A stretch of 63,481 nt of DNA, the filler included, from Perkinsus chesapeaki ATCC PRA-425 (lineage: Eukaryota > Protista > Perkinsozoa): the NCBI GenBank assembly GCA_013115145.1. It is 13 parts of 13 records of this genome, joined end to end, with 100 filler letters (N's around TTAATTAATTAA, not from the genome) between each part and the next. Parts side by side here need not be neighbours in the genome. Positions count along the whole stretch, not along the records: positions 58,752 to 62,141 come from JAAPAO010001416.1; 12 more parts are not named here. One strand, 5' to 3'. Both the position numbers and the translations under genes were made by a program. This document shows positions 1 through 63,481 of this stretch, piece by piece. A model generated the notes under the pieces. The model had not been told where the DNA came from, made no database searches, and saw only the letters and a list, made by a program, of their open reading frames with translations. Each line of letters starts with the position of its first letter. Position 1 is the stretch's first letter.

Positions 1-1172
1 ATGACATCTCCGCGCTGATCCGACGGAACAGGATCCGATCGAAAAGACGAGCAATAGCAGTGTTAATCGTGATTGGCCTCCACGACTTTGGGCCGATGGC
101 AGTTTATCAGATTTCTTCGGGTCCCGAAGTTCGGGATGGTCACAACATAGCCCTTCTTCAGCCTCGCAGGAACAAGACGATGTGCTACGAAGGCTGAGAA
201 TAGAGTGAAGAAGACGAGTGGCTCTCGTTCCACTGCCAGCTTCAAGGCAACAATTGGAACCGCATCCTCCCCGCCGGGGAGTCCCCGGGGCACGATCGAG
301 ATCGGAGTTCACCAGCAGCATCGAGGAGCTCCTCTACGCCGACAGGGCTCCTTCCTCAGCTCCACGAGCTTCGAGTTGAGTTCACCATGGGCTTCTGCTT
401 GTTGAGGAAGATCCACCTCCTCCTCCGGAAACAGAACCTCTGCTAACTCAGTTGCTTTCATGTATGTTGCCGGGGGGCCCTTTCGCTTGTTCTGCCAAGC
501 TTTATGGAAGGCCAGAGCTTTCTGAGGGTCGAGTAGCCGAGCTAGCGTGGAATTTGCATGTTCTCTGCGGCATCTTCTCTTGAGTTCCCGGAGGTCTCGG
601 GATGCCGATCAAAGCTCTGCCCGAGCGACTGGAGAACTGTGCGTCCTCTGGACTCTTTTCTGGAGCCACTTTACCCTGCTTTTGGCGAAGTCAAGCTCGC
701 GGGTCCACCAGACTGGCCGCCTATCGGCATTAGATCGATGCTTACGGCATTCTGCAACTGTCTTCGCAAGGTTATCGCATAGGTTGTCCGTGAGCATCTC
801 AGCATCCTGCCAGCTAAGCGTAGGGGCCTGTTTGATTCCATTGAAAACTGACAGTGCACCGCAGATCTTCTGGGCGAACAATAATTGTTCTTCATCGAAA
901 TATCCGCGTTGATGCCAAGGTGTTATAACTGCGTCTTGGCTCGCCGAAGATATCACAGTTGTAATGGTTGCACGGTCAGAGACCATGGACATACTATGTT
1001 CCCAGTCCACTTTCCAGACATTGATATCCTGGACCAGGGCTTGTGAGCATAGGGTGACGTCGATGTGCGATGTGATTTCAGAACCATCACGAGTCGCTCG
1101 ATGACTCCTGAAGGTAGGTGGTGACCCGGCATCGTTGAGTATCTGCAGTCCTGTATAGTCTGCCCAGTCTTC
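1..1172 (-). mobile_element. Degenerate non-LTR retrotransposon (LINE) ORF2 fragment: end of APE endonuclease, linker, start of RT
   Basis: Minus strand reads LQILNDAGSPPTF...SHIDVTLCSQ...WKV...VSDRATI (APE C-terminus, SDH changed to SDR), then PVWWTREL (linker). After a TGA at 609-611 and frameshifts it reads EPVGVEELLDA...PGD / GEDAVPIVALK...VPARLKKGYVVTIP...HRP (early LINE RT motifs). Confidence 0.8.
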
Positions 1173-1272
1173 NNNNNNNNNNNNNNNNNNNNNNNNNNNN
1201 NNNNNNNNNNNNNNNNTTAATTAATTAANNNNNNNNNNNNNNNNNNNNNNNNNNNNNNNNNNNNNNNNNNNN
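1173..1272. other. Artificial 100-nt contig spacer (44 N + TTAATTAATTAA + 44 N), first of 12
   Basis: Identical spacers at 1173-1272, 2909-3008, 33067-33166, 34556-34655, 39320-39419, 40850-40949, 42049-42148, 54183-54282, 55343-55442, 57452-57551, 58652-58751 and 62142-62241. TTAATTAATTAA gives stops in all six frames. Confidence 0.97.
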
Positions 1273-2839
1273 TTGATGGCGTCGTTGTATTTATAGGTAG
1301 GCAGCAGAAGGGAATCGCCATTGTTGCATAGTTCATGACCTAGTACCAGTAAACCGTTAGCTTCTGGTCCATGTAGACTATCAGTAGTTAGATGCATGCC
1401 ATAGTTAGCGAAGTGGTCAACGACTTTTTTAATATCTTCAAGTCGTCCTCCTAAGTAAAGAAAATCGTCCATGTAGCTTACCAATACACCAGAACAGGAA
1501 CCCAGCCGCTCAAACTCGCCGATAGCATGAGCAATAATAATTTCCAGAACTTGCGGATTAGTGGAGTTACCATCGCTCATGTAAGTGTAAGTCCAGTTTT
1601 TGTTCTTGTAGTTGATTTGGCTCAGTAGTTGGAGGTTACGTCCCAGCTTTATAGCCCGGTAGGCGTCACGTATGTCCATAGCGTGAGCAGTGACTGAAGA
1701 TCTATACTTGTTGATGATGCGAGGGATCTTGCTCTGACAGTCCTTGATAGGGTACTTGTTGATAGCCTTCTTGACCAGATCATTAGTTCTAATAGTGGGC
1801 TGGATAGGACGGACGCGTTTCCTACCTGCCCGTGGATACCAGTTAGTGGTGTAGTTGTTAACGTCGTCGGGCGCAGTAGTTTGTAGTTTACCTTCGGTGA
1901 TTAGAGCATCAATCCGTTCTTCTGCTTGTCGTCGTTCATCAGCTGAGGCCTTCATGAGGAAGTAGTGGGTAGGAGGTACAGGTTTTGGTTGATTGTCCAA
2001 CGCTAGTTGAAGTAATTGGTCGCTGTAGTCAACATAGTACTCCTTGTTGCCTTGGTCGTTAAGCAGGACGCCAATGGTGCACCATTCGTTGTTGTAGATG
2101 GTCTTAAGTAGTTGGTAACCTTCAGGTGGTTGTGGGAACGAAGGTGGGGAGTTTCCCAGTATGTCAATGTTGTAGGATATATCATGTGTCTCATTGGTGG
2201 TATTGCCTTTTAGGGCAGAGATGTGATGACCTTCTCGTGAGCATTCGTCCAATGACATTGGTCTATTGGACATTGGACCAATGTAGTTGTTGCCGATGTT
2301 GGAGTTCGTGGAGTGGATACTGTAGACTCCTCAGTAGGCTTAGACGTTGTGCTTGTTGAGGCCGGAGACGTAGGTGTGAGGTTTGACGACTGATATTTAT
2401 GTAGTGTGTGCGAGCTACATAAATATCTAGATGCTTGTGTTGGGGTATCATTGATAGTGAGTAGTAGACCGTCGGCGTTGAAGTTGAGCGCGTCCATACC
2501 GAGTAGTCCATCCGAATGGAGTAATAGTCCATCGTTGATGATAGCTGGGGACCATGTAAGGGTAGACACCTTGCCGTTGTCATCGCAGACAGGGAATTTG
2601 ATCTTAAGTTGGTAGAGTGAAGTCATAGAACCTGCAGCAGTAGCAGTATCGAAGGATGTTTTGCTTGGTATAAGTTGACCATCTGGATAGTGTTGTAGAA
2701 GAGCGGTGGCAAGCTTCCAAGAAACGACGGACTTGGTGCATCCACTGGATGCACTGGATGTGGCCGACACTGGATGCCATCCAGTGTCGGCCACAATTGA
2801 GAAGTTATGATCTGCACAGAAAACAGATCGGAGCACCAT
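1273..2839 (-). mobile_element. LTR retrotransposon pol fragment: aspartic protease + reverse transcriptase, frameshifted
   Basis: ORF 2210-2839 has IVADTG...CTKSVVS and DGLLGMDAL (retropepsin motifs). The overlapping ORF in another frame has MDIRDAYRAI, VSYMDDFLYLG and VLGH (RT motifs). It runs into the spacer at 1272. Confidence 0.85.
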
Positions 2840-3918
2840 ATCAGAACCGGGTGTAAGGTTGTAGTCATTGTCAGACTGTAAAAGAAAGCGAGCAACCTCA
2901 CTATGTTTNNNNNNNNNNNNNNNNNNNNNNNNNNNNNNNNNNNNNNNNNNNNTTAATTAATTAANNNNNNNNNNNNNNNNNNNNNNNNNNNNNNNNNNNN
3001 NNNNNNNNGCTTCTGTCCCTCTTATCTTGTGCAACGGGGCGTCCCGGCCGAGTAAACCAGCCCAACGAGTTGACCACACTTGTACGCGGTGTACTGTTAA
3101 CCAATTACTGTGATTATGTTTGGTCCGAGAACCACTAGTGGCTGATATTGTGTGATGCTGGCTATACCATATTTAGCTGGACTCGTACTTAAGCAAACTG
3201 AACTTAACTGTCTATCAACCATGCCGAATCTCGAAAGCTGAGGGATAACTTGGATCCTACCACCTTTATCCTGTATTATGGATCACAATTTTTTGGTCAT
3301 ACCTGGATAATCCAGGCTGGATTTAGAACTCGTTCCACCTACAACTCGTGATGGCAATGGCGGTCGCGAATCGGCGGATTATGTCCGATGCCGAGAGTTG
3401 GTTAAGCTGCAAGATTAATTTATACGAGATTGCGATCAATAAGTTATATGTCCACTATATAGGAGTATCTGTACGACTATAGTACGACTATAAAGGCATC
3501 TGAGTTAGTTTGCTAGTCAGCTCGAGTGTATTTCCTATCTGTCTTCGGACACCTGTTGACACGTGGTTTCATCTCGGTGATGTGAATATATGCAAGACGC
3601 ACAGGCTGTAACAAACACAACAACCCACGGTAGAGATAATCTAACCAAAAGAATTATCATAGTAACGAAACGGCAACTGTGGCTGATTTCCTACAACATA
3701 TATTGCCGTGATGAAACACGATAATTTGTAATATACGAAATCGGGGCTTATTTGTGGTGATTAAATTCAAAAGGTCCAGCAGTATAGGGGGTTAGGATGT
3801 CCAGGCCCTGAGCAGTGATAAAGTGAGTATGCAATTTGGACTCGTAAGTCCGATAAGTACGCCACCGATTGGGAATCGGCGATTGCTGGAGGCACCACCT
3901 ACGAATAAACAAATAAAT

Positions 3919-4620
3919 CTAAATGGGGCATCCCGAATCTGCATACTTCGCGATTCCTTCTGGCAGTTTGGTAGTAAGAACCTCCTTATCAAGGTCGATA
4001 TCAAGAGTTAGGAAGTTATCATCAAGCTGACCTTCAGAGTCTTGGATCATCTTCCTACACTGTATACCACTTAACTTAACCTCCAGACCACCTGACACTA
4101 TCGTCGTCGTAGAATCGCAAGTGTAGAGAATCTTCGGAGATATTTCATCCTTCTGTCTAACAAGTCGAGCTCGCCTCTCTGTGACTATGATGCTGTAAAT
4201 ATAGTCAACAAAGCGTCCATCAGTCGACAGGTAACACGTTTGGGGCCATACATATACATAGAATGTAGCCCCTTTGGGTAGTTGGGCGACAAGATATGTC
4301 TTGTCATACGTAGCCTTCATTGTCAAGAACTTGCCGTCAAGTAGACCATTAGAGTCTTTTATCATCGTTGTACATAATACACCTTGAACATCAATCGCTA
4401 TACCATCACCAACATCCTTATCAACGTACACACACGTGTAGACAGTTGCCGGGGAGTCTGAATCTACCTGCCTGAAGAAGTTGACTTTACCATCATTTTG
4501 GAATTCAATTCTGTTGATAAATTGTGAGTATTGCCCAGTCTCGGGCGTGAATGTGAGGTCAAGATACGCCTCGCAGCAGATGAGCAGCCCCAGGATTGTA
4601 GTAATTCTCATAAGAGTCAT
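3919..4620 (-). CDS. Secreted protein with two internal beta-rich repeats of about 100 aa, copy 1
   Basis: 233-aa ORF with signal peptide MRITTILGLLICCEA. Repeat 1 (F.RQ.DSDSP...YTC...G..C..MIKDSNGLLD.KFL) aligns to repeat 2 (LVRQKDEISP..LYTC...GIQC..MIQDSEGQLDDNFL). A GT..AG intron near the 3' end is possible, so the C-terminus is uncertain. Confidence 0.75.
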   Translation of the reverse strand: MTLMRITTILGLLICCEAYLDLTFTPETGQYSQFINRIEFQNDGKVNFFRQVDSDSPATVYTCVYVDKDVGDGIAIDVQGVLCTTMIKDSNGLLDGKFLTMKATYDKTYLVAQLPKGATFYVYVWPQTCYLSTDGRFVDYIYSIIVTERRARLVRQKDEISPKILYTCDSTTTIVSGGLEVKLSGIQCRKMIQDSEGQLDDNFLTLDIDLDKEVLTTKLPEGIAKYADSGCPI

Positions 4621-4949
4621 ACTATTCGGTTGAAAATAACTGAAATCAATGACATTCCTCCGTTGGCTATACCCCCTATTTAAGACACCATTCTAGACTC
4701 ATGCAATGTCGTACTATCACGGATTCTGGTGAGACCAAGAGGACCGTGAGTGACAGTTGAGCACATTATACTTGCTGCTTGAAGTATCAGAGCGTGTGTC
4801 ACAAGCTGCGTGACACAAGGATTCGTCCCTGCATTGTAATTTACCATAAGTCAGATATGGCATCCTGGCCTTCAGAGAACACACCTTAACTTCCGACTGG
4901 TTCACAAGTTGTGTCGGCCCTTACAATTACACTGGCGATTCATCCCTTA

Positions 4950-5500
4950 ATGGCCACCCGCATACATCGCGACTCGGATTGATTACCAGTAATTGAACCT
5001 GTTCATTTGCGAGTTCCTGGATGCGTCACGTTGTGTTGTCTATATATATGTCATGCCGTGGCTCCGATACCTTCAACTGACGTCTATGGCGATCAGCAGC
5101 CCATTAGCATGCGGGCTCGGGTCTCCATTTCACAGAGAAGGCTTAACGGTTTGAAATTCAAACTTTGAATATCTGGATCCTGGCGTTTGGGTATAAAGGA
5201 GACCCTGGTCGAGGCTACCTATCTTGTTGAAGGCGCTGAGAGTGAAAGCACGACACAATTGTACTTGAACTGGATGTATGGATCTTAAACCACTTCTTTA
5301 TATCGACTTTAACCAAGTTTGTGTCCATATATATCAGCTGGTATATAACGGGAGGATGGAATTGACCAGCGGAAAACATTACACTGTTGCGAGCCTTGCT
5401 TAACTGGTAGGGGTTTTCATGAGAGCTTCGTACATAAATGTTGTAAAACGCTAGCTCAAGCTGAGCAGGGGTAACCCGTGACGGTATGGAGAAGAAATTC
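4950..5500 (-). pseudogene. Probable decayed gene within the duplicated unit, copy 1
   Basis: Homologous to 8060-8600 (AQLELAFY in both), but frames differ between copies and both contain stops. Confidence 0.3.
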
Positions 5501-6621
5501 TCGTCGCTCGAAGTCCTCCCAGTGATATTTCTATGGCCTAAGGATGAAAGCGGTACTGCATAAAAGGAAGCGACGAAGAAGCAGGACCAATGATTCTTCG
5601 GTCGTTCCACCTTGGAAACTCCACGGCAGCACGGTCCATGCGGTATCTCATTCGGTGCTGCCCATGGGCAAACCGTACCTATGTTGTGGCTGCGGGCTCT
5701 TAGTATCCGATCACCATCGCTCGCTGCGTGCAACACGTTTAAACAAGGAGTCGTAAACCGTGTGGAACGAACAAATACGAGTTACTGATCGACGTGGAAG
5801 ATGCCTGAGTCGCGAAAATACCACACTTACTGTAGAGCGTCAACTGGATCTCTTGCCTGGTCTTGAGGGCTTTAGGCGAGCAGAGGATGGGACATTTAGG
5901 AATGTCATCTCAAGAATGTCAGCTACGAAGCGTAGCCTACGCTTCTGCAGAGCAGAGGATGGAGTAACTCCTACAGGCACTTTGTGACAGCTCACGGGAA
6001 TACCTGCATTAGGTCCTCGGATGCAGTACCGTAGCGCTTTCTATGTGGCTTGAGTGTTCGGCAGCTAGCTAGTGATAAGGGGTTGCAATCACAGCGTGTG
6101 TCCTTGAGCACTTCGACATATCGCTGAGCTCATATGGATTATATGACTAGCGGAAGTATCCTGATTCTGTCTCCTTTATCATGTATTGTGGATCACGATT
6201 CTTGTCCATACCTGGATTATGGGACCTGTTTCGTAGGACAAGTTACGTTGTTCCTATATGTCCTCTTGTTTATTCGTGATTTCGGTGACGTGAATATATG
6301 TAAGGAGCACAGACTGTAACAGCACAACAACCCATGGTACTGTAGAGTTAGTCTAACCAAAATAATTATCTTATTACCAAAACGACAGCTGTAGCTGATT
6401 TCCTACAAGCTATATTGCCGTGATGAACAGGATAATTTGTCCCATACGAAGTAGGGCTTAGTTATGATCGGATCGAAGAGGTCCAGCAGTATAGAGAGTT
6501 AGAATGTCGAAGCATATACGATAAAAGAGTTTAGCATTTCGACTCGGGAGATATAACATCTACACCACCGATTGCTGGTGCCATCATCTATGAATAAGCG
6601 ACCAATTGATAGGCTGGACAT

Positions 6622-7326
6622 CTAAATGGGGCATCCCGAATCTGTATACTTGGCGATACCTTTGCCTTCTGGCAGTTTGGTAGTAAGAACCCCTTTACCA
6701 AGGTCGATTTCAAAAGTTAGGAAGTTATCGTCAAGCTGACCTTCAGAGTCTTGGATCATCTTCCTACACTGTATACCACTTAACTTAACCTCCAGACCAC
6801 CTGACACTATTGTCGTCGTAGAATCGCAAGTGTAAAGAATCTTCGGAGATACTTCATCCTTCTGTCTAACAAGTCGAGCTCGCCTCTCCATGACTATGAT
6901 ACTGCCAATATAGTCAACAAAACGTTCGTCTGTCGACAGGTAACACGTTTGGGGCCATACATACACATAAAGTATAATCCCTTTGGGTAGTTGGGCGACA
7001 AGATATGTCTTGTCATTCGTAGCCTTCATTTCCAAGAACTTTTCGTCAAGTAAACCATTAGAGTCTTTTATCATCCTTGTACATAATACGCCTTGAATGG
7101 TAATCTTAATACCATCAAGAACAGTGTCACTCTTATACACACACGTGTAGATGGTCGTCGGGGAATCTGCATCTACCTGCCTGAAGAACTTGACTTGAGC
7201 ATCATCGCGGAATTCAATTCTGTCGATAAATTGTGAGTATTGCCCAGTCTCGGGGGTGAATGTGATGTTAAAGGCCTCGCAGCAGATGAGCAGCCCCAGG
7301 ATTGTAGTAATTCTCATAAGATTCAT
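6622..7326 (-). CDS. Secreted protein with two internal beta-rich repeats, copy 2
   Basis: 234-aa ORF, clear paralog of 3919-4620 with the same signal peptide. Confidence 0.75.
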   Translation of the reverse strand: MNLMRITTILGLLICCEAFNITFTPETGQYSQFIDRIEFRDDAQVKFFRQVDADSPTTIYTCVYKSDTVLDGIKITIQGVLCTRMIKDSNGLLDEKFLEMKATNDKTYLVAQLPKGIILYVYVWPQTCYLSTDERFVDYIGSIIVMERRARLVRQKDEVSPKILYTCDSTTTIVSGGLEVKLSGIQCRKMIQDSEGQLDDNFLTFEIDLGKGVLTTKLPEGKGIAKYTDSGCPI

Positions 7327-8059
7327 ACTATTCGGTTGAAAATAACTAAAATCAATGACATTCCCCCATTGGCTATACCCTTACTCAAGACCCCACTCTA
7401 GAGTTTTGCAGGATCATAACAATCGTACGAACACTGACTGCTGCGACCATTGAGACTGTGAATACTAGTGGGGCAACTCGTGCTGATGCTGTGATGAGGT
7501 ATATCTGGATAGTAGCTTATCACTGAAGCTTGAAGTGCTAGAGCTGGTGTCACAAGCTGCGTGACGTAAAGATTTGTCTTAGATACTAATATGATTCCAG
7601 GGGCAATATCATCCACCGGACGTCAAGAACTTCACGCTGCCTCTTTGATTAGTTTGGTAGAGATGAGAAGTTCAGCGCTTGTCATTGAGAACAGCAAATA
7701 ATTGACTAGAGACTGAACACGAGAGGTGTCATTGCTCCAGGGACCCTCGCGAATTAGCTGCCTTGAAGGAGTGAGCCTGTCTACACGAAGCCCTACGCTG
7801 CACCACGCATCCTCCAGTGAAGTTTTTCGAAGAAGGAACCGACTACCTGGATCGAATTGCATGATTATAGCTGATACCCCTTCCGCACTACGAGGCATGG
7901 CCTGATCGATATCTGGGCATTTGAAAGAACCATTAGTTCCGCATGGGACATGGGTGGTGACACCACCGTGGTGTCACACCAGTGGTATACTAGCCATCAA
8001 ATCCCGGCCTGATGTACCGAAACTGTTGACTCACGAACTGCGTATTCATTGACATTCCT

Positions 8060-8600
8060 ATTGACTTTTCGTCGCTCAATGGCCACCTTCGTACATCTCG
8101 ACCCGGATTGGTTGCCGATCATTGAACCGGTTCATTCCTCGGCTACTCATTCTATCGGTCTTGCTGTGTCACGTTGTATTGTCTACAGACATGTCACTCC
8201 GTGGACCCATCACTATGTGGGCCCAGAGCTCCACTCCGTAGAGAAGACCCAGTGGTCTGAATACCTGGATCCTGGTGTTCAAGTATGAATGATGCCCCGC
8301 TTGGGGCAGTCCAATCTCGTTGATGTCGTGGAATATGAAAGCACCACGCGAGTTGTACTTGAACTGAATGTAAAGAGCCTAAACCGCTTTCGTATACCGA
8401 CTTTTCATCAAGTTTGGCACGATATATATCAGCTGGTACGAAACGGTAGAGACCGAATCGGCCAGCGGAAAACACTACACTGTTGCCAGACTTACCAAAC
8501 TGGCCGGCCTTTTCATGAGGCTTCTTTAGTTAAATGCTGTAAAACGCTAGCTCAAGCTGAGCAAGACTAACTCCAGCTCTCACTGGGAGCATGACTTCCG
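8060..8600 (-). pseudogene. Probable decayed gene within the duplicated unit, copy 2
   Basis: Homologous to 4950-5500; in-frame TAA after AQLELAFYSI. Confidence 0.3.
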
Positions 8601-8724
8601 AGGATGCGTCATAAACTTTGAGAACCCAACAGGTGAAATGGTCACAGTGAGCCTTGCAAGGCCAAGATAGAATAAACTATTCGAAGCTCTCTGACAGCCT
8701 CCCTTAAGCCTTCTCTTGCTGAGT

Positions 8725-9717
8725 CTATATCGGGTCGTTCTGTACGTTGCGCAACCTACAGGGTGCAGTATCCTACCGCTACCGTTATATCTTACATGTG
8801 ACTGAATTGCTCATAGTCAATATTTACGTCTGTGTCTAGAGGGACGCCAGCGCCCAACAAAAAGGCGTCCATATCGGAGTCCTGACATGAAAGTGTTAAG
8901 ATTGCAGCTATATCGAGCTCAGCAACTGAGAGCCTTTCTCCCAATGTTGTGAGGATATGCCTTAAGTCTTTGATGGAGATTTGACCAGTTCCTGATACGT
9001 CAAATACTTGGAAGGCCTAAATACGAGGGCTGGCGCATACGAGCCGTCGCCCGGCATTGACAGGCCACTCGCTGTTCACCTCTCTAAGGCTTCCTTCGGT
9101 GTCTCGCTCAGAAGTGTTTTGGAGCTTATCGTAAAGCTCTTTGAACTCGTTTAAGTCAAGAGCATGGCTTTCGCCGATGTCGCTTTGTAATGTTGTCAAC
9201 GCAGCTTCGGTGATATACACACCTATTAGTAAAAAAATATCATTACTGACTATATGTTATACCGTATAACCTATACGTATGCATACATTTTTATCGTATA
9301 TCGGTACATTATTAATCTACCTTATACCGATCAGTCAACTACAGCTTGTACGGATTAGCATCTAGAGCTGGCATTTATCTCTGATGTTATCTCGCTTCAG
9401 TCGAGAAACTCGTCATTACGTAGCCTTTTCCTATGTTCATTTTATGCGAAATTTGATTTCAAGTTGGCGCATGTTAATCTTATACGAAGCTCGGTTCAGA
9501 TATAACACGCTGATATGGTAGAGATGTTTGTCAGTAGTCTGTTATATTCCTTCAGTATTGCTCATCACTTTCACAGCTGGTGAGGTATACCAATGTTTTT
9601 GTTCTTACCGAGGCTGCGGAGCGCTGGACCAATACTATCTGTTGAGAGACGGTTATTCGATGGGCCCGAGAATATGCGGAAGCACTCCTCAATCTCCACG
9701 GGATGCACTTCGTCCAT
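8725..9717 (-). CDS. Calmodulin / myosin light chain-like EF-hand protein (5 exons)
   Basis: Spliced through GT-AG introns: MDEVHPVEIEECFRIFSGPSNNRLSTDSIGPALRSLG | VYITEAALTTLQSDIG...LDLNEFKELY...SLRE | AFQVFDVSGTGQISIKDLRHILTTLGERLS | DSDMDAFLLGAGVPLDTDVNIDYEQFSHM | LRNVQNDPI*. Confidence 0.85.
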
Positions 9718-9858
9718 TTCAAGAGCGTTGTTCTACGGCCTTTTCAAAAGATGCGTCGAAGACTCGAAGGTTCGATCCCCGGTTACGACATTTTTCTGCA
9801 TTTAAATCGTCGGACCGTTTCAAGGCGCGCGGTCAAGAATGGCGAGCGAGAAAAACTG

Positions 9859-10891
9859 ATGGAGACCGTTTCCAGGCAGTAAGTATGATCGGATCACATC
9901 GTTAGTAATAAGCAATTGGTTTGTTAACCAACTTCGATGGTGTTCGTTCAAACCGCAAGTAGTAAGATATTTGTTGAGATAATTATTAATGCTTGGCATT
10001 CTACATAATCAACGTGAAGCGTCAGGAAAGCGAACGTTACGGCAGAAGGCCCAGAGGTATGAGCTCCAGATACGGAAGATGGTCACTAAAGCTGGGGCCG
10101 CCGGAATAACCGTTTTCGACTGGGACGATACACTGTTCCCCACAGTAGACCTACTTTCAAGGCAAAATATTGCAGAGGACTTCCAGTACTATCTGAACTG
10201 TTGACAAGGGAATTATTATCATTCTATCAGGGAGCAGCTACAAGAGCTGTCTTTGGTTGTCAAGCGCTTGCTGAAATGTTGTCTTCGTGTCGGGCCTGTA
10301 GTGATCGTTACAAATTCTGAGAAAGGTTGGGTAGAGTACAGCGCACAGACGTACTGTCCAACACTAACAAAGGTAATACCAATGGAGGGATATCATTGGA
10401 GAAGGCTATTAGGTATTGCGTCAATGCCGAATAATATCGGCTAGAAGCGCCTACGAAGAACAGTATCCCGAGGACCGCTATCCTGACGCTTCCTCGCTTT
10501 GGAAGTTCCTTGCATTTTCTGTACTGCTGAGGGAGTTCAAACCCTCCCAGGTAAGGATTGAATATGTACATTATCGTTGATATGTGCCTCAGCTTATATC
10601 AATTGGAGATTCTGTAAAGGAACGGCAAGCGTGCTTAAAAGTGACCGCTGCCTCCTCGCCCGATTGCCTTCCCAAAAGCGTTAAGTTGGTTGGTGCCCCA
10701 AGTATTGGGACACTCATTCGCGAGCTTACTGTACTAGGCACAGTCTTTGAGGTAGTAGTAATAATGACAACAACATTCGGTGTATGCTACTCCCTATGTA
10801 GGACTTATTCACGCTTAGAAGCCCTGTGGACATTCAATTTGATGGGGATGTCTTCCAGGATCAGACAAGAGCTCCTTGTCCTGCTCCATGA
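9859..10891 (+). CDS. HAD-superfamily-like protein (multi-exon; 5' end uncertain)
   Basis: Motifs ITVFDWDDTLFPT (DxD), VVIVTNSEKGWVEYS, ISARSAYE...WK, LISIGDSVKER and KSVKLVGAPS...LIREL, linked by short GT-AG introns. Last exon DLFTLRSPVDIQF...PAP* ends at 10891. Confidence 0.75.
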
Positions 10892-10926
10892 TGATCGTCC
10901 CCCACGCCCGTTAAGCTGTTGCTTCA

Positions 10927-13620
10927 CTAAGCTACCCTAACATCAAAATTACTATCGTATATGTATGTAAAATTGCTTTGTTGTTGAACCGCTATATCTT
11001 GTCCGTTGTGACAAGTTGAGCGGTTCCCAGCCCATCGACCTGACCTCATTTGTCTCTGCACTTTATCGAATCTAACGTTGAGACAGGCAGGTTCTAAGGG
11101 TACTATCTTGTCGTTCATATAGTCCTTCCCTTCTACTCTGCGACCGTCTGAGGTCTTCCGCCACTGGTGGTAGACGTCCTTATGGACCATTAGGCTGAGT
11201 TTGGTTCCTCTCGGCAGCAAACTGCGGAAGAGATCGGAACGCCAAGTGCTCGGATACACCTGAAAGCGTTACTTGTTCGGCATCGCTTGAATAGGTTCTT
11301 GTCTGTCTTCATTCGGGGTTGGTCGTCTGTGATGTCTAAACACGGTAGCGTTGTCTACTGCATTTGTAGGGTATCACAGTGCTCTCTCTCTGGTCATTCT
11401 CTTGTTGTTGCTCTGATCACAGAGTTTCCAGCAGTATTTGCCTTTTGTTGGCGGCGCCGGCAGGTGTATTATTTCATTCAGTATATTTAGCACAGTATGG
11501 TACGGTCACGATGGGCGGCACGTAAGGCGAGCTCAGAGAGCAGCCCCCAGAATCTCAGGGAGCGGGCCGTGAAGCTGGCGCACAACTCACATACGTATTC
11601 CTCGTGTAATCCGAGGCGACTGGTAATATGGAATCTGGAGAGGATAGAATAGCATTTGGACCTTACCCTTGTGAAGGAGGGTTGCGTTAGGCTGATTAGG
11701 TAGCGCCTTAAAGTCTTCGAAGGTCTCTGATATATGATCATTATCGATAGGATAACTGTTAGACGTGAAAGATAAGATTGGTGCAGCAAAACATGCGCTT
11801 TATTTTCGAACTAGAAATTTTCACTTGTAACTCTTTGAAATACTCCTGGGTGTATTTCTATCGGGAACTCAGATAGTAGCCCGTGCATGGCTCGTGTGCT
11901 ATCTCAACTGTGAAACATGGCCGCAGATTGGCGGCAGTGTTGAGCAATCTTAGTAGTTAGCGACTTGTCAGGTTCTACAACCCAGAGAGCCCGTCGCGGA
12001 GTTGGCCCGAAACTACCTCTTGGAAAATCCCTCCAAACAGCCAGTGTAGCATTGCATAGTCGAAGCACTTCTTATTATAGCATTCGTTAGGCACGGCAAC
12101 ACAGAGCTAGTTCGGAAGGAAGTCGCATTCGTCGGGGATTGTCCCGATGCACGCTCGTCTATGCTTATGTTGCCGGCCATTAGTATCCGCGGCAACAACA
12201 GCATGGATTCATCGAGCAGAGGCAGCTCAAGTAAAGTTTGGCACAGTGCTAGGTAAGATAGTAAAACGATATTGCATCGCTCCTCCTATTTATACAAAGC
12301 TTGAGCTACTTCCAAAGAGGCTATCCTGAGACTTCGCTTCTTCACTGTAGATTATGGTGCATTTGTTTTCAGTTCGGCACCTACTTCGAAGTGCTCGGAA
12401 GAGGTCAGCCCGTCAGCGTCCACTGCAGTCAGCTCGTCCCTATGTGATCGCAGTTAAAAAAGATATATAACAGCGACAGGATACAAAAGAGCTGTTTTTA
12501 TACCATTACGTTGATGTTCTTGCTCATGATTATTTTCACTTGACGAACCGACAAACGTTGTTCGTATACCATAACCATCATCTGGATAGCGAATAATCTT
12601 CTTGATCTTCTATCCCACTAAGCTCTAGTATTTTTTGCTGATACCCAACATCAAAGCACTGTTGTTGCTTTCATTAGCTTAGTCTACTGTTCTCGGGATG
12701 CCTGGCACAGTAGTCGGTACAGTGAGCTATCATTATAATGTACATTTGGCGTTTTCTATATGATCCTTGGCGCGGATCTTGGTGTGGGATACTGAAGTTA
12801 AGCTTGGTGTCCAGCCTATTAAGCACGGTCAATATTCAAGTATCATGTCTCTTTGTTCTTTTGACTATCTATTGTCGGCCTTTACAATCGCTTAGGCGTC
12901 TCAGCCTCTTACACAGCATGAGGACTCGAGACCATAATAAGTTTTTCGACATTGATAGTTCAACCATCGAGATTATGTGCTCATTGCTTTGACGTGCTAA
13001 TTGCTCTGGACTATTATCATCACTGCCGTAGTTTGCATTTCTGGATTGCCTTAGTAGTTGTTCCCGTGCTTGCTGCACGGTGTAGCTATAAGTAGTCCTT
13101 GCAATATCATTTATCGTTCGCGACGACGATTATCTTGGAGGATCATTTGAGGTATAATTTTATATTCAAATATTTATCAAGGAGATTGTGACTGATTTGA
13201 TTGTCATTCGTAATCTCATTTTGCCCTTGTTGAAGGTCGGACGCTCGGTTTTTCTGCAGCATTCTAAGTGACGTTAAAGAAGTAGGCCTAAGGCCCATGT
13301 GTACCAACGCTGTATTCTCCTGTTGTGGGATCCATTCGTTTGCGCTTAAGGTGTAGCGCCTACAGTGGAGATTTGCTTGATACTTGACAGTGAGGTTGAA
13401 ACCATGGTCCGACAACTTATCCGTGTTGCGTTTGAAGTATGTGCGGGTTATAGTTCTGACTACAGAACTTAGCTTACGCCCGACTTATCCTTTTAGACGC
13501 TTCCCAATTGTAGTCACAATTGTGCGGATCACAAATCTAAAATGGCATTCAAGTGATATTTGGCCATATAGACTGGTGGTGATTAGTAGTAGAACTGTAC
13601 ACATACGCCACCGGTGTATA
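10927..13620 (-). CDS. Multi-exon hypothetical gene (possibly more than one gene); boundaries approximate
   Basis: Protein-like exons bounded by GT/AG: ICDPHNCDYNWEASKR, EVLRLCNATLAVWRDFPR, YPIDNDHISETFEDFKALP, FWGLLSELALRAAHRD, YPSTWRSDLFRSLLPRGTKLSLMVHKDVYHQW. No family recognised. Confidence 0.4.
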
Positions 13621-13774
13621 TGACATTAGTTAGTTTAGAACTGGCTGAGGAATCATTTTAGCAACAAAAGATTCTCTAAAATGAGAATCTGCTGCAAATG
13701 GGGACAGATTTTGTGACGAGCTACTGTAATTAGTTTCTTGATTTGTATACCTTAAATATCATATACCTTAAAAA

Positions 13775-14510
13775 ATGGTTATGTCTGCATCCTTATTAGC
13801 TGGTAAGACCCTCCTCAAACAGGACGGTAGCGCTGTTAGTGCTGATGATGTGATGCTCAAAAAGGACATCATTGCACTGTAAGCTTAGGCAGAGTATGAA
13901 GCTAGTAATTGCTATTGGACAGATATTTCGCTGCTCATTGGTGCCCAGACTGCACAGCATTCACTCCTACACTCAACAAGTTCTACGAGGTAAGATGCAA
14001 GTAGTCTTTTGCTGTCAAGTAAAGTCGGTTTATTAGGATGTTAAGGCTAAGGATCCCAACAAGTTAGAGATCGTTTTCGTTTCCAGCGATAAGTCGGAAA
14101 ACGAACAAGTAAGGAGATGAACGTAGTTGGTAAAGTTTATTTCCCTTCATTACAGGTTGCCTACCATCAGAACGACATGGCTGACTGGTTGCGCGTTCCG
14201 TTCAACGATAAGCGCACTCGTGCTATGTTAAAAAAGGAATATGGTGGGAAATCTTTGATAGCTGTATTGCTTAAGGTCAACTGTTCAGGCGTTTGCGCAA
14301 AGAAGGAGATGGATGATCTGGGAATGAGCGACTCCCAACGGAAGTCTGGCATCCCAACTCTTGTGGTAAGTTATTAAATTCCAATTACCACCGATAACTG
14401 TTCTCACGTCTGTTTAGGTACTGAGCAAAAATCGCAGAACAGTTAAGGTGTTCGACGCTGGAACTGACATAGAGAAATATGGCGATGCCGCTGTTGAGAG
14501 GTGGGAGTAA
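13775..14510 (+). CDS. Nucleoredoxin/tryparedoxin-like thioredoxin-fold protein (6 exons), active site WCPDC
   Basis: Spliced: MSASLLAGKTLLKQDGSAVSADDVMLKKDIIAL | YFAAHWCPDCTAFTPTLNKFYE | DVKAKDPNKLEIVFVSSDKSENEQ | VAYHQNDMADWLRVPFND...EY | GVCAKKE...SGIPTLV | VLSKN...VERWE*. All introns are GT-AG. Confidence 0.9.
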
Positions 14511-15019
14511 AATACACCACCACCATTATTGCAAGGCTCATTCGAGCTGTACACTGCGGCTGTCGAGAAACACACTCATCGCTTACTTGGACCTTTGTTC
14601 ATTGACGAGAACGGACTTCAGACTGCCGATTTCATGTTTATACGAATTGTGTTTATAGTCATACGGCTCACCAGGACATGACAATCCCCTAACAAGACGT
14701 AAGGTTAGTTTAATCACCGTGGTCTGATGAACACGGAAGACGGAGAAAGTCACGCCCGAACCTCAAGCCTGCGCGGAAGATTGCTAATAACAGATGAGCA
14801 CATAGTACTCGAAGGATCGTAAGCTCGGATACTCTATTACAGTGCAATAGGCGAAGATCAAATCGAGCACGAGTGAAACGCCGACCGACAACGGTTGCTG
14901 GGTGCGCCCCGTCGAAAACGGTTTTGGAAACGGTTCGATCGTTAGGGTAGATACTCGCAAGCGTATCAAGCGACTCTTGTCCAGTAGTTGCTCAGTGTCC
15001 AGTTGTTTGCATTTTCTCT

Positions 15020-16831
15020 ATGAGACTTCTAGCTTCCTTTGAGGCTCTACTATTGCTCCTATTCCCCCTCACGAGGGTAGTTCATGCAAAGCTGTCACTG
15101 CCGAGTAAAAATAAAAAGAAATGTAGTGTACATTCAAGATGGACTCGGCGCTTATATGATTGGTTCAGGGGAGCACAAAGTGATAGCTGCTGCCGCGGGT
15201 GTCAATTATGACTATTACGCTAACGGCAACGGTAAAGTGAAGTCAAATGGCAAGTCCGATTGTTATGGAAAATGGGAAGATGCCCAGATCTACGGAGCCC
15301 GACAGAAGAAGATTAAACAGTAGGGCTACTCCCGAATCTTTCCGGTGTGGTAGGATGTCTTGTCAGGTTCTGCGTACGGCTCCATGAGAGATACCAGGAT
15401 GATGCTGGATATGAGACTATCCCACTCGATAATAGTAGGCTAACCGCGGGTCAGTTTCAACAGCGACAAGTTTAGAGATGCAATGTATTCTCGATCCAAA
15501 CGATGATGGTAACGATCATGGCCGGAAGGACCGCGATTGGCTGTAAGACTTCAATCTTGTCTTGCTGCGAGTTTATTGTGTTCAGATGCTACCAGAGTAA
15601 CCCTTCTCATATAGCCTTGCCTCCACATGGTCCATCGCTTAATGAGACTTGCCGATCTGATAGTCCCCAGTTCAATGCCCTCTTCTGTATCAGTCCTAGG
15701 CTTTTTCTTGCGTCGGACCATGTTATCTTAGGGTACCCCACCGATAGTCCACCAGAGTGGTGTCCCTACAACTGGTATGAGAAGAAACAAGTCTGCTGGT
15801 GTATTCCCGGATTCTATCGGGATTCTCCTTATGACACGACACTGCAGAAGAGGTACACTCCCACGTCGAGCATCGAATCATCGCGGCAGTCTCTTTCCTT
15901 GTTACGCTCTTAGGGGGTGTCCAGAAAAGGAGGTTTTTATTGTGCCGAAGTTCATCACGCGAAGCGCATGGTTGGACCTCCAAACAACTACCACTACAAC
16001 AACCACAACAACGAGTACAACGACAACGACCACCACAACTACTACTACGACGACAACTACGACGACCACGACCACTACGACAAGCACGACTACTACCAAG
16101 CCCAGTACCAGCAGTACAACAACGCGGTCAACTACCGCTTCGGTCTCGAAGACGACAACAGGACGACGATGCATCTGTCCTGATCGCAAGCCTCTACCGT
16201 CAGTGTATCCCACAACTGCTCCCCGCACCACTAGCAGACCTACTGGTGACAAGACCGTTGCACGTGATGGAGATTCTCGTGTTGGTGCTCCCGCTACAAC
16301 ACCGGTGAACATTGAGACAGGTAGGGTTTTTCTCTTTTTTAAGCACTGAACTCGAGTTTTCAGACCCTTTAGACTGCGGGGAGCATGGAGCTTGGTCTGC
16401 AGTGGCTTTGGCTTGCATTTGTGGAGAAGGATGGATAACAGACGAAGCTGATGAGTAATTGACTTCCTGCTCTGCGACTTTAACCTTGATATGTTTCAGG
16501 TTCCCTTGCAGCTCCAAGGTTGGCGAAGTAAGGCCTATTCGATATATAGAGGCGACTAACTTACTTCTGACTTTCAGTCGAAGCTCTCTTCCAGCAAGAA
16601 GGAGTCAGGAGGCGGGGGCGTGGCACTCGCCATCATTTTAGTTATTCTTGTTATCTGTGCGGGAGCTGTGATAGCGTAGGTTACACGCCATAGGTCGGTG
16701 TCTCTATGATTGAGTGTTTCAGGTGGAGGTATTTCCGTTTGAGGGGAATGCCATATTCCTGGGCCTTCTGGAAGCTTCCTAGGTTCTCGTCGCATTCGCG
16801 CTCGATGAGTTTCGCACCTGGAAGGTTTTAA
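15020..16831 (+). CDS. Type I membrane mucin-like protein: signal peptide, Cys-rich domain, poly-Thr stalk, EGF-like module, TM, short tail (copy 1)
   Basis: Signal MRLLASFEALLLLLFPLTRVVHA; exons YGKWEDAQIYGARQKKIKQ, CILDPNDDGNDHGRKDRDW, PEWCPYNWYEKKQVCWCIPGFYRDSP; Thr run; DCGEHGAWSAVALACICGEGW; TM GVALAIILVILVICAGAVIA; ends GRF* at 16831. Confidence 0.85.
15984..16100 (+). repeat. (ACN)n threonine-codon repeat (mucin stalk)
   Basis: Run of ACA/ACT/ACC/ACG codons. Confidence 0.95.
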
Positions 16832-17457
16832 GAGCAAGTTGAACGTCGAGTGCGCATATATAATTTAACATTGCCGTGGTGAAGCATCAGAGTAGCTCTG
16901 CTTGTGCGTCGATGCTTAACTGTAAATTCTATAATTCTCATGCAACTATTGCTACCCATGAGGCTTTTAAAGTATGAAGTAACTTTCATTACTTAACCAT
17001 TTACCCCATCTTGATGTATGTTGCGTTACGATGGTATTAGCGGGAAGCTAAAGAAGTGCACCACCTGCAGTGGGTGGTCTGCTACAATAGGACTCTCTGT
17101 GACATTACTCATTATGAGATAGAACTACGCGTCACTGCGGTTGAATGTTTTTCGAATGACTAACCCCATGCTGTAGGCTTCATGCTCAATCTACCAGAAC
17201 GGACACACGGCATGCATTTGAAGCATTTTTTCACACGGCATTTTTTGTTTTGCTGGGGGGTCGTCGGGGCCATATACCAAGTCACAATGTTATCAAAGTC
17301 TCCCACTGCGTCCATAGAAATTAAGGTCATGCCGTCGTCGACCTTTCAAAACCTTTCCACTGAAACGGTTATAGAAACGGTTGACACGGTTCTGATGAAT
17401 CGCTTGTGCATAATTAGAGCTCTTGTTAGTGTTTGTTGGCTCGGCTTTATGTTCATT

Positions 17458-18432
17458 ATGCAAATATTCCCGCATAGGTTTGCGCTGGTGGCTAGCCTTC
17501 TATTACTGCGGTTCTGTCGCGGTCTGACGCTGCCGAGCAAAGCTAAAAAAAGATGTGAGAACGTGCTCCAAAAACTGAGGAGGGGTTGCTACTGGTCTTC
17601 TTATGCTTAGGGGAACCCAAAGTGCTGGCTGCCTCGGCGGGTGTCGATTATAACCACTTTGCCAATGGCAATGGTGTGGTGAGACACAATGGTAAATCTG
17701 ACTGCTATGGAAAATGGAAGGACGCGGAAATCTACGGAGCCCGACAGAAGAAGATAAAACAGTGGGTTTATGACGATTCATAGCAACATGACGACCTCTC
17801 TGTACAGGTACTGTGTGCGGCTCCATGAAAAGCACCAGGATGATGCTGGCTACACTGGAATTCCCAGAGAGAAAAGTGAGTGTTCAAATTAACAGCTCAA
17901 AGAGTGACCCACGGACTAATGTAGATATGCATTGCATACTTGACCCGAATGATGATGGCAACGATCACGGGCGGAAGGACCGTGATTGGTTGTAGGCGAT
18001 CCTAGTGTGAGTATTAGAGATATTCTCCTACTCAGGTGCTACCCCAGAAAGACCTCCTATGTTGCTCTACCGCCATATGGTCCGCCTCTTAATGAAAGTT
18101 GTCGACCTGATAGTCCTCAGTTCAATGCTCTTTTCTGTACTACGAAGCCACTGATGGTAAGTCATGTTCATCTTACCTTTTCTTAGGGTACCCCACTGAC
18201 AGTCCACCGGAATGGTGCCACTACAACTGGTACGAAAAGAGGCAGGTCTGCTGGTGTATTCCCGGCTACTATAGAGATTCCCCTCATGACACGACTCTAC
18301 ATAAAAGGTGCACCGATTGGCCAGAACAAACTGAATCCCTGTTGTTTCTTAGGGGATGCCCTAAGAAAGAGATATTTATAGTGCCGAAATTCGTGCGATG
18401 GAGCGAATGGGTAGACCTCCAGACAACCACGA

Positions 18433-18466
<34 letters not shown>

Positions 18467-19240
18467 AACAACAACCACTACTACAACTACAACTACTAAA
18501 ACCACATCCACAACCACAACTACAACCACAACTACGACCTCGACTACAACGCCCACTTCGACCACCACGACTGTCCCTCAAACGTCCACACAGTTTACTA
18601 TCATCGGTCCTTCTCCGACTAGGTGCACTTGCTCGCCGCGTGGGTCTGCTGTCAAACCCGCATCGTCAACAGCCACTTCTGACACGCGCCAAGGTGACCT
18701 TGGTGCCGTAAATGGAAGAAGTGGTTCTCCGACAGCAACTACTGGGCGGCCACCAAAAGGTGAAGTACTTTGAATCCCGAGTATTATGAGCATCTCTTCA
18801 GGCCTCGTTGACTGTGGAGAGCATGGAGCCTGGTCGGCTCTAAAAGGGTTCTGCATATGCAATGACGGCTCGGAAACCCTGAGGTTAGTTTTACTTTTTT
18901 GCAGTTTGTGTACGTTTAAATGTAGGCCTTGCAAAGAAATCAATTCCGATTCCGGCAGTCCAGTAAGCTATTGCATCTAGCGCAAAGGGATTATCGATCC
19001 AATTTTCCACCGTAGGGCTCAACGATTTCCTCGAAGGACGATTCCCCGGGCAACGCAGGTGTTGGTCTACTCATTTTGCTGGCGATTGTTGTACTTACGC
19101 CGGCGTGCTACTTCATGTGAGTTCTTATCGCTGCGTGGATTTAGACCGATGTCGCCTTTGTCAGTTGGAGACGTATCGCTTCGCACGGTGTAGCCTCTCT
19201 ACGGTCGGGGTCTAGCAGCTTCATGCCTCAGCGATTCTGA
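17458..19240 (+). CDS. Type I membrane mucin-like protein, tandem paralog (copy 2)
   Basis: Signal MQIFPHRFALVASLLLLRFCRG; matching exon series (YGKWKDAEIYGARQKKIKQ; CILDPNDDGNDHGRKDRDW; PEWCHYNWYEKRQVCWCIPGYYRDSP); Thr run; DCGEHGAWSALKGFCICNDG; TM GVGLLILLAIVVLTPACYFI; ends QRF* at 19240. Confidence 0.85.
18423..18570 (+). repeat. (ACN)n threonine-codon repeat (mucin stalk)
   Basis: Run of ACT/ACA/ACC codons, including an (ACT)n stretch. Confidence 0.95.
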
Positions 19241-19857
19241 GTTGATTTATAATTGAATGACTCGTAGAATGTTTCAAGCTACATCTCTACAACTAATTCT
19301 CGTCGAGTATTCTCCATGCTGTTCTTTGCCACCAACATTTAGAGGCGGTAAATGTGAATAATGATGTTCCACGTGGAGTATGAAGTACATTTCATCACTT
19401 CTTCATTTTATAAAAGTTCTTGATTTTGTTGAGTTAAGAACAGTCAGGCAATAAGTGCACGGCGATCATTGGTCAACTTACCGCAGCTATGAGTGGAAAA
19501 ACCTGAAGCATTCTAGTGGGAATTATAATCTGTTGTACGAGACTTCCTGAAGTCTTCTTGCGTTACTCGTGATGATCTTTTATCTTTTTTGGTTGTACGA
19601 TTAAACTTATTGGTCACCTCTTGGTGTTGAACTTAAATCTCTGAGCGCTAGGCTCGCATTGAGCGACTTGTATCACGTCGCTCGTGACAATGGGTCGCTT
19701 TGCGAGGCATTGATCATACCGCGTGAGGTGGGACTTTAACTTGAACAAAACTCGATCAATGCTGGATATTTTGGTATTAAACAGCAGCCCTGGAACGTTG
19801 GTCATACCTGGTAGAGGGAGGGCAGAAACAATAGGTTCCCTGGTACTTGTGATTTTC

Positions 19858-21145
19858 TTACGCGACCCTGTTAAATTGAGGACCGGTTAACGCCATGAAG
19901 TCCTCGGCAGCGAATACTTCAGTCGCCGGGCCTGCCCGGGTGCCGGCTTCGTCTCGAAGGTCGCTCACACTAGGACTGTCCACCGCATTGGGATCTGGAT
20001 CATTGTACCTGTAAGTCAGGAGACATGGTGGCGTTCAGGACATAAATATGCTCACCGTGGGCTGAAGTGGGTAAGTGCCAAAACTTTAGCGCCACATAGA
20101 CTGGCAAACTCGCCCGCCATTGCAGCGGTTGAGTGACCGAATTCAATTGCCTTTTCTCTCATCTTGTCGTGGTATGTGCACTCGTGGATAAGCAGGTCAG
20201 GCTGGTTGAGGTAAGGTAGTGCCTCGGAACCTAACATTCTAGAATGGAACACGTGAAAGCCTTAGGAACATACTGTCACAAGTGTCCTGGAGTACAGCAA
20301 TCGTCCGGCCCTTTGTGGTTTTCCCGAGCACGTGGACCGCTCTGATAACCGTACCTAGCAAGACCGCGCACAAACAGTCATCAACAGGTGAAAGGCACAC
20401 CACTAATCGCCAGAGCTCACCATCGGTCAAAGTAACGTCTCGACCCTCCTTGAGCTCCCCGAACTGGGGGCCCCGAGCTCCCATTTGAGCCGCTAAAGCA
20501 GCATTCAACGCTCCCGGCTTGTCAGGTTCAGTGAAAACCTGCATCGGAGACAATTTAGTATCAATGGCGCGATAAGTACGGCGGCCTCACATATCCTAAG
20601 GTCGGCAGTCTATGCTTTAGTGGGCAAGCGTCAACAGTAACATCTCCGCTGTTTATGGTGAAGTGGGAGTGTTGTTCTGGGTCAAGCTCCACCACACGGA
20701 GCTCGTACCTATCAAAAACTAAACTGCACTTTCGTAAGAAGGACAACTTTACCCACTCCAGCCCCCGGATAAAGCAAACACTGTCTCGATCATCGTTTTG
20801 ATGCCTCTGGGACCGTAGACTGTAATAGGCTCGGTGCGTTCGCCCATACAGCAAGAGTGAAGTAAGCCGAAAATGCCGTAGCAATGATCACCGTGGAGAT
20901 GTGTTATGAAGATGTCATCAACCTTGGTCAACTTTACCTTAGACAGCATTAACTGATGTTGCGTTCCTTCACCGCAGTCTACCAGTATCTAAGCACGAGC
21001 GTGTGGCACCTAGAGCACCGGTCTTGTGTCTCACAGAACGGCCAGTCCTGAGGGTTATCACTAGGGAGCTGACGTTCCGCCGACCTGGTTGTGGGACTCC
21101 GCTGCTAGTGCCGAGGAACACCACCTGCTCGAAGAACGAGGACAT
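19858..21145 (-). CDS. rnz: Ribonuclease Z, short form (tRNase ZS, ELAC1/rnz type), multi-exon
   Basis: VVFLGTSSGVP...RNVSS; LVDCGEGTQHQL; IFITHLHGDHCYG (HxHxDH); LKHRLPTLGY; exosite arm GARGPQFGELKEG; QDTCD; LIHECTY; GHSTAAMAGEFA; LALTHFSPR. Confidence 0.92.
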
Positions 21146-21232
21146 ACCTTGTGAGCAAGGAAACACGGAGGACTGTGAACCACGGCGAAGCTTCCCATTT
21201 GGCGCATAAAAACACAAGAAAAGATATGGTGG

Positions 21233-24200
21233 TCACTTGCAGCTACGTCTGGGGTCCAGTTGCATCGTTAACACTTGTCCATGCACTTTCAATGCCGCAA
21301 GGCGACCGACGCTGGGCTCGCCAGTCGTCGGGCATTCGACCTCCCACACGACAACATCGCCCTCACTGGTGCCAGCAAGAAGGAGACAATGTCGTTTTGT
21401 ATCGCCCTTCTTCGGGCCTCGCAGAGCCACATCGCGGACAGTGTCTTCATGAATGCCATACCCCAGTACGCGATGCTTTCCGTTGGTTAAGTCAACTTCC
21501 ACTACAGAAACCTGGCTGCAGCAGATGGACCACTACTGAGCGGAGGTGGTCACCTACCTGACCGTCGTCCATACCGATGGCCGTGATAAAGGAGACATCG
21601 TCAATTCGAGCCACAGCGATGCAAAGAATTCTATTAGTGACTTGAATGGTAGTTAAGCGGTTTCCAGTAAAGTCTCCAATCCAGAGTTGCTGGGCTTTGG
21701 CAGTGAGCACCACTTGGCTTTCCTACGGACAGTTATGAATACTCCAGGTGACCTGTAATGGATTCCTGACTCCTAACATGGCCAATGTGTGCGGCTGGTA
21801 GTGTGGCCTTGCTGGCGACCCCGTTGTTTGTGGGATGTGCTTGCCGAGCATAGCGTAACCCTTGAGCTTGGCGGCTGCAAAACCACCGAGCCAACCTAAG
21901 AGGGTCTAGGTAGTCTGCTGGGATCGCGCGTTATGCCGGTCACCTCCTAGTTGCGGCGATCTCTGAGAAATATTTTTGATGCCATCGAATGGCGGGACTA
22001 CGTGGACCTAATGATGGCAATGCCGAAAATGTCGGCATCAAGTGCTACTTTAATCAGCGAGGCGTCGTTATACCGCCAAACGAGCAAAGTACCTTCGAGC
22101 AATCTGCCTACAATGTAGAAGCGGCTCATAGCCAACACGTGTAAAGAGGATGCCTCGGTAGACCCACAGGTAACCTCTTCAACACCTGCCTCGTGAGACA
22201 CTTCGAGCAGTATAAGGCTGGAGCCGCTTGTCGCCGCACAGATGAACTTGTCCCAGGCTGCCAGACAAGTGAACCATTGACCGTGGAGCGAGCTTGGCAT
22301 AGTGAAGAGGCCTCTCGTGGGCCCGAAAATATCAATTCTCTTTCCGTCTCTACTCAGCGTTACGAACATTAGTGTTCCACTGTGGGACCATGTTGTTGCT
22401 GCGGCAGCGTCAGGCCGTGGACCTCCCTTGCCGCCTGGGCCAGCTAGATCCATAATGTCTAAAGTTGGTTGGTCTATTCTACAGGTGAATACTCGGCTCG
22501 ATGTCACGATGACAGCAGATCGCCTTCCATCATGGAACCTAGTATTGTGGTCTATCGTGCACCAGGCGGCTCCTGCCCATCCACAGTGTGGGCAGTCAAC
22601 CGAGCGCAGATCACACTCCTTCTCCTTGTGCTCTGAAAGGGTATCCCTCGGGCCTGTCCAAAAGCATCCCCTTCGACCGCAGCACACAGCCGACTTCGGA
22701 CAGACATGTGTCTTGGAAAAATCTTCAAATACCCCTGTCGCGAAGCACAGAGGGCACGTTACTTTTCGGAGGTGGCACACCGAACCCTCATGGCGTGGTA
22801 GTTCTAAGGGGCTTCCTCGCCACCCACAACCATAGCTGCAGCTCGGCCCGTTCGCCTTGAACCACCCATCGACCTCCCTAAGGAGCTGCTGGTTCATACG
22901 GAGACGCCGCGCAGCCTCTACTGCACCAGTTGCATCATGCTCGCTCATGCATATCCTAAGGTCGAGTTCAATAGCGAGTTCTCGAAGCCTCAGCGAGCGA
23001 CATTCGGTGATGATTGCACGTCTCCGAGCGACAAGAGCCGACCATTCTGGTGTGGCAACGGATGGCCAAAGATCGGGGAAAGGTGCCAAGCACAGGAGAA
23101 GTCGAAAGACGGTCATCTCGTGATCGACTTGGCTAAGTATAGTAGGCAGCTCTTCGTTGCCAATCACAGTGGTCACGAACGCTTTACGCGTATCAGCATC
23201 GAAGGCGCCACACGCAGCGATAGCAGTTACCGCTCGAGCCCAGTGAATTGTTACGTGGCATCTCCTGAGCAGAGCAGCAACCGACGGAAGTCGCTGGGCA
23301 GGAATACAAGCAGCGCCATTGGCGATGCAAGCTAATAGGAGGCCCTCTTGGTGAGCACACCCCTGAGATGCTTCAAGCTGGTCTATCACTGCCTCTACGT
23401 TGCTCGACTGTGAGCTTATCGCTTCTACCACACCAGGGAGTTGCAAAAACACCACGGGAGTAGTTTCTAGGGACTTTATCTGTCCAACTGTGAAGTTCTC
23501 GGAAAAGCCGCACCAAAGGTCAGGCTGGTGTCCGAACACGGCAGGACAGCAAATGACATACAAGTAGCCGGATTCGACGCCACCCGGTGAAAGGAACTCT
23601 TTCGGGGCAACATAGCCGAGAGATACCACTAGAGCAATCGTTCTGGCGCTGGCGGTGGAGCTCTTGAGGATCAGCGGTAAGGTTGATTGTGAACACAGAA
23701 CAACCGAAATGTCAGGATGTGATGCTTTGAGCTTCAACTGAAGATCCAAAACGGACGCCAAGGACACTTCGTCTGAAGGATCGAAGGCTAGGACAACCTC
23801 CTGCGAGTCAAGCTGGTGTGATTTCGCAAGCGTCTTGTCTGGGATGTACGTCGCGATAGATCTCACTGCGGCAACAGGGCCGTAGTGATGGAAGTAAGGC
23901 ACTATGGAGGATCGAGTGCACAGCTCTGGACTAATCTCGCGTGCCAGAAGGCGGGCGCTCCACAGAACAACGAGGTTAGGCCGATCGAAGAGAGCGGGAA
24001 CGATCGGGTCCTGGGTCCAGCAGGGAGCCGCACCGATGATAACAACACACTTGGCCAGGTCAGCTGCTTTCAGCAGGCAGGACTGCTTCCTGGCTATAAA
24101 TTTCTCGAGCTCTTCAGAAGAACCGCTTGGGGTTTCATCAGACCTTTGCCTGTCTACTTTTTCAATGTGAGCCAGCAAGCATCTTACAGGCTCGGTGTAA

Positions 24201-24901
24201 TACAACTCTCCGAATTTATCACGAATGGTACTGAGACAAGGCGTATCCTGAAACAACAAGGCATATTCATCAACGCCACGGAGATTTCCGCTCACCTCAG
24301 CGCCTGCGCTCAACTTGCTACCAGTTAGGAAAACCTGCACTCTTTTAGAATTGCCTTCCAACGGTCCCATACACTCCAGAAAGGCTTGCCTGATATCGTT
24401 GGCCACTTCCTTAGCATACTTAGTCGCCTCTTTAGTGGTGGATTGAACCACCGAGTAAAGTAATGTTGGAACAACTAACAGGACATCACTGGCTTCGTTC
24501 TCACGCTTTCGGGGTCGACGTTGCCCTTCAAGAGGAGGGAGCTTCCACTGTAGAGTATTTTTCAGCGAGGTTAATTCTAGGACCGAAGGCAGTGGCTGTG
24601 TCTCATCAGAAAGGATATCGCTTAGCCGCAGCAGCGCAGCATCGGCACATATTCCAAATATCGATAACAACTGTATTCGCCGAGTTGTCGGGGCACCACT
24701 TTCCTTCATGGGGATGAGAATAGCTCGGATACTGATCGGTAGCTCAGGTAGTGAGAGCATGTCCTGCAATACCACTGTTACTCCTTGGAACAAGGAAGCC
24801 AGTTCATACCTGGCAGGGGAACGGCAGCAGAGGGCAAAGGCAACCACTGCCGAAGTGAAGCGGAATAGATGGCAATCGATCTTCTGCGGGAAATTAGCCA
24901 A
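21233..24901 (-). CDS. Large protein with TRAF-type zinc fingers followed by a WD40-like beta-propeller
   Basis: 967-aa ORF containing CSYGCGWRG...PRHEGSVC...CPLC...THVC...CGRRGCFWTG...SEHKEKEC...CPHCGWAG...DH (about 22530-22840), then beta-strand repeats (WFTCLAAWDKFICAATSGSSL, GTLLVWRY). Downstream exons continue the propeller (LWIGD, LCIAVA, IHEDTVRDVAL, LAGTSEGDVVVWEV). Confidence 0.75.
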
Positions 24902-25035
24902 GATATTCGTTATCTATTCAGGAACTCACAGAGACAAGTGCAGAAGGGGGTCAAAATCTTATATACTAAACATTTAAAAACAAGTGGGACAAAACTGAGC
25001 AGCACTGGGCTTGTAGCCAGATATTGGCATAAGGC

Positions 25036-27010
25036 TTACTTCGAGCTTTCCATCCATTGAACGGTCCTCGAGGTCAACAATAGAATCGTAAGAATGTCGT
25101 TAACAGTCCGTTCAACAGCGATGTCGGTTAGGGTGAGCTCTACTGCTGATGCTGCACTACTTGCCGTGCTTCGTATGGCCCTGGCTATGCCACCATCGTA
25201 GGGATTGTTCGAGAGACACAAAAGTGTGCACTCTCTTCCACACTGTAGCTCGCGTTTGGACATCTATCCGGCACAGCAGGATATCGGTGACGATTGCCCG
25301 GCAAACTAGATCAACGCAAATCTGCTGGAATGAAACGGTTAGCTCAGAGCATGCCGCATGGAGTGAATCATCGACATGAGGACCGGTAAAGACTGACTTC
25401 CACCAAAAACGTGTGAAAGGAGAACTACTAGTAAAGTTGGCTGGCAGATTCTGCCACTGACAACATGTGTTAAGTTGTGCTGCACTTTTCAGTTTTGAGG
25501 GACGCTGCTGCCTGAGGAGGGTATGGTCCACTACAGCAGCTGCAGCAACAGCAGCAGCTTAGTGACTTCAATGAGCGGCTGCGCGTCAGTATCCAGTATG
25601 GAGTTTAATAAGCCACCTTGACCTAGTCTGGCTATACAATCGTGGACCGCTTCAAGGGGACCTGCTGGGATAACTGACATGCCAAAACGATTGAAACTCA
25701 CCAGTGAGGGTCAGAACGCCTGGCCGAGTTGACTCGAGAAGACTAACAGTAACCGTTTCGCTATCAACCTGGCGAAAAGCGAATGGGGGTATACCACACC
25801 GGCTACATGTCGGTACAACAGCCTCGAACGAATCTGGCGAACTCTCTGCCACTTCGACGTGAACCACCACCTGAGAGCACCGTTGGCACCAAGCAGCTAT
25901 ACTAGTCTAATACCATCACATGTGAGTAGACTTTACTTTCAGGCACCAGACTTGGTAGCATGTAGGACCTGCTTCGGTACAGCGGAGTCCCAAACCACTC
26001 CCACCTCACCAGAGCTGCCGATCATTCTGCATTGCTTTTATAACTTCCTTTACACCAAACAACACTTGCATAGTCGAACCGCTAACTTCAACAATACGCT
26101 CTTTAACGCCCGATTCATGCGAGGATATCTAAGCTCGAAGTGTGCACCTTCCCTGGAATGTGAATAGCACTGAAATCCTCGAGTTGGACTTTGCACAGAT
26201 GTCCTTGTGGAGTGCACCACGAGGGCCTAGGATACATGGGACAGACGTGTCAGGTATCTATCGGGGCTGTTCAATAGAACGGGCGGCATAGAGGACTGAC
26301 TAGCAATCTGATAAGGTAATAGCCATAAGGTGGCTCCACACCCGAGAGAGGGTTCTGTGCTGACGATTGCAGTCTACCGCCGAATTCGACAGGGATTCTG
26401 TTGAGGTCGGTGACTGGATGACAACCCTCGGCCGTAAACGACTTGCGACATATCTAACATGTCGACATTATAAGGTGAATGAGACCGCAGGGCAGGCCCA
26501 AAGCAGAAGACAGATATGTTCCGACTTCTTCTGGGCATCCCCGACTGTCTTCTGTCATTTTCTAGTACTGTCTAAACTACCAAGTATCCTCCGAACTTCT
26601 TCGCAGATGCCTTCCCAAAGAAGCATCGAACTACCTCCTCAGCAGCCAGCCACAGAGAATGCAGCACTCCAGATAGAGTGACAATCCTTACGCCGTCACC
26701 CAACCCTCTCCTGCTGGATGTGTCCAACTGTACGGTAACAATGACACTAGCCTCATCACTCCCATAACACTACTTCTGACATTCTCAACCTCGTCCGCGT
26801 CCTCACTGCCAGCTCCCGAATGGATCTGCCTCCACGACCGAGTATCGCTCCGACCACATTTGGCCGTATTAGTATCTGTACTGAGAATAAAAGTAATGCC
26901 ATCGAACTGCCCACCTTAGCGTAGGCAATGCCTGACTCTAGAGATCCCCCCCCTGCCGGTTTAGATCGATCTTGGCCAGCTTCCTGTGAACCGCTCAACA
27001 TAGAAGCCAT
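25036..27010 (-). CDS. RNA-binding protein with two type I KH domains (3' exons uncertain)
   Basis: KH1: ILIRPNVVGAILGRGGRSIRELAVRTRTRLRMSE | ...GVRIVTLSGVLHSLWLAAEEVV. KH2: LGPRGALHKDICAKSNSRISV | ...VKERIVEVSGSTMQVLFGVKEVIKAM. Assigning 25036-25870 to this gene is tentative. Confidence 0.7.
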
Positions 27011-27463
27011 TACTGAAATTTATGCATGCCTTCACCACGACACATGAGCAAGTGAATATCAAGGACAATATGATCGTAAAGATTTTACTTAATGTGATGA
27101 GACACTTACAAGTATACACAATCCTGATAAGATAAAGTGTGATGAGACAGTTTACAAAGTATTCCCAATCTTGATCAGCTCAAACTAAGGCAGGCCCCCT
27201 CACCTAATAACAGACTGCCGAACGCAAGACAGTAACTAGACAAAGACTAGAGTAATAATGTCAACTCAGGATTGTTACACCACCTGCTCGGGGGATGGAC
27301 CCAACCACCGAGAATAAATGTACTCGTTCATCGTTCATGGTTAAGCGTTATAACGGAAGGGGGATGGATGGCCGCCGAGGCTTAGGCATACTATTGAAGG
27401 CCGCGTCATGTACAAAAAATGGATTACAAATAGCAACAGAACCGGAGTTCTCCCAAGCGGAGG

Positions 27464-28031
27464 TTAGTTGTCCAGCAAACAACATAAAGTGCAGCAAGCG
27501 CAGGCACCTGAATCAAAACCACATGGCTGATTCTTCGATTCATCAGACACCTACCCAAGAGACACGCACAGCAGGCGTCGTCCGCATTGCTCTTCCCGTT
27601 ATCGGGATGATGTGTGGTGTATATAACCTGCTGAGGTGGAGCGTTATACGGCTGAGCATACGGCGGTGGCTGCGAGCCACCATTGTAGCCACCGTAAGGG
27701 TTGCCGTCGGCGTACGGTATGTTATTCGGTGGAGGAGCATACCTGGGAGGAATCACACCAGCGAATAACAAAGGTAATATCCCCTTACCCAGCCCCACAA
27801 CCGCCACCTGGCGTTTGTACCTGAACAGAACGATAACCAGAAATTGAGGTACGAAGGGAATCGGCAGGCAACAGAGCTGGTGGAATGGGAAGAGCTTACT
27901 TGAAACGTCTGACCAGGATAGACCCCCTGCGGCACTTGAACTTGCAGAGGCATTCCGTTGGAAGGGTCGACAACCTGTATTGTGCTACCCGGAGATGCAC
28001 CAGCTGGCACTTGGACTGTGATGAGTGGCAT
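27464..28031 (-). CDS. Small Pro/Tyr/Gln-rich protein with CYSTM-like cysteine-rich tail (4 exons)
   Basis: MPLITVQVPAGASPGSTIQVVDPSNGMPLQVQVPQGVYPGQTFQ | VQTPGGGCGA | GYAPPPNNIPY...QPPPYAQPYNAPPQQVIY...DDACCACLL | GACACCTLCCLLDN*; GT-AG introns. Confidence 0.75.
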
Positions 28032-28299
28032 AAAGGTGACGGGCGAAAAAGAGAACTGTCCCAAACAACTGAATAAGTTTCTTAGAGCTTCAGGTTGAAG
28101 CTCTGAAGACTAGTTGCCTTCGTAAGCATTGGACTTCCCTGGCCATAATGATTGAGTAAAACCTCCAAGTTAAGGTATAATGGAATCGATTGTGATAAGA
28201 TGCTGTTCCATAATCGGAAACCAGTAGTGATCGATGATGTAGAGTTTAATAGTACAAATAGCATCAATTCATTTACGTTTTAATATAGCAAAAAATACC

Positions 28300-28871
28300 C
28301 TATCCGACATAGCCTGCAGATGCCTGTGTTTTTCCGTCGCCTTCATAAGATTGCCATCCATCAGTCCATTCCGAATACGCATATCCGCCATCTTCATCGG
28401 CGGTTTCCGTATTGACCTCTTCAGTATCTTTCCACTTTCCAAAAAAGTGCCATCTACGATCTAGGCTGCTATCAGTATACCACCAATTGCCACCTTCTTC
28501 AAACCATTTATATTCCATGGCTCGATCTTCGTCATATGTATCGCTTCTAGGGCTCTCTGGCGTAGCAGTGGCATCGCCTTCAGTTTCGCTCCCCTTAGGT
28601 AGTGAATTCAGAAGAACCTTATTTAGCATTATTTCACCGGGTCTGTGTGGTTGTCGGCAAAAAGGGCACATAAGTCGGCCCATCCCTCGGGCTTGGCCAA
28701 GGTCCTCGATACAGCTAGCACAAAGGTTGTGACCGCAGACCGATAGTAACTGGGGAAAAGTAGAATAAATATGGATTTGCATGGCCTCACTTGGGGGGCG
28801 TGATCAGCTCTATCAAACGCAGCCGAGCAATACTCACAGATTAGATCGTTATCGTGGAAGGAGTCCGCCAT
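28300..28871 (-). CDS. RING-HC (C3HC4) zinc finger protein (2 exons)
   Basis: ICEYCSAAFDRADHAPQ | LLSVCGHNLCASCIEDL...LMCPFCRQ, followed by an acidic, Trp-rich tail. Confidence 0.85.
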
Positions 28872-28961
28872 GGAATGCTCTAATTAATACAAACCCAACT
28901 ACGAATTTTTTGAAGTGCGACGCGCCGACGATGGTCCGTGGAAAAATGTAGGAAAATGTCT

Positions 28962-30460
28962 CTAACCGCGAATCGAACTTGAACTCCACGGATCGAAGGC
29001 CAATTGCCGTTTATCAACACAACAAGTTTTTTGCCAGCAGCAGTAGTTAGGCACCCGACTGCAGCACATTAGAACGAACCACAAGATGGGATGTAGTAGG
29101 CTCAGTGACAGTGGACTTGCCAATGACAATTTGTCATGTTGTGCCGTGGACTGTAGGCTACAGCTTGTCGCACGCATGCGTTGCGTGCCTGAGCCTACTT
29201 CTGTCATTACTCGACCCGAAGATATACTGCAAGCCCAAGAGCAAGTAAGATGCAACCATAGGCAGTCTGTCGGGACTTTGGGAGTCCCACACTCCAGTGG
29301 GTCCCACAGTGGGACCAATAAGTTACTAGCAATATTATGCAAGCCTGGAGCCCGGACGTAAGGAGCAAGTATAAGTACGCTGCCTCAGCATCGCTGAGGG
29401 TTCGTTGGCAATTGGTGACCAGAGCGAATCAACCCGAATGATAGAGATGGACCAGAAGGTTCAACCCAGGTCGAGAGCTTGACAACTTGACATACTGCCC
29501 ATTCTCGCATGCGTCGTCGACAAGATCTTGTGTTAAGTTCTTCTTAGCACCTGTGTCCGTGGCACGGATTCCGTGCCAACCCTTCATCCCTGTCCCCCGC
29601 ATCTCCTCCGGAGCTTCTCCGGTTATACTTTCCGTTGAGTTTAATCGCCTAAACTCCAATGGGAAGCTTGATTCACGTTCAACTCAATAGGATCCTCAAT
29701 CTCGTAGTAGCCCATCTAATCCAGTCTAATTACGTCCGGTGGCCAGTTGGTCCATCCTCATTTCGCTCATTACTCTTTATTCACTACCTGTCACCAGTGC
29801 CGGGGACGGCGTACTCTTATCGCTTAGCTGATACTTAATGTATCACTCATCGTAGGACTTGCTGCTCGGCTCTGGCCAGGGCCAGAGCTGCTTTACGTGT
29901 AGAGGTTCCCGCGTCACCGTAAGACGCCCCCGATGAGGTTTAACCGGATCCAGCAGCTCTTCTGTAGCCGCATCTTTCGTATATTTGTATAACTGTGCGC
30001 CCCGTTAATCATTGTGTATTTGTCGTAGCGACACTGTGGTCGTGCTTGCCCAAAGTCAATTATTACTATTAAGTTTCATGACCGCCACAAATGCGGCGTG
30101 CTCCACCATGGTTTAGTCGAGGCGAGACGTATACGATAGGATGAAATGGCACTGGAAGAACACCAGCGTCGCTGGTCCAGCAATATGCTTTTATCCTTGG
30201 AAACGGCAGCAAAACTGTCATGATGGATGAACTGACAATGGATCAACAGAGGCGAGAAAATGATACCATTGTGCCGTTTGTGTATGCGTACAATGTATGC
30301 CGTACTTGCGCACGCAGATGCAAACCTTAGCACAAAATCCTTGGAACCGACCGTCAATACTAGGATTCAATAAGAACTGATACATGGTGCAAAATCGAAT
30401 CTAGGTTCTCAGCTGAGATGAAGGTGTTGTCCGCTGCTGGGCATATCTCCATCATCTTTC
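28962..30460 (-). CDS. Multi-exon hypothetical gene; boundaries approximate
   Basis: Protein-like segments with GT/AG borders (LYKYTKDAATEELLDPVKPHRGRL...; EEMRGTGMKGWHGIRATDTG...). A complete splice path could not be built by eye. Confidence 0.3.
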
Positions 30461-30573
30461 TCACTTAGTTGTTCCATATCCCACTTACTTTTGTGGAGCA
30501 GCTTCTAAAACTAATTTTTTGTTCGAAGTCGAGCTGCAAAGAAGATATCCACATCCTATAGGACAGAGATAGT

Positions 30574-32178
30574 ATGATACAGCTGCACATGATCTACTGG
30601 ATGCTATTGCTCTTCGGCGCATCCGCTGATGTCCACACTGCGGTTGAGCTTTTGGAGAAAGCGTTGACTGGAAAGGTGCAAACCTCCAAGATTCCTGACC
30701 CTTTCAACAGACGGTTCGGGGAATCTCGAGGATACATTCCAGCAGCAATGGTGAACGTCTCTTCGGCGGATGATACCAAGAAAGCGCTAGATATCTGTTT
30801 GGCCAATAAAGCACCAGTCGCTCTTAGGAGCAGCGTGGGTCATTCTTATATTGGCCAGTCAACAGTTAACAATGGTATCGTCATCAACTTTGACAATCTA
30901 AGGGAGTTCACTGTCATAAAGGAGGATGATGGATCCTACAGTGCTCGACTTGGTGCGGGCCTAGAGCTCCTGGAAGTATATTCACGACTGGCCCGTCACG
31001 ATCCTCCTTTAGGCATCGCTGCTGGTGATTGCCGATCTGTTGGTATTGCAGGGCTAACTCTAGGTGGCGGTTTGGGTGTATCTTCTGCAAAGTATGGCGT
31101 CACTGTTGATCGCCTTAAGTCTGCTGAGGTTGTGATATACAACAAGCCATGTGGAAGATTTGAAGTAGTTGAAGCTACTGGATATAATGAACACTCGGAC
31201 CTGTTCTTCGCAATCCGTGGCGGTATGGGTGGCAACTATGGTGCTGTTGTTTCCCTCACCTTCTCAACTTTCCCGGCTGATAAGGTTCTGGTTATGAAAA
31301 CTGGCGCCTTGAAGCCGAAGGATGTAACGCAGACCGATTTGATGAGGAAGTTCATGGCGTACATGCACTCGGGATCAGCCGGCCCCGAGCTTTTTGGTTC
31401 TGGGCAATTCTCGAATGGAGCTATCGAGTTCCAGGCGCAATGCTTTTGCGACCGTGGCTGTGTACACTGTAACAAGCTACTGGACGGCCTCCAAAAGGCA
31501 GTGGAAATTGTACATCCATGGCGGGCTGAGCAAGATTACGGTGAAGCCATGTGGATGTGGATGGGCTGCAGCGAGTACTACCCACCAGGGGGCCTTCGAG
31601 GCTGCACTGAGCGACAGCTACTCGATTCGATGGAGAAGTGCTGGAGACTCGGCAATAAGTACAAGGGTCAGATATACCAAAGCAAGTCCGTGTTCTTCCC
31701 GAAGAATATTCCCCTCGAGATTCTGAGATTCATGGAGACTGCGACAACGGATGAAGCTTGCCACCCCGGACCTTGCACCATCCAACTATATTTTCACGGT
31801 CATGCCGCACTTTCCCAGCCGCGTGATTGCAATGAGGCTGGTGGAAGCTGTACAGCGTTCGACCATCGATCTGCGGGATGGTGGTCCCAAATGCTAATCA
31901 ACTGGTCGGAAAACGAACCTGATGTGAGCAGCAAGCTACGCTGGTTGAAGAGCCTCTACCAGAACGTATTTCCGCGCTCCTCAAAGACAGCATACCAGAA
32001 TCTGATTGATATTGACCTAGCGGATGGTCGCAAATGGGTCGCTCAGTACTTCCCTAATGCCGCTACATATCCAAGGTTACAAAAAGTCAAGTGTCGCTAT
32101 AATGCTATTAACATGTTTACATTCCCAGCCATCGACAAAATGGTTGTGGAGATAAGCGATGGCATTTGCAGAGCATGA
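30574..32178 (+). CDS. Secreted berberine-bridge-enzyme-like FAD-linked oxidase, intronless
   Basis: 534-aa ORF; signal MIYWMLLLFGASA; ALRSSVGHSYIGQS (FAD-binding His); IAAGDCRSVGIAGLTLGGGLG (Cys of bicovalent FAD); DLFFAIRGGMGGNYGAV; C-terminal BBE motif AYQNLID...YFPNAATYPRLQKVKCRYNAINMF. Confidence 0.92.
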   Translation: MIQLHMIYWMLLLFGASADVHTAVELLEKALTGKVQTSKIPDPFNRRFGESRGYIPAAMVNVSSADDTKKALDICLANKAPVALRSSVGHSYIGQSTVNNGIVINFDNLREFTVIKEDDGSYSARLGAGLELLEVYSRLARHDPPLGIAAGDCRSVGIAGLTLGGGLGVSSAKYGVTVDRLKSAEVVIYNKPCGRFEVVEATGYNEHSDLFFAIRGGMGGNYGAVVSLTFSTFPADKVLVMKTGALKPKDVTQTDLMRKFMAYMHSGSAGPELFGSGQFSNGAIEFQAQCFCDRGCVHCNKLLDGLQKAVEIVHPWRAEQDYGEAMWMWMGCSEYYPPGGLRGCTERQLLDSMEKCWRLGNKYKGQIYQSKSVFFPKNIPLEILRFMETATTDEACHPGPCTIQLYFHGHAALSQPRDCNEAGGSCTAFDHRSAGWWSQMLINWSENEPDVSSKLRWLKSLYQNVFPRSSKTAYQNLIDIDLADGRKWVAQYFPNAATYPRLQKVKCRYNAINMFTFPAIDKMVVEISDGICRA

Positions 32179-33166
32179 AGGTTTCAGTGTCATGCTGATT
32201 TCCATGAGGCTCGTTATATTTCAATACTTCTATCGCACATTCGTTGCTGCTTTGTCGTGGCACTCACAGGAAGTAGTGTTCTAACTGCTCGTGAGGATTT
32301 TTATGATGTCTTTGGCGTTGTTGTATTACCGTTACCTTGTTCAGCTGCCCACAGCGCAGTTCGCTCGAGTGCGCACGTGCACGAGAGTGCTAAGAGAGTT
32401 CTTAGTTCATTTGGCCAAACGAACGGTGTATGGAGTCCTGTGGCTGTGCTAGAGTAGCAACAACTTGTGGCTACTTGAGGCCCAGAAGGATATTTGGAAC
32501 TCTTCTGATATGTCATTTTTTTCTCGTCAGTCGTTGACTCAACGGCTGCAATTGCATTATATTAGACATTGGTAGGGGATAGCATGATGAACAGTCGCCC
32601 GCAAATTTCGATATTTGCATCCATGTCCTCGCGCCAACTTACTATCCAATGGTAAAGATTCGAACTTTTTAGCCTCACACTCATCCAATGAGAAGTTTCA
32701 GGTTTGAGTGTTGAGTTTTCAGACAACAGTCAGGCGCAAGAAGCACTGCCCACCAGTAGAAACTTTCTGGACCGCCGCGCCCGATTCCAGCCCTGTATAC
32801 CGGCCCAGTCTTTACGCTCGTTTGAGGGAGCGACTTCACCGTGAGGTTCGCGGGGCGGCGCCAAAGAGCGTAGTCTCTCCCTGACGTGTGGGTCGTTCTG
32901 CGGCGCAACGCGCCGTGACGCCGTAAAGCGTGGAACTTGGTGCACTCCCGCATCTCACACATACGTCGCCTGAATCCGTTACCTTGTTTGAATTTAATAC
33001 CATGCTGGTCTACATAGCTTATTGGGCGTCCATGTTCATCGGTGTACACGCTGATGTTCCCACTGCNNNNNNNNNNNNNNNNNNNNNNNNNNNNNNNNNN
33101 NNNNNNNNNNTTAATTAATTAANNNNNNNNNNNNNNNNNNNNNNNNNNNNNNNNNNNNNNNNNNNN

Positions 33167-33464
33167 ACTTGTAACCAACGAACTCAGCCAGGAAAGCTGA
33201 TACAAATACAAGTACTAGAGTTGAGTAGGTCCACCAAGGATAAATTTGAGTGTATATTTCAACATCTGTGAAGGCCTTAACTTCTCGGAGATACGTTGAG
33301 AGATGCGGCTCGGAGGGTTTGAACGTTAGTAGGAAAGTGAAGGAGCAGCACTTCAAGGCTTCCCACCAAAACCGCTTCTTCAGCAGAGCTGCTTGATCAT
33401 CTTGCGGGAGCGAGATGTCTTTACTGCAAGCATTCGAGTCTCTAGCCACATCCGTATCGACCAT
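33167..33464 (-). CDS. Reduced folate/thiamine carrier (SLC19 family), 5' fragment cut by spacer
   Basis: FKPSEPHLSTYLREVKAFTDVEIYTQIYPWWTYSTLVLVFVSAFLAEFVGYK matches the SLC19 N-terminal signature (RPSEPFL.PYL...EIYP.WTYSYL...YK). Confidence 0.85.
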
Positions 33465-34254
33465 TCGATCGAACGAACGGCAAAGAACTGGAAAAACTTC
33501 CTCAATCGCGCGCCACGACGCCCACTCACCCGCACAAATCACACAAAGACCGAAAAAGCACTCTGTGTTATAATATCGGCTCCTGCGCCTGAGCATCAAT
33601 GTCCGACTGGTCTATGGGATCCTTTTCGGGTAGCTAAACCCAAGATGTATGATTAGGCTCGTTGCCTTCCGCAAAGATTCTGCTCCCCCGATCGTCGTGG
33701 CCCGAATGGATTTATTGCACGCATGCGCACTGGTGCGCGCACGTACATTTTGGCGCCCTCGAATCGAGAGTAACCAGCCACGCGCGAGAAGCAGCCACCT
33801 CAATGTCACACCCGGACGTAGCTTTCCCCCCTAGAAAAAAATGACTATTCGCGTCGCCTTTCACGCTATGCCGATTTTGTCCTCTCGAAAGTTCCGTGGC
33901 GGGGTGTCTTATCTTGCGCGCTAGGAGACAAATTTTGTGCCATTCTAGCGCGCTATAGAGACCCTCCCAGTTCCACGAGGGATTCTGTACCTTATATCCT
34001 CACGATTGGCTTTTATGTTGCTGGCGATGTTCCTCATTATAGCGATTTCTTGGGAAGGACTTAGAGAACTGTTAGGAATGCTATCGCCGTTATCCGAATT
34101 TGATCGAGTTTCCATCGTGAGTCGGCATGGGGTGGCGCTAAGGATAGTTCTCAGTTGGTTTTATTGGTGTAGTTCCGTTATGAGATCTCGCAGAGCTTCC
34201 AGTACTTTATCCTCCGATCGCACGGGTACCGCGGAATGCCTTGAGGAACCCATT

Positions 34255-34555
34255 ATGAGTAAGCCATTGGATTTAGAAGATACCGCATCCTCGTCAGCTG
34301 AGGAGTTCCCTGTCGAGAGCAAGAAGTCTTTCTGGAGCACCATTCGACATGGCGGTTGGAAAGTTCAAGTCGATGCGGATGGCTACAAGCCTTTCTGGTA
34401 TGAGGCTACCCTTTGTTGCACCTTTACCTTTCTGTTGGCTTTCAAGCCTTCCGAGCCCCACCTGACAACCTATCTGCGTGAGACCAAGGGCTTCACTGAT
34501 CAGGAGATCAACTCTGAGATCTATCCGTGGTCCACGTATGCCTGCATCCCTTTCC
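34255..34555 (+). CDS. Reduced folate/thiamine carrier (SLC19 family) paralog, 5' fragment cut by spacer
   Basis: MSKPLD...FWYEATLCCTFTFLLAFKPSEPHLTTYLRETKGFTDQEINSEIYPWSTYACIPF. Confidence 0.85.
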
Positions 34556-34748
34556 NNNNNNNNNNNNNNNNNNNNNNNNNNNNNNNNNNNNNNNNNNNNT
34601 TAATTAATTAANNNNNNNNNNNNNNNNNNNNNNNNNNNNNNNNNNNNNNNNNNNNACGTAGCAATGTGCAAGCAATGTCCCCGTCAGCACAACGCTTGAG
34701 GAACCGAAAGCAAAGAGATCTGGCCAGAGACAGGAGACTTGACGCGAA

Positions 34749-34808
34749 GATGGAAAAGAGGGAGAGAAAGGATGAGATGGAAAAGAGGGAGAGAAAGGAT
34801 GAGATGGA
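34749..34808. repeat. 27-bp purine-rich tandem repeat (2.2 copies)
   Basis: GATGGAAAAGAGGGAGAGAAAGGATGA x2 plus GATGGA. Confidence 0.9.
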
Positions 34809-35067
34809 GAGAGTGGGAGAATATATGTATTTATGAAATGTTCATGATGACTTTGATGTTGCTAACGAGGCAGAGTTTAGTGTAGAAGTATGAGTAATTA
34901 AACTAAGCCCTCTACGTGACAGCTATAACAAAAAAGTTGCAAACCTGCATTGCACACACGGAAGGCCGATCCAGAAAGTTCGGCCAGCTCGCGTTATGGT
35001 GCTACACCCTCCCAGCTACCACAGCGGACTGCTGGGTGATAACTACTGTGGACACAACAGCAATATA

Positions 35068-37414
35068 TCAAAAACCACGAATCAAAATGAGCACAATAAA
35101 CAACGGCATTTTCAATGATAATCTCATTTGACTAGCCGCGCCGGTACATCTGTCAGCTTGTGCTACTCGCCCCTGGCACATGGCACTTGGAAATTGCTGG
35201 AGCAGAGGGCTTACTTGAAATGGCCAACCAGATGAGCATATTGTTTCTGCAGTCTTAATATCAAACTTACATGCCTGGAAGTATTTCAAACAGTCAGCAG
35301 TACAAAGATTGTAGGAGCTGTCGTGTTGAGTTGACGCCGACTCGTTGCACCTAATCATAAGGCGAACGCGCTATATAAAGTATCTCCTCCAGCCCCAGCT
35401 GTCAACTAGACGGATTGAAGGCTTCTCGCGGGGAGAGCTTCATGAAATATTGTCAAGGTATATGCAAAGTGAAGTAGACTGCTTGGAGCGGAAATGGTAA
35501 ATTCCCTCTTCCGTCCAACTTCCCACTTCGGTCTGTCGCCACAAATACATGTTAAAAATGAGTATTTAGGAAGTTGAGAGACAAACGCATCTTAACGCTT
35601 TACGAGCTTCTGTAGCAACCTACTTCGGGAAGTTAATTCTGCAAACGGCGGATCTGAAAGCCTCGACACACTCAATATTCTGACTAAACCGAACCTGCAA
35701 GAATGAGAAATGTGAAAGTTTTATCATTGCCCTCGTTCACTTCAACAAGCTGATCTCCGTTCTCTGACATTTCTCTTGCCATTCTCTCATCTATGGTCTG
35801 CTTGAATGCCAACTCGATTGCCTCATCCTTTGCCGTGACATGCCAGTCTGGCCACAGTGGCTGCCAGGCAAAGATATGCAGGCTGATGGATGCAGTACAC
35901 AATTCGAGCTCCAAAGTTTGCAAAATCGCACTAGGGCAGCACTAGGAGAGCTTCAAGGTGTACGGTGACATTTTATATGCTATATACACTGTTGTTGTGT
36001 CCCAGTCTGCGCCACGCTCGGTATTTCTGGGAGCAGCAGTCCAAGTTAGTGACGCTAACTACAACATGAAGGTTACCGTGGTTTAAAATGCGATAAGTTG
36101 AGTAGAGGGGCTGCTTAATTCATTGGAGTGGTCATATTGATGCTTATCTATATGCTTGAGGTCACTCGATACGATATCCAAGACACTTCGCGTTACGCAG
36201 GGACTCCCTGCCAGGGAGGCTCTAAACTCAGGCGCAATTTTTCTGTTATACTATATTCAAGCGCCGCAGAGTCGACGTTGATTCTTCCCATCTACTCAAA
36301 TAGGTATATTGGAGACCCTCTTACCTGTTGTGGTGGAATGCATGCCTGGTAGAACACATAGTCCTTGCAAAATGAGATGTGATGTTTGTAGTAGGACGGT
36401 GGCACGCACACTCCGGTGTATCTACCCAGCAATGTCCAGCAGCAGTTTGGTAGTAGCAGACCACTACACGCCGGAACCAACTGGCAGATCACATAAAGGA
36501 TATTCGGAATCAACCGACCGTTCGATCGGGACGTAATCGGTCAAATCAATAGCTTGATAGAATCCGTTGATGTCCACTTGATTGCCTGACCTCAGTGTTC
36601 AACGGCGCTTAGTTTGGAGAAGAGCTACCTTCCGAGTCGTAGAGGAGTTGCTTGGCTGTCTCATTCGCATTCGTTTGTGCTCTTGTCAAGGGGAGAAAAG
36701 ATATGATCAGAAGGATAAACATAGAATCAAGTCCTAACAGTGTGCTCACAGGATTCGACGATAGCAACAGTTATCCATAGTGTAACATTGCAGAAGGTAG
36801 CTTCCGCACCTACAAGTAGAGACGCGGCGTCGCCCGCCAGCTCTCTGTTAGCACAGGCGGTAGTGTTAAGCGGAGAGTCCTCCAAAAGCTTCCACAGCAG
36901 TGGGAGGGTGAGTTTGACAATCAACCATGGGAATTGTTACTAGGGGGATTAGTGCATGCGCAGGCAATGATTGCCACAAAGACGATTATCGTCTTTGCGT
37001 TAGACGGGAGATGTGAACGCATGCACAAGGGGTGGGCCCTCGTTATTTTAGCTTCTGAAACGTATGCAGTTACGGCATTTGGATCAGCTGCTGAGTGATG
37101 GGTGTTGTAATATGCTGATGATCAGAGATCATGAGCATAACACAGAGGCAAAGCATCCCAGGCAACAAACTCGTAGAGGTGCTTCTGCAGTAGTCTAGTG
37201 CCAGTAGAGGCGAAGGCGCTCAAGTACCTAGTAGACAACCACTCGGTGACACCAGGATTGTATGCAGATCAACTCGTTAGCTATAGTAAACAGATAATAT
37301 GATGTTATTCAGAAAACTGGTCCAGACGCTTAACGGGACTCCAGGAGACTATTCACTGACTGCAGCAGGCCTTGAGCGGTAGAAGATAGTTAACAGACAA
37401 ATTCGACAACACAT
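35068..37414 (-). CDS. Multi-exon protein with Frizzled-type cysteine-rich domain and hydrophobic C-terminus; 5' exons tentative
   Basis: Exons give SFCKDYVFYQACIPPQQ | PLWPDWHVTAKDEAIELAFKQTIDERMARE...LVE | VRFSQNIECVEAFRSAVCRINFPK | CNE...YNLCTADCLKYFQAC...CTGAASQMRLSLKMPLFIVLILIRGF*. Confidence 0.6.
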
Positions 37415-37556
37415 TCCAGGGTCCTCCTTTACCGACTGTATAGCTCTGACGCCCTGCATGCACTTTTGGTTACGCTGAGCTGAGAAAGACTTTCGTAGAA
37501 CCCGGAACCGTTGTCGAGGACTTTCAGAAACTCATTCTCTTAAGATCAACGTGGCT

Positions 37557-38014
37557 ATGATGATGAAGCAAGTCTTGTTTGTGCTGGTCTTAATCATCGA
37601 TTTGGTGATGCCCAACCCGCTGACGGTCTGGCCTTCAGGTTGCGCTACGTCTATTTGGCTGAACTGGTAGTCGATGTTTACTTCGCCTTTCTACCGACGT
37701 TACCGGACGACGACCATGATCGATTTAGAATCGGAGTTTCCACTACAGAGACGTATCTCACAATAACTGGGACCTTCCAGTTCGACCAAGCAGGTAAAGC
37801 TTTTACCCTCGAGCGGGCGGATAACACTCGCCAAACTTTCATCGAGCAGTTTAACAACCTAAACATTCCGGGATTTCATCTGGCTAGTACAGCTTTGCAA
37901 CAAGGTAGATTTAACTACGTGACGAGAAATCTTGAGATCGACATTGGCGATCCCGGTTATCCATTGGTCCTTCCGTTCTGGAACCTCGTTCCAGCTCTGG
38001 CGTGTGCAGGATGA
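37557..38014 (+). CDS. Small putative secreted protein; signal-peptide frame and body frame differ (intron or frameshift)
   Basis: MMMKQVLFVLVLIIDLVMP lies upstream and out of frame with the 124-aa body LRYVYLAELVVDVYFAF...LEIDIGDPGYPLVLPF. Confidence 0.45.
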
Positions 38015-38449
38015 CGACTTGCGCGTCTACCACGAATCGTTGAAGTTGCTAGCAAGGGATCCTTGAGACGGTTATACGATTCTGATTCGTTGAAGTGGTC
38101 TCTAATCATGTACAGTATCGCCCTACTACGTAGAGGCACCTCGTCATATCCTATCAGATATAATTGGCTCATCAGAGGGTACTTCTACTTTCATTAGAAA
38201 CAGTCTGAGTTGCGTTTCAGTTGTCTAACAAATAGTGCATTCGACTGGATTTTCATGTCGCGATGCATCATTCCATTTTTATCATTCCTTCCACTTTCCA
38301 TATCGTTCAACTTTGACCTTTTTCTGCACGACATGTAATTCGTCGAAGTAAAACTCGCTTGATGGTAGCAAGTTTATTCTTAGGCAAATAATGAGTGCAC
38401 TGAATCAGTGGCTAACATAAGCATATTAACGGATGGCAAATGTGCGTGT

Positions 38450-38670
38450 GAACCGCTGTGTGTGCTCACCCTGACGAGTTCCCAAAGAGCACAGAACTAC
38501 TCGATAGACAAGATCACAGAGATTGAGATTCCCGATTCGGAAGCCTACCCGCAAGAATGAGGAATATGTGGGCTTCGGGTTTGCCCTCGTCAACTAGTTG
38601 ATCTACGTTCTCTGGCATTCCTCTTGCCATTCTTGCATCTATGGCCTCCTTGAATACCAACTCGTAGCTG
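38450..38670 (-). pseudogene. Decayed paralog fragment of the CRD gene at 35068-37414
   Basis: 38580-38660 resembles 35725-35815 (ELVFKEAIDARMARGM vs ELAFKQTIDERMAREM). The matching splice acceptor TTCTTGCAG is changed to TTCTTGCGG, and frameshifts follow. Confidence 0.55.
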
Positions 38671-39419
38671 GCAATCTTAGGAGTAGCAAGTTGCTACTAG
38701 CAACTCGTGGCTAAAGGACAATACCCCCACAATGATACTCTCACTGACAAAAGCTAATGAATGTGGATAAAGGTCACGAGGAGTTCTCGAAAACGAGGAT
38801 CTCCTCATCACGCGTAATGTTTGTTAACTGGTGGAGCACAACCCAGACTCTGACGAACAATGGTATTAATAATATCTGAGGTTCATAGTGTGAACTATCG
38901 TTGAACGTAGAATGTCTTTTCTTAAATTATATCATAATAGGTCTATAGAAGGATTGAATATCAGATGGATAGGTTAGCTAACGTAGTCACCGAGTAATAT
39001 ACTGTAACCATTTAAGGTCTTTAAATTAAAGATTATTGTCTGTGAAGGATCGCCGTTGGGAAAGGCTCATTAGAACCACCCCTTTGACCACTTGAACCTT
39101 TAACAGTTCTCTAACCGTTAGAGTCTAACGGTTACCCCCTACACTTCACATGGCAGCTTCACCACACCTTCTATAGAGGTGACATGACATGTCTTTCTCG
39201 CTCGCCAATAATCATGTAGATCTCCCAATGTAACGGTTCTGAGACGGTTCGGTTCTGAGAAACCAGCCTTTTAATTAAGTATAATTATTATCTGTATTCA
39301 ATCAGTAATCATGCCTAACNNNNNNNNNNNNNNNNNNNNNNNNNNNNNNNNNNNNNNNNNNNNTTAATTAATTAANNNNNNNNNNNNNNNNNNNNNNNNN
39401 NNNNNNNNNNNNNNNNNNN

Positions 39420-39501
39420 ATAATATAATATACGTTAATAAGGGAAGGGAACGATATAATATAATATACGTTAATAAGGGAAGGGAACGATATAATATAA
39501 T
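39420..39501. repeat. 36-bp minisatellite at contig start (2.3 copies visible)
   Basis: ATAATATAATATACGTTAATAAGGGAAGGGAACGAT x2 plus a partial copy. Confidence 0.9.
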
Positions 39502-39559
39502 CTGATTAAATCAACATGGGAATTTCATTTTGTGCGCTAACACTTCGCGCGCCTTAAAA

Positions 39560-40320
39560 TTCAGTGACTAACGGGCTGCTGTTCAGTTTGTTACTGCCAG
39601 TTAAATACATGCCCAAATTTGTCGGAATTGATTCCTCTGAACACGATTCCAGAATAGAATCTGAGAATTCATTCTGGAATGTATTTTGGCCAAGTTTAAA
39701 ATGTCGTGTGAAATTCTCCGAAAGCCGACATAATTTACATGTATGTAGTCGCCGAATTAATCCCCGCATCATTGGCAAGGTAAACTCTAGCATCAATCTG
39801 GCTTCATTTGTAGTGGAATATTTATTGGTCGGACGTAAAGTGAACTAATGTAGAAGATACGCTCTCTTATGCTACTGGGAGATGAAAGGACTCTTCCTAA
39901 TTCGGCAAACTTGCCCGAGGTTTATTAATTTCTATGTTTTCAAAATGCGCACGATACAACCTATAAACAAAATGATAGGAAATATGGGTGGATAACCATC
40001 TTGTATATAACACAATACGGCAATTACTATATTGTTACTAGTATACCTCCGACATATTTGTAATGATGTGATTCAGAATGATATATTTAGATTAAAGTGA
40101 TATAATCAACTGCAACTTTTGTTATCTAACTAATAACATATCTTTCAGAGCATGTAATTGTGTCCGGCGAAGGATCAGTGGCAACAACCTTCTGCCGTGA
40201 TCATGTTATTGTCTTTTACGAACAATTGTCATATTCTTTAGTTAGTCTTGGAAAGTATATTCGTGCTTCAGACCGAATACGTGATTGTTTGGATCCATGG
40301 TGCTCTCTGTTGATATCAAA
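39560..40320 (-). mobile_element. Highly decayed LTR-retrotransposon integrase relic
   Basis: Broken frames give REHHGSKQSRIRSEARIYFPRLTKNM (zinc-binding domain-like), HFTSDQ and LPMMRGLIRRLH (resembling PQxNGLIERLH); many stops. Confidence 0.45.
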
Positions 40321-40777
40321 TTACAATGAGAAAAATATTAATATTAGAGAGTAATTAATATATTATATAATCAATGACAATGACAATAATATTATAAAAT
40401 ATTAATTCAAAGCCGAAAAATATTCTCTTTGCCTTGACGAGATTCTCGCTAATACGAATCCTTTTCGATTGTTGTCAGTTTGTCATCATGATTTGTGGTA
40501 TAATCCGTATCTCTCGTTTATTCATCTTATCTCTTGTAACACGTATCTCGTCTGCCGCCACTTCGGAAGGCTCTACAGAAGGCTATATGATGTTGTATGA
40601 AATAGTGCTGCCTGCTGGACGATTAGTGCTGGCGTGGGTTATTATGTCGGTTATTATTGGAATAATATTCATAAGGTTATAATGGGGAAGGGTGCTTGGG
40701 AAGATGTCAAATGTTCACGGAAAGGATATGCTTGATATTCTAGTGACAGTTTATGTTTCTATTATACTAGGGGAATG

Positions 40778-40849
40778 TTCCTATCAAACTCCTTTCTATT
40801 ATATCTCCTCCTCCGTATCACTAGTAACATATTTCCTATCAAACTCCTT
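40778..40849. repeat. 55-bp minisatellite at contig end
   Basis: Unit ATATTTCCTATCAAACTCCTTTCTATTATATCTCCTCCTCCGTATCACTAGTAAC; runs into the spacer. Confidence 0.9.
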
Positions 40850-42148
40850 NNNNNNNNNNNNNNNNNNNNNNNNNNNNNNNNNNNNNNNNNNNNTTAATTA
40901 ATTAANNNNNNNNNNNNNNNNNNNNNNNNNNNNNNNNNNNNNNNNNNNNGGCCTAGGCTCGGAAAGCGTAATTGTTTAATGCCAGGGAGCGCCTTCTATA
41001 ACGCCTTCTGATGGGCACGAATACACAGACGATGCCTGTTTATTTGAGAGAGATGACGGCGAAATGTGAGTCAAACTCACCGCATTTCATGTCGTTGGAA
41101 TGCGATGGCCAGGCCGCCTGGAGAGCCACTCACGAAAAAACGAAAGTTGGGAGGTCTGGAGGAATGTGCTAACAAGGTACGAGGGAACTAGGTACTGCTA
41201 ATATTATACTTGCCTATCCTAATTACATTAGCTATATCATAATATTAATATAATATTGCCTAAGGTTCCTAGCTCACGTAGCAAAGCGAATGTAACCAGC
41301 AAATCCAGCTGCAAACCAGATGAGGGCAGGAAGAAAAGCAAGTAGGTCTCCAGGCAGGAGGCTGTTCAGCAGCCGTTGTTGCTCGTAACATTCTTTCTGA
41401 TGGAGAACTGTCCAGCGGTCCGCCTAAGCCGCCTGTCCGGGTTAGGTCTCGTCCCATCCCTAAACCTGGTTCGTCATCATCCAGCACGTCCCAGGTAAGC
41501 AATAACATGTCTGAAAGTCAAGCAAGAAATCGATGTTTCAACACAGTGTAAGCTACCTCAAAATGTATGTGTAGTGTAGTTACTAACGCTCAGGCCACCT
41601 TTGGCATTGACTCCCAAAAATAGGAAGTATACTCGCTCGAGAAAGGATGAGAGCAATGTAGACGCGTGGGCTCTGCGGTATATAGTACATAAAGCGCATA
41701 TATAGCGTTACGCTATTAGTGTATGTAAGTGATGTAATGCTGAAAATACGTTTCAGATTGAAACTCTGAGGGTATACGTGTTATGCATAAAGGACATATA
41801 CCCATCGATTAGTAGACCTTAGTTGTTCTCAAAACCTAAGGCATCACGAGCGGCTAAAATTGTGTTGCGCAGTGTATATCATATAGTGTCTAGTATATAG
41901 TATAAACGTAATTATGAACAATATTGAGTTCTTTCTTATAGGTCCTCTTTCCATCGCGCCCGATCGGGCATCCAGTGTCCTCAAGAAAAGAAATGACAGC
42001 AGATGATTTTCCGGTGGATCATCGTTCAAAGGCTTCCTTAAAGGTCCANNNNNNNNNNNNNNNNNNNNNNNNNNNNNNNNNNNNNNNNNNNNTTAATTAA
42101 TTAANNNNNNNNNNNNNNNNNNNNNNNNNNNNNNNNNNNNNNNNNNNN

Positions 42149-42248
42149 CGATATTACTTATATTCATTTATTACTTATACGATATTACTTATATTCATTT
42201 ATTACTTATACGATATTACTTATATTCATTTATTACTTATACGATATT
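42149..42248. repeat. 31-bp AT-rich minisatellite at contig start (3.2 copies)
   Basis: CGATATTACTTATATTCATTTATTACTTATA x3 plus CGATATT. Confidence 0.92.
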
Positions 42249-44042
42249 CATTTCCCCCTTTCAATAGCTACCTTTTCTAAAGCTATAAACCACACTGCCT
42301 TCTAATACAACATATCTTCTCTTAAATACTCTAGTAACTCTACTTCTCTTTTGTAACCAATTCTGATAAGGCGGCGGTGAGGAACAGTCCTCTGTGGCGA
42401 ACATAAAGGGTGAGATACTACCAATCAAAAAACTCCATTTTTACAAGGAATATCTTCACGGTAAAGAGTGTTATACATCACTATAGGATGTTTACAATGT
42501 AGCTTATTCATCACCAATATATAATCAGGAATCTATAACACTCTGAGCTCAGAACTCCGACTGACAAAACACCGTCGGAAATCATCCCTGAAAGCTCTCC
42601 TGTGAGTCTATAAACTATACACCAACCACAATAGAATAGATAACATTTTACATGTTTACGAAGATAAATATGTGAAATATGTACGAAGATAATAAATCGA
42701 TCAACCGTTTCATTCTAATGGAAGCAGCAGCCTCGTCTTCCACCAGGCAACAACAGCTATACGATATAGAGTTGAATTTACATCTTACGTTCAACCCCCG
42801 TACATAATCCCTCCGATATCCTACCCTTCCACCCCCCTATAATAAAGATATCTTTCTACTTCCCTAGCACCCCAAGCTGCAACTTACTAATGACACTATG
42901 AAAACTAAACACTATAAGCCATTCACTGGCAGTCTTTACTGTACACTTTAGGCTGGTATATGGATAGATGAAAAAACAGTGATGAAATCAATCGAGTTTT
43001 CTTCTTCGCTGCACCTTCTCTACAGTCTCAGGCTCACTCTCGGGCACGCTGGGAACCGATGGTCGGAGAATCGCGCAAAACAATAGCCAGAAACCTGCCA
43101 AGTGAAAGTGACAGAAATGCGTGGGTGGAATTCCCACCTATCAGAGAGCCGATGCCGGCCGCAATTGAGAACATATTAGCCATTCGATTGCTGTGGTCCA
43201 CTGAATCTATTATCCGCTCGCACGATTTTGTGCGGAAAAGTATCTCGGGCTGAAAAAAAGATAAAGTGAAAGAAGTGCAAAAATGTAACAACATTCGAAA
43301 CGCGTGGCTCCTTATGCAGATCTCAAACGCTGTGAAAGATTCCTCCCACTTGGAAGGCCCCAGCGGGCTGCACATCCACCGATAGGGGAATGTCAGCTGT
43401 GCAGGGGCACTGAAACACTTGCACTTCGAGTTTCTATGCCCTAGTTCGATTAAACTTTCTAGCCCCTATGCGGTAGTCTTTGGCAAGTATCAGCCTGCCG
43501 CATGACAAAGTATTTATTCGACCAAATGGGCGGACGACTCCTCGAAGTATCTGCTTACCTTAGCGGCTTGATCAACTCCCCTCTGCCTATCAAAGATCTC
43601 CGCAGTTATCCTTCCAATAATATGTGTTTGTCTGACTCTGAAATAGGAAACCAATCCACAGCTGGCTCGGAGAGTTGTGCTCCTCCACGTCTACGGAGAA
43701 GCTATCAAGAAGCCCTACAGTGGGGAACTCTATCGAATATTTTTTCTCAAGGAACCCCACTGCATTAACCACTTGGTCCTTCTGAAATTATTGAAGCCAC
43801 CCCTTAAACAGGTGTACAGTGTTAGCATACTGTTCCCACACACATCATTGCAAATAGATACTGTAGCTGCAAACTGATAGACAGTATTTTAATAGAATAT
43901 TTAGAAAGGACCTTTGCGCCGATACGGTCAGAAATCGGGATTTCTTTCCTACGTTTGCAGAACCTGTTGACGTTTGTCTGCCAGCTGCAATGCTTCGTAC
44001 ATGCACACTGATCGAGAGCAATCGTTCCTGAAAACAAAAAAG

Positions 44043-44114
44043 ATCCAGCAGAGATTCGAACCCACGACTTTAGGAACGAAAGACGAGAAGGTTAACCTAT
44101 TACACTGTCTTTTT
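44043..44114 (-). pseudogene. tRNA-like relic or SINE head
   Basis: Minus strand GTGTAATAGGTTAAC...GTGGGTTCGAATCTCTGCTGGATC followed by T6. Has a B-box and a Pol III-type terminator, but the acceptor stem does not pair. Confidence 0.35.
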
Positions 44115-45010
44115 GATAGATGGGTCATAGACCGTACAAGAGATGTTGGTGGCTTGTACTGTGGCATTAACGTTGCTCAGTGCCTGAGAAACATTCAGGG
44201 ACAGGACCATCTAGCAGCGACATGGGGAGAATGGACTTAACTAGGGGCATGTGAAACTACGAGTTTTTTGTGGCACTTCAATGACAGCGTAGCTACTACT
44301 ATGTCATATTTGAGTGCAACTTCCTTTACTCAGAATTCACTTAATTCAGAGCAAAGGGAGCTTGAATTCAATTCAAATGCGGGATTCAATCCCCCAGCCT
44401 CACCTTGAGAGCTTCCGCCTTCGCTGGGCTGATCTCGTACCGGAAAAGATAGTGATAATGCATCCTAACAATAAACACTGTCCGTCTGACCATGGTATAG
44501 CTTACCGGCTCAGAGCAACATCCATAGCTGCTACGCATACTAATAATACTATTGTAGCCAACAGGGCCTTAGGCCAACTGAAAGACCTAAAAAGAACAGT
44601 TGGAGCGTGAGTATAAAGTATAGAGGGAAAGTTGTTATACTTGCCCAAGTGAAGTTAAAAACAGGATAACGTATGACAAGCCACGACAGACACCAACGGC
44701 AACATTTTTTGATATTGAGGTTGTTGCCAGAGTAGCAAGTCAAAGGCTCTGCCAGAAGAGGACAGAATGCAACGCACGGAGTTCCTCATCCGATTAGATT
44801 CGATTCGAATCTTAAGCGATGAGACGTCTCATACAAGGGTGTATAAGTCTCCTCAACGAGTCGATCTTCACCGGCCACCTCGCCGCTGCCACTGGGATAG
44901 CGTCGAACTGGCGAGTCGCCAGTGGCGACTGCGAATTCGGTGTTCAGTTCGGCACGAACTGGAGCGAGTTTCAAGTATAAAAACTTCAGCGAGTTGAGTC
45001 TGAAAATCAG

Positions 45011-45253
45011 TCAGATATCGGTGGGTTTTTCTACAACCCGTGTAGCATAGAATGGCTCAGTGACTTTAATGTGCCTTTCGATAACGGAGCACCAACGGTA
45101 GCTGTTCCCGTCGGGCCGTACATCAACACGATGACCCAAGGCATTCCAAGCTACCGAAGTACGTGGAATGTCATCGCGTGACAGTTGGTCGCCGATGATA
45201 ATATCGACGCCGGAGAGGTGAAACGCGCGAATGCAACGATTGCTCCTATCCAT
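45011..45253 (-). mobile_element. Decayed retroelement RNase H C-terminus
   Basis: AFHLSGVDIIIGDQLSR resembles the H..G..N..AD.LSR motif that ends LTR-element RNase H. Confidence 0.4.
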
Positions 45254-46989
45254 CGCAGATAATCCAGCTAAAAGATCTGAAAGATCTTTTAGCTTCTATA
45301 TTAGATCTCCTATATTCTGCCGAAGACCGCAGAATATCGAGCAGCAGAGTCACCTTCTTGGCCGCCTTCCTGTCTAGATAGACGAATGTAACGGTTTACC
45401 GTTTGCTCCTCGCACCGATTAAACTTTATGACACCACGAATATAATTCGGCTAAATGGCAGCGAAGATCAATCATCTGTCCTGGTTGTTCACCTGTGCGA
45501 TCGGGTGGGTCAGATTGGCAGATTAACTTGTGACACCAGCAGTATGATAAAGCTTCTCGAATTCACAGAGGACCACATTCACATTAGCTTGTTTCGATAC
45601 TTCTCTAAGCGACAAATATACGATAACGTTGGACAGGATCTACCCCAGCGCCTATCAAGTACGCTGACACCTATTTCACGCTGTCACTACCAGCGTGGTG
45701 GTACCATGATGACAATCATAGTTGAATGCTGCCAACTGAACTAGACGTCTTTGTTACAGGGAGAACAACACTTAATTGTGTTTAGATATAGTAATAGTTA
45801 GAATATGACCAATCGCACCGTTTTCCATCCTCAACTATCGGATTTTACAACAAAATTTCCACTTACCGTGTTACAGGTGGCTGTCTAGTACCACCCTGCT
45901 TAACGCCGTCCTTGGGTACTGCTGTCGCTGCCGATTCCGTAACGTGCTTGTCATGCTCACTTAATGATGCAGTGTTGTTCGGTGACCGAGGGGCTCGACG
46001 ACGAACGGGAACAGCTGCCATTACTTTGATTGATAAAACAAGAAGAAAATACTGCAAGCATTTCCACAACCACGATCACCGGTAACACTGTTTTAATCTA
46101 TCTGAAACGCCCCAACAGCACGCATGCACACGCTTTCGTCAGTCTCTCCGCCGATCTCTCGTCCATCGGCTACCAAACCTTCCCACGTAATCTTTGATAT
46201 AGTCTCCTGAAGTGATGAAAGTGTCCCGCAGAAATCTGAGCAACTCATTCTATAGCACTATTATTAGAGTCATTTCGATAGTCACAGTACACAGCCTGCC
46301 ACAATACAATATGCCCGCCCGATAAACTACGAAGTTACGTGTCTCAGTAGCTTCTCGCATACCACGAAGTATGCGAGTCTGACGCCGGTTACCACGAAGT
46401 GTGGGAGTCTGACGCTTCAAAGGAGCTAAAGTACTTGGCTAGTACCACTAGCAAACATAATGAATAAGCATATTGTACTGTGCTCACGTTTTGGCGTCTC
46501 CTCATCACGTTTTTCAGGGCATGCAAAGTGCTAGCTAGCGGGATGTTACAGATAAAATAGTCTACTCGCACTCTTAGACAGCCCCACGCTTGTGAGGACG
46601 AATCACCCCTTACCGTGATCACTATAGCCAACGCTAGACTCCAGCAATGTAAAGTATTTCTTCCAGTAATACTGTAGATTATCAAACCCAATTGCAAATG
46701 GTATTGACACCATAAGTACGATAAGCCACAGCTTGTTGCCCTGCAGCAAGCACCAGTATGTGTTATAACATCCACCTCTCCATTAGCTCATCTCCACCTC
46801 TACTAGGAAGCACGCTCTGAACTGCTTGTGGATACCATGATCGATCGGAATGAAATTGCCCCAATACAGTGTATTACAGTAACGTTCAGATATCATTGCG
46901 AAGCATTATTTTCCATGCTGAAGGTAGATACAAATTTACTCAATTCTTATTCGGAATATGTAGAGGAAGTTTTTTCAACAAGAAATCCG

Positions 46990-49370
46990 AGTTGCGAATT
47001 AGTTATTCAAGATTAGGACTCCAAATTTCGAATCACTTTGGTCCATAAATATGCCTTATTTCAGCCCACCTGCCTTACAGTAGGAATCCCAAGCTCTCTC
47101 AATCTCTCCGCCATTTTAACTTCATCGTACATCTCCGGTGTTGTCTTCATAAGTAGCTGCACTACGGGTTGATGTAAGTAAATGGGAACAAACATGAGAT
47201 ACACTGGATTCCCTCGCCGGTCCTGCAGAGAACTTTTACTATGTTTTCGGCCTATGTCGCGGGGCTGAAACGAAAGGCGGTGAAATAAAGTGAAAGAGCT
47301 GCCTTACTTTATTTTGATTCAACATAATATTATAAAACATATCACACACGAGGTACTCTGCCGTCTCACGATAGAATACTTCGCTGCTGGCTGGGAAGTC
47401 CTTCTGGAATATTCTACCAGGCAACAGTCGCCATGGACGATCGGCCAGCTTACTCTAAACCTCGAAGGGTCTCAATTCTCAAGTGTTTAGAATGCCATAT
47501 CATATGATAGAAAAATCGTGGCCACTCCCGGGGGTGCTTGTAAAACGCTTGAGAAGTTCTGATAGAAAAAACGTAAAATCGCACAGACCGCTTGCACCAC
47601 CGCACACATTACGGATTGCGTCGAATAGCAGGAGTGATAAGGGACCATTTAAGTAATAATTTTTTTCCTCAGAAGTGCCTCGTAACTTTACAAGGTTTAA
47701 AATGTTAATCAACTGCGCCTCGATGTTCAAGATGCAACGGTGGCGTTAAGCTACGCCCGCTCTATCAAACGCCGAAAAATGAATCTTGCCGGGATCGAAC
47801 CTGTGCCCTTACCTTCCATTAGTAATTGCTGGAGGTCTACCCAGTCCAACCGTCGGTATGCCATGTATATCACACAGCTGCATGACAGGGAACAGAGAAA
47901 ACCATATCCGACCAGTAAGATCACCCGAGGCTTCGGGTTTCCCGCCTGATCAAGCAAACGAGCGGTATGAAAACCAACGCATCACAATTTGAACGAGACA
48001 TGAATCTATCCAATCCTCAATGTCTAGCTACCGTCACGCGCCTCGAAATTTATTCTTACTTTTCTTGATCGCCTCCACATCATAGGTTTTCCTCATCCCT
48101 ATGTATCCCTGCTTAGTCACACCGAAGAACGCCATCCGAACTGGATCACCTGCAAACAGCATCACCAAGCCATAAAGGCAAAACAAAGAAAATTAACGTC
48201 AACGACACTAGCGCGGTAAACGTCACTGAAGTCTCGGTCAAAACCAACCCTAAAGTTCCATCTCGCAGATATTCCAAATTATGACAGCAAAGGAGGGAGC
48301 TTACTAAGATTCCATCAGTAAAAGCGAGTAAACAAGCAGCACCATATAACAGTTCCGGTGACACTCGCAAGCTCCCATTGAAAAGTGTTAGGCGTACTCA
48401 AGCCAATGTTATTTATATATTATTCCTATACTTTGCAATTTATCGTATTCCTATAAGGGCGGCATTTATGTTAATAATTCCTATATCTTTTTGTACTGTA
48501 TTAACTATGCACCGTGTCACATAATATCAGCTCAGTAGTGTAAAGTACGTAACCATATTTCACTCTCCAGTTCAATTTTACTGCAAGCTCTGTAATGCTG
48601 ATTTCCCACCTTGCTCTCGCAGGCCATGGAACAGCTTAATCGTTTCCTCAGCAGCATCAATGCCCACAAACTTTTTCTCGTAGACTCCAACAACGGCAAT
48701 CGACACTCCGTCGTTGTCCACAGGGTCACTTTTGTTCTTAGCTGGGAATGGAGGCAGTCTAACCTGGCACGAGCATCTCAATCACATCTCTATCAATTGC
48801 CGAGATAGCGAAGCCTATTCTCTCACCACCACTTCGTCCGTCACCTGGCAGATCCGCACATCTGCCGCAAAAAATTTTCAGTCGCAGCGATGTCTCGGAA
48901 TTGCCTCCGGAAATTTTCATTCGAATCCCTGCGTGCATCAAATCATCCAAACCAATCCACAAGAGTACATCACATACAGTGTTGCAAAAGCGGTTCATCC
49001 GATATAACGACCTTCATTTTTTCGTCAGTTGAGCTTTTATATTAAATACTAATTATCTAGACTAACCATGAGACTGATTCATAAAACGAACAAACTGTTC
49101 ATCATCTTTACATATAGTGCATTGTCAACATCCAAGAGTATAATAATATTATGTACCCGTCGCTGCCTACAAATTGCGTGATGCTCCTCATACACGCCTT
49201 CATCATCGTTCCATTCGATCGGATAGTTGAACCATTGGGCCGATTCAACAGCAGAAGGGACATACAGGCATCCAGAATAGCAAAAGCAACAATACCGACA
49301 GGTTCTTATCGATGCGAATTTCCAGAAACCAAAAGATATGTCAAGACCAGCGCATTACACCACGAAATTT
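46990..49370 (-). CDS. Possible multi-exon membrane protein gene; boundaries approximate
   Basis: Protein-like segments: SAQWFNYPIEWNDDEGVYEEHHAIC, VSIAVVGVYEKKFVGIDAAEETIKLF, ELLYGAACLLAFTDGILVSSLLC...VSLTLIFFVLPLW, PIYLHQPVVQLLMKTTPEMYDEVKMAERLRELG. Splice path not resolved. Confidence 0.3.
47780..47856 (-). pseudogene. tRNA-like relic or SINE head
   Basis: Minus strand TGGACTGGGTAG...CACAGGTTCGATCCCGGCAAGATTCA then T5. Shares CAGGTTCGAT(T)CCCGGCAAG with 51716-51742. Overlaps a possible coding exon. Confidence 0.3.
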
Positions 49371-50608
49371 AACAGTAAATTATTATTATATATTATTATT
49401 GATATCGATTACTATTGATAATAATAAGGGATAATTCGATATGAGAATCTAGTCTTGTATTCACAAAGAACACAGTTGTAGTATAATAATAATCTATCAT
49501 AGTATTTATCAATAACTTATCCAGCAAACAATCCAACATTCCCTCTTCCTTTGTTGAGAAATCTTTAACCCAAAACCTTCACAGTGCGCACAAAAGGATA
49601 TCTCTCATATATGAGAGTAGCACCAGCAGCAGCAGCAGTACGGTGGGTCGTAATGACCACAAACATGCATGAAAAAAGATTCATATATTTAATGTACGGA
49701 TGACGACCGACAATACTACGTAACAAATGTAATGCTACAATTACAACTCTATTATACGGTTGAAGGTTTAGCGGAGCGAAGCAATTTTCATTCTTCATTT
49801 TTGTTAAGATATGCAATTTAGTCAGCCTCCGGTCTCGCTGCTCGTCGACTGACCTTCTTCCTGAAAACAAAAAACGGAACTGCTAAAAAGAAAAAGGCTG
49901 CGAAACGAAGAAAGGGAAAAATGAGGACAAGATTTGCGAAACACTCACTGACGGGAGGGAGGGACTAAATCTATACTCTGTGGAAGTGATATAATACAAT
50001 TCATTGAAAATAACCATCACAGAGAAAAGTGAAAGGAAAAGTGGGAATAGATAACACGCATAGGATCGTAAGAATTGAGAAAAGACGCGAAATAATATCG
50101 TAATATTTGAGGTGGGGACCGTCTCAATCAGAATCCACCTGATGGATTCGTCACCTGGGCCGATTCGAACTCTAACCGCTTCTGTGTGGCGAAAACTCCA
50201 AACGGTCTCCTAGGAGACATCAGTTGCACCTCGTTGTATCTGAAACTCATTTGACAGTCACGCGCCACGAAATGATCAATTCATGCGAATATCGCCAAGT
50301 ACAGCATAAATGCCATAAAAATGCCTACGGTGAGAATTGAACCCGCATCTTCTTCTTTTTGCCAGTAGTGGCACACTTACTGCCCGAACACGGCTCGCAG
50401 ATCGACGATCTAAGCAGAACACTCTTCATTGTTTGGCCCGGTATCTCCAGACGTCAAATTTGGAAATTCAGGATCGTAACCTTTGGGGTTGGTTGTTGCC
50501 CACCAAGCAACGAGTCGGACGATGCTGATGAAAAAACCTCTCTATTCACCGCTTGCGTCATGATATATAATATATAAGTATTATGATCTTCATCATTTAT
50601 AAATTATA

Positions 50609-50736
50609 ATGATCTTTATTATATCATCTTTATTATATCATCTTTATTATATGATCTTTATTATATGATCTTTGTTATATGATCTTTGTTATATGATCTT
50701 TGTTATATGATCTTTGTTATATGATCTTTGTTATAT
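50609..50736. repeat. 14-bp tandem repeat (about 9 copies)
   Basis: Unit TTATATGATCTTTG with variants TTATATCATCTTTA and TTATATGATCTTTA. Confidence 0.92.
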
Positions 50737-51715
50737 CTTTTTATTTTATTCTCTTCCTTACATTTTCTTCATCGTACTTCCTCTATTTTCTATTACCATC
50801 AAAAAAATGTCGTTTCCTATGCTCTAAGTTTTCTAGGAGCTCCTAACCGTCAGGAGCTAACGATGGCCCTTAAGACCTTCCATATTACTGGAAACGCAAT
50901 CAGAAATTGCAGACTGCAAGTTTTAGTGAGGGCTATGCAAAACCAGTTCTATGTGTTTTACAGAGGTACGCAAAAACGTGAGAGTTTGGACAACACACTA
51001 TTCTTTATCAAACACTGCTACGATCCCTGTCAATCCCAAGGATCAGCACGTACTCCTCGCTATCTATTCCCCCGTGGATAGCACACCACTGCATGCTGGA
51101 ATCTCCCCGATAGCAGTCGTCAGTGGATCACCGCCTACCTCGCTCCCTTCGCTTTAATGGTGGAACCACACTCCGAATTAACTTCCTTAGCCGGTGGACA
51201 GATACTAAAAGATAGGATAAACAATCCAGTAAATAGCGGATTCAGGCATGTCAAATTTCCGCATGGAGATGAAGTGCACCGAAATTATTCCGGCAGCAAT
51301 CTCCTTTATATACCAGTATTATATATGAGCTCGTAATTCTATAGGGTGATGCGAAAAAAGGGCCCATGCCTCATATTTTTTGGCGCGTGAGAATTACGAG
51401 TGAAATAAGGTACCAACTTGAAGCTCTTGGTGAGCTCCTTCTAATGCCTCATGAACCATTGTGATATTCGAACTAGGCTCTGAGTAATGGTTGAACGAAA
51501 AAATCGCTACATGAAGAAATTTCCGAATTTTTCCGAATTTTTCCAATATCGCCCCTCACCTTGTTCGTCGCTTCGCTTTACTCTCATCAATTCCCTCAAG
51601 TGATCCGCTCCTCCTCTTTTTCTGCTTGTATTCCCCCGCCGAGCCAGAAGACTCTCTACTGGGAGTCTCTCCGTAAGCAGAATCTCGTCTAACAGGAGAG
51701 AGCAATCCCAAAGCA

Positions 51716-51742
51716 CCCAGGTTCGATTCCCGGCAAGGGCAC
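51716..51742 (+). other. Isolated tRNA T-arm / B-box-like segment
   Basis: CCCAGGTTCGATTCCCGGCAAGGGCAC; no complementary 5' acceptor strand upstream. Confidence 0.25.
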
Positions 51743-54065
51743 CTCAATATCGGTTTAACGGTACCATCTTCATTCACTGCACTAGCCCTTCTGAATGGAC
51801 TCTTGAATTTTGACGCGACCAACGCCTCCTTCACGGAAATCAACCAGAAGTTGCCACCTGATAGAGTAATTATAAACATCGGAACCATCGAGCTCCTCTG
51901 CCACAGAAAAGCTATAAATCTACCACACCACTTGATGGTTCTCATTTCGGTCTATACGCTAGTGACCTCGGATTTGCCCTTGTTTAATTAGAGCTCTGTA
52001 TTGAAAACATCTAATGGAATTTTCCTGTTATTAAATTGTAAATATTAAATCGCAATGATACTTCCAGCCTTCCGCCCACCTCCGGTTGCCGTATAGCTTT
52101 TTAGGCCCACAGGAGCTCCACTTTCCAAATCCATCTGTTCATGCCAACTTCTCAAACGTGTAATAAGATCTTCACGGTCCCCCGAAACCTAAGACCCAAG
52201 AGCATCTTTTCGGATGTGAAATGCACGCTCCAACCTCCAAACTGAGCTTCCTGCATAAATCTCTAAGACTGTCCTCGGACCAATACCGTGAGTTGTCCAG
52301 CAGGCCAGGATTGAAAGAAAGCTGACAAGACAAAACTTTACGACCACTTACCGACTAGAGCTTATGCCAGACCAAGAGGGTTCAAGGTCAAGTTATCGAT
52401 ACCGATGACCATTAATGATGGTCAATTTTATTAGTTCTCTATCTCAGTGCTCATTACTCAATTTCATCATCGCGAAACACCCGAAAGCTCTACTGAGAAT
52501 TCTAATTACTTTTATAATACAATACTAACCTAGTGCAACCAAGGCGTAAATCAAAAAAATCATAACACTAAAACTGCAAGCATAATACGTTCGCACAAGA
52601 GTAATTCCGCCTTTCATGGTTCAGGTTCCAACTTCAAGGCCAAGTAGCTTGCCCACATCTCCTACATGTCGACTATATCGCTTCAACAACACAGAGTCCG
52701 GAGTGTCACATGTTCGCCGTGCCGCAGGAGCTGTATTCGGCGCGACCATCCTCACTGACGATTCCGACTTAGACACTGGTGTCCCTAAAATACTATTAGG
52801 GTAACAGTGCAGGATTCTCTATTTAGGATGAGCGACAGCTAGAGGTGTCAGAAAGCTTAGGCTTACGGTCCATCTCCATATCAGTGGTATCTCCTAATGG
52901 CATCTCATAACTTGCTCGACGTGTAGTGACCGGCATTATAATAAACGAGCAACTACCACTCTAAAATATCACTTTGCTCGGTTCGCATCAAATGCATCTC
53001 AAATACAATGACAGCTGTAGCCAGACTGTAGCAAGTGTTAAGCTGGTATGACTTTTTGCACTCCCCCATCTCAGTGCCAGAGTCCTCCCACCACATCCTT
53101 CACTCTCCCGAGCGATCGAGTTTATTGGCCGTTTTTATCTGGGCGATTTTATCTGATATCTGATACAAGCAACTTTCTTCCAGTACTGCTTCGCCTGTTG
53201 TTGGGACCACATTTTTCATACAATCGATGGAACGTCCTCCCCTACCTCCTAATTTTGTGGCGAGTTTCGAAATACTGAGAAAGCTTCATAGAAATACGAT
53301 GCGTAACGTAGCAGCAATCTCCTCTATAAATGAGTTCGTATGAAACAAACGCTTGTTTTTGCACTTGGCCACTCCGTACTGAAATTTGACCCTTTCAAGC
53401 CTTCTCTAATAAACCTACGCGGTCGCTGGTATACATTGGGCAGAAAATTCTGCCCGAAATTTCTGGAAATTTTTCATTACTAAGAGTGATTTACTGGCTT
53501 ACTTTACTGGTAAATACGTGGCCCATACATCGCCGAGCAAAAAAAATTTAATTCAAGAATTTTGCATCGCCGAGAGGCGGAAAAAGAGAGGATTATCAAT
53601 GCGCGAGAACTAAGCGATGAAATGAGAGACGCCACGAAAGCGCCTCTATCGATTTCGTAATATTTACCCCTGCAAGAAAATTTAGCAATAATGACTTAGC
53701 TTCCTAGGCAGATTTCATAAGGTCGGAAATAAGGAGGATTCTCATTCCAACACTGCACTGAAGCGACCATAAGAAACAGAGGCAATAACGTAGGGAGAAT
53801 TATACAACTAATCAACGTTTTAGGATTATCATCATCATCAATACTGAAGTGGCTGACTGCTGGCGGTCTGCATCCTACTGCCACTTCGACGGTGTAATGG
53901 CGGAGTTCGGCGTATTGGACTGGGATGAACTTCATCGAGGAGAGATTCGTCATCGGATGAGGAGGAGTATACTGAAAAAAGTATGCATGAGTAACGGGAA
54001 GTCGCTAACAATTACTACAAAGGCACATGAGAGGCACCGATTTAAGTCACACTGTTTAATTCGAG

Positions 54066-54182
54066 ATATTTCCTATCAAACTCCTTTCTATTATATCTCC
54101 TCCTCCGTCTCACTAGTAACATATTTCCTATCAAACTCCTTTCTATTTTATCTCCTCCTCCGTATCACTAGTAACATATTTC
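54066..54182. repeat. 55-bp minisatellite at contig end (same unit as 40778-40849)
   Basis: Two full units plus 7 nt, running into the spacer, same orientation as at 40778. Confidence 0.92.
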
Positions 54183-54282
54183 NNNNNNNNNNNNNNNNNN
54201 NNNNNNNNNNNNNNNNNNNNNNNNNNTTAATTAATTAANNNNNNNNNNNNNNNNNNNNNNNNNNNNNNNNNNNNNNNNNNNN

Positions 54283-55342
54283 TCCTTCACCAACATTAAG
54301 TCCACGAGATGCTGTCGAGTTGGTCCTCGAAGTGGTACGAAGTGGAGGTTTCTCTTCACAATTACAAAAAACCCGTTTGGTTAGTGGTAAACACGAGAAT
54401 GTATTTGAATCTATGATTATCAAGGATGGTGATGAATCTATTAAGATTGATAACTCTCATGAGGCTAAAGTACTTGGTTTAATCTATGATAAGAGATCTT
54501 CTTTGGTACGGTATCCGAAGGTATTTTCCCAACTTTTGCGAGCAAGTGAAGAAATGACAAGACGACAAGTTCTTTCAAGAATTTCCCAACTTCGGGATCC
54601 ATTGACAGTCCGTCCTGTGACAAGTTTTGTGGTTAACTTCATGAAGCAGAAGATTGGTGAGAGTACGCTTTCTTGGGATGCCCCTTTTACTAATGAAGAT
54701 CAACAAATTTGGCATCGTCGACTTCAAGTTTTGGAAGAAATTGATAGAATAGAACCAGCGGAGGCTACAGGAAACTTGAAGGAAGGCGGTTTACTTGTTA
54801 TTTGTTCGGATGCATCCACAACTGGTTATGCTTGGTTGGCTTTTTATGGTACATTGGAAACTCGTTTGGATTATCTTGGTGGTTATTATGGAGTATGGAA
54901 GTCAAAACATTATCTTAAACATATCAATTATCTGGAATTATTAGCAGCAGTAAAGGCCACTAGTTTTACTGATATGAATTATGTTGATACATTGAAACCA
55001 AAGGCAGTTTATCACCTGGTGGATTCACAGTCCTGTTATAGACAGTTATTATCTGGTCGTGTTCATGAACAAGCAGACAGTGCGGCCCTTTGTCAACGTC
55101 AACTCAATTATCATTCTGAGGTGGTAACGGGTGCTAATTGGCAACAATATATGGTGGTACATATTCCTTCAGGGCTCAATCCAGCCGACACTGGTTCCCG
55201 ATTGACTTCTTTGGTGGATTATTTCAATAAACTGACTGGTGCTGAGACAATGGAAAATTTGGTTGGTTACTTGGCACCTAAATATCTATCTACTGAGGTT
55301 TGTGTACGTATAAGAGAAGCCGTCGAGTCGACGACTCTCACT
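54283..55342 (+). mobile_element. Bel/Pao-like LTR retrotransposon pol fragment (RT end + RNase H); whole contig is one open frame
   Basis: EAKVLGLIYD; TRRQVLSRISQLRDPL; ICSDASTTGYAW; HINYLELLAAV; HLVDSQ; HIPSGLNPADTGSR. Confidence 0.85.
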
Positions 55343-55534
55343 NNNNNNNNNNNNNNNNNNNNNNNNNNNNNNNNNNNNNNNNNNNNTTAATTAATTAANN
55401 NNNNNNNNNNNNNNNNNNNNNNNNNNNNNNNNNNNNNNNNNNCACTTTCAACTCGTACACCGAAAGCTCGTACACTTTCACTTCGTACACACCCCCACTT
55501 TTAACCCGTACACCGTCATTTCGTACACTCTGCT

Positions 55535-55587
55535 AAAATTTTTAAGGCAAGTCGCGGAGCCGCTCCGCGACTTGCCTTAAAAATTTT
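55535..55587. repeat. Perfect palindrome: 26-bp arms with 1-nt loop
   Basis: AAAATTTTTAAGGCAAGTCGCGGAGC-C-GCTCCGCGACTTGCCTTAAAAATTTT, followed by a second hairpin CGCCGGC-TTC-GCCGGCG. Confidence 0.97.
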
Positions 55588-55662
55588 CGCGCCGGCTTCG
55601 CCGGCGAGTCGCATACCTTGAGGAGATTGCCTTCCCTCGCTTAACCGTGAAGGACGGCCTCG

Positions 55663-55736
55663 CGGTCATGCCAAGGATTGAACTCGCGACCTCACGATTC
55701 GCAGGCATCAAGTCTAACCCCTACGCCACATTGACC
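55663..55736 (-). pseudogene. tRNA pseudogene or tRNA-derived SINE head
   Basis: GGTCAATG-TGGCGTAGGGGTTAG...CTGCGAA...GAGGTC-GCGAGTTCAATCCTTGG-CATGACC-G. tRNA length, A/B boxes and acceptor GGTCA/TGACC are present; the anticodon stem is broken. Confidence 0.5.
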
Positions 55737-55788
55737 ACGAATAAAAATTTGTTCAACGACCGCCTTTCGACTCTCCGAAAGGGACATT

Positions 55789-56136
55789 ATGTGCTTCGCT
55801 CCGCCAAGTTTGCAGCGCACGAAACACGTTGCAGCGCACGTGTTCATATTGTTGGAATTACATAACCAAGCTCAAATTGATTTGCAACGAGCTAAGCTGG
55901 GTGACAAGCAGCGAGATGTAAGTTTCAAAAGGCGAGAGTGTGAGCGTGACTTAAACAGCTTATTCTCAAACTATTTTTCTTATGGCATCGGCCGGTTGTC
56001 GGTACCTCAATACCAGCGCTTTATGGCCCTCTGTGCTGCGCGCGTAGCTCGAGCTCGAGATGCCTATACCAAGCAGAAAGCCACCAAATCCAAGCGGGCC
56101 AGAACAACAGGTGCCCCTCTCAGTCTAGATGACTGA
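55789..56136 (+). CDS. Short helical basic ORF inside the foldback-like element (possibly a gene fragment)
   Basis: 115-aa ORF ending LCAARVARARDAYTKQKATKSKRARTTGAPLSLDD; no recognised domain. Confidence 0.3.
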   Translation: MCFAPPSLQRTKHVAAHVFILLELHNQAQIDLQRAKLGDKQRDVSFKRRECERDLNSLFSNYFSYGIGRLSVPQYQRFMALCAARVARARDAYTKQKATKSKRARTTGAPLSLDD

Positions 56137-56459
56137 GTTGACTCTAATACACAGCCTTTCATACTGAACCAACCACTCTTTTACTCTTCTGACTAATAGT
56201 TGTCGCCCCTATTTTAATCACTGAGGTATAATCGGCATCTTATGTGAGAATGAAAATGTGTTCCCCTCATTTTGATTATTTGCGTTGCCGAGTGTTTGCT
56301 GGGGTATAAGATAGTCGTCAACCAATACTAATCGGCTACAGGATAGCAGGTGCAAAAAATAGTAAATCACTCCTTGCCAAAAACCATATTTCAGGTTTAA
56401 AACCCAAATGCATTGTAACTTGCAATGCATTTGGTAGTAGTTACAAATTGTAAGGTTAC

Positions 56460-56529
56460 CTTAATTAGGGATCGAACCGGCAGCCTTTCGTAGAACATCA
56501 TGACATCCTAACGTCCACACCATGTCAGC
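56460..56529 (-). pseudogene. tRNA-like relic or SINE head
   Basis: Minus strand GCTGACATGGTGTGGACGTTAGGATG...GGCTGCCGGTTCGATCCCTAATT; B-box and tRNA-like spacing, but poor stems. Confidence 0.3.
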
Positions 56530-56578
56530 TTCTAACTTACGAAATAGTAATGAAAGATATAAGTTTCGCAGCAGCAAA

Positions 56579-56810
56579 GTGTACGAAACCTGAATGTGTA
56601 CGACTTGATAGTGTACGGGTATTCGGTGTACGGGTTTTTTGTGTACGGGTTTTATGTGTACGATTTTTTTGTGTACGGGTATTGGGTGTACGAGTTTTAT
56701 GTGTACGAATTGAAGGTGTACGAATTAACGATGTACGGATCCGAGGGGTGTACGAGTATTCAGTGTACGGGTGGTGAACGAAGTGAAAGTGTACGAGTTT
56801 TCGGTGTACG
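56579..56810. repeat. 15-bp-period tandem array with GTGTACG core (15 cores)
   Basis: Cores at 56579, 56596, 56611, 56626, 56641, 56656, 56671, 56686, 56701, 56716, 56731 (ATGTACG), 56748, 56763, 56789 and 56804. Confidence 0.95.
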
Positions 56811-57176
56811 AGACATGATACACCCGTGTATCGATAACGAAGGGGAGCGCCCCTATTATCGTGTCAGAAACGTATGGGCCAAGGCTAGTGTAGAATCTTG
56901 TTTCAAAGATTTCCCACACCTTCCCCAATGCACTTATGACGTCAGGTCATGGGAGCCTCCCATTGGGAGGGCTCTTCCTTCGTTAGAACGATACACGGGA
57001 GTTTACGCGTCGTGGACGCAGTTTTCTGCGTACCGAAACCACTCATCACTATGCACGGAAGATGAAGAGTGGCTGTATATATATACTTTTTCACCGTTAC
57101 TACTACAATTGTTGCGCTCATACTATCGTTTCGTACATGTCTCATTTCCCTTTGACGTAGTTCCAATTTCCGAACC

Positions 57177-57398
57177 ATGCCAGCCGTTCCTAAGAAGCCC
57201 TGCCAGTACTGTGGAAAATCAATTTCCATTAAGCGTATGGCAGCACATGTAAGACGCTGCGTTCACGCGCCACAGTTGCCCAAACCGGCAGCTAAGCTTC
57301 CACAATGTATTTGCCCCATTTGTGGGGTAACCACCAACAGGAAAAGGCTGACACGTCATCAGCGCTCATCAAGATTCATCAAGATATGCGGGTTATGA
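57177..57398 (+). CDS. Small protein with two zinc-finger-like motifs
   Basis: CQYCGKSISIKRMAAHVRRC (C2HC) and CPICGVTTNRKRLTRHQRS (the final ligand appears lost). Confidence 0.5.
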   Translation: MPAVPKKPCQYCGKSISIKRMAAHVRRCVHAPQLPKPAAKLPQCICPICGVTTNRKRLTRHQRSSRFIKICGL

Positions 57399-58535
57399 TG
57401 ACCCTTGGAAAGTTGTTGACCTTTCCTTTTGTAGACCGAGTGAATTGAATTNNNNNNNNNNNNNNNNNNNNNNNNNNNNNNNNNNNNNNNNNNNNTTAAT
57501 TAATTAANNNNNNNNNNNNNNNNNNNNNNNNNNNNNNNNNNNNNNNNNNNNTGGTCGTGGAAGCTATTGTAAAGTGCGCAGCTAAGCCTGGAGACAAAAC
57601 TCATTGTGTCGTAATTGTCCCCCGCTAAAAATCCACATCCTAATCCAAACACGACTGTTCGGCGTGGCTCATAAAATCCGTGTGCAATTTGCGAAGCCAA
57701 GTCTCATTCAGTGTGAGCGAATTAGCTGTTTGAGGAAGTCGTAGGAGTCGGGGTGATATAGTAACCCAGCCCATCATCCAAGGCAGCGTAAACTCTGACT
57801 TGTCCCTGTGGAGTTCGCTATCCAACAGAGATGTTCGCAACGCTCAAGCGACAGTTCGTGGCTAATAGCGAGTACCAAGCAGTATACTATACGGTTGGTG
57901 AAGAAATTACTCATGCTGTGAGAGCGAAGTCCAGTAGCCGGCTCGCAGTAGAGCGCGGATCAAATGGAATACCGTCGACATGAGGTACCAATGCATGTCT
58001 AGACCAAACGCACTGCATGATGTGGTGAGCAGTGCTCATTCAGCACCTATTTTAGACTTATGTTGGGTAAATAGTGTGTCCCCTGAACACAGTCCCTCGA
58101 GTTTGGCAGACGAGTTGCATTCAAGCTTGACCGTCGCTCTAAACAGAAGGCCTCTTTGGAAAACCTGCATTGTCCTTAATCGTAGTTTTTGGAAGTTGAT
58201 AACGCTAAGGTTCTTGGGGGACTCTGGCAGCTTCTGTGACCTCTTTCTCCCAGGTCCCCGGGTACGTGGTTACACAGCTTGCAGGTTATACTTCAGTCAC
58301 AAGTAGAGATGTTCGGAGGCGGTAAACTGAAGTTCAATGAGAAATCCTCGTTGGAAAGGCTTTCCCAAGTTGAGGATAACTTTGAGCGGTCCGGAATATG
58401 CAGCGAACTCTAGCCGGATTACTCAAAGTAAACGATCATTACGTTATTGATGATACGACTAAAACAAAACAAGACAGACCTTTGAATGAATTGGCACTCA
58501 GCCAAAATGTAGAGAAACGGAAGTAAGAAAACTTA

Positions 58536-58649
<114 letters not shown>

Positions 58650-58751
58650 ACNNNNNNNNNNNNNNNNNNNNNNNNNNNNNNNNNNNNNNNNNNNNTTAAT
58701 TAATTAANNNNNNNNNNNNNNNNNNNNNNNNNNNNNNNNNNNNNNNNNNNN

Positions 58752-61700
58752 CCTGAGCTCTCGAATGGGGTTTGGAATCTTGTTCGGTCCGTGTGGTCTG
58801 AATGGTTGCCTATCTCCTCTAGTGTCCGAGTCTCGGTTACCGGGTTTCGGTGGTATCGAGCTTCTTCACATGGTACTGGTATTAGTCTTTCTCTTTGTCG
58901 ATGACTTGGCTCTCTCGGGCCCTACATTACCAACGGTTGTGAAGTTCAAGCTCTTGTTAATACTACTTCTGCGCGTTGGTTTTGACGCTCAACAGCGAAA
59001 GGTTTATGCCCTAGCGGTCGACTGCCGTAAAGAAGAACTGAAGAAAGCCCTCGAAAGTTGTGGTATCGATCTCTCCATCGCCGAGGAGGGTGTGATCCTT
59101 GGTGTGAAGATTGCCTACAGAGGGGATTTTTTGGTTCTGAACTGCGATCGCAGTAGGCGCCTCTCGGTTGTTATCGGATTTGTAAGGATGGTAGCTTCTG
59201 GTGAGGCCTTCACGAAGCGCCTTGGGTTCAAAGCTGCGGGTTGTCTGGCATTTGATCCAGCCCGCCTACATCCTATCTCCCGCGCATGCGCGGATGGTGT
59301 CCGATCACTGTTGGGCCGTTGTTTCTCGCAGCTTGGTTGGTCAGATCCACTTGACGTCTCGAGGCTGAGTGAGTCCTCACAAGCTGCTTGGAAATGTCTC
59401 GTAGATTGGATGCAAAATATCTGCACCCACGATTCTGCAGTTTGTTCACATCGGTCTCCAGTTAGATTTGCTGATGCTCCTGAGCTAAAAATCCGGGCGT
59501 ACTGTGATGCCTCTCTTACCGGTGGAGGCTTCATTGCCTTCGTCGACGATGTCGAGCTCTTCTCGGAAGCATTTCTATGGCGTCGGGCTGAGCGCAGGTG
59601 GCATTCCAACCGGCGTGAACTTTGTGTCCTCTTACGGTTGCTGCAGAATCTATGTGACTTCCTTCATTACCGGCGTCGGATTGTTCCGCAAGGAAACCCT
59701 CAAGGAGTGCACATCACCATCTTCTGCGACAACGCGGCATGCGTGGCCTGGTCGCAGGACAGTGAGCGGGGTGACTTGATTGAGCGCTCCAAGGGCGTCG
59801 AACGGCGGGCAATTGCACGCTTGGTATCTGGTCTTCATGACGAGCTCCTGGAGTTGCGCCACTTATGTAAACCTCCGACAAGTAATCCAAGTCCATCCCC
59901 CTACACCGTCGAGATTTCGCACCTCCCGGGATGCTCTAATGACAAGGCCGATACTTTGTCGAGGATATATGATCGAAGGACTGAAGCTGGTAAATCCCTG
60001 GCAGATTGCTTAGCGGATGCCACTGGTATACTGGACGAGAGGGCCCGCGACCCAACTCGTATGGGTTGTGGCTGGGACAAGCTCAACTCTGATAAGGATC
60101 CACTGGTGGCTGACTGGCACCCGTCGTCGCTTGAGAAGACCGACGAGAAAGAGGTCTCTGATAAGTGCTGCTTCCTTGCGGATTGGTCAACTGTTCACTC
60201 AGACTCGTGGTCGGTTAATCTGTGTGCTCTGGCAGTCTGTCACGGAGCTCCACCAGCGGATGTCGTGTACCATCTGCAAGATTCTGAAAAGCTTTGGAAA
60301 CCATTGATGGAGTGCGAGTCGCTCGTGGATCGTGCTAGTCGTTACAGCTACGATCTTGACGATGCGCTACACCTTCTTTGGTTTGTGAAAACCATTATCT
60401 ACATGCTCAAGGCTAATGTTAAGGAAACCTTGCACGAGTTTAGACAACCATCTTATGATGGGACGGCTGTTCGCTACATTGCTGCGCGTAGCTGCCAATT
60501 GTCTGATCCAAGGTACACCTTGTATTTGTCTGGTGCTGAAACTCTGGTATGCTGTGGGCCTCTGTATTTGTCGTCGTCCAAGGAGCTAGGGTCGTTAGTC
60601 TCCGATTCTGAGAGGATAGCTAGCTACCCTCCCACCGTTGTTTACCGGTCCGGTACTGCATCTGGCCGTGTTGTTCTGAAGCCTGTCATACCGCGTGGTT
60701 CATCTTGTGCACGTTTTCGCTCCCTCGTAATCAGAGTTGCTCACAGGAGCTGCGTGCATGGAGGGGCGGATGGCACTTGTGCGCAAATCGTGGACTTCCA
60801 TCTCCCCGCTGGTTTGGCCTCATGCCGAGATTTCATCAAGCAGTGTCTTATCTGCCAAATCTCCCGCGCCAAGAGAGTATGGGTCAATCCTATGTCTCTA
60901 GGAGTTCGCAGCTCTGATGGTAGTACGCCAGCGGATCTCCTTCGATGTCCTCCATACTGGCGTGTTGGGGTAGATTTTTTCTGTCTCGGTATGCGGTGCA
61001 AGGTTCTGACTTGTACTTGCCTCATGAGCGGTCATGTTACTATGGTCCGTTGTGATGAGGATGCCAGAAGCAGCGTCAAGGCGTTGCGCCGTATCCAGTT
61101 ATTGAGAGGTGGATTGCGAGAAGTATACACTGATACGGCGTCCTATTTCATGTGTTCCGCGTTCACTCGTTCGATGCAGAAGGAGCTTGGAGCCGCAGTT
61201 TATCCTCTCAATGCAAGATCGCCTCATGAGGGTGGTAAGTATGAAAAACTGCATGACCTAGCAGCCCGTAAGCTTCGAGTCCTCCTGCGAGACTGTGTTG
61301 GTAAGGTTGCATCCAAGACCGATGAGGAAGTGGACGAGCTGTTACTACGTTGTTGTCATCTACTCAACTCTAGGCCGATTGGAAGCTTCTACTTCAACCG
61401 TGATGGTGTCAAGTCTCCCGTATCACCAAATGTTCTAGCTTTTGGTTATGAGCATCATACTGGTGCGCAGTTTGGTGTGGAGTCTGCCCCTTGTTCCCCA
61501 GGGAGGGACCAGAGAGCAGTTAGAGACGCCTTCGAACACTACCACTGGCAAAGGATGAAGGAGAAGTCTATCACTGCCTGCAGAAGTAAGTGCCCTAAGA
61601 ACTCGAATGCTTTACAGCTTGAGGTTGGTGATACTGTGCTGGTGTATACTCCGCCCAACCGCAAGCTGGCATTCCACTGGCGTCTCGCACATGTAGCGGC

Positions 61701-62091
61701 GATTCGAACCAACCGCAGTATTCAAGTCGTGTACCCGAACGATCAACGTCTATGCTCTGAGAACATCTACAACGTGGTGAAGGTCGACCATGAGGTGGCG
61801 GCTGACTGTGTGCTTCCAGAAGAACGAGACTTCCGATGGGATTGTGAACGTGAGGACGATGCTCTACCTTCTCGTATTGGCATGTGTATCGAGGTCGCGC
61901 TGAAGGTTCGTGGCGAGAAGACTAAGAGATGGTATCCAGCAAAGGTATCTCATGTCTGGGCATCTGGTCACGTTACTGTCAACTGGTTCGATGGTGATCC
62001 TCCAGAACGGCTATGGCTAGAAGCTGAAGATTGGTACATTCTAGATGGAGAACCCATCGAAGAGGGGCGTGATGCGTCGCACTGCGCATAA
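58752..62091 (+). mobile_element. LTR retrotransposon pol, uninterrupted: RT (partial), RNase H, integrase, SH3-like domain, Tudor-like domain
   Basis: RMGFGILFGPCGL and LFVDDL (RT); YCDASLTGGGF, SNRREL, IFCDN, HLPGCSNDKADTLSR (RNase H); HRSCVH...CLIC, VGVDFF, VYTDTA, GGKYEKLH (HHCC + DDE integrase); LEVGDTVLV...WRLAHV; WYPAKVSHV...VTVNWFDG. Order RT-RH-IN. Confidence 0.92.
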
Positions 62092-62599
62092 ATTGTGCAA
62101 TATCTTTGGGCGAGCGATACTTGAAGAGATATCTAATGCATNNNNNNNNNNNNNNNNNNNNNNNNNNNNNNNNNNNNNNNNNNNNTTAATTAATTAANNN
62201 NNNNNNNNNNNNNNNNNNNNNNNNNNNNNNNNNNNNNNNNNTCTGAGCGGAGCGTGTAATGAGTCCATGCCTTTGCAAAGAAGAGATTTCTTATTTTGCG
62301 TTGTAAGTTGAGTTCAGCACGAAAAACGGGACGTACTCAATAGGTTTAGGTTATGTGTTTCGCGTAGCGGTACAATAGTAACATATAGGGAAGACGTTCG
62401 GGGAGATAATTAGGCGTAGGCAGAGTAGGGAGTCGCGCGTTGCGGCTCACTCCGTGGCAACGCGCTCCAAGCCAAGTGTAAAATCTTGCTCGTAAACGTT
62501 AGACTCACAATATCAGACAATCGCTTGAATTGGTGAGCGCGTAGTACTTTGAGCGCATGGTGATTTCCATTGGAACGGTCGAAATTTATCTTTTGAAAA

Positions 62600-63481
62600 A
62601 TGCCAGCTCTTCCTGGTAATAAGGTTAAAGGCGCATTGCTCGTCAGCGGGTTCAGAATTAGGAGTGTCGACGATGTGTCAGCGGATGATGAGGGGCCTAA
62701 TATTCGCAAAACACGTTTGGTGGCACGGTTCTTGCATGGGAAGAAAAGTGACGAACGTCCGGTACGATTCACGCGGTTCACGAGCAGAGATCGAGGAGCA
62801 AGACAAGGTCTAGAGATAAGCTATGATAGATTTCTGGTATTCCAGTGCTTAGTGAGCAATAGCGTGTTTATAATATTGACGGATAGCCAACAAGAAACGG
62901 CGCACTTGCTGAAATTCAGGGACGTTGCGATAGGAGGGGTGTATGCCATTGCTGAGCCTATGTTTCGCGGAGTCATGGGAGACGGAGTGAAGATCATTGA
63001 CACGAAGGAGTACATGATTCCAAGTGTGTATGACAATGAGAGGCTGGTGAATCCTGCGACACTGCCAACGAATGTGGGGTTTAAAGCATTTGGCATGGAG
63101 AACGTTAAAATACGTTTCGGCCCGGTATGGATTGAAGACAGGGTGTGTTCCGGAGAGACTTGTGATAGGCAGTATTCAAGCAGCTTAGATTGTCTGTGTC
63201 TAGCACGTGGTAGACGCAACAGCTGGGTGTTAAGATGTATCGTGTGTTCGCCGGAATTACCTGGTGGAGAGTGTGAGATGCAAAGCTATGCCTTCTCGAA
63301 GTTATTCCTACCTCCGGGTATACTAGAAAACCCCTTAAAGGAGGAAGATATTGACGTGTTCGAGCTAAGAGACTCCATGGATCGTATTGCAGAGCGAGTG
63401 AATGGTACAGATGGTGTGCCTTTAGCCGAACGGGGCTGGACTATTTATGGATGGTACAAACCAGTTATGAGCGATCTTCGA
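62600..63481 (+). CDS. Intronless ORF of at least 294 codons running off the window end (absent from the ORF track); possible OB-fold/zinc protein
   Basis: ATG at 62600 (in-frame TGA just upstream) and no stop to 63481: MPALPGNKVKG...RFLVFQCLVSNSVFIILTD...VAIGGVYAIAEP...VCSGETCDRQYSSSLDCLC...SWVLRC...SYAFSKLF...GWTIYGWYKP. Confidence 0.75.
   Translation, partial: MPALPGNKVKGALLVSGFRIRSVDDVSADDEGPNIRKTRLVARFLHGKKSDERPVRFTRFTSRDRGARQGLEISYDRFLVFQCLVSNSVFIILTDSQQETAHLLKFRDVAIGGVYAIAEPMFRGVMGDGVKIIDTKEYMIPSVYDNERLVNPATLPTNVGFKAFGMENVKIRFGPVWIEDRVCSGETCDRQYSSSLDCLCLARGRRNSWVLRCIVCSPELPGGECEMQSYAFSKLFLPPGILENPLKEEDIDVFELRDSMDRIAERVNGTDGVPLAERGWTIYGWYKPVMSDLR

What the first reader, a model, noticed from the sequence alone, without database searches (positions are those of the whole stretch)
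61876..62040. LTR-retrotransposon integrase ending in a Tudor/Agenet-like barrel (possible chromovirus analogue)
After the DDE core and the usual SH3-like segment (LEVGDTVLV...WRLAHV), the same frame carries a second module: IGMCIEVALKVRGEKTKRWYPAKVSHVWASGHVTVNWFDGDPPERLWL. The pattern G..VE...WYPAKV...V.V.(W/Y)FDG..E is the Tudor/Agenet Royal-family signature, with aromatic residues (W, Y, W, F) placed for a methyl-lysine cage. Chromoviruses use a chromodomain at this position to target heterochromatin. A Tudor reader would be an independent solution to integration targeting, and I do not know of it being described for this lineage.
Basis: partly seen in the sequence, partly recalled or inferred. 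Interest (0 to 1): 0.75.

Follow-up and report, generated by a model that had tools for sequence, protein, structure and literature searches.

The report
Tudor barrel capping a retrotransposon integrase
A jumping gene, most likely from the shellfish parasite Perkinsus, ends its insertion enzyme in an extra, conserved domain predicted to fold like a histone-reading Tudor barrel, which likely tethers new copies to chromatin, although its mark-binding pocket appears incomplete in this copy.

The parts
58753..62091 (+). Pol ORF, 5'-truncated by the contig edge; 1112 codons, no stop or frameshift
58753..59400 (+). C-terminal half of reverse transcriptase (FVDD at residues 48-51) and connection region; right boundary approximate
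59485..59960 (+). RNase H with D252, E289, D326, D400; boundaries approximate
   Evidence: weak RT_RNaseH Pfam hits in relatives
60715..60870 (+). Integrase H2C2 zinc finger (H664, H669, C698, C701)
   Evidence: Pfam PF17921 E=3e-5, 24.5 bits, below the 25.5 cut-off
60960..61440 (+). Integrase catalytic core, D741, D794, E831; boundaries approximate
   Evidence: rve hits in relatives; family profile hits Ty3 and foamy virus integrases
61618..61788 (+). First SH3-like barrel, the usual integrase C-terminal domain (DUF5641-like)
   Evidence: Pfam DUF5641 E=0.12; profile match to Bel/Pao C-terminal domains E=2.4e-4; no PDB sequence hit at E<=10
61789..61854 (+). Acidic, length-variable linker between the two barrels
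61855..62046 (+). Second barrel: Tudor-type module (residues 1035-1098). L1050, Y1061, W1078 align to RDM15 W616, Y623, Y641; D1080, D1082, E1085, E1092 align to D643, D645, E647, Q654; basic hairpin insert at 1051-1059
62059..62069 (+). Polypurine tract directly before the LTR
   Evidence: sequence
62070..62141 (+). Start of the 3' LTR (begins TG; cut by the contig edge); holds the last six codons and the stop of Pol
   Evidence: 3-4 contigs per run join here with unlike upstream flanks; depth about 2.3 times the internal region in run X1; single match in the window

Best explanation
The integrase of this LTR retrotransposon ends in an extra conserved domain that is predicted to be a Tudor barrel, was likely captured from a cellular Tudor protein, and likely tethers the integration complex to nucleosomes, as chromodomains do in chromoviruses. 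Shown: the in-frame fusion behind the normal SH3 domain, family-wide conservation, purifying selection, LTR boundary. Predicted: the five-stranded fold closest to RDM15. Inferred: the pocket (Y1061, W1078, with D1080, D1082, E1085) would hold a basic histone-tail residue with little or no methylation, and the basic hairpin would touch DNA, so that insertion is biased to some chromatin class. The first cage wall is Leu, so this sub-lineage probably binds weakly or without methyl-lysine specificity (about 0.3 that this copy reads a methyl-lysine). Members with all three aromatics and both aspartates (P0026, P0028, P0056) are the likelier true readers.
Confidence: 0.55

Rival explanations
1. The barrel is Tudor-derived but now works as a nucleic-acid-binding accessory domain: its extended basic hairpin grips target DNA, the element's cDNA ends or its RNA, with no histone reading.
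For: First cage wall lost in 8 of 15 members; the hairpin has net charge +4 in this copy and is positive in 11 of 15. Nucleic-acid-associated barrels are among the structural neighbours. Integrase SH3 domains bind DNA (recalled).
Against: The hairpin is neutral or acidic in 4 of 15, and the whole module here has net charge -3. The acidic DGD/E pocket rim is kept. The best match by sequence and structure is a histone reader.
Confidence: 0.22
2. The barrel binds a non-histone partner (a methylated or basic motif in a host factor, or another part of the integrase) and regulates or recruits the integrase, as the Tf1 chromodomain restrains integrase activity.
For: Tudor-like domains often bind methyl-arginine peptides (PMC5906684, passages). 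Tf1 integrase without its chromodomain is more active and less specific (PMC3350952). Variable cage walls fit changing partners.
Against: No partner is indicated by any search. The closest solved structure is a histone H3 reader.
Confidence: 0.17
3. The module is an internal duplicate of the integrase's own SH3 domain and only resembles Tudor domains because all such barrels look alike.
For: Both are SH3-fold barrels in tandem; their profiles align weakly (E=0.015; E=0.11). One clade has made a further, diverged copy of the module (P0004, P0029, P0057), so duplication happens here.
Against: Module against cellular Tudor repeats: probability 98%, E=8e-15; against its own SH3 domain: 3% (the repeats were picked by likeness to the module, so this comparison leans that way). 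The independent PDB test gives Tudors for the module and nothing for the first barrel.
Confidence: 0.05
4. The tail is a chance read-through or an assembly chimera with no function.
For: The window is a string of short contigs joined by linkers, and no Pfam family is reached.
Against: Present in three named Perkinsus species; contiguous with the integrase in contigs of public runs (most of these runs may be the window's source); dN/dS 0.057.
Confidence: 0.01

Closest known systems
Gypsy-10_Ec32 of Ectocarpus and its Tribonema minus homologue (PMC12477816; passages and supplement passages seen)
   Same: LTR retrotransposon with a C-terminal Tudor domain on Pol; proposed chromatin reader; function untested in the passages seen. 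Its Tudor was aligned to cd20401, and three members of this family hit PTM_DIR17_Tudor weakly.
   Different: That element is Ty3/Gypsy in stramenopiles; this one is in an alveolate, and its RT, RNase H region and integrase lean to Bel/Pao. I could not compare the two Tudor sequences, so shared origin of the module is not excluded.
Chromoviruses (MAGGY, Tf1, plant group II chromodomains; PMC3350952, passages)
   Same: Royal-family barrel fused behind the integrase's C-terminal domain. Cage erosion also occurs there: group II chromodomains lack the first aromatic residue yet are associated with heterochromatin.
   Different: Different reader fold (five-stranded Tudor with no C-terminal helix in the model) and different element lineage. 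The target mark is unknown here; the nearest structural relative reads H3K4me1, not H3K9me.
RDM15/PDS5C and MSH6 Tudor domains (PDB 7DE9; PMC8184781 and bioRxiv 2024.10.15.618488, passages)
   Same: Best sequence-profile and structure match; Y623, Y641, D643, D645, E647 have counterparts in this copy.
   Different: W616 is Leu here; the first hairpin is longer and basic; the domain is fused to an integrase, not a cohesin or repair protein.
Tandem Tudor/Agenet-repeat proteins of stramenopiles (five named records: Sphacelaria, Laminaria, Phaeothamnion, Hondaea, Tetraparma)
   Same: Closest sequence relatives outside the element family; same turn and strand motifs.
   Different: Many repeats per protein, intact three-aromatic cage (94-100% per position), function unknown; donor status not tested.
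Belpaoviridae (Bel/Pao; PMC8742986, whole text)
   Same: Single Gag-Pol ORF, order PR-RT-RH-INT, LTR with polypurine tract; profile scores favour Bel/Pao over Gypsy in RT (73 vs 59), connection/RNase H (88 vs 63) and integrase (195 vs 111).
   Different: Described as metazoan; no Gag Cys-His knuckles here (0 of 5 vs 6 of 6); Pao-specific Pfam families below cut-off; none of the six complete Bel/Pao references has the module.

Membership tests
Tudor/Agenet domain, RDM15/PDS5/MSH6 type | Five-stranded SH3-type beta-barrel superimposable on Tudor structures | tested here: met
Tudor/Agenet domain, RDM15/PDS5/MSH6 type | Sequence-profile homology to Tudor domains | tested here: met
   Family profile to 7DE9 E=2.6e-5, KDM4B E=2.5e-4
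Tudor/Agenet domain, RDM15/PDS5/MSH6 type | Match to a Pfam Tudor/Agenet model at its curated cut-off | tested here: not met
   Window module: no family. Weak matches in relatives: Agenet 5 of 15, PTM_DIR17_Tudor 3 of 15, best E=4e-4
Tudor/Agenet domain, RDM15/PDS5/MSH6 type | Three-residue aromatic cage (W616, Y623, Y641) | tested here: not met
   Window copy L/Y/W; all three aromatic in 7 of 15 family members. This lowers 'is a methyl-lysine reader', not 'is a Tudor fold'
Tudor/Agenet domain, RDM15/PDS5/MSH6 type | Acidic pair D643/D645 and E647 at the pocket rim | tested here: met
   D1080, D1082, E1085 in the window copy; acidic in 11, 7 and 9 of 15 members
Tudor/Agenet domain, RDM15/PDS5/MSH6 type | Methylation-dependent histone-tail binding | not testable with these tools
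   No tool models or measures methylated peptides
Chromovirus | Chromodomain (three strands plus C-terminal helix) at the integrase C-terminus | tested here: not met
   No Pfam Chromo match; model has five strands and no helix
Chromovirus | Ty3/Gypsy reverse transcriptase | tested here: inconclusive
   Profiles favour Bel/Pao. In the RT tree the three Gypsy rows hang on a 2.9-long branch from an unresolved fork with the Perkinsus rows; only three references
Belpaoviridae (Bel/Pao) | Pol order PR-RT-RH-INT, Gag and Pol in one or two ORFs | tested here: met
   RT-RH-INT in the window; full-length single ORFs P0009, P0057; protease assigned by motif only
Belpaoviridae (Bel/Pao) | LTRs with an upstream polypurine tract | tested here: met
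   Purine tract 62059-62069 and LTR start at 62070; LTR end and target-site duplication not visible
Belpaoviridae (Bel/Pao) | Gag nucleocapsid with Cys-His knuckles (feature recalled; seen in the references) | tested here: not met
   0 of 5 Perkinsus N-termini vs 6 of 6 Bel/Pao references; no profile similarity of the N-terminal regions
Belpaoviridae (Bel/Pao) | Pfam Peptidase_A17 and DUF5641 at cut-off | tested here: not met
   DUF5641 E=0.12; Peptidase_A17 E=0.037 in one relative only
Belpaoviridae (Bel/Pao) | RT falls within the Bel/Pao clade | tested here: inconclusive
   Perkinsus rows lie outside the seven Bel/Pao rows; three groups and no true root cannot show sisterhood
Belpaoviridae (Bel/Pao) | Primer-binding site for tRNA-Arg or tRNA-Gly | not testable with these tools
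   The 5' end of the element is not in the window and no locus could be fetched

The most novel reading that the evidence does not exclude
An undescribed Bel/Pao-related retrotransposon lineage outside animals independently captured an RDM15/MSH6-type Tudor domain and uses it to aim integration at a lysine-methylation state, possibly an H3K4me1-like gene-body mark rather than heterochromatin. Its sub-lineages (full cage, Leu-walled cage, tandem copy, loss) would form a natural series of retargeted integrases.
Probability: 0.3. Interest if true: 0.8.

Novelty: new variant of a known kind. Interest (0 to 1): 0.5.

Why it matters
Reader domains on integrases decide where retroelements land. Published cases that I found are chromodomains on Ty3/Gypsy elements and one Gypsy Tudor. 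A Tudor on a Bel/Pao-leaning element in an alveolate would be a further, probably independent, solution in another lineage and would support convergent capture of Royal-family readers. Perkinsus is the closest relative of dinoflagellates that keeps normal nucleosomes, so the targets of such a reader would report on its little-studied chromatin. The family's natural variation in the cage makes the targeting question testable from genomes alone.

Tried and rejected
No whole genome was held, and the metagenome scan found no confirmed relative among 29 candidate stretches, so full elements, target-site duplications and insertion sites could not be read. The single-sequence fold of both barrels failed (pLDDT 40) and was not used. 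ESM Atlas gave only leads: module scores at most 0.88, with Tudor/Agenet clusters among them; the RT region gave generic RT clusters that do not settle the superfamily. The viral structure library gave no hit at E<=0.001. A profile of the whole C-terminal third found no Tudor in PDB; only the module-only profile did. No RNA holder was listed, and two possible RNA runs gave no contigs: no evidence on expression. The shuffle control (module 28.6 bits vs best of 2000 shuffles 8.5) and the module-HMM scores are partly circular and carry little weight. Depth ratios (internal 928, junction contigs 56-109 in X1) hint at several near-identical copies, but the tool warns depth is no copy number. No classical chromodomain is among the 50 rows shown; that absence excludes nothing. 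No complex prediction was run: methylated peptides cannot be modelled there. Literature: searches (Tudor with integrase/retrotransposon) gave only the Ectocarpus paper as a case; searches (Perkinsus with retrotransposon terms) gave no paper on this family, judged from listings and abstracts. The library lacks most subscription journals and Repbase. The supplementary TE-fusion table of bioRxiv 2021.11.30.470311 could not be seen and may list Tudor fusions.

Full report
Setting. The window is 13 short contigs joined by N-flanked stop linkers, so neighbouring contigs say nothing about this element. The finding lies on contig 58752-62141, which carries one ORF, 58753-62091 (+), open for 1112 codons. 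It holds the end of a reverse transcriptase (FVDD), an RNase H with four acidic residues, an H2C2 finger, a D741/D794/E831 integrase core, an SH3-like C-terminal domain and the extra module. The host is therefore inferred, not shown.

It is an LTR element. Contigs of public runs show 3-4 records per run that match from position 62070 onward but have unlike sequence before it, and in run X1 the depth from there is about 2.3 times the internal depth. Position 62070 begins with TG, right behind a purine tract. These are the marks of a 3' LTR start. Most of these runs may be the window's own source, so they confirm structure, not distribution. The LTR end is beyond the contig.

The module is a family trait. 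A search of 1.84 billion representatives with the last 224 residues gave 50 hits: 15 element proteins (one the window's own) and 35 others. With I had 18 non-redundant family proteins that reach the end of the SH3 domain. Four truncated proteins (P0003, P0005, P0058, P0059) and six cluster-mates (P0069-P0074) were left out. The module is complete in 15, cut short in one (P0049), and absent in two (P0019, P0040), which form one clade. Three proteins of another clade (P0004, P0029, P0057) have a further, strongly diverged copy in front (1-8 bits only). The query contained the module, so carriers may be over-represented. A sister subfamily about 86% identical in DNA differs in the module by 19 silent and 6 replacement changes over 56 codons (dN/dS 0.057, p=2e-8). 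The module is more variable than the first barrel (26% vs 38% mean identity).

The cage is partial. RDM15 uses W616, Y623 and Y641 as cage, D643 and D645 for the monomethyl-ammonium, and E647 and Q654 for H3R2. Aligned to it, this copy has L1050, Y1061, W1078, D1080, D1082, E1085 and E1092. W1060 precedes the cage tyrosine (probably a core residue, inferred), and F1079 is aromatic in 2 of 15 members. Across the family the second and third walls are aromatic in 15 of 15 and the first in 7 of 15; cellular repeats keep it in 94% of 283. Three close relatives have the complete RDM15 set. The four-member group that holds this copy has Leu there and a longer basic hairpin. Loss of this wall is read as loss of H3K4me1 binding in PDS5B (bioRxiv 2025.05.08.652912, passages). 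On the other side, plant group II chromodomains lack their first cage residue and still associate with heterochromatin (PMC3350952, passages).

Mechanism. Shown: fusion, conservation, selection. Predicted: fold. Inferred: after proteolytic release, the integrase carries the barrel on a flexible acidic linker; the barrel would dock on nucleosomes through its acidic, half-aromatic pocket and basic hairpin and so bias where the complex inserts (0.55). Perkinsus has canonical nucleosomes (PMC6723414, passages). Rivals are nucleic-acid binding without histone reading (0.22), a non-histone partner or self-regulation (0.17), duplication of the integrase's own barrel (0.05) and artefact (0.01). Nothing here shows what it binds or where copies land.

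Lineage. Profile comparison favours Bel/Pao over Gypsy for RT, connection/RNase H and integrase, with 6-7 against 3 references, all picked by similarity to this family. Scored one by one, the best RNase H-region reference was a Gypsy protein, and the best RT hits in PDB and in the tree do not decide it. Gag knuckles are missing, and Bel/Pao is described as metazoan (PMC8742986, whole text; the passages of PMC3118150 read added nothing on protists). I therefore call it Bel/Pao-leaning and do not file it as a member.

Novelty. A retrotransposon with a C-terminal Tudor is published: Ectocarpus Gypsy-10_Ec32, called the first such element (PMC12477816, passages and supplement passages). A survey of chromatin-domain fusions names mainly Chromo and PHD (bioRxiv 2021.11.30.470311, passages; its tables were not visible). 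Searches showed no paper on this Perkinsus family, within a library that lacks most subscription journals and Repbase. This scan noted the same fusion on two other genomes and a Copia PHD-Tudor cassette on a third; I reached my reading before looking, and these notes are not independent support. Verdict: a real, selected, Tudor-fold appendage; a new variant of a known kind; interest 0.5.

Noticed in passing
window 54284-55342 (+): Fragment of a second, more typical Bel/Pao-type Pol (Peptidase_A17 E=1.2e-8, above cut-off), so this genome seems to hold Bel/Pao-type elements of more than one kind although the family is described as metazoan.
   Followed up: partly
window 1275-2330 (-) and 2213-2908 (-): A third retroelement: RT with YMDD (RVT_1 E=1.6e-5) on a very long branch, overlapped upstream by an ORF in another frame with no Pfam match.
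   Followed up: partly
window 55443-57451: Array of 15-bp units at 56594-56737 whose core heptamer recurs in inverted orientation near 55455-55530; looks like subterminal repeats of a small DNA transposon.
   Followed up: partly
P0004 1330-1475, P0029 760-906, P0057 1920-2058: One clade carries two tandem modules behind the SH3 domain; the last module of P0057 has aromatic residues at all three RDM15 cage positions plus a tyrosine at the D645 position.
   Followed up: partly
window about 59960-60715 (residues 403-654): Long region between RNase H and the integrase zinc finger, partly conserved in the family, with no Pfam match.
   Followed up: no
P0010-P0015 and other hits: Large stramenopile proteins made of many Tudor/Agenet repeats (up to about 20 matched stretches) with intact cages and no annotated function.
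   Followed up: partly
window 15732-16346 and 18114-18770 (+): Two similar ORFs with long threonine runs, mucin-like.
   Followed up: no
window 3922-4692 and 6625-7380 (-): Tandem paralogous ORFs with a hydrophobic N-terminal stretch; the first has no Pfam match.
   Followed up: no
window 30562-32175 (+) and 33949-34554 (+): FAD-binding berberine-bridge-type oxidase and a folate-carrier fragment; ordinary host genes.
   Followed up: partly
window 62597-63481 (+): Open frame of at least 295 codons on the next contig, Cys-rich in its second half, no Pfam match.
   Followed up: no
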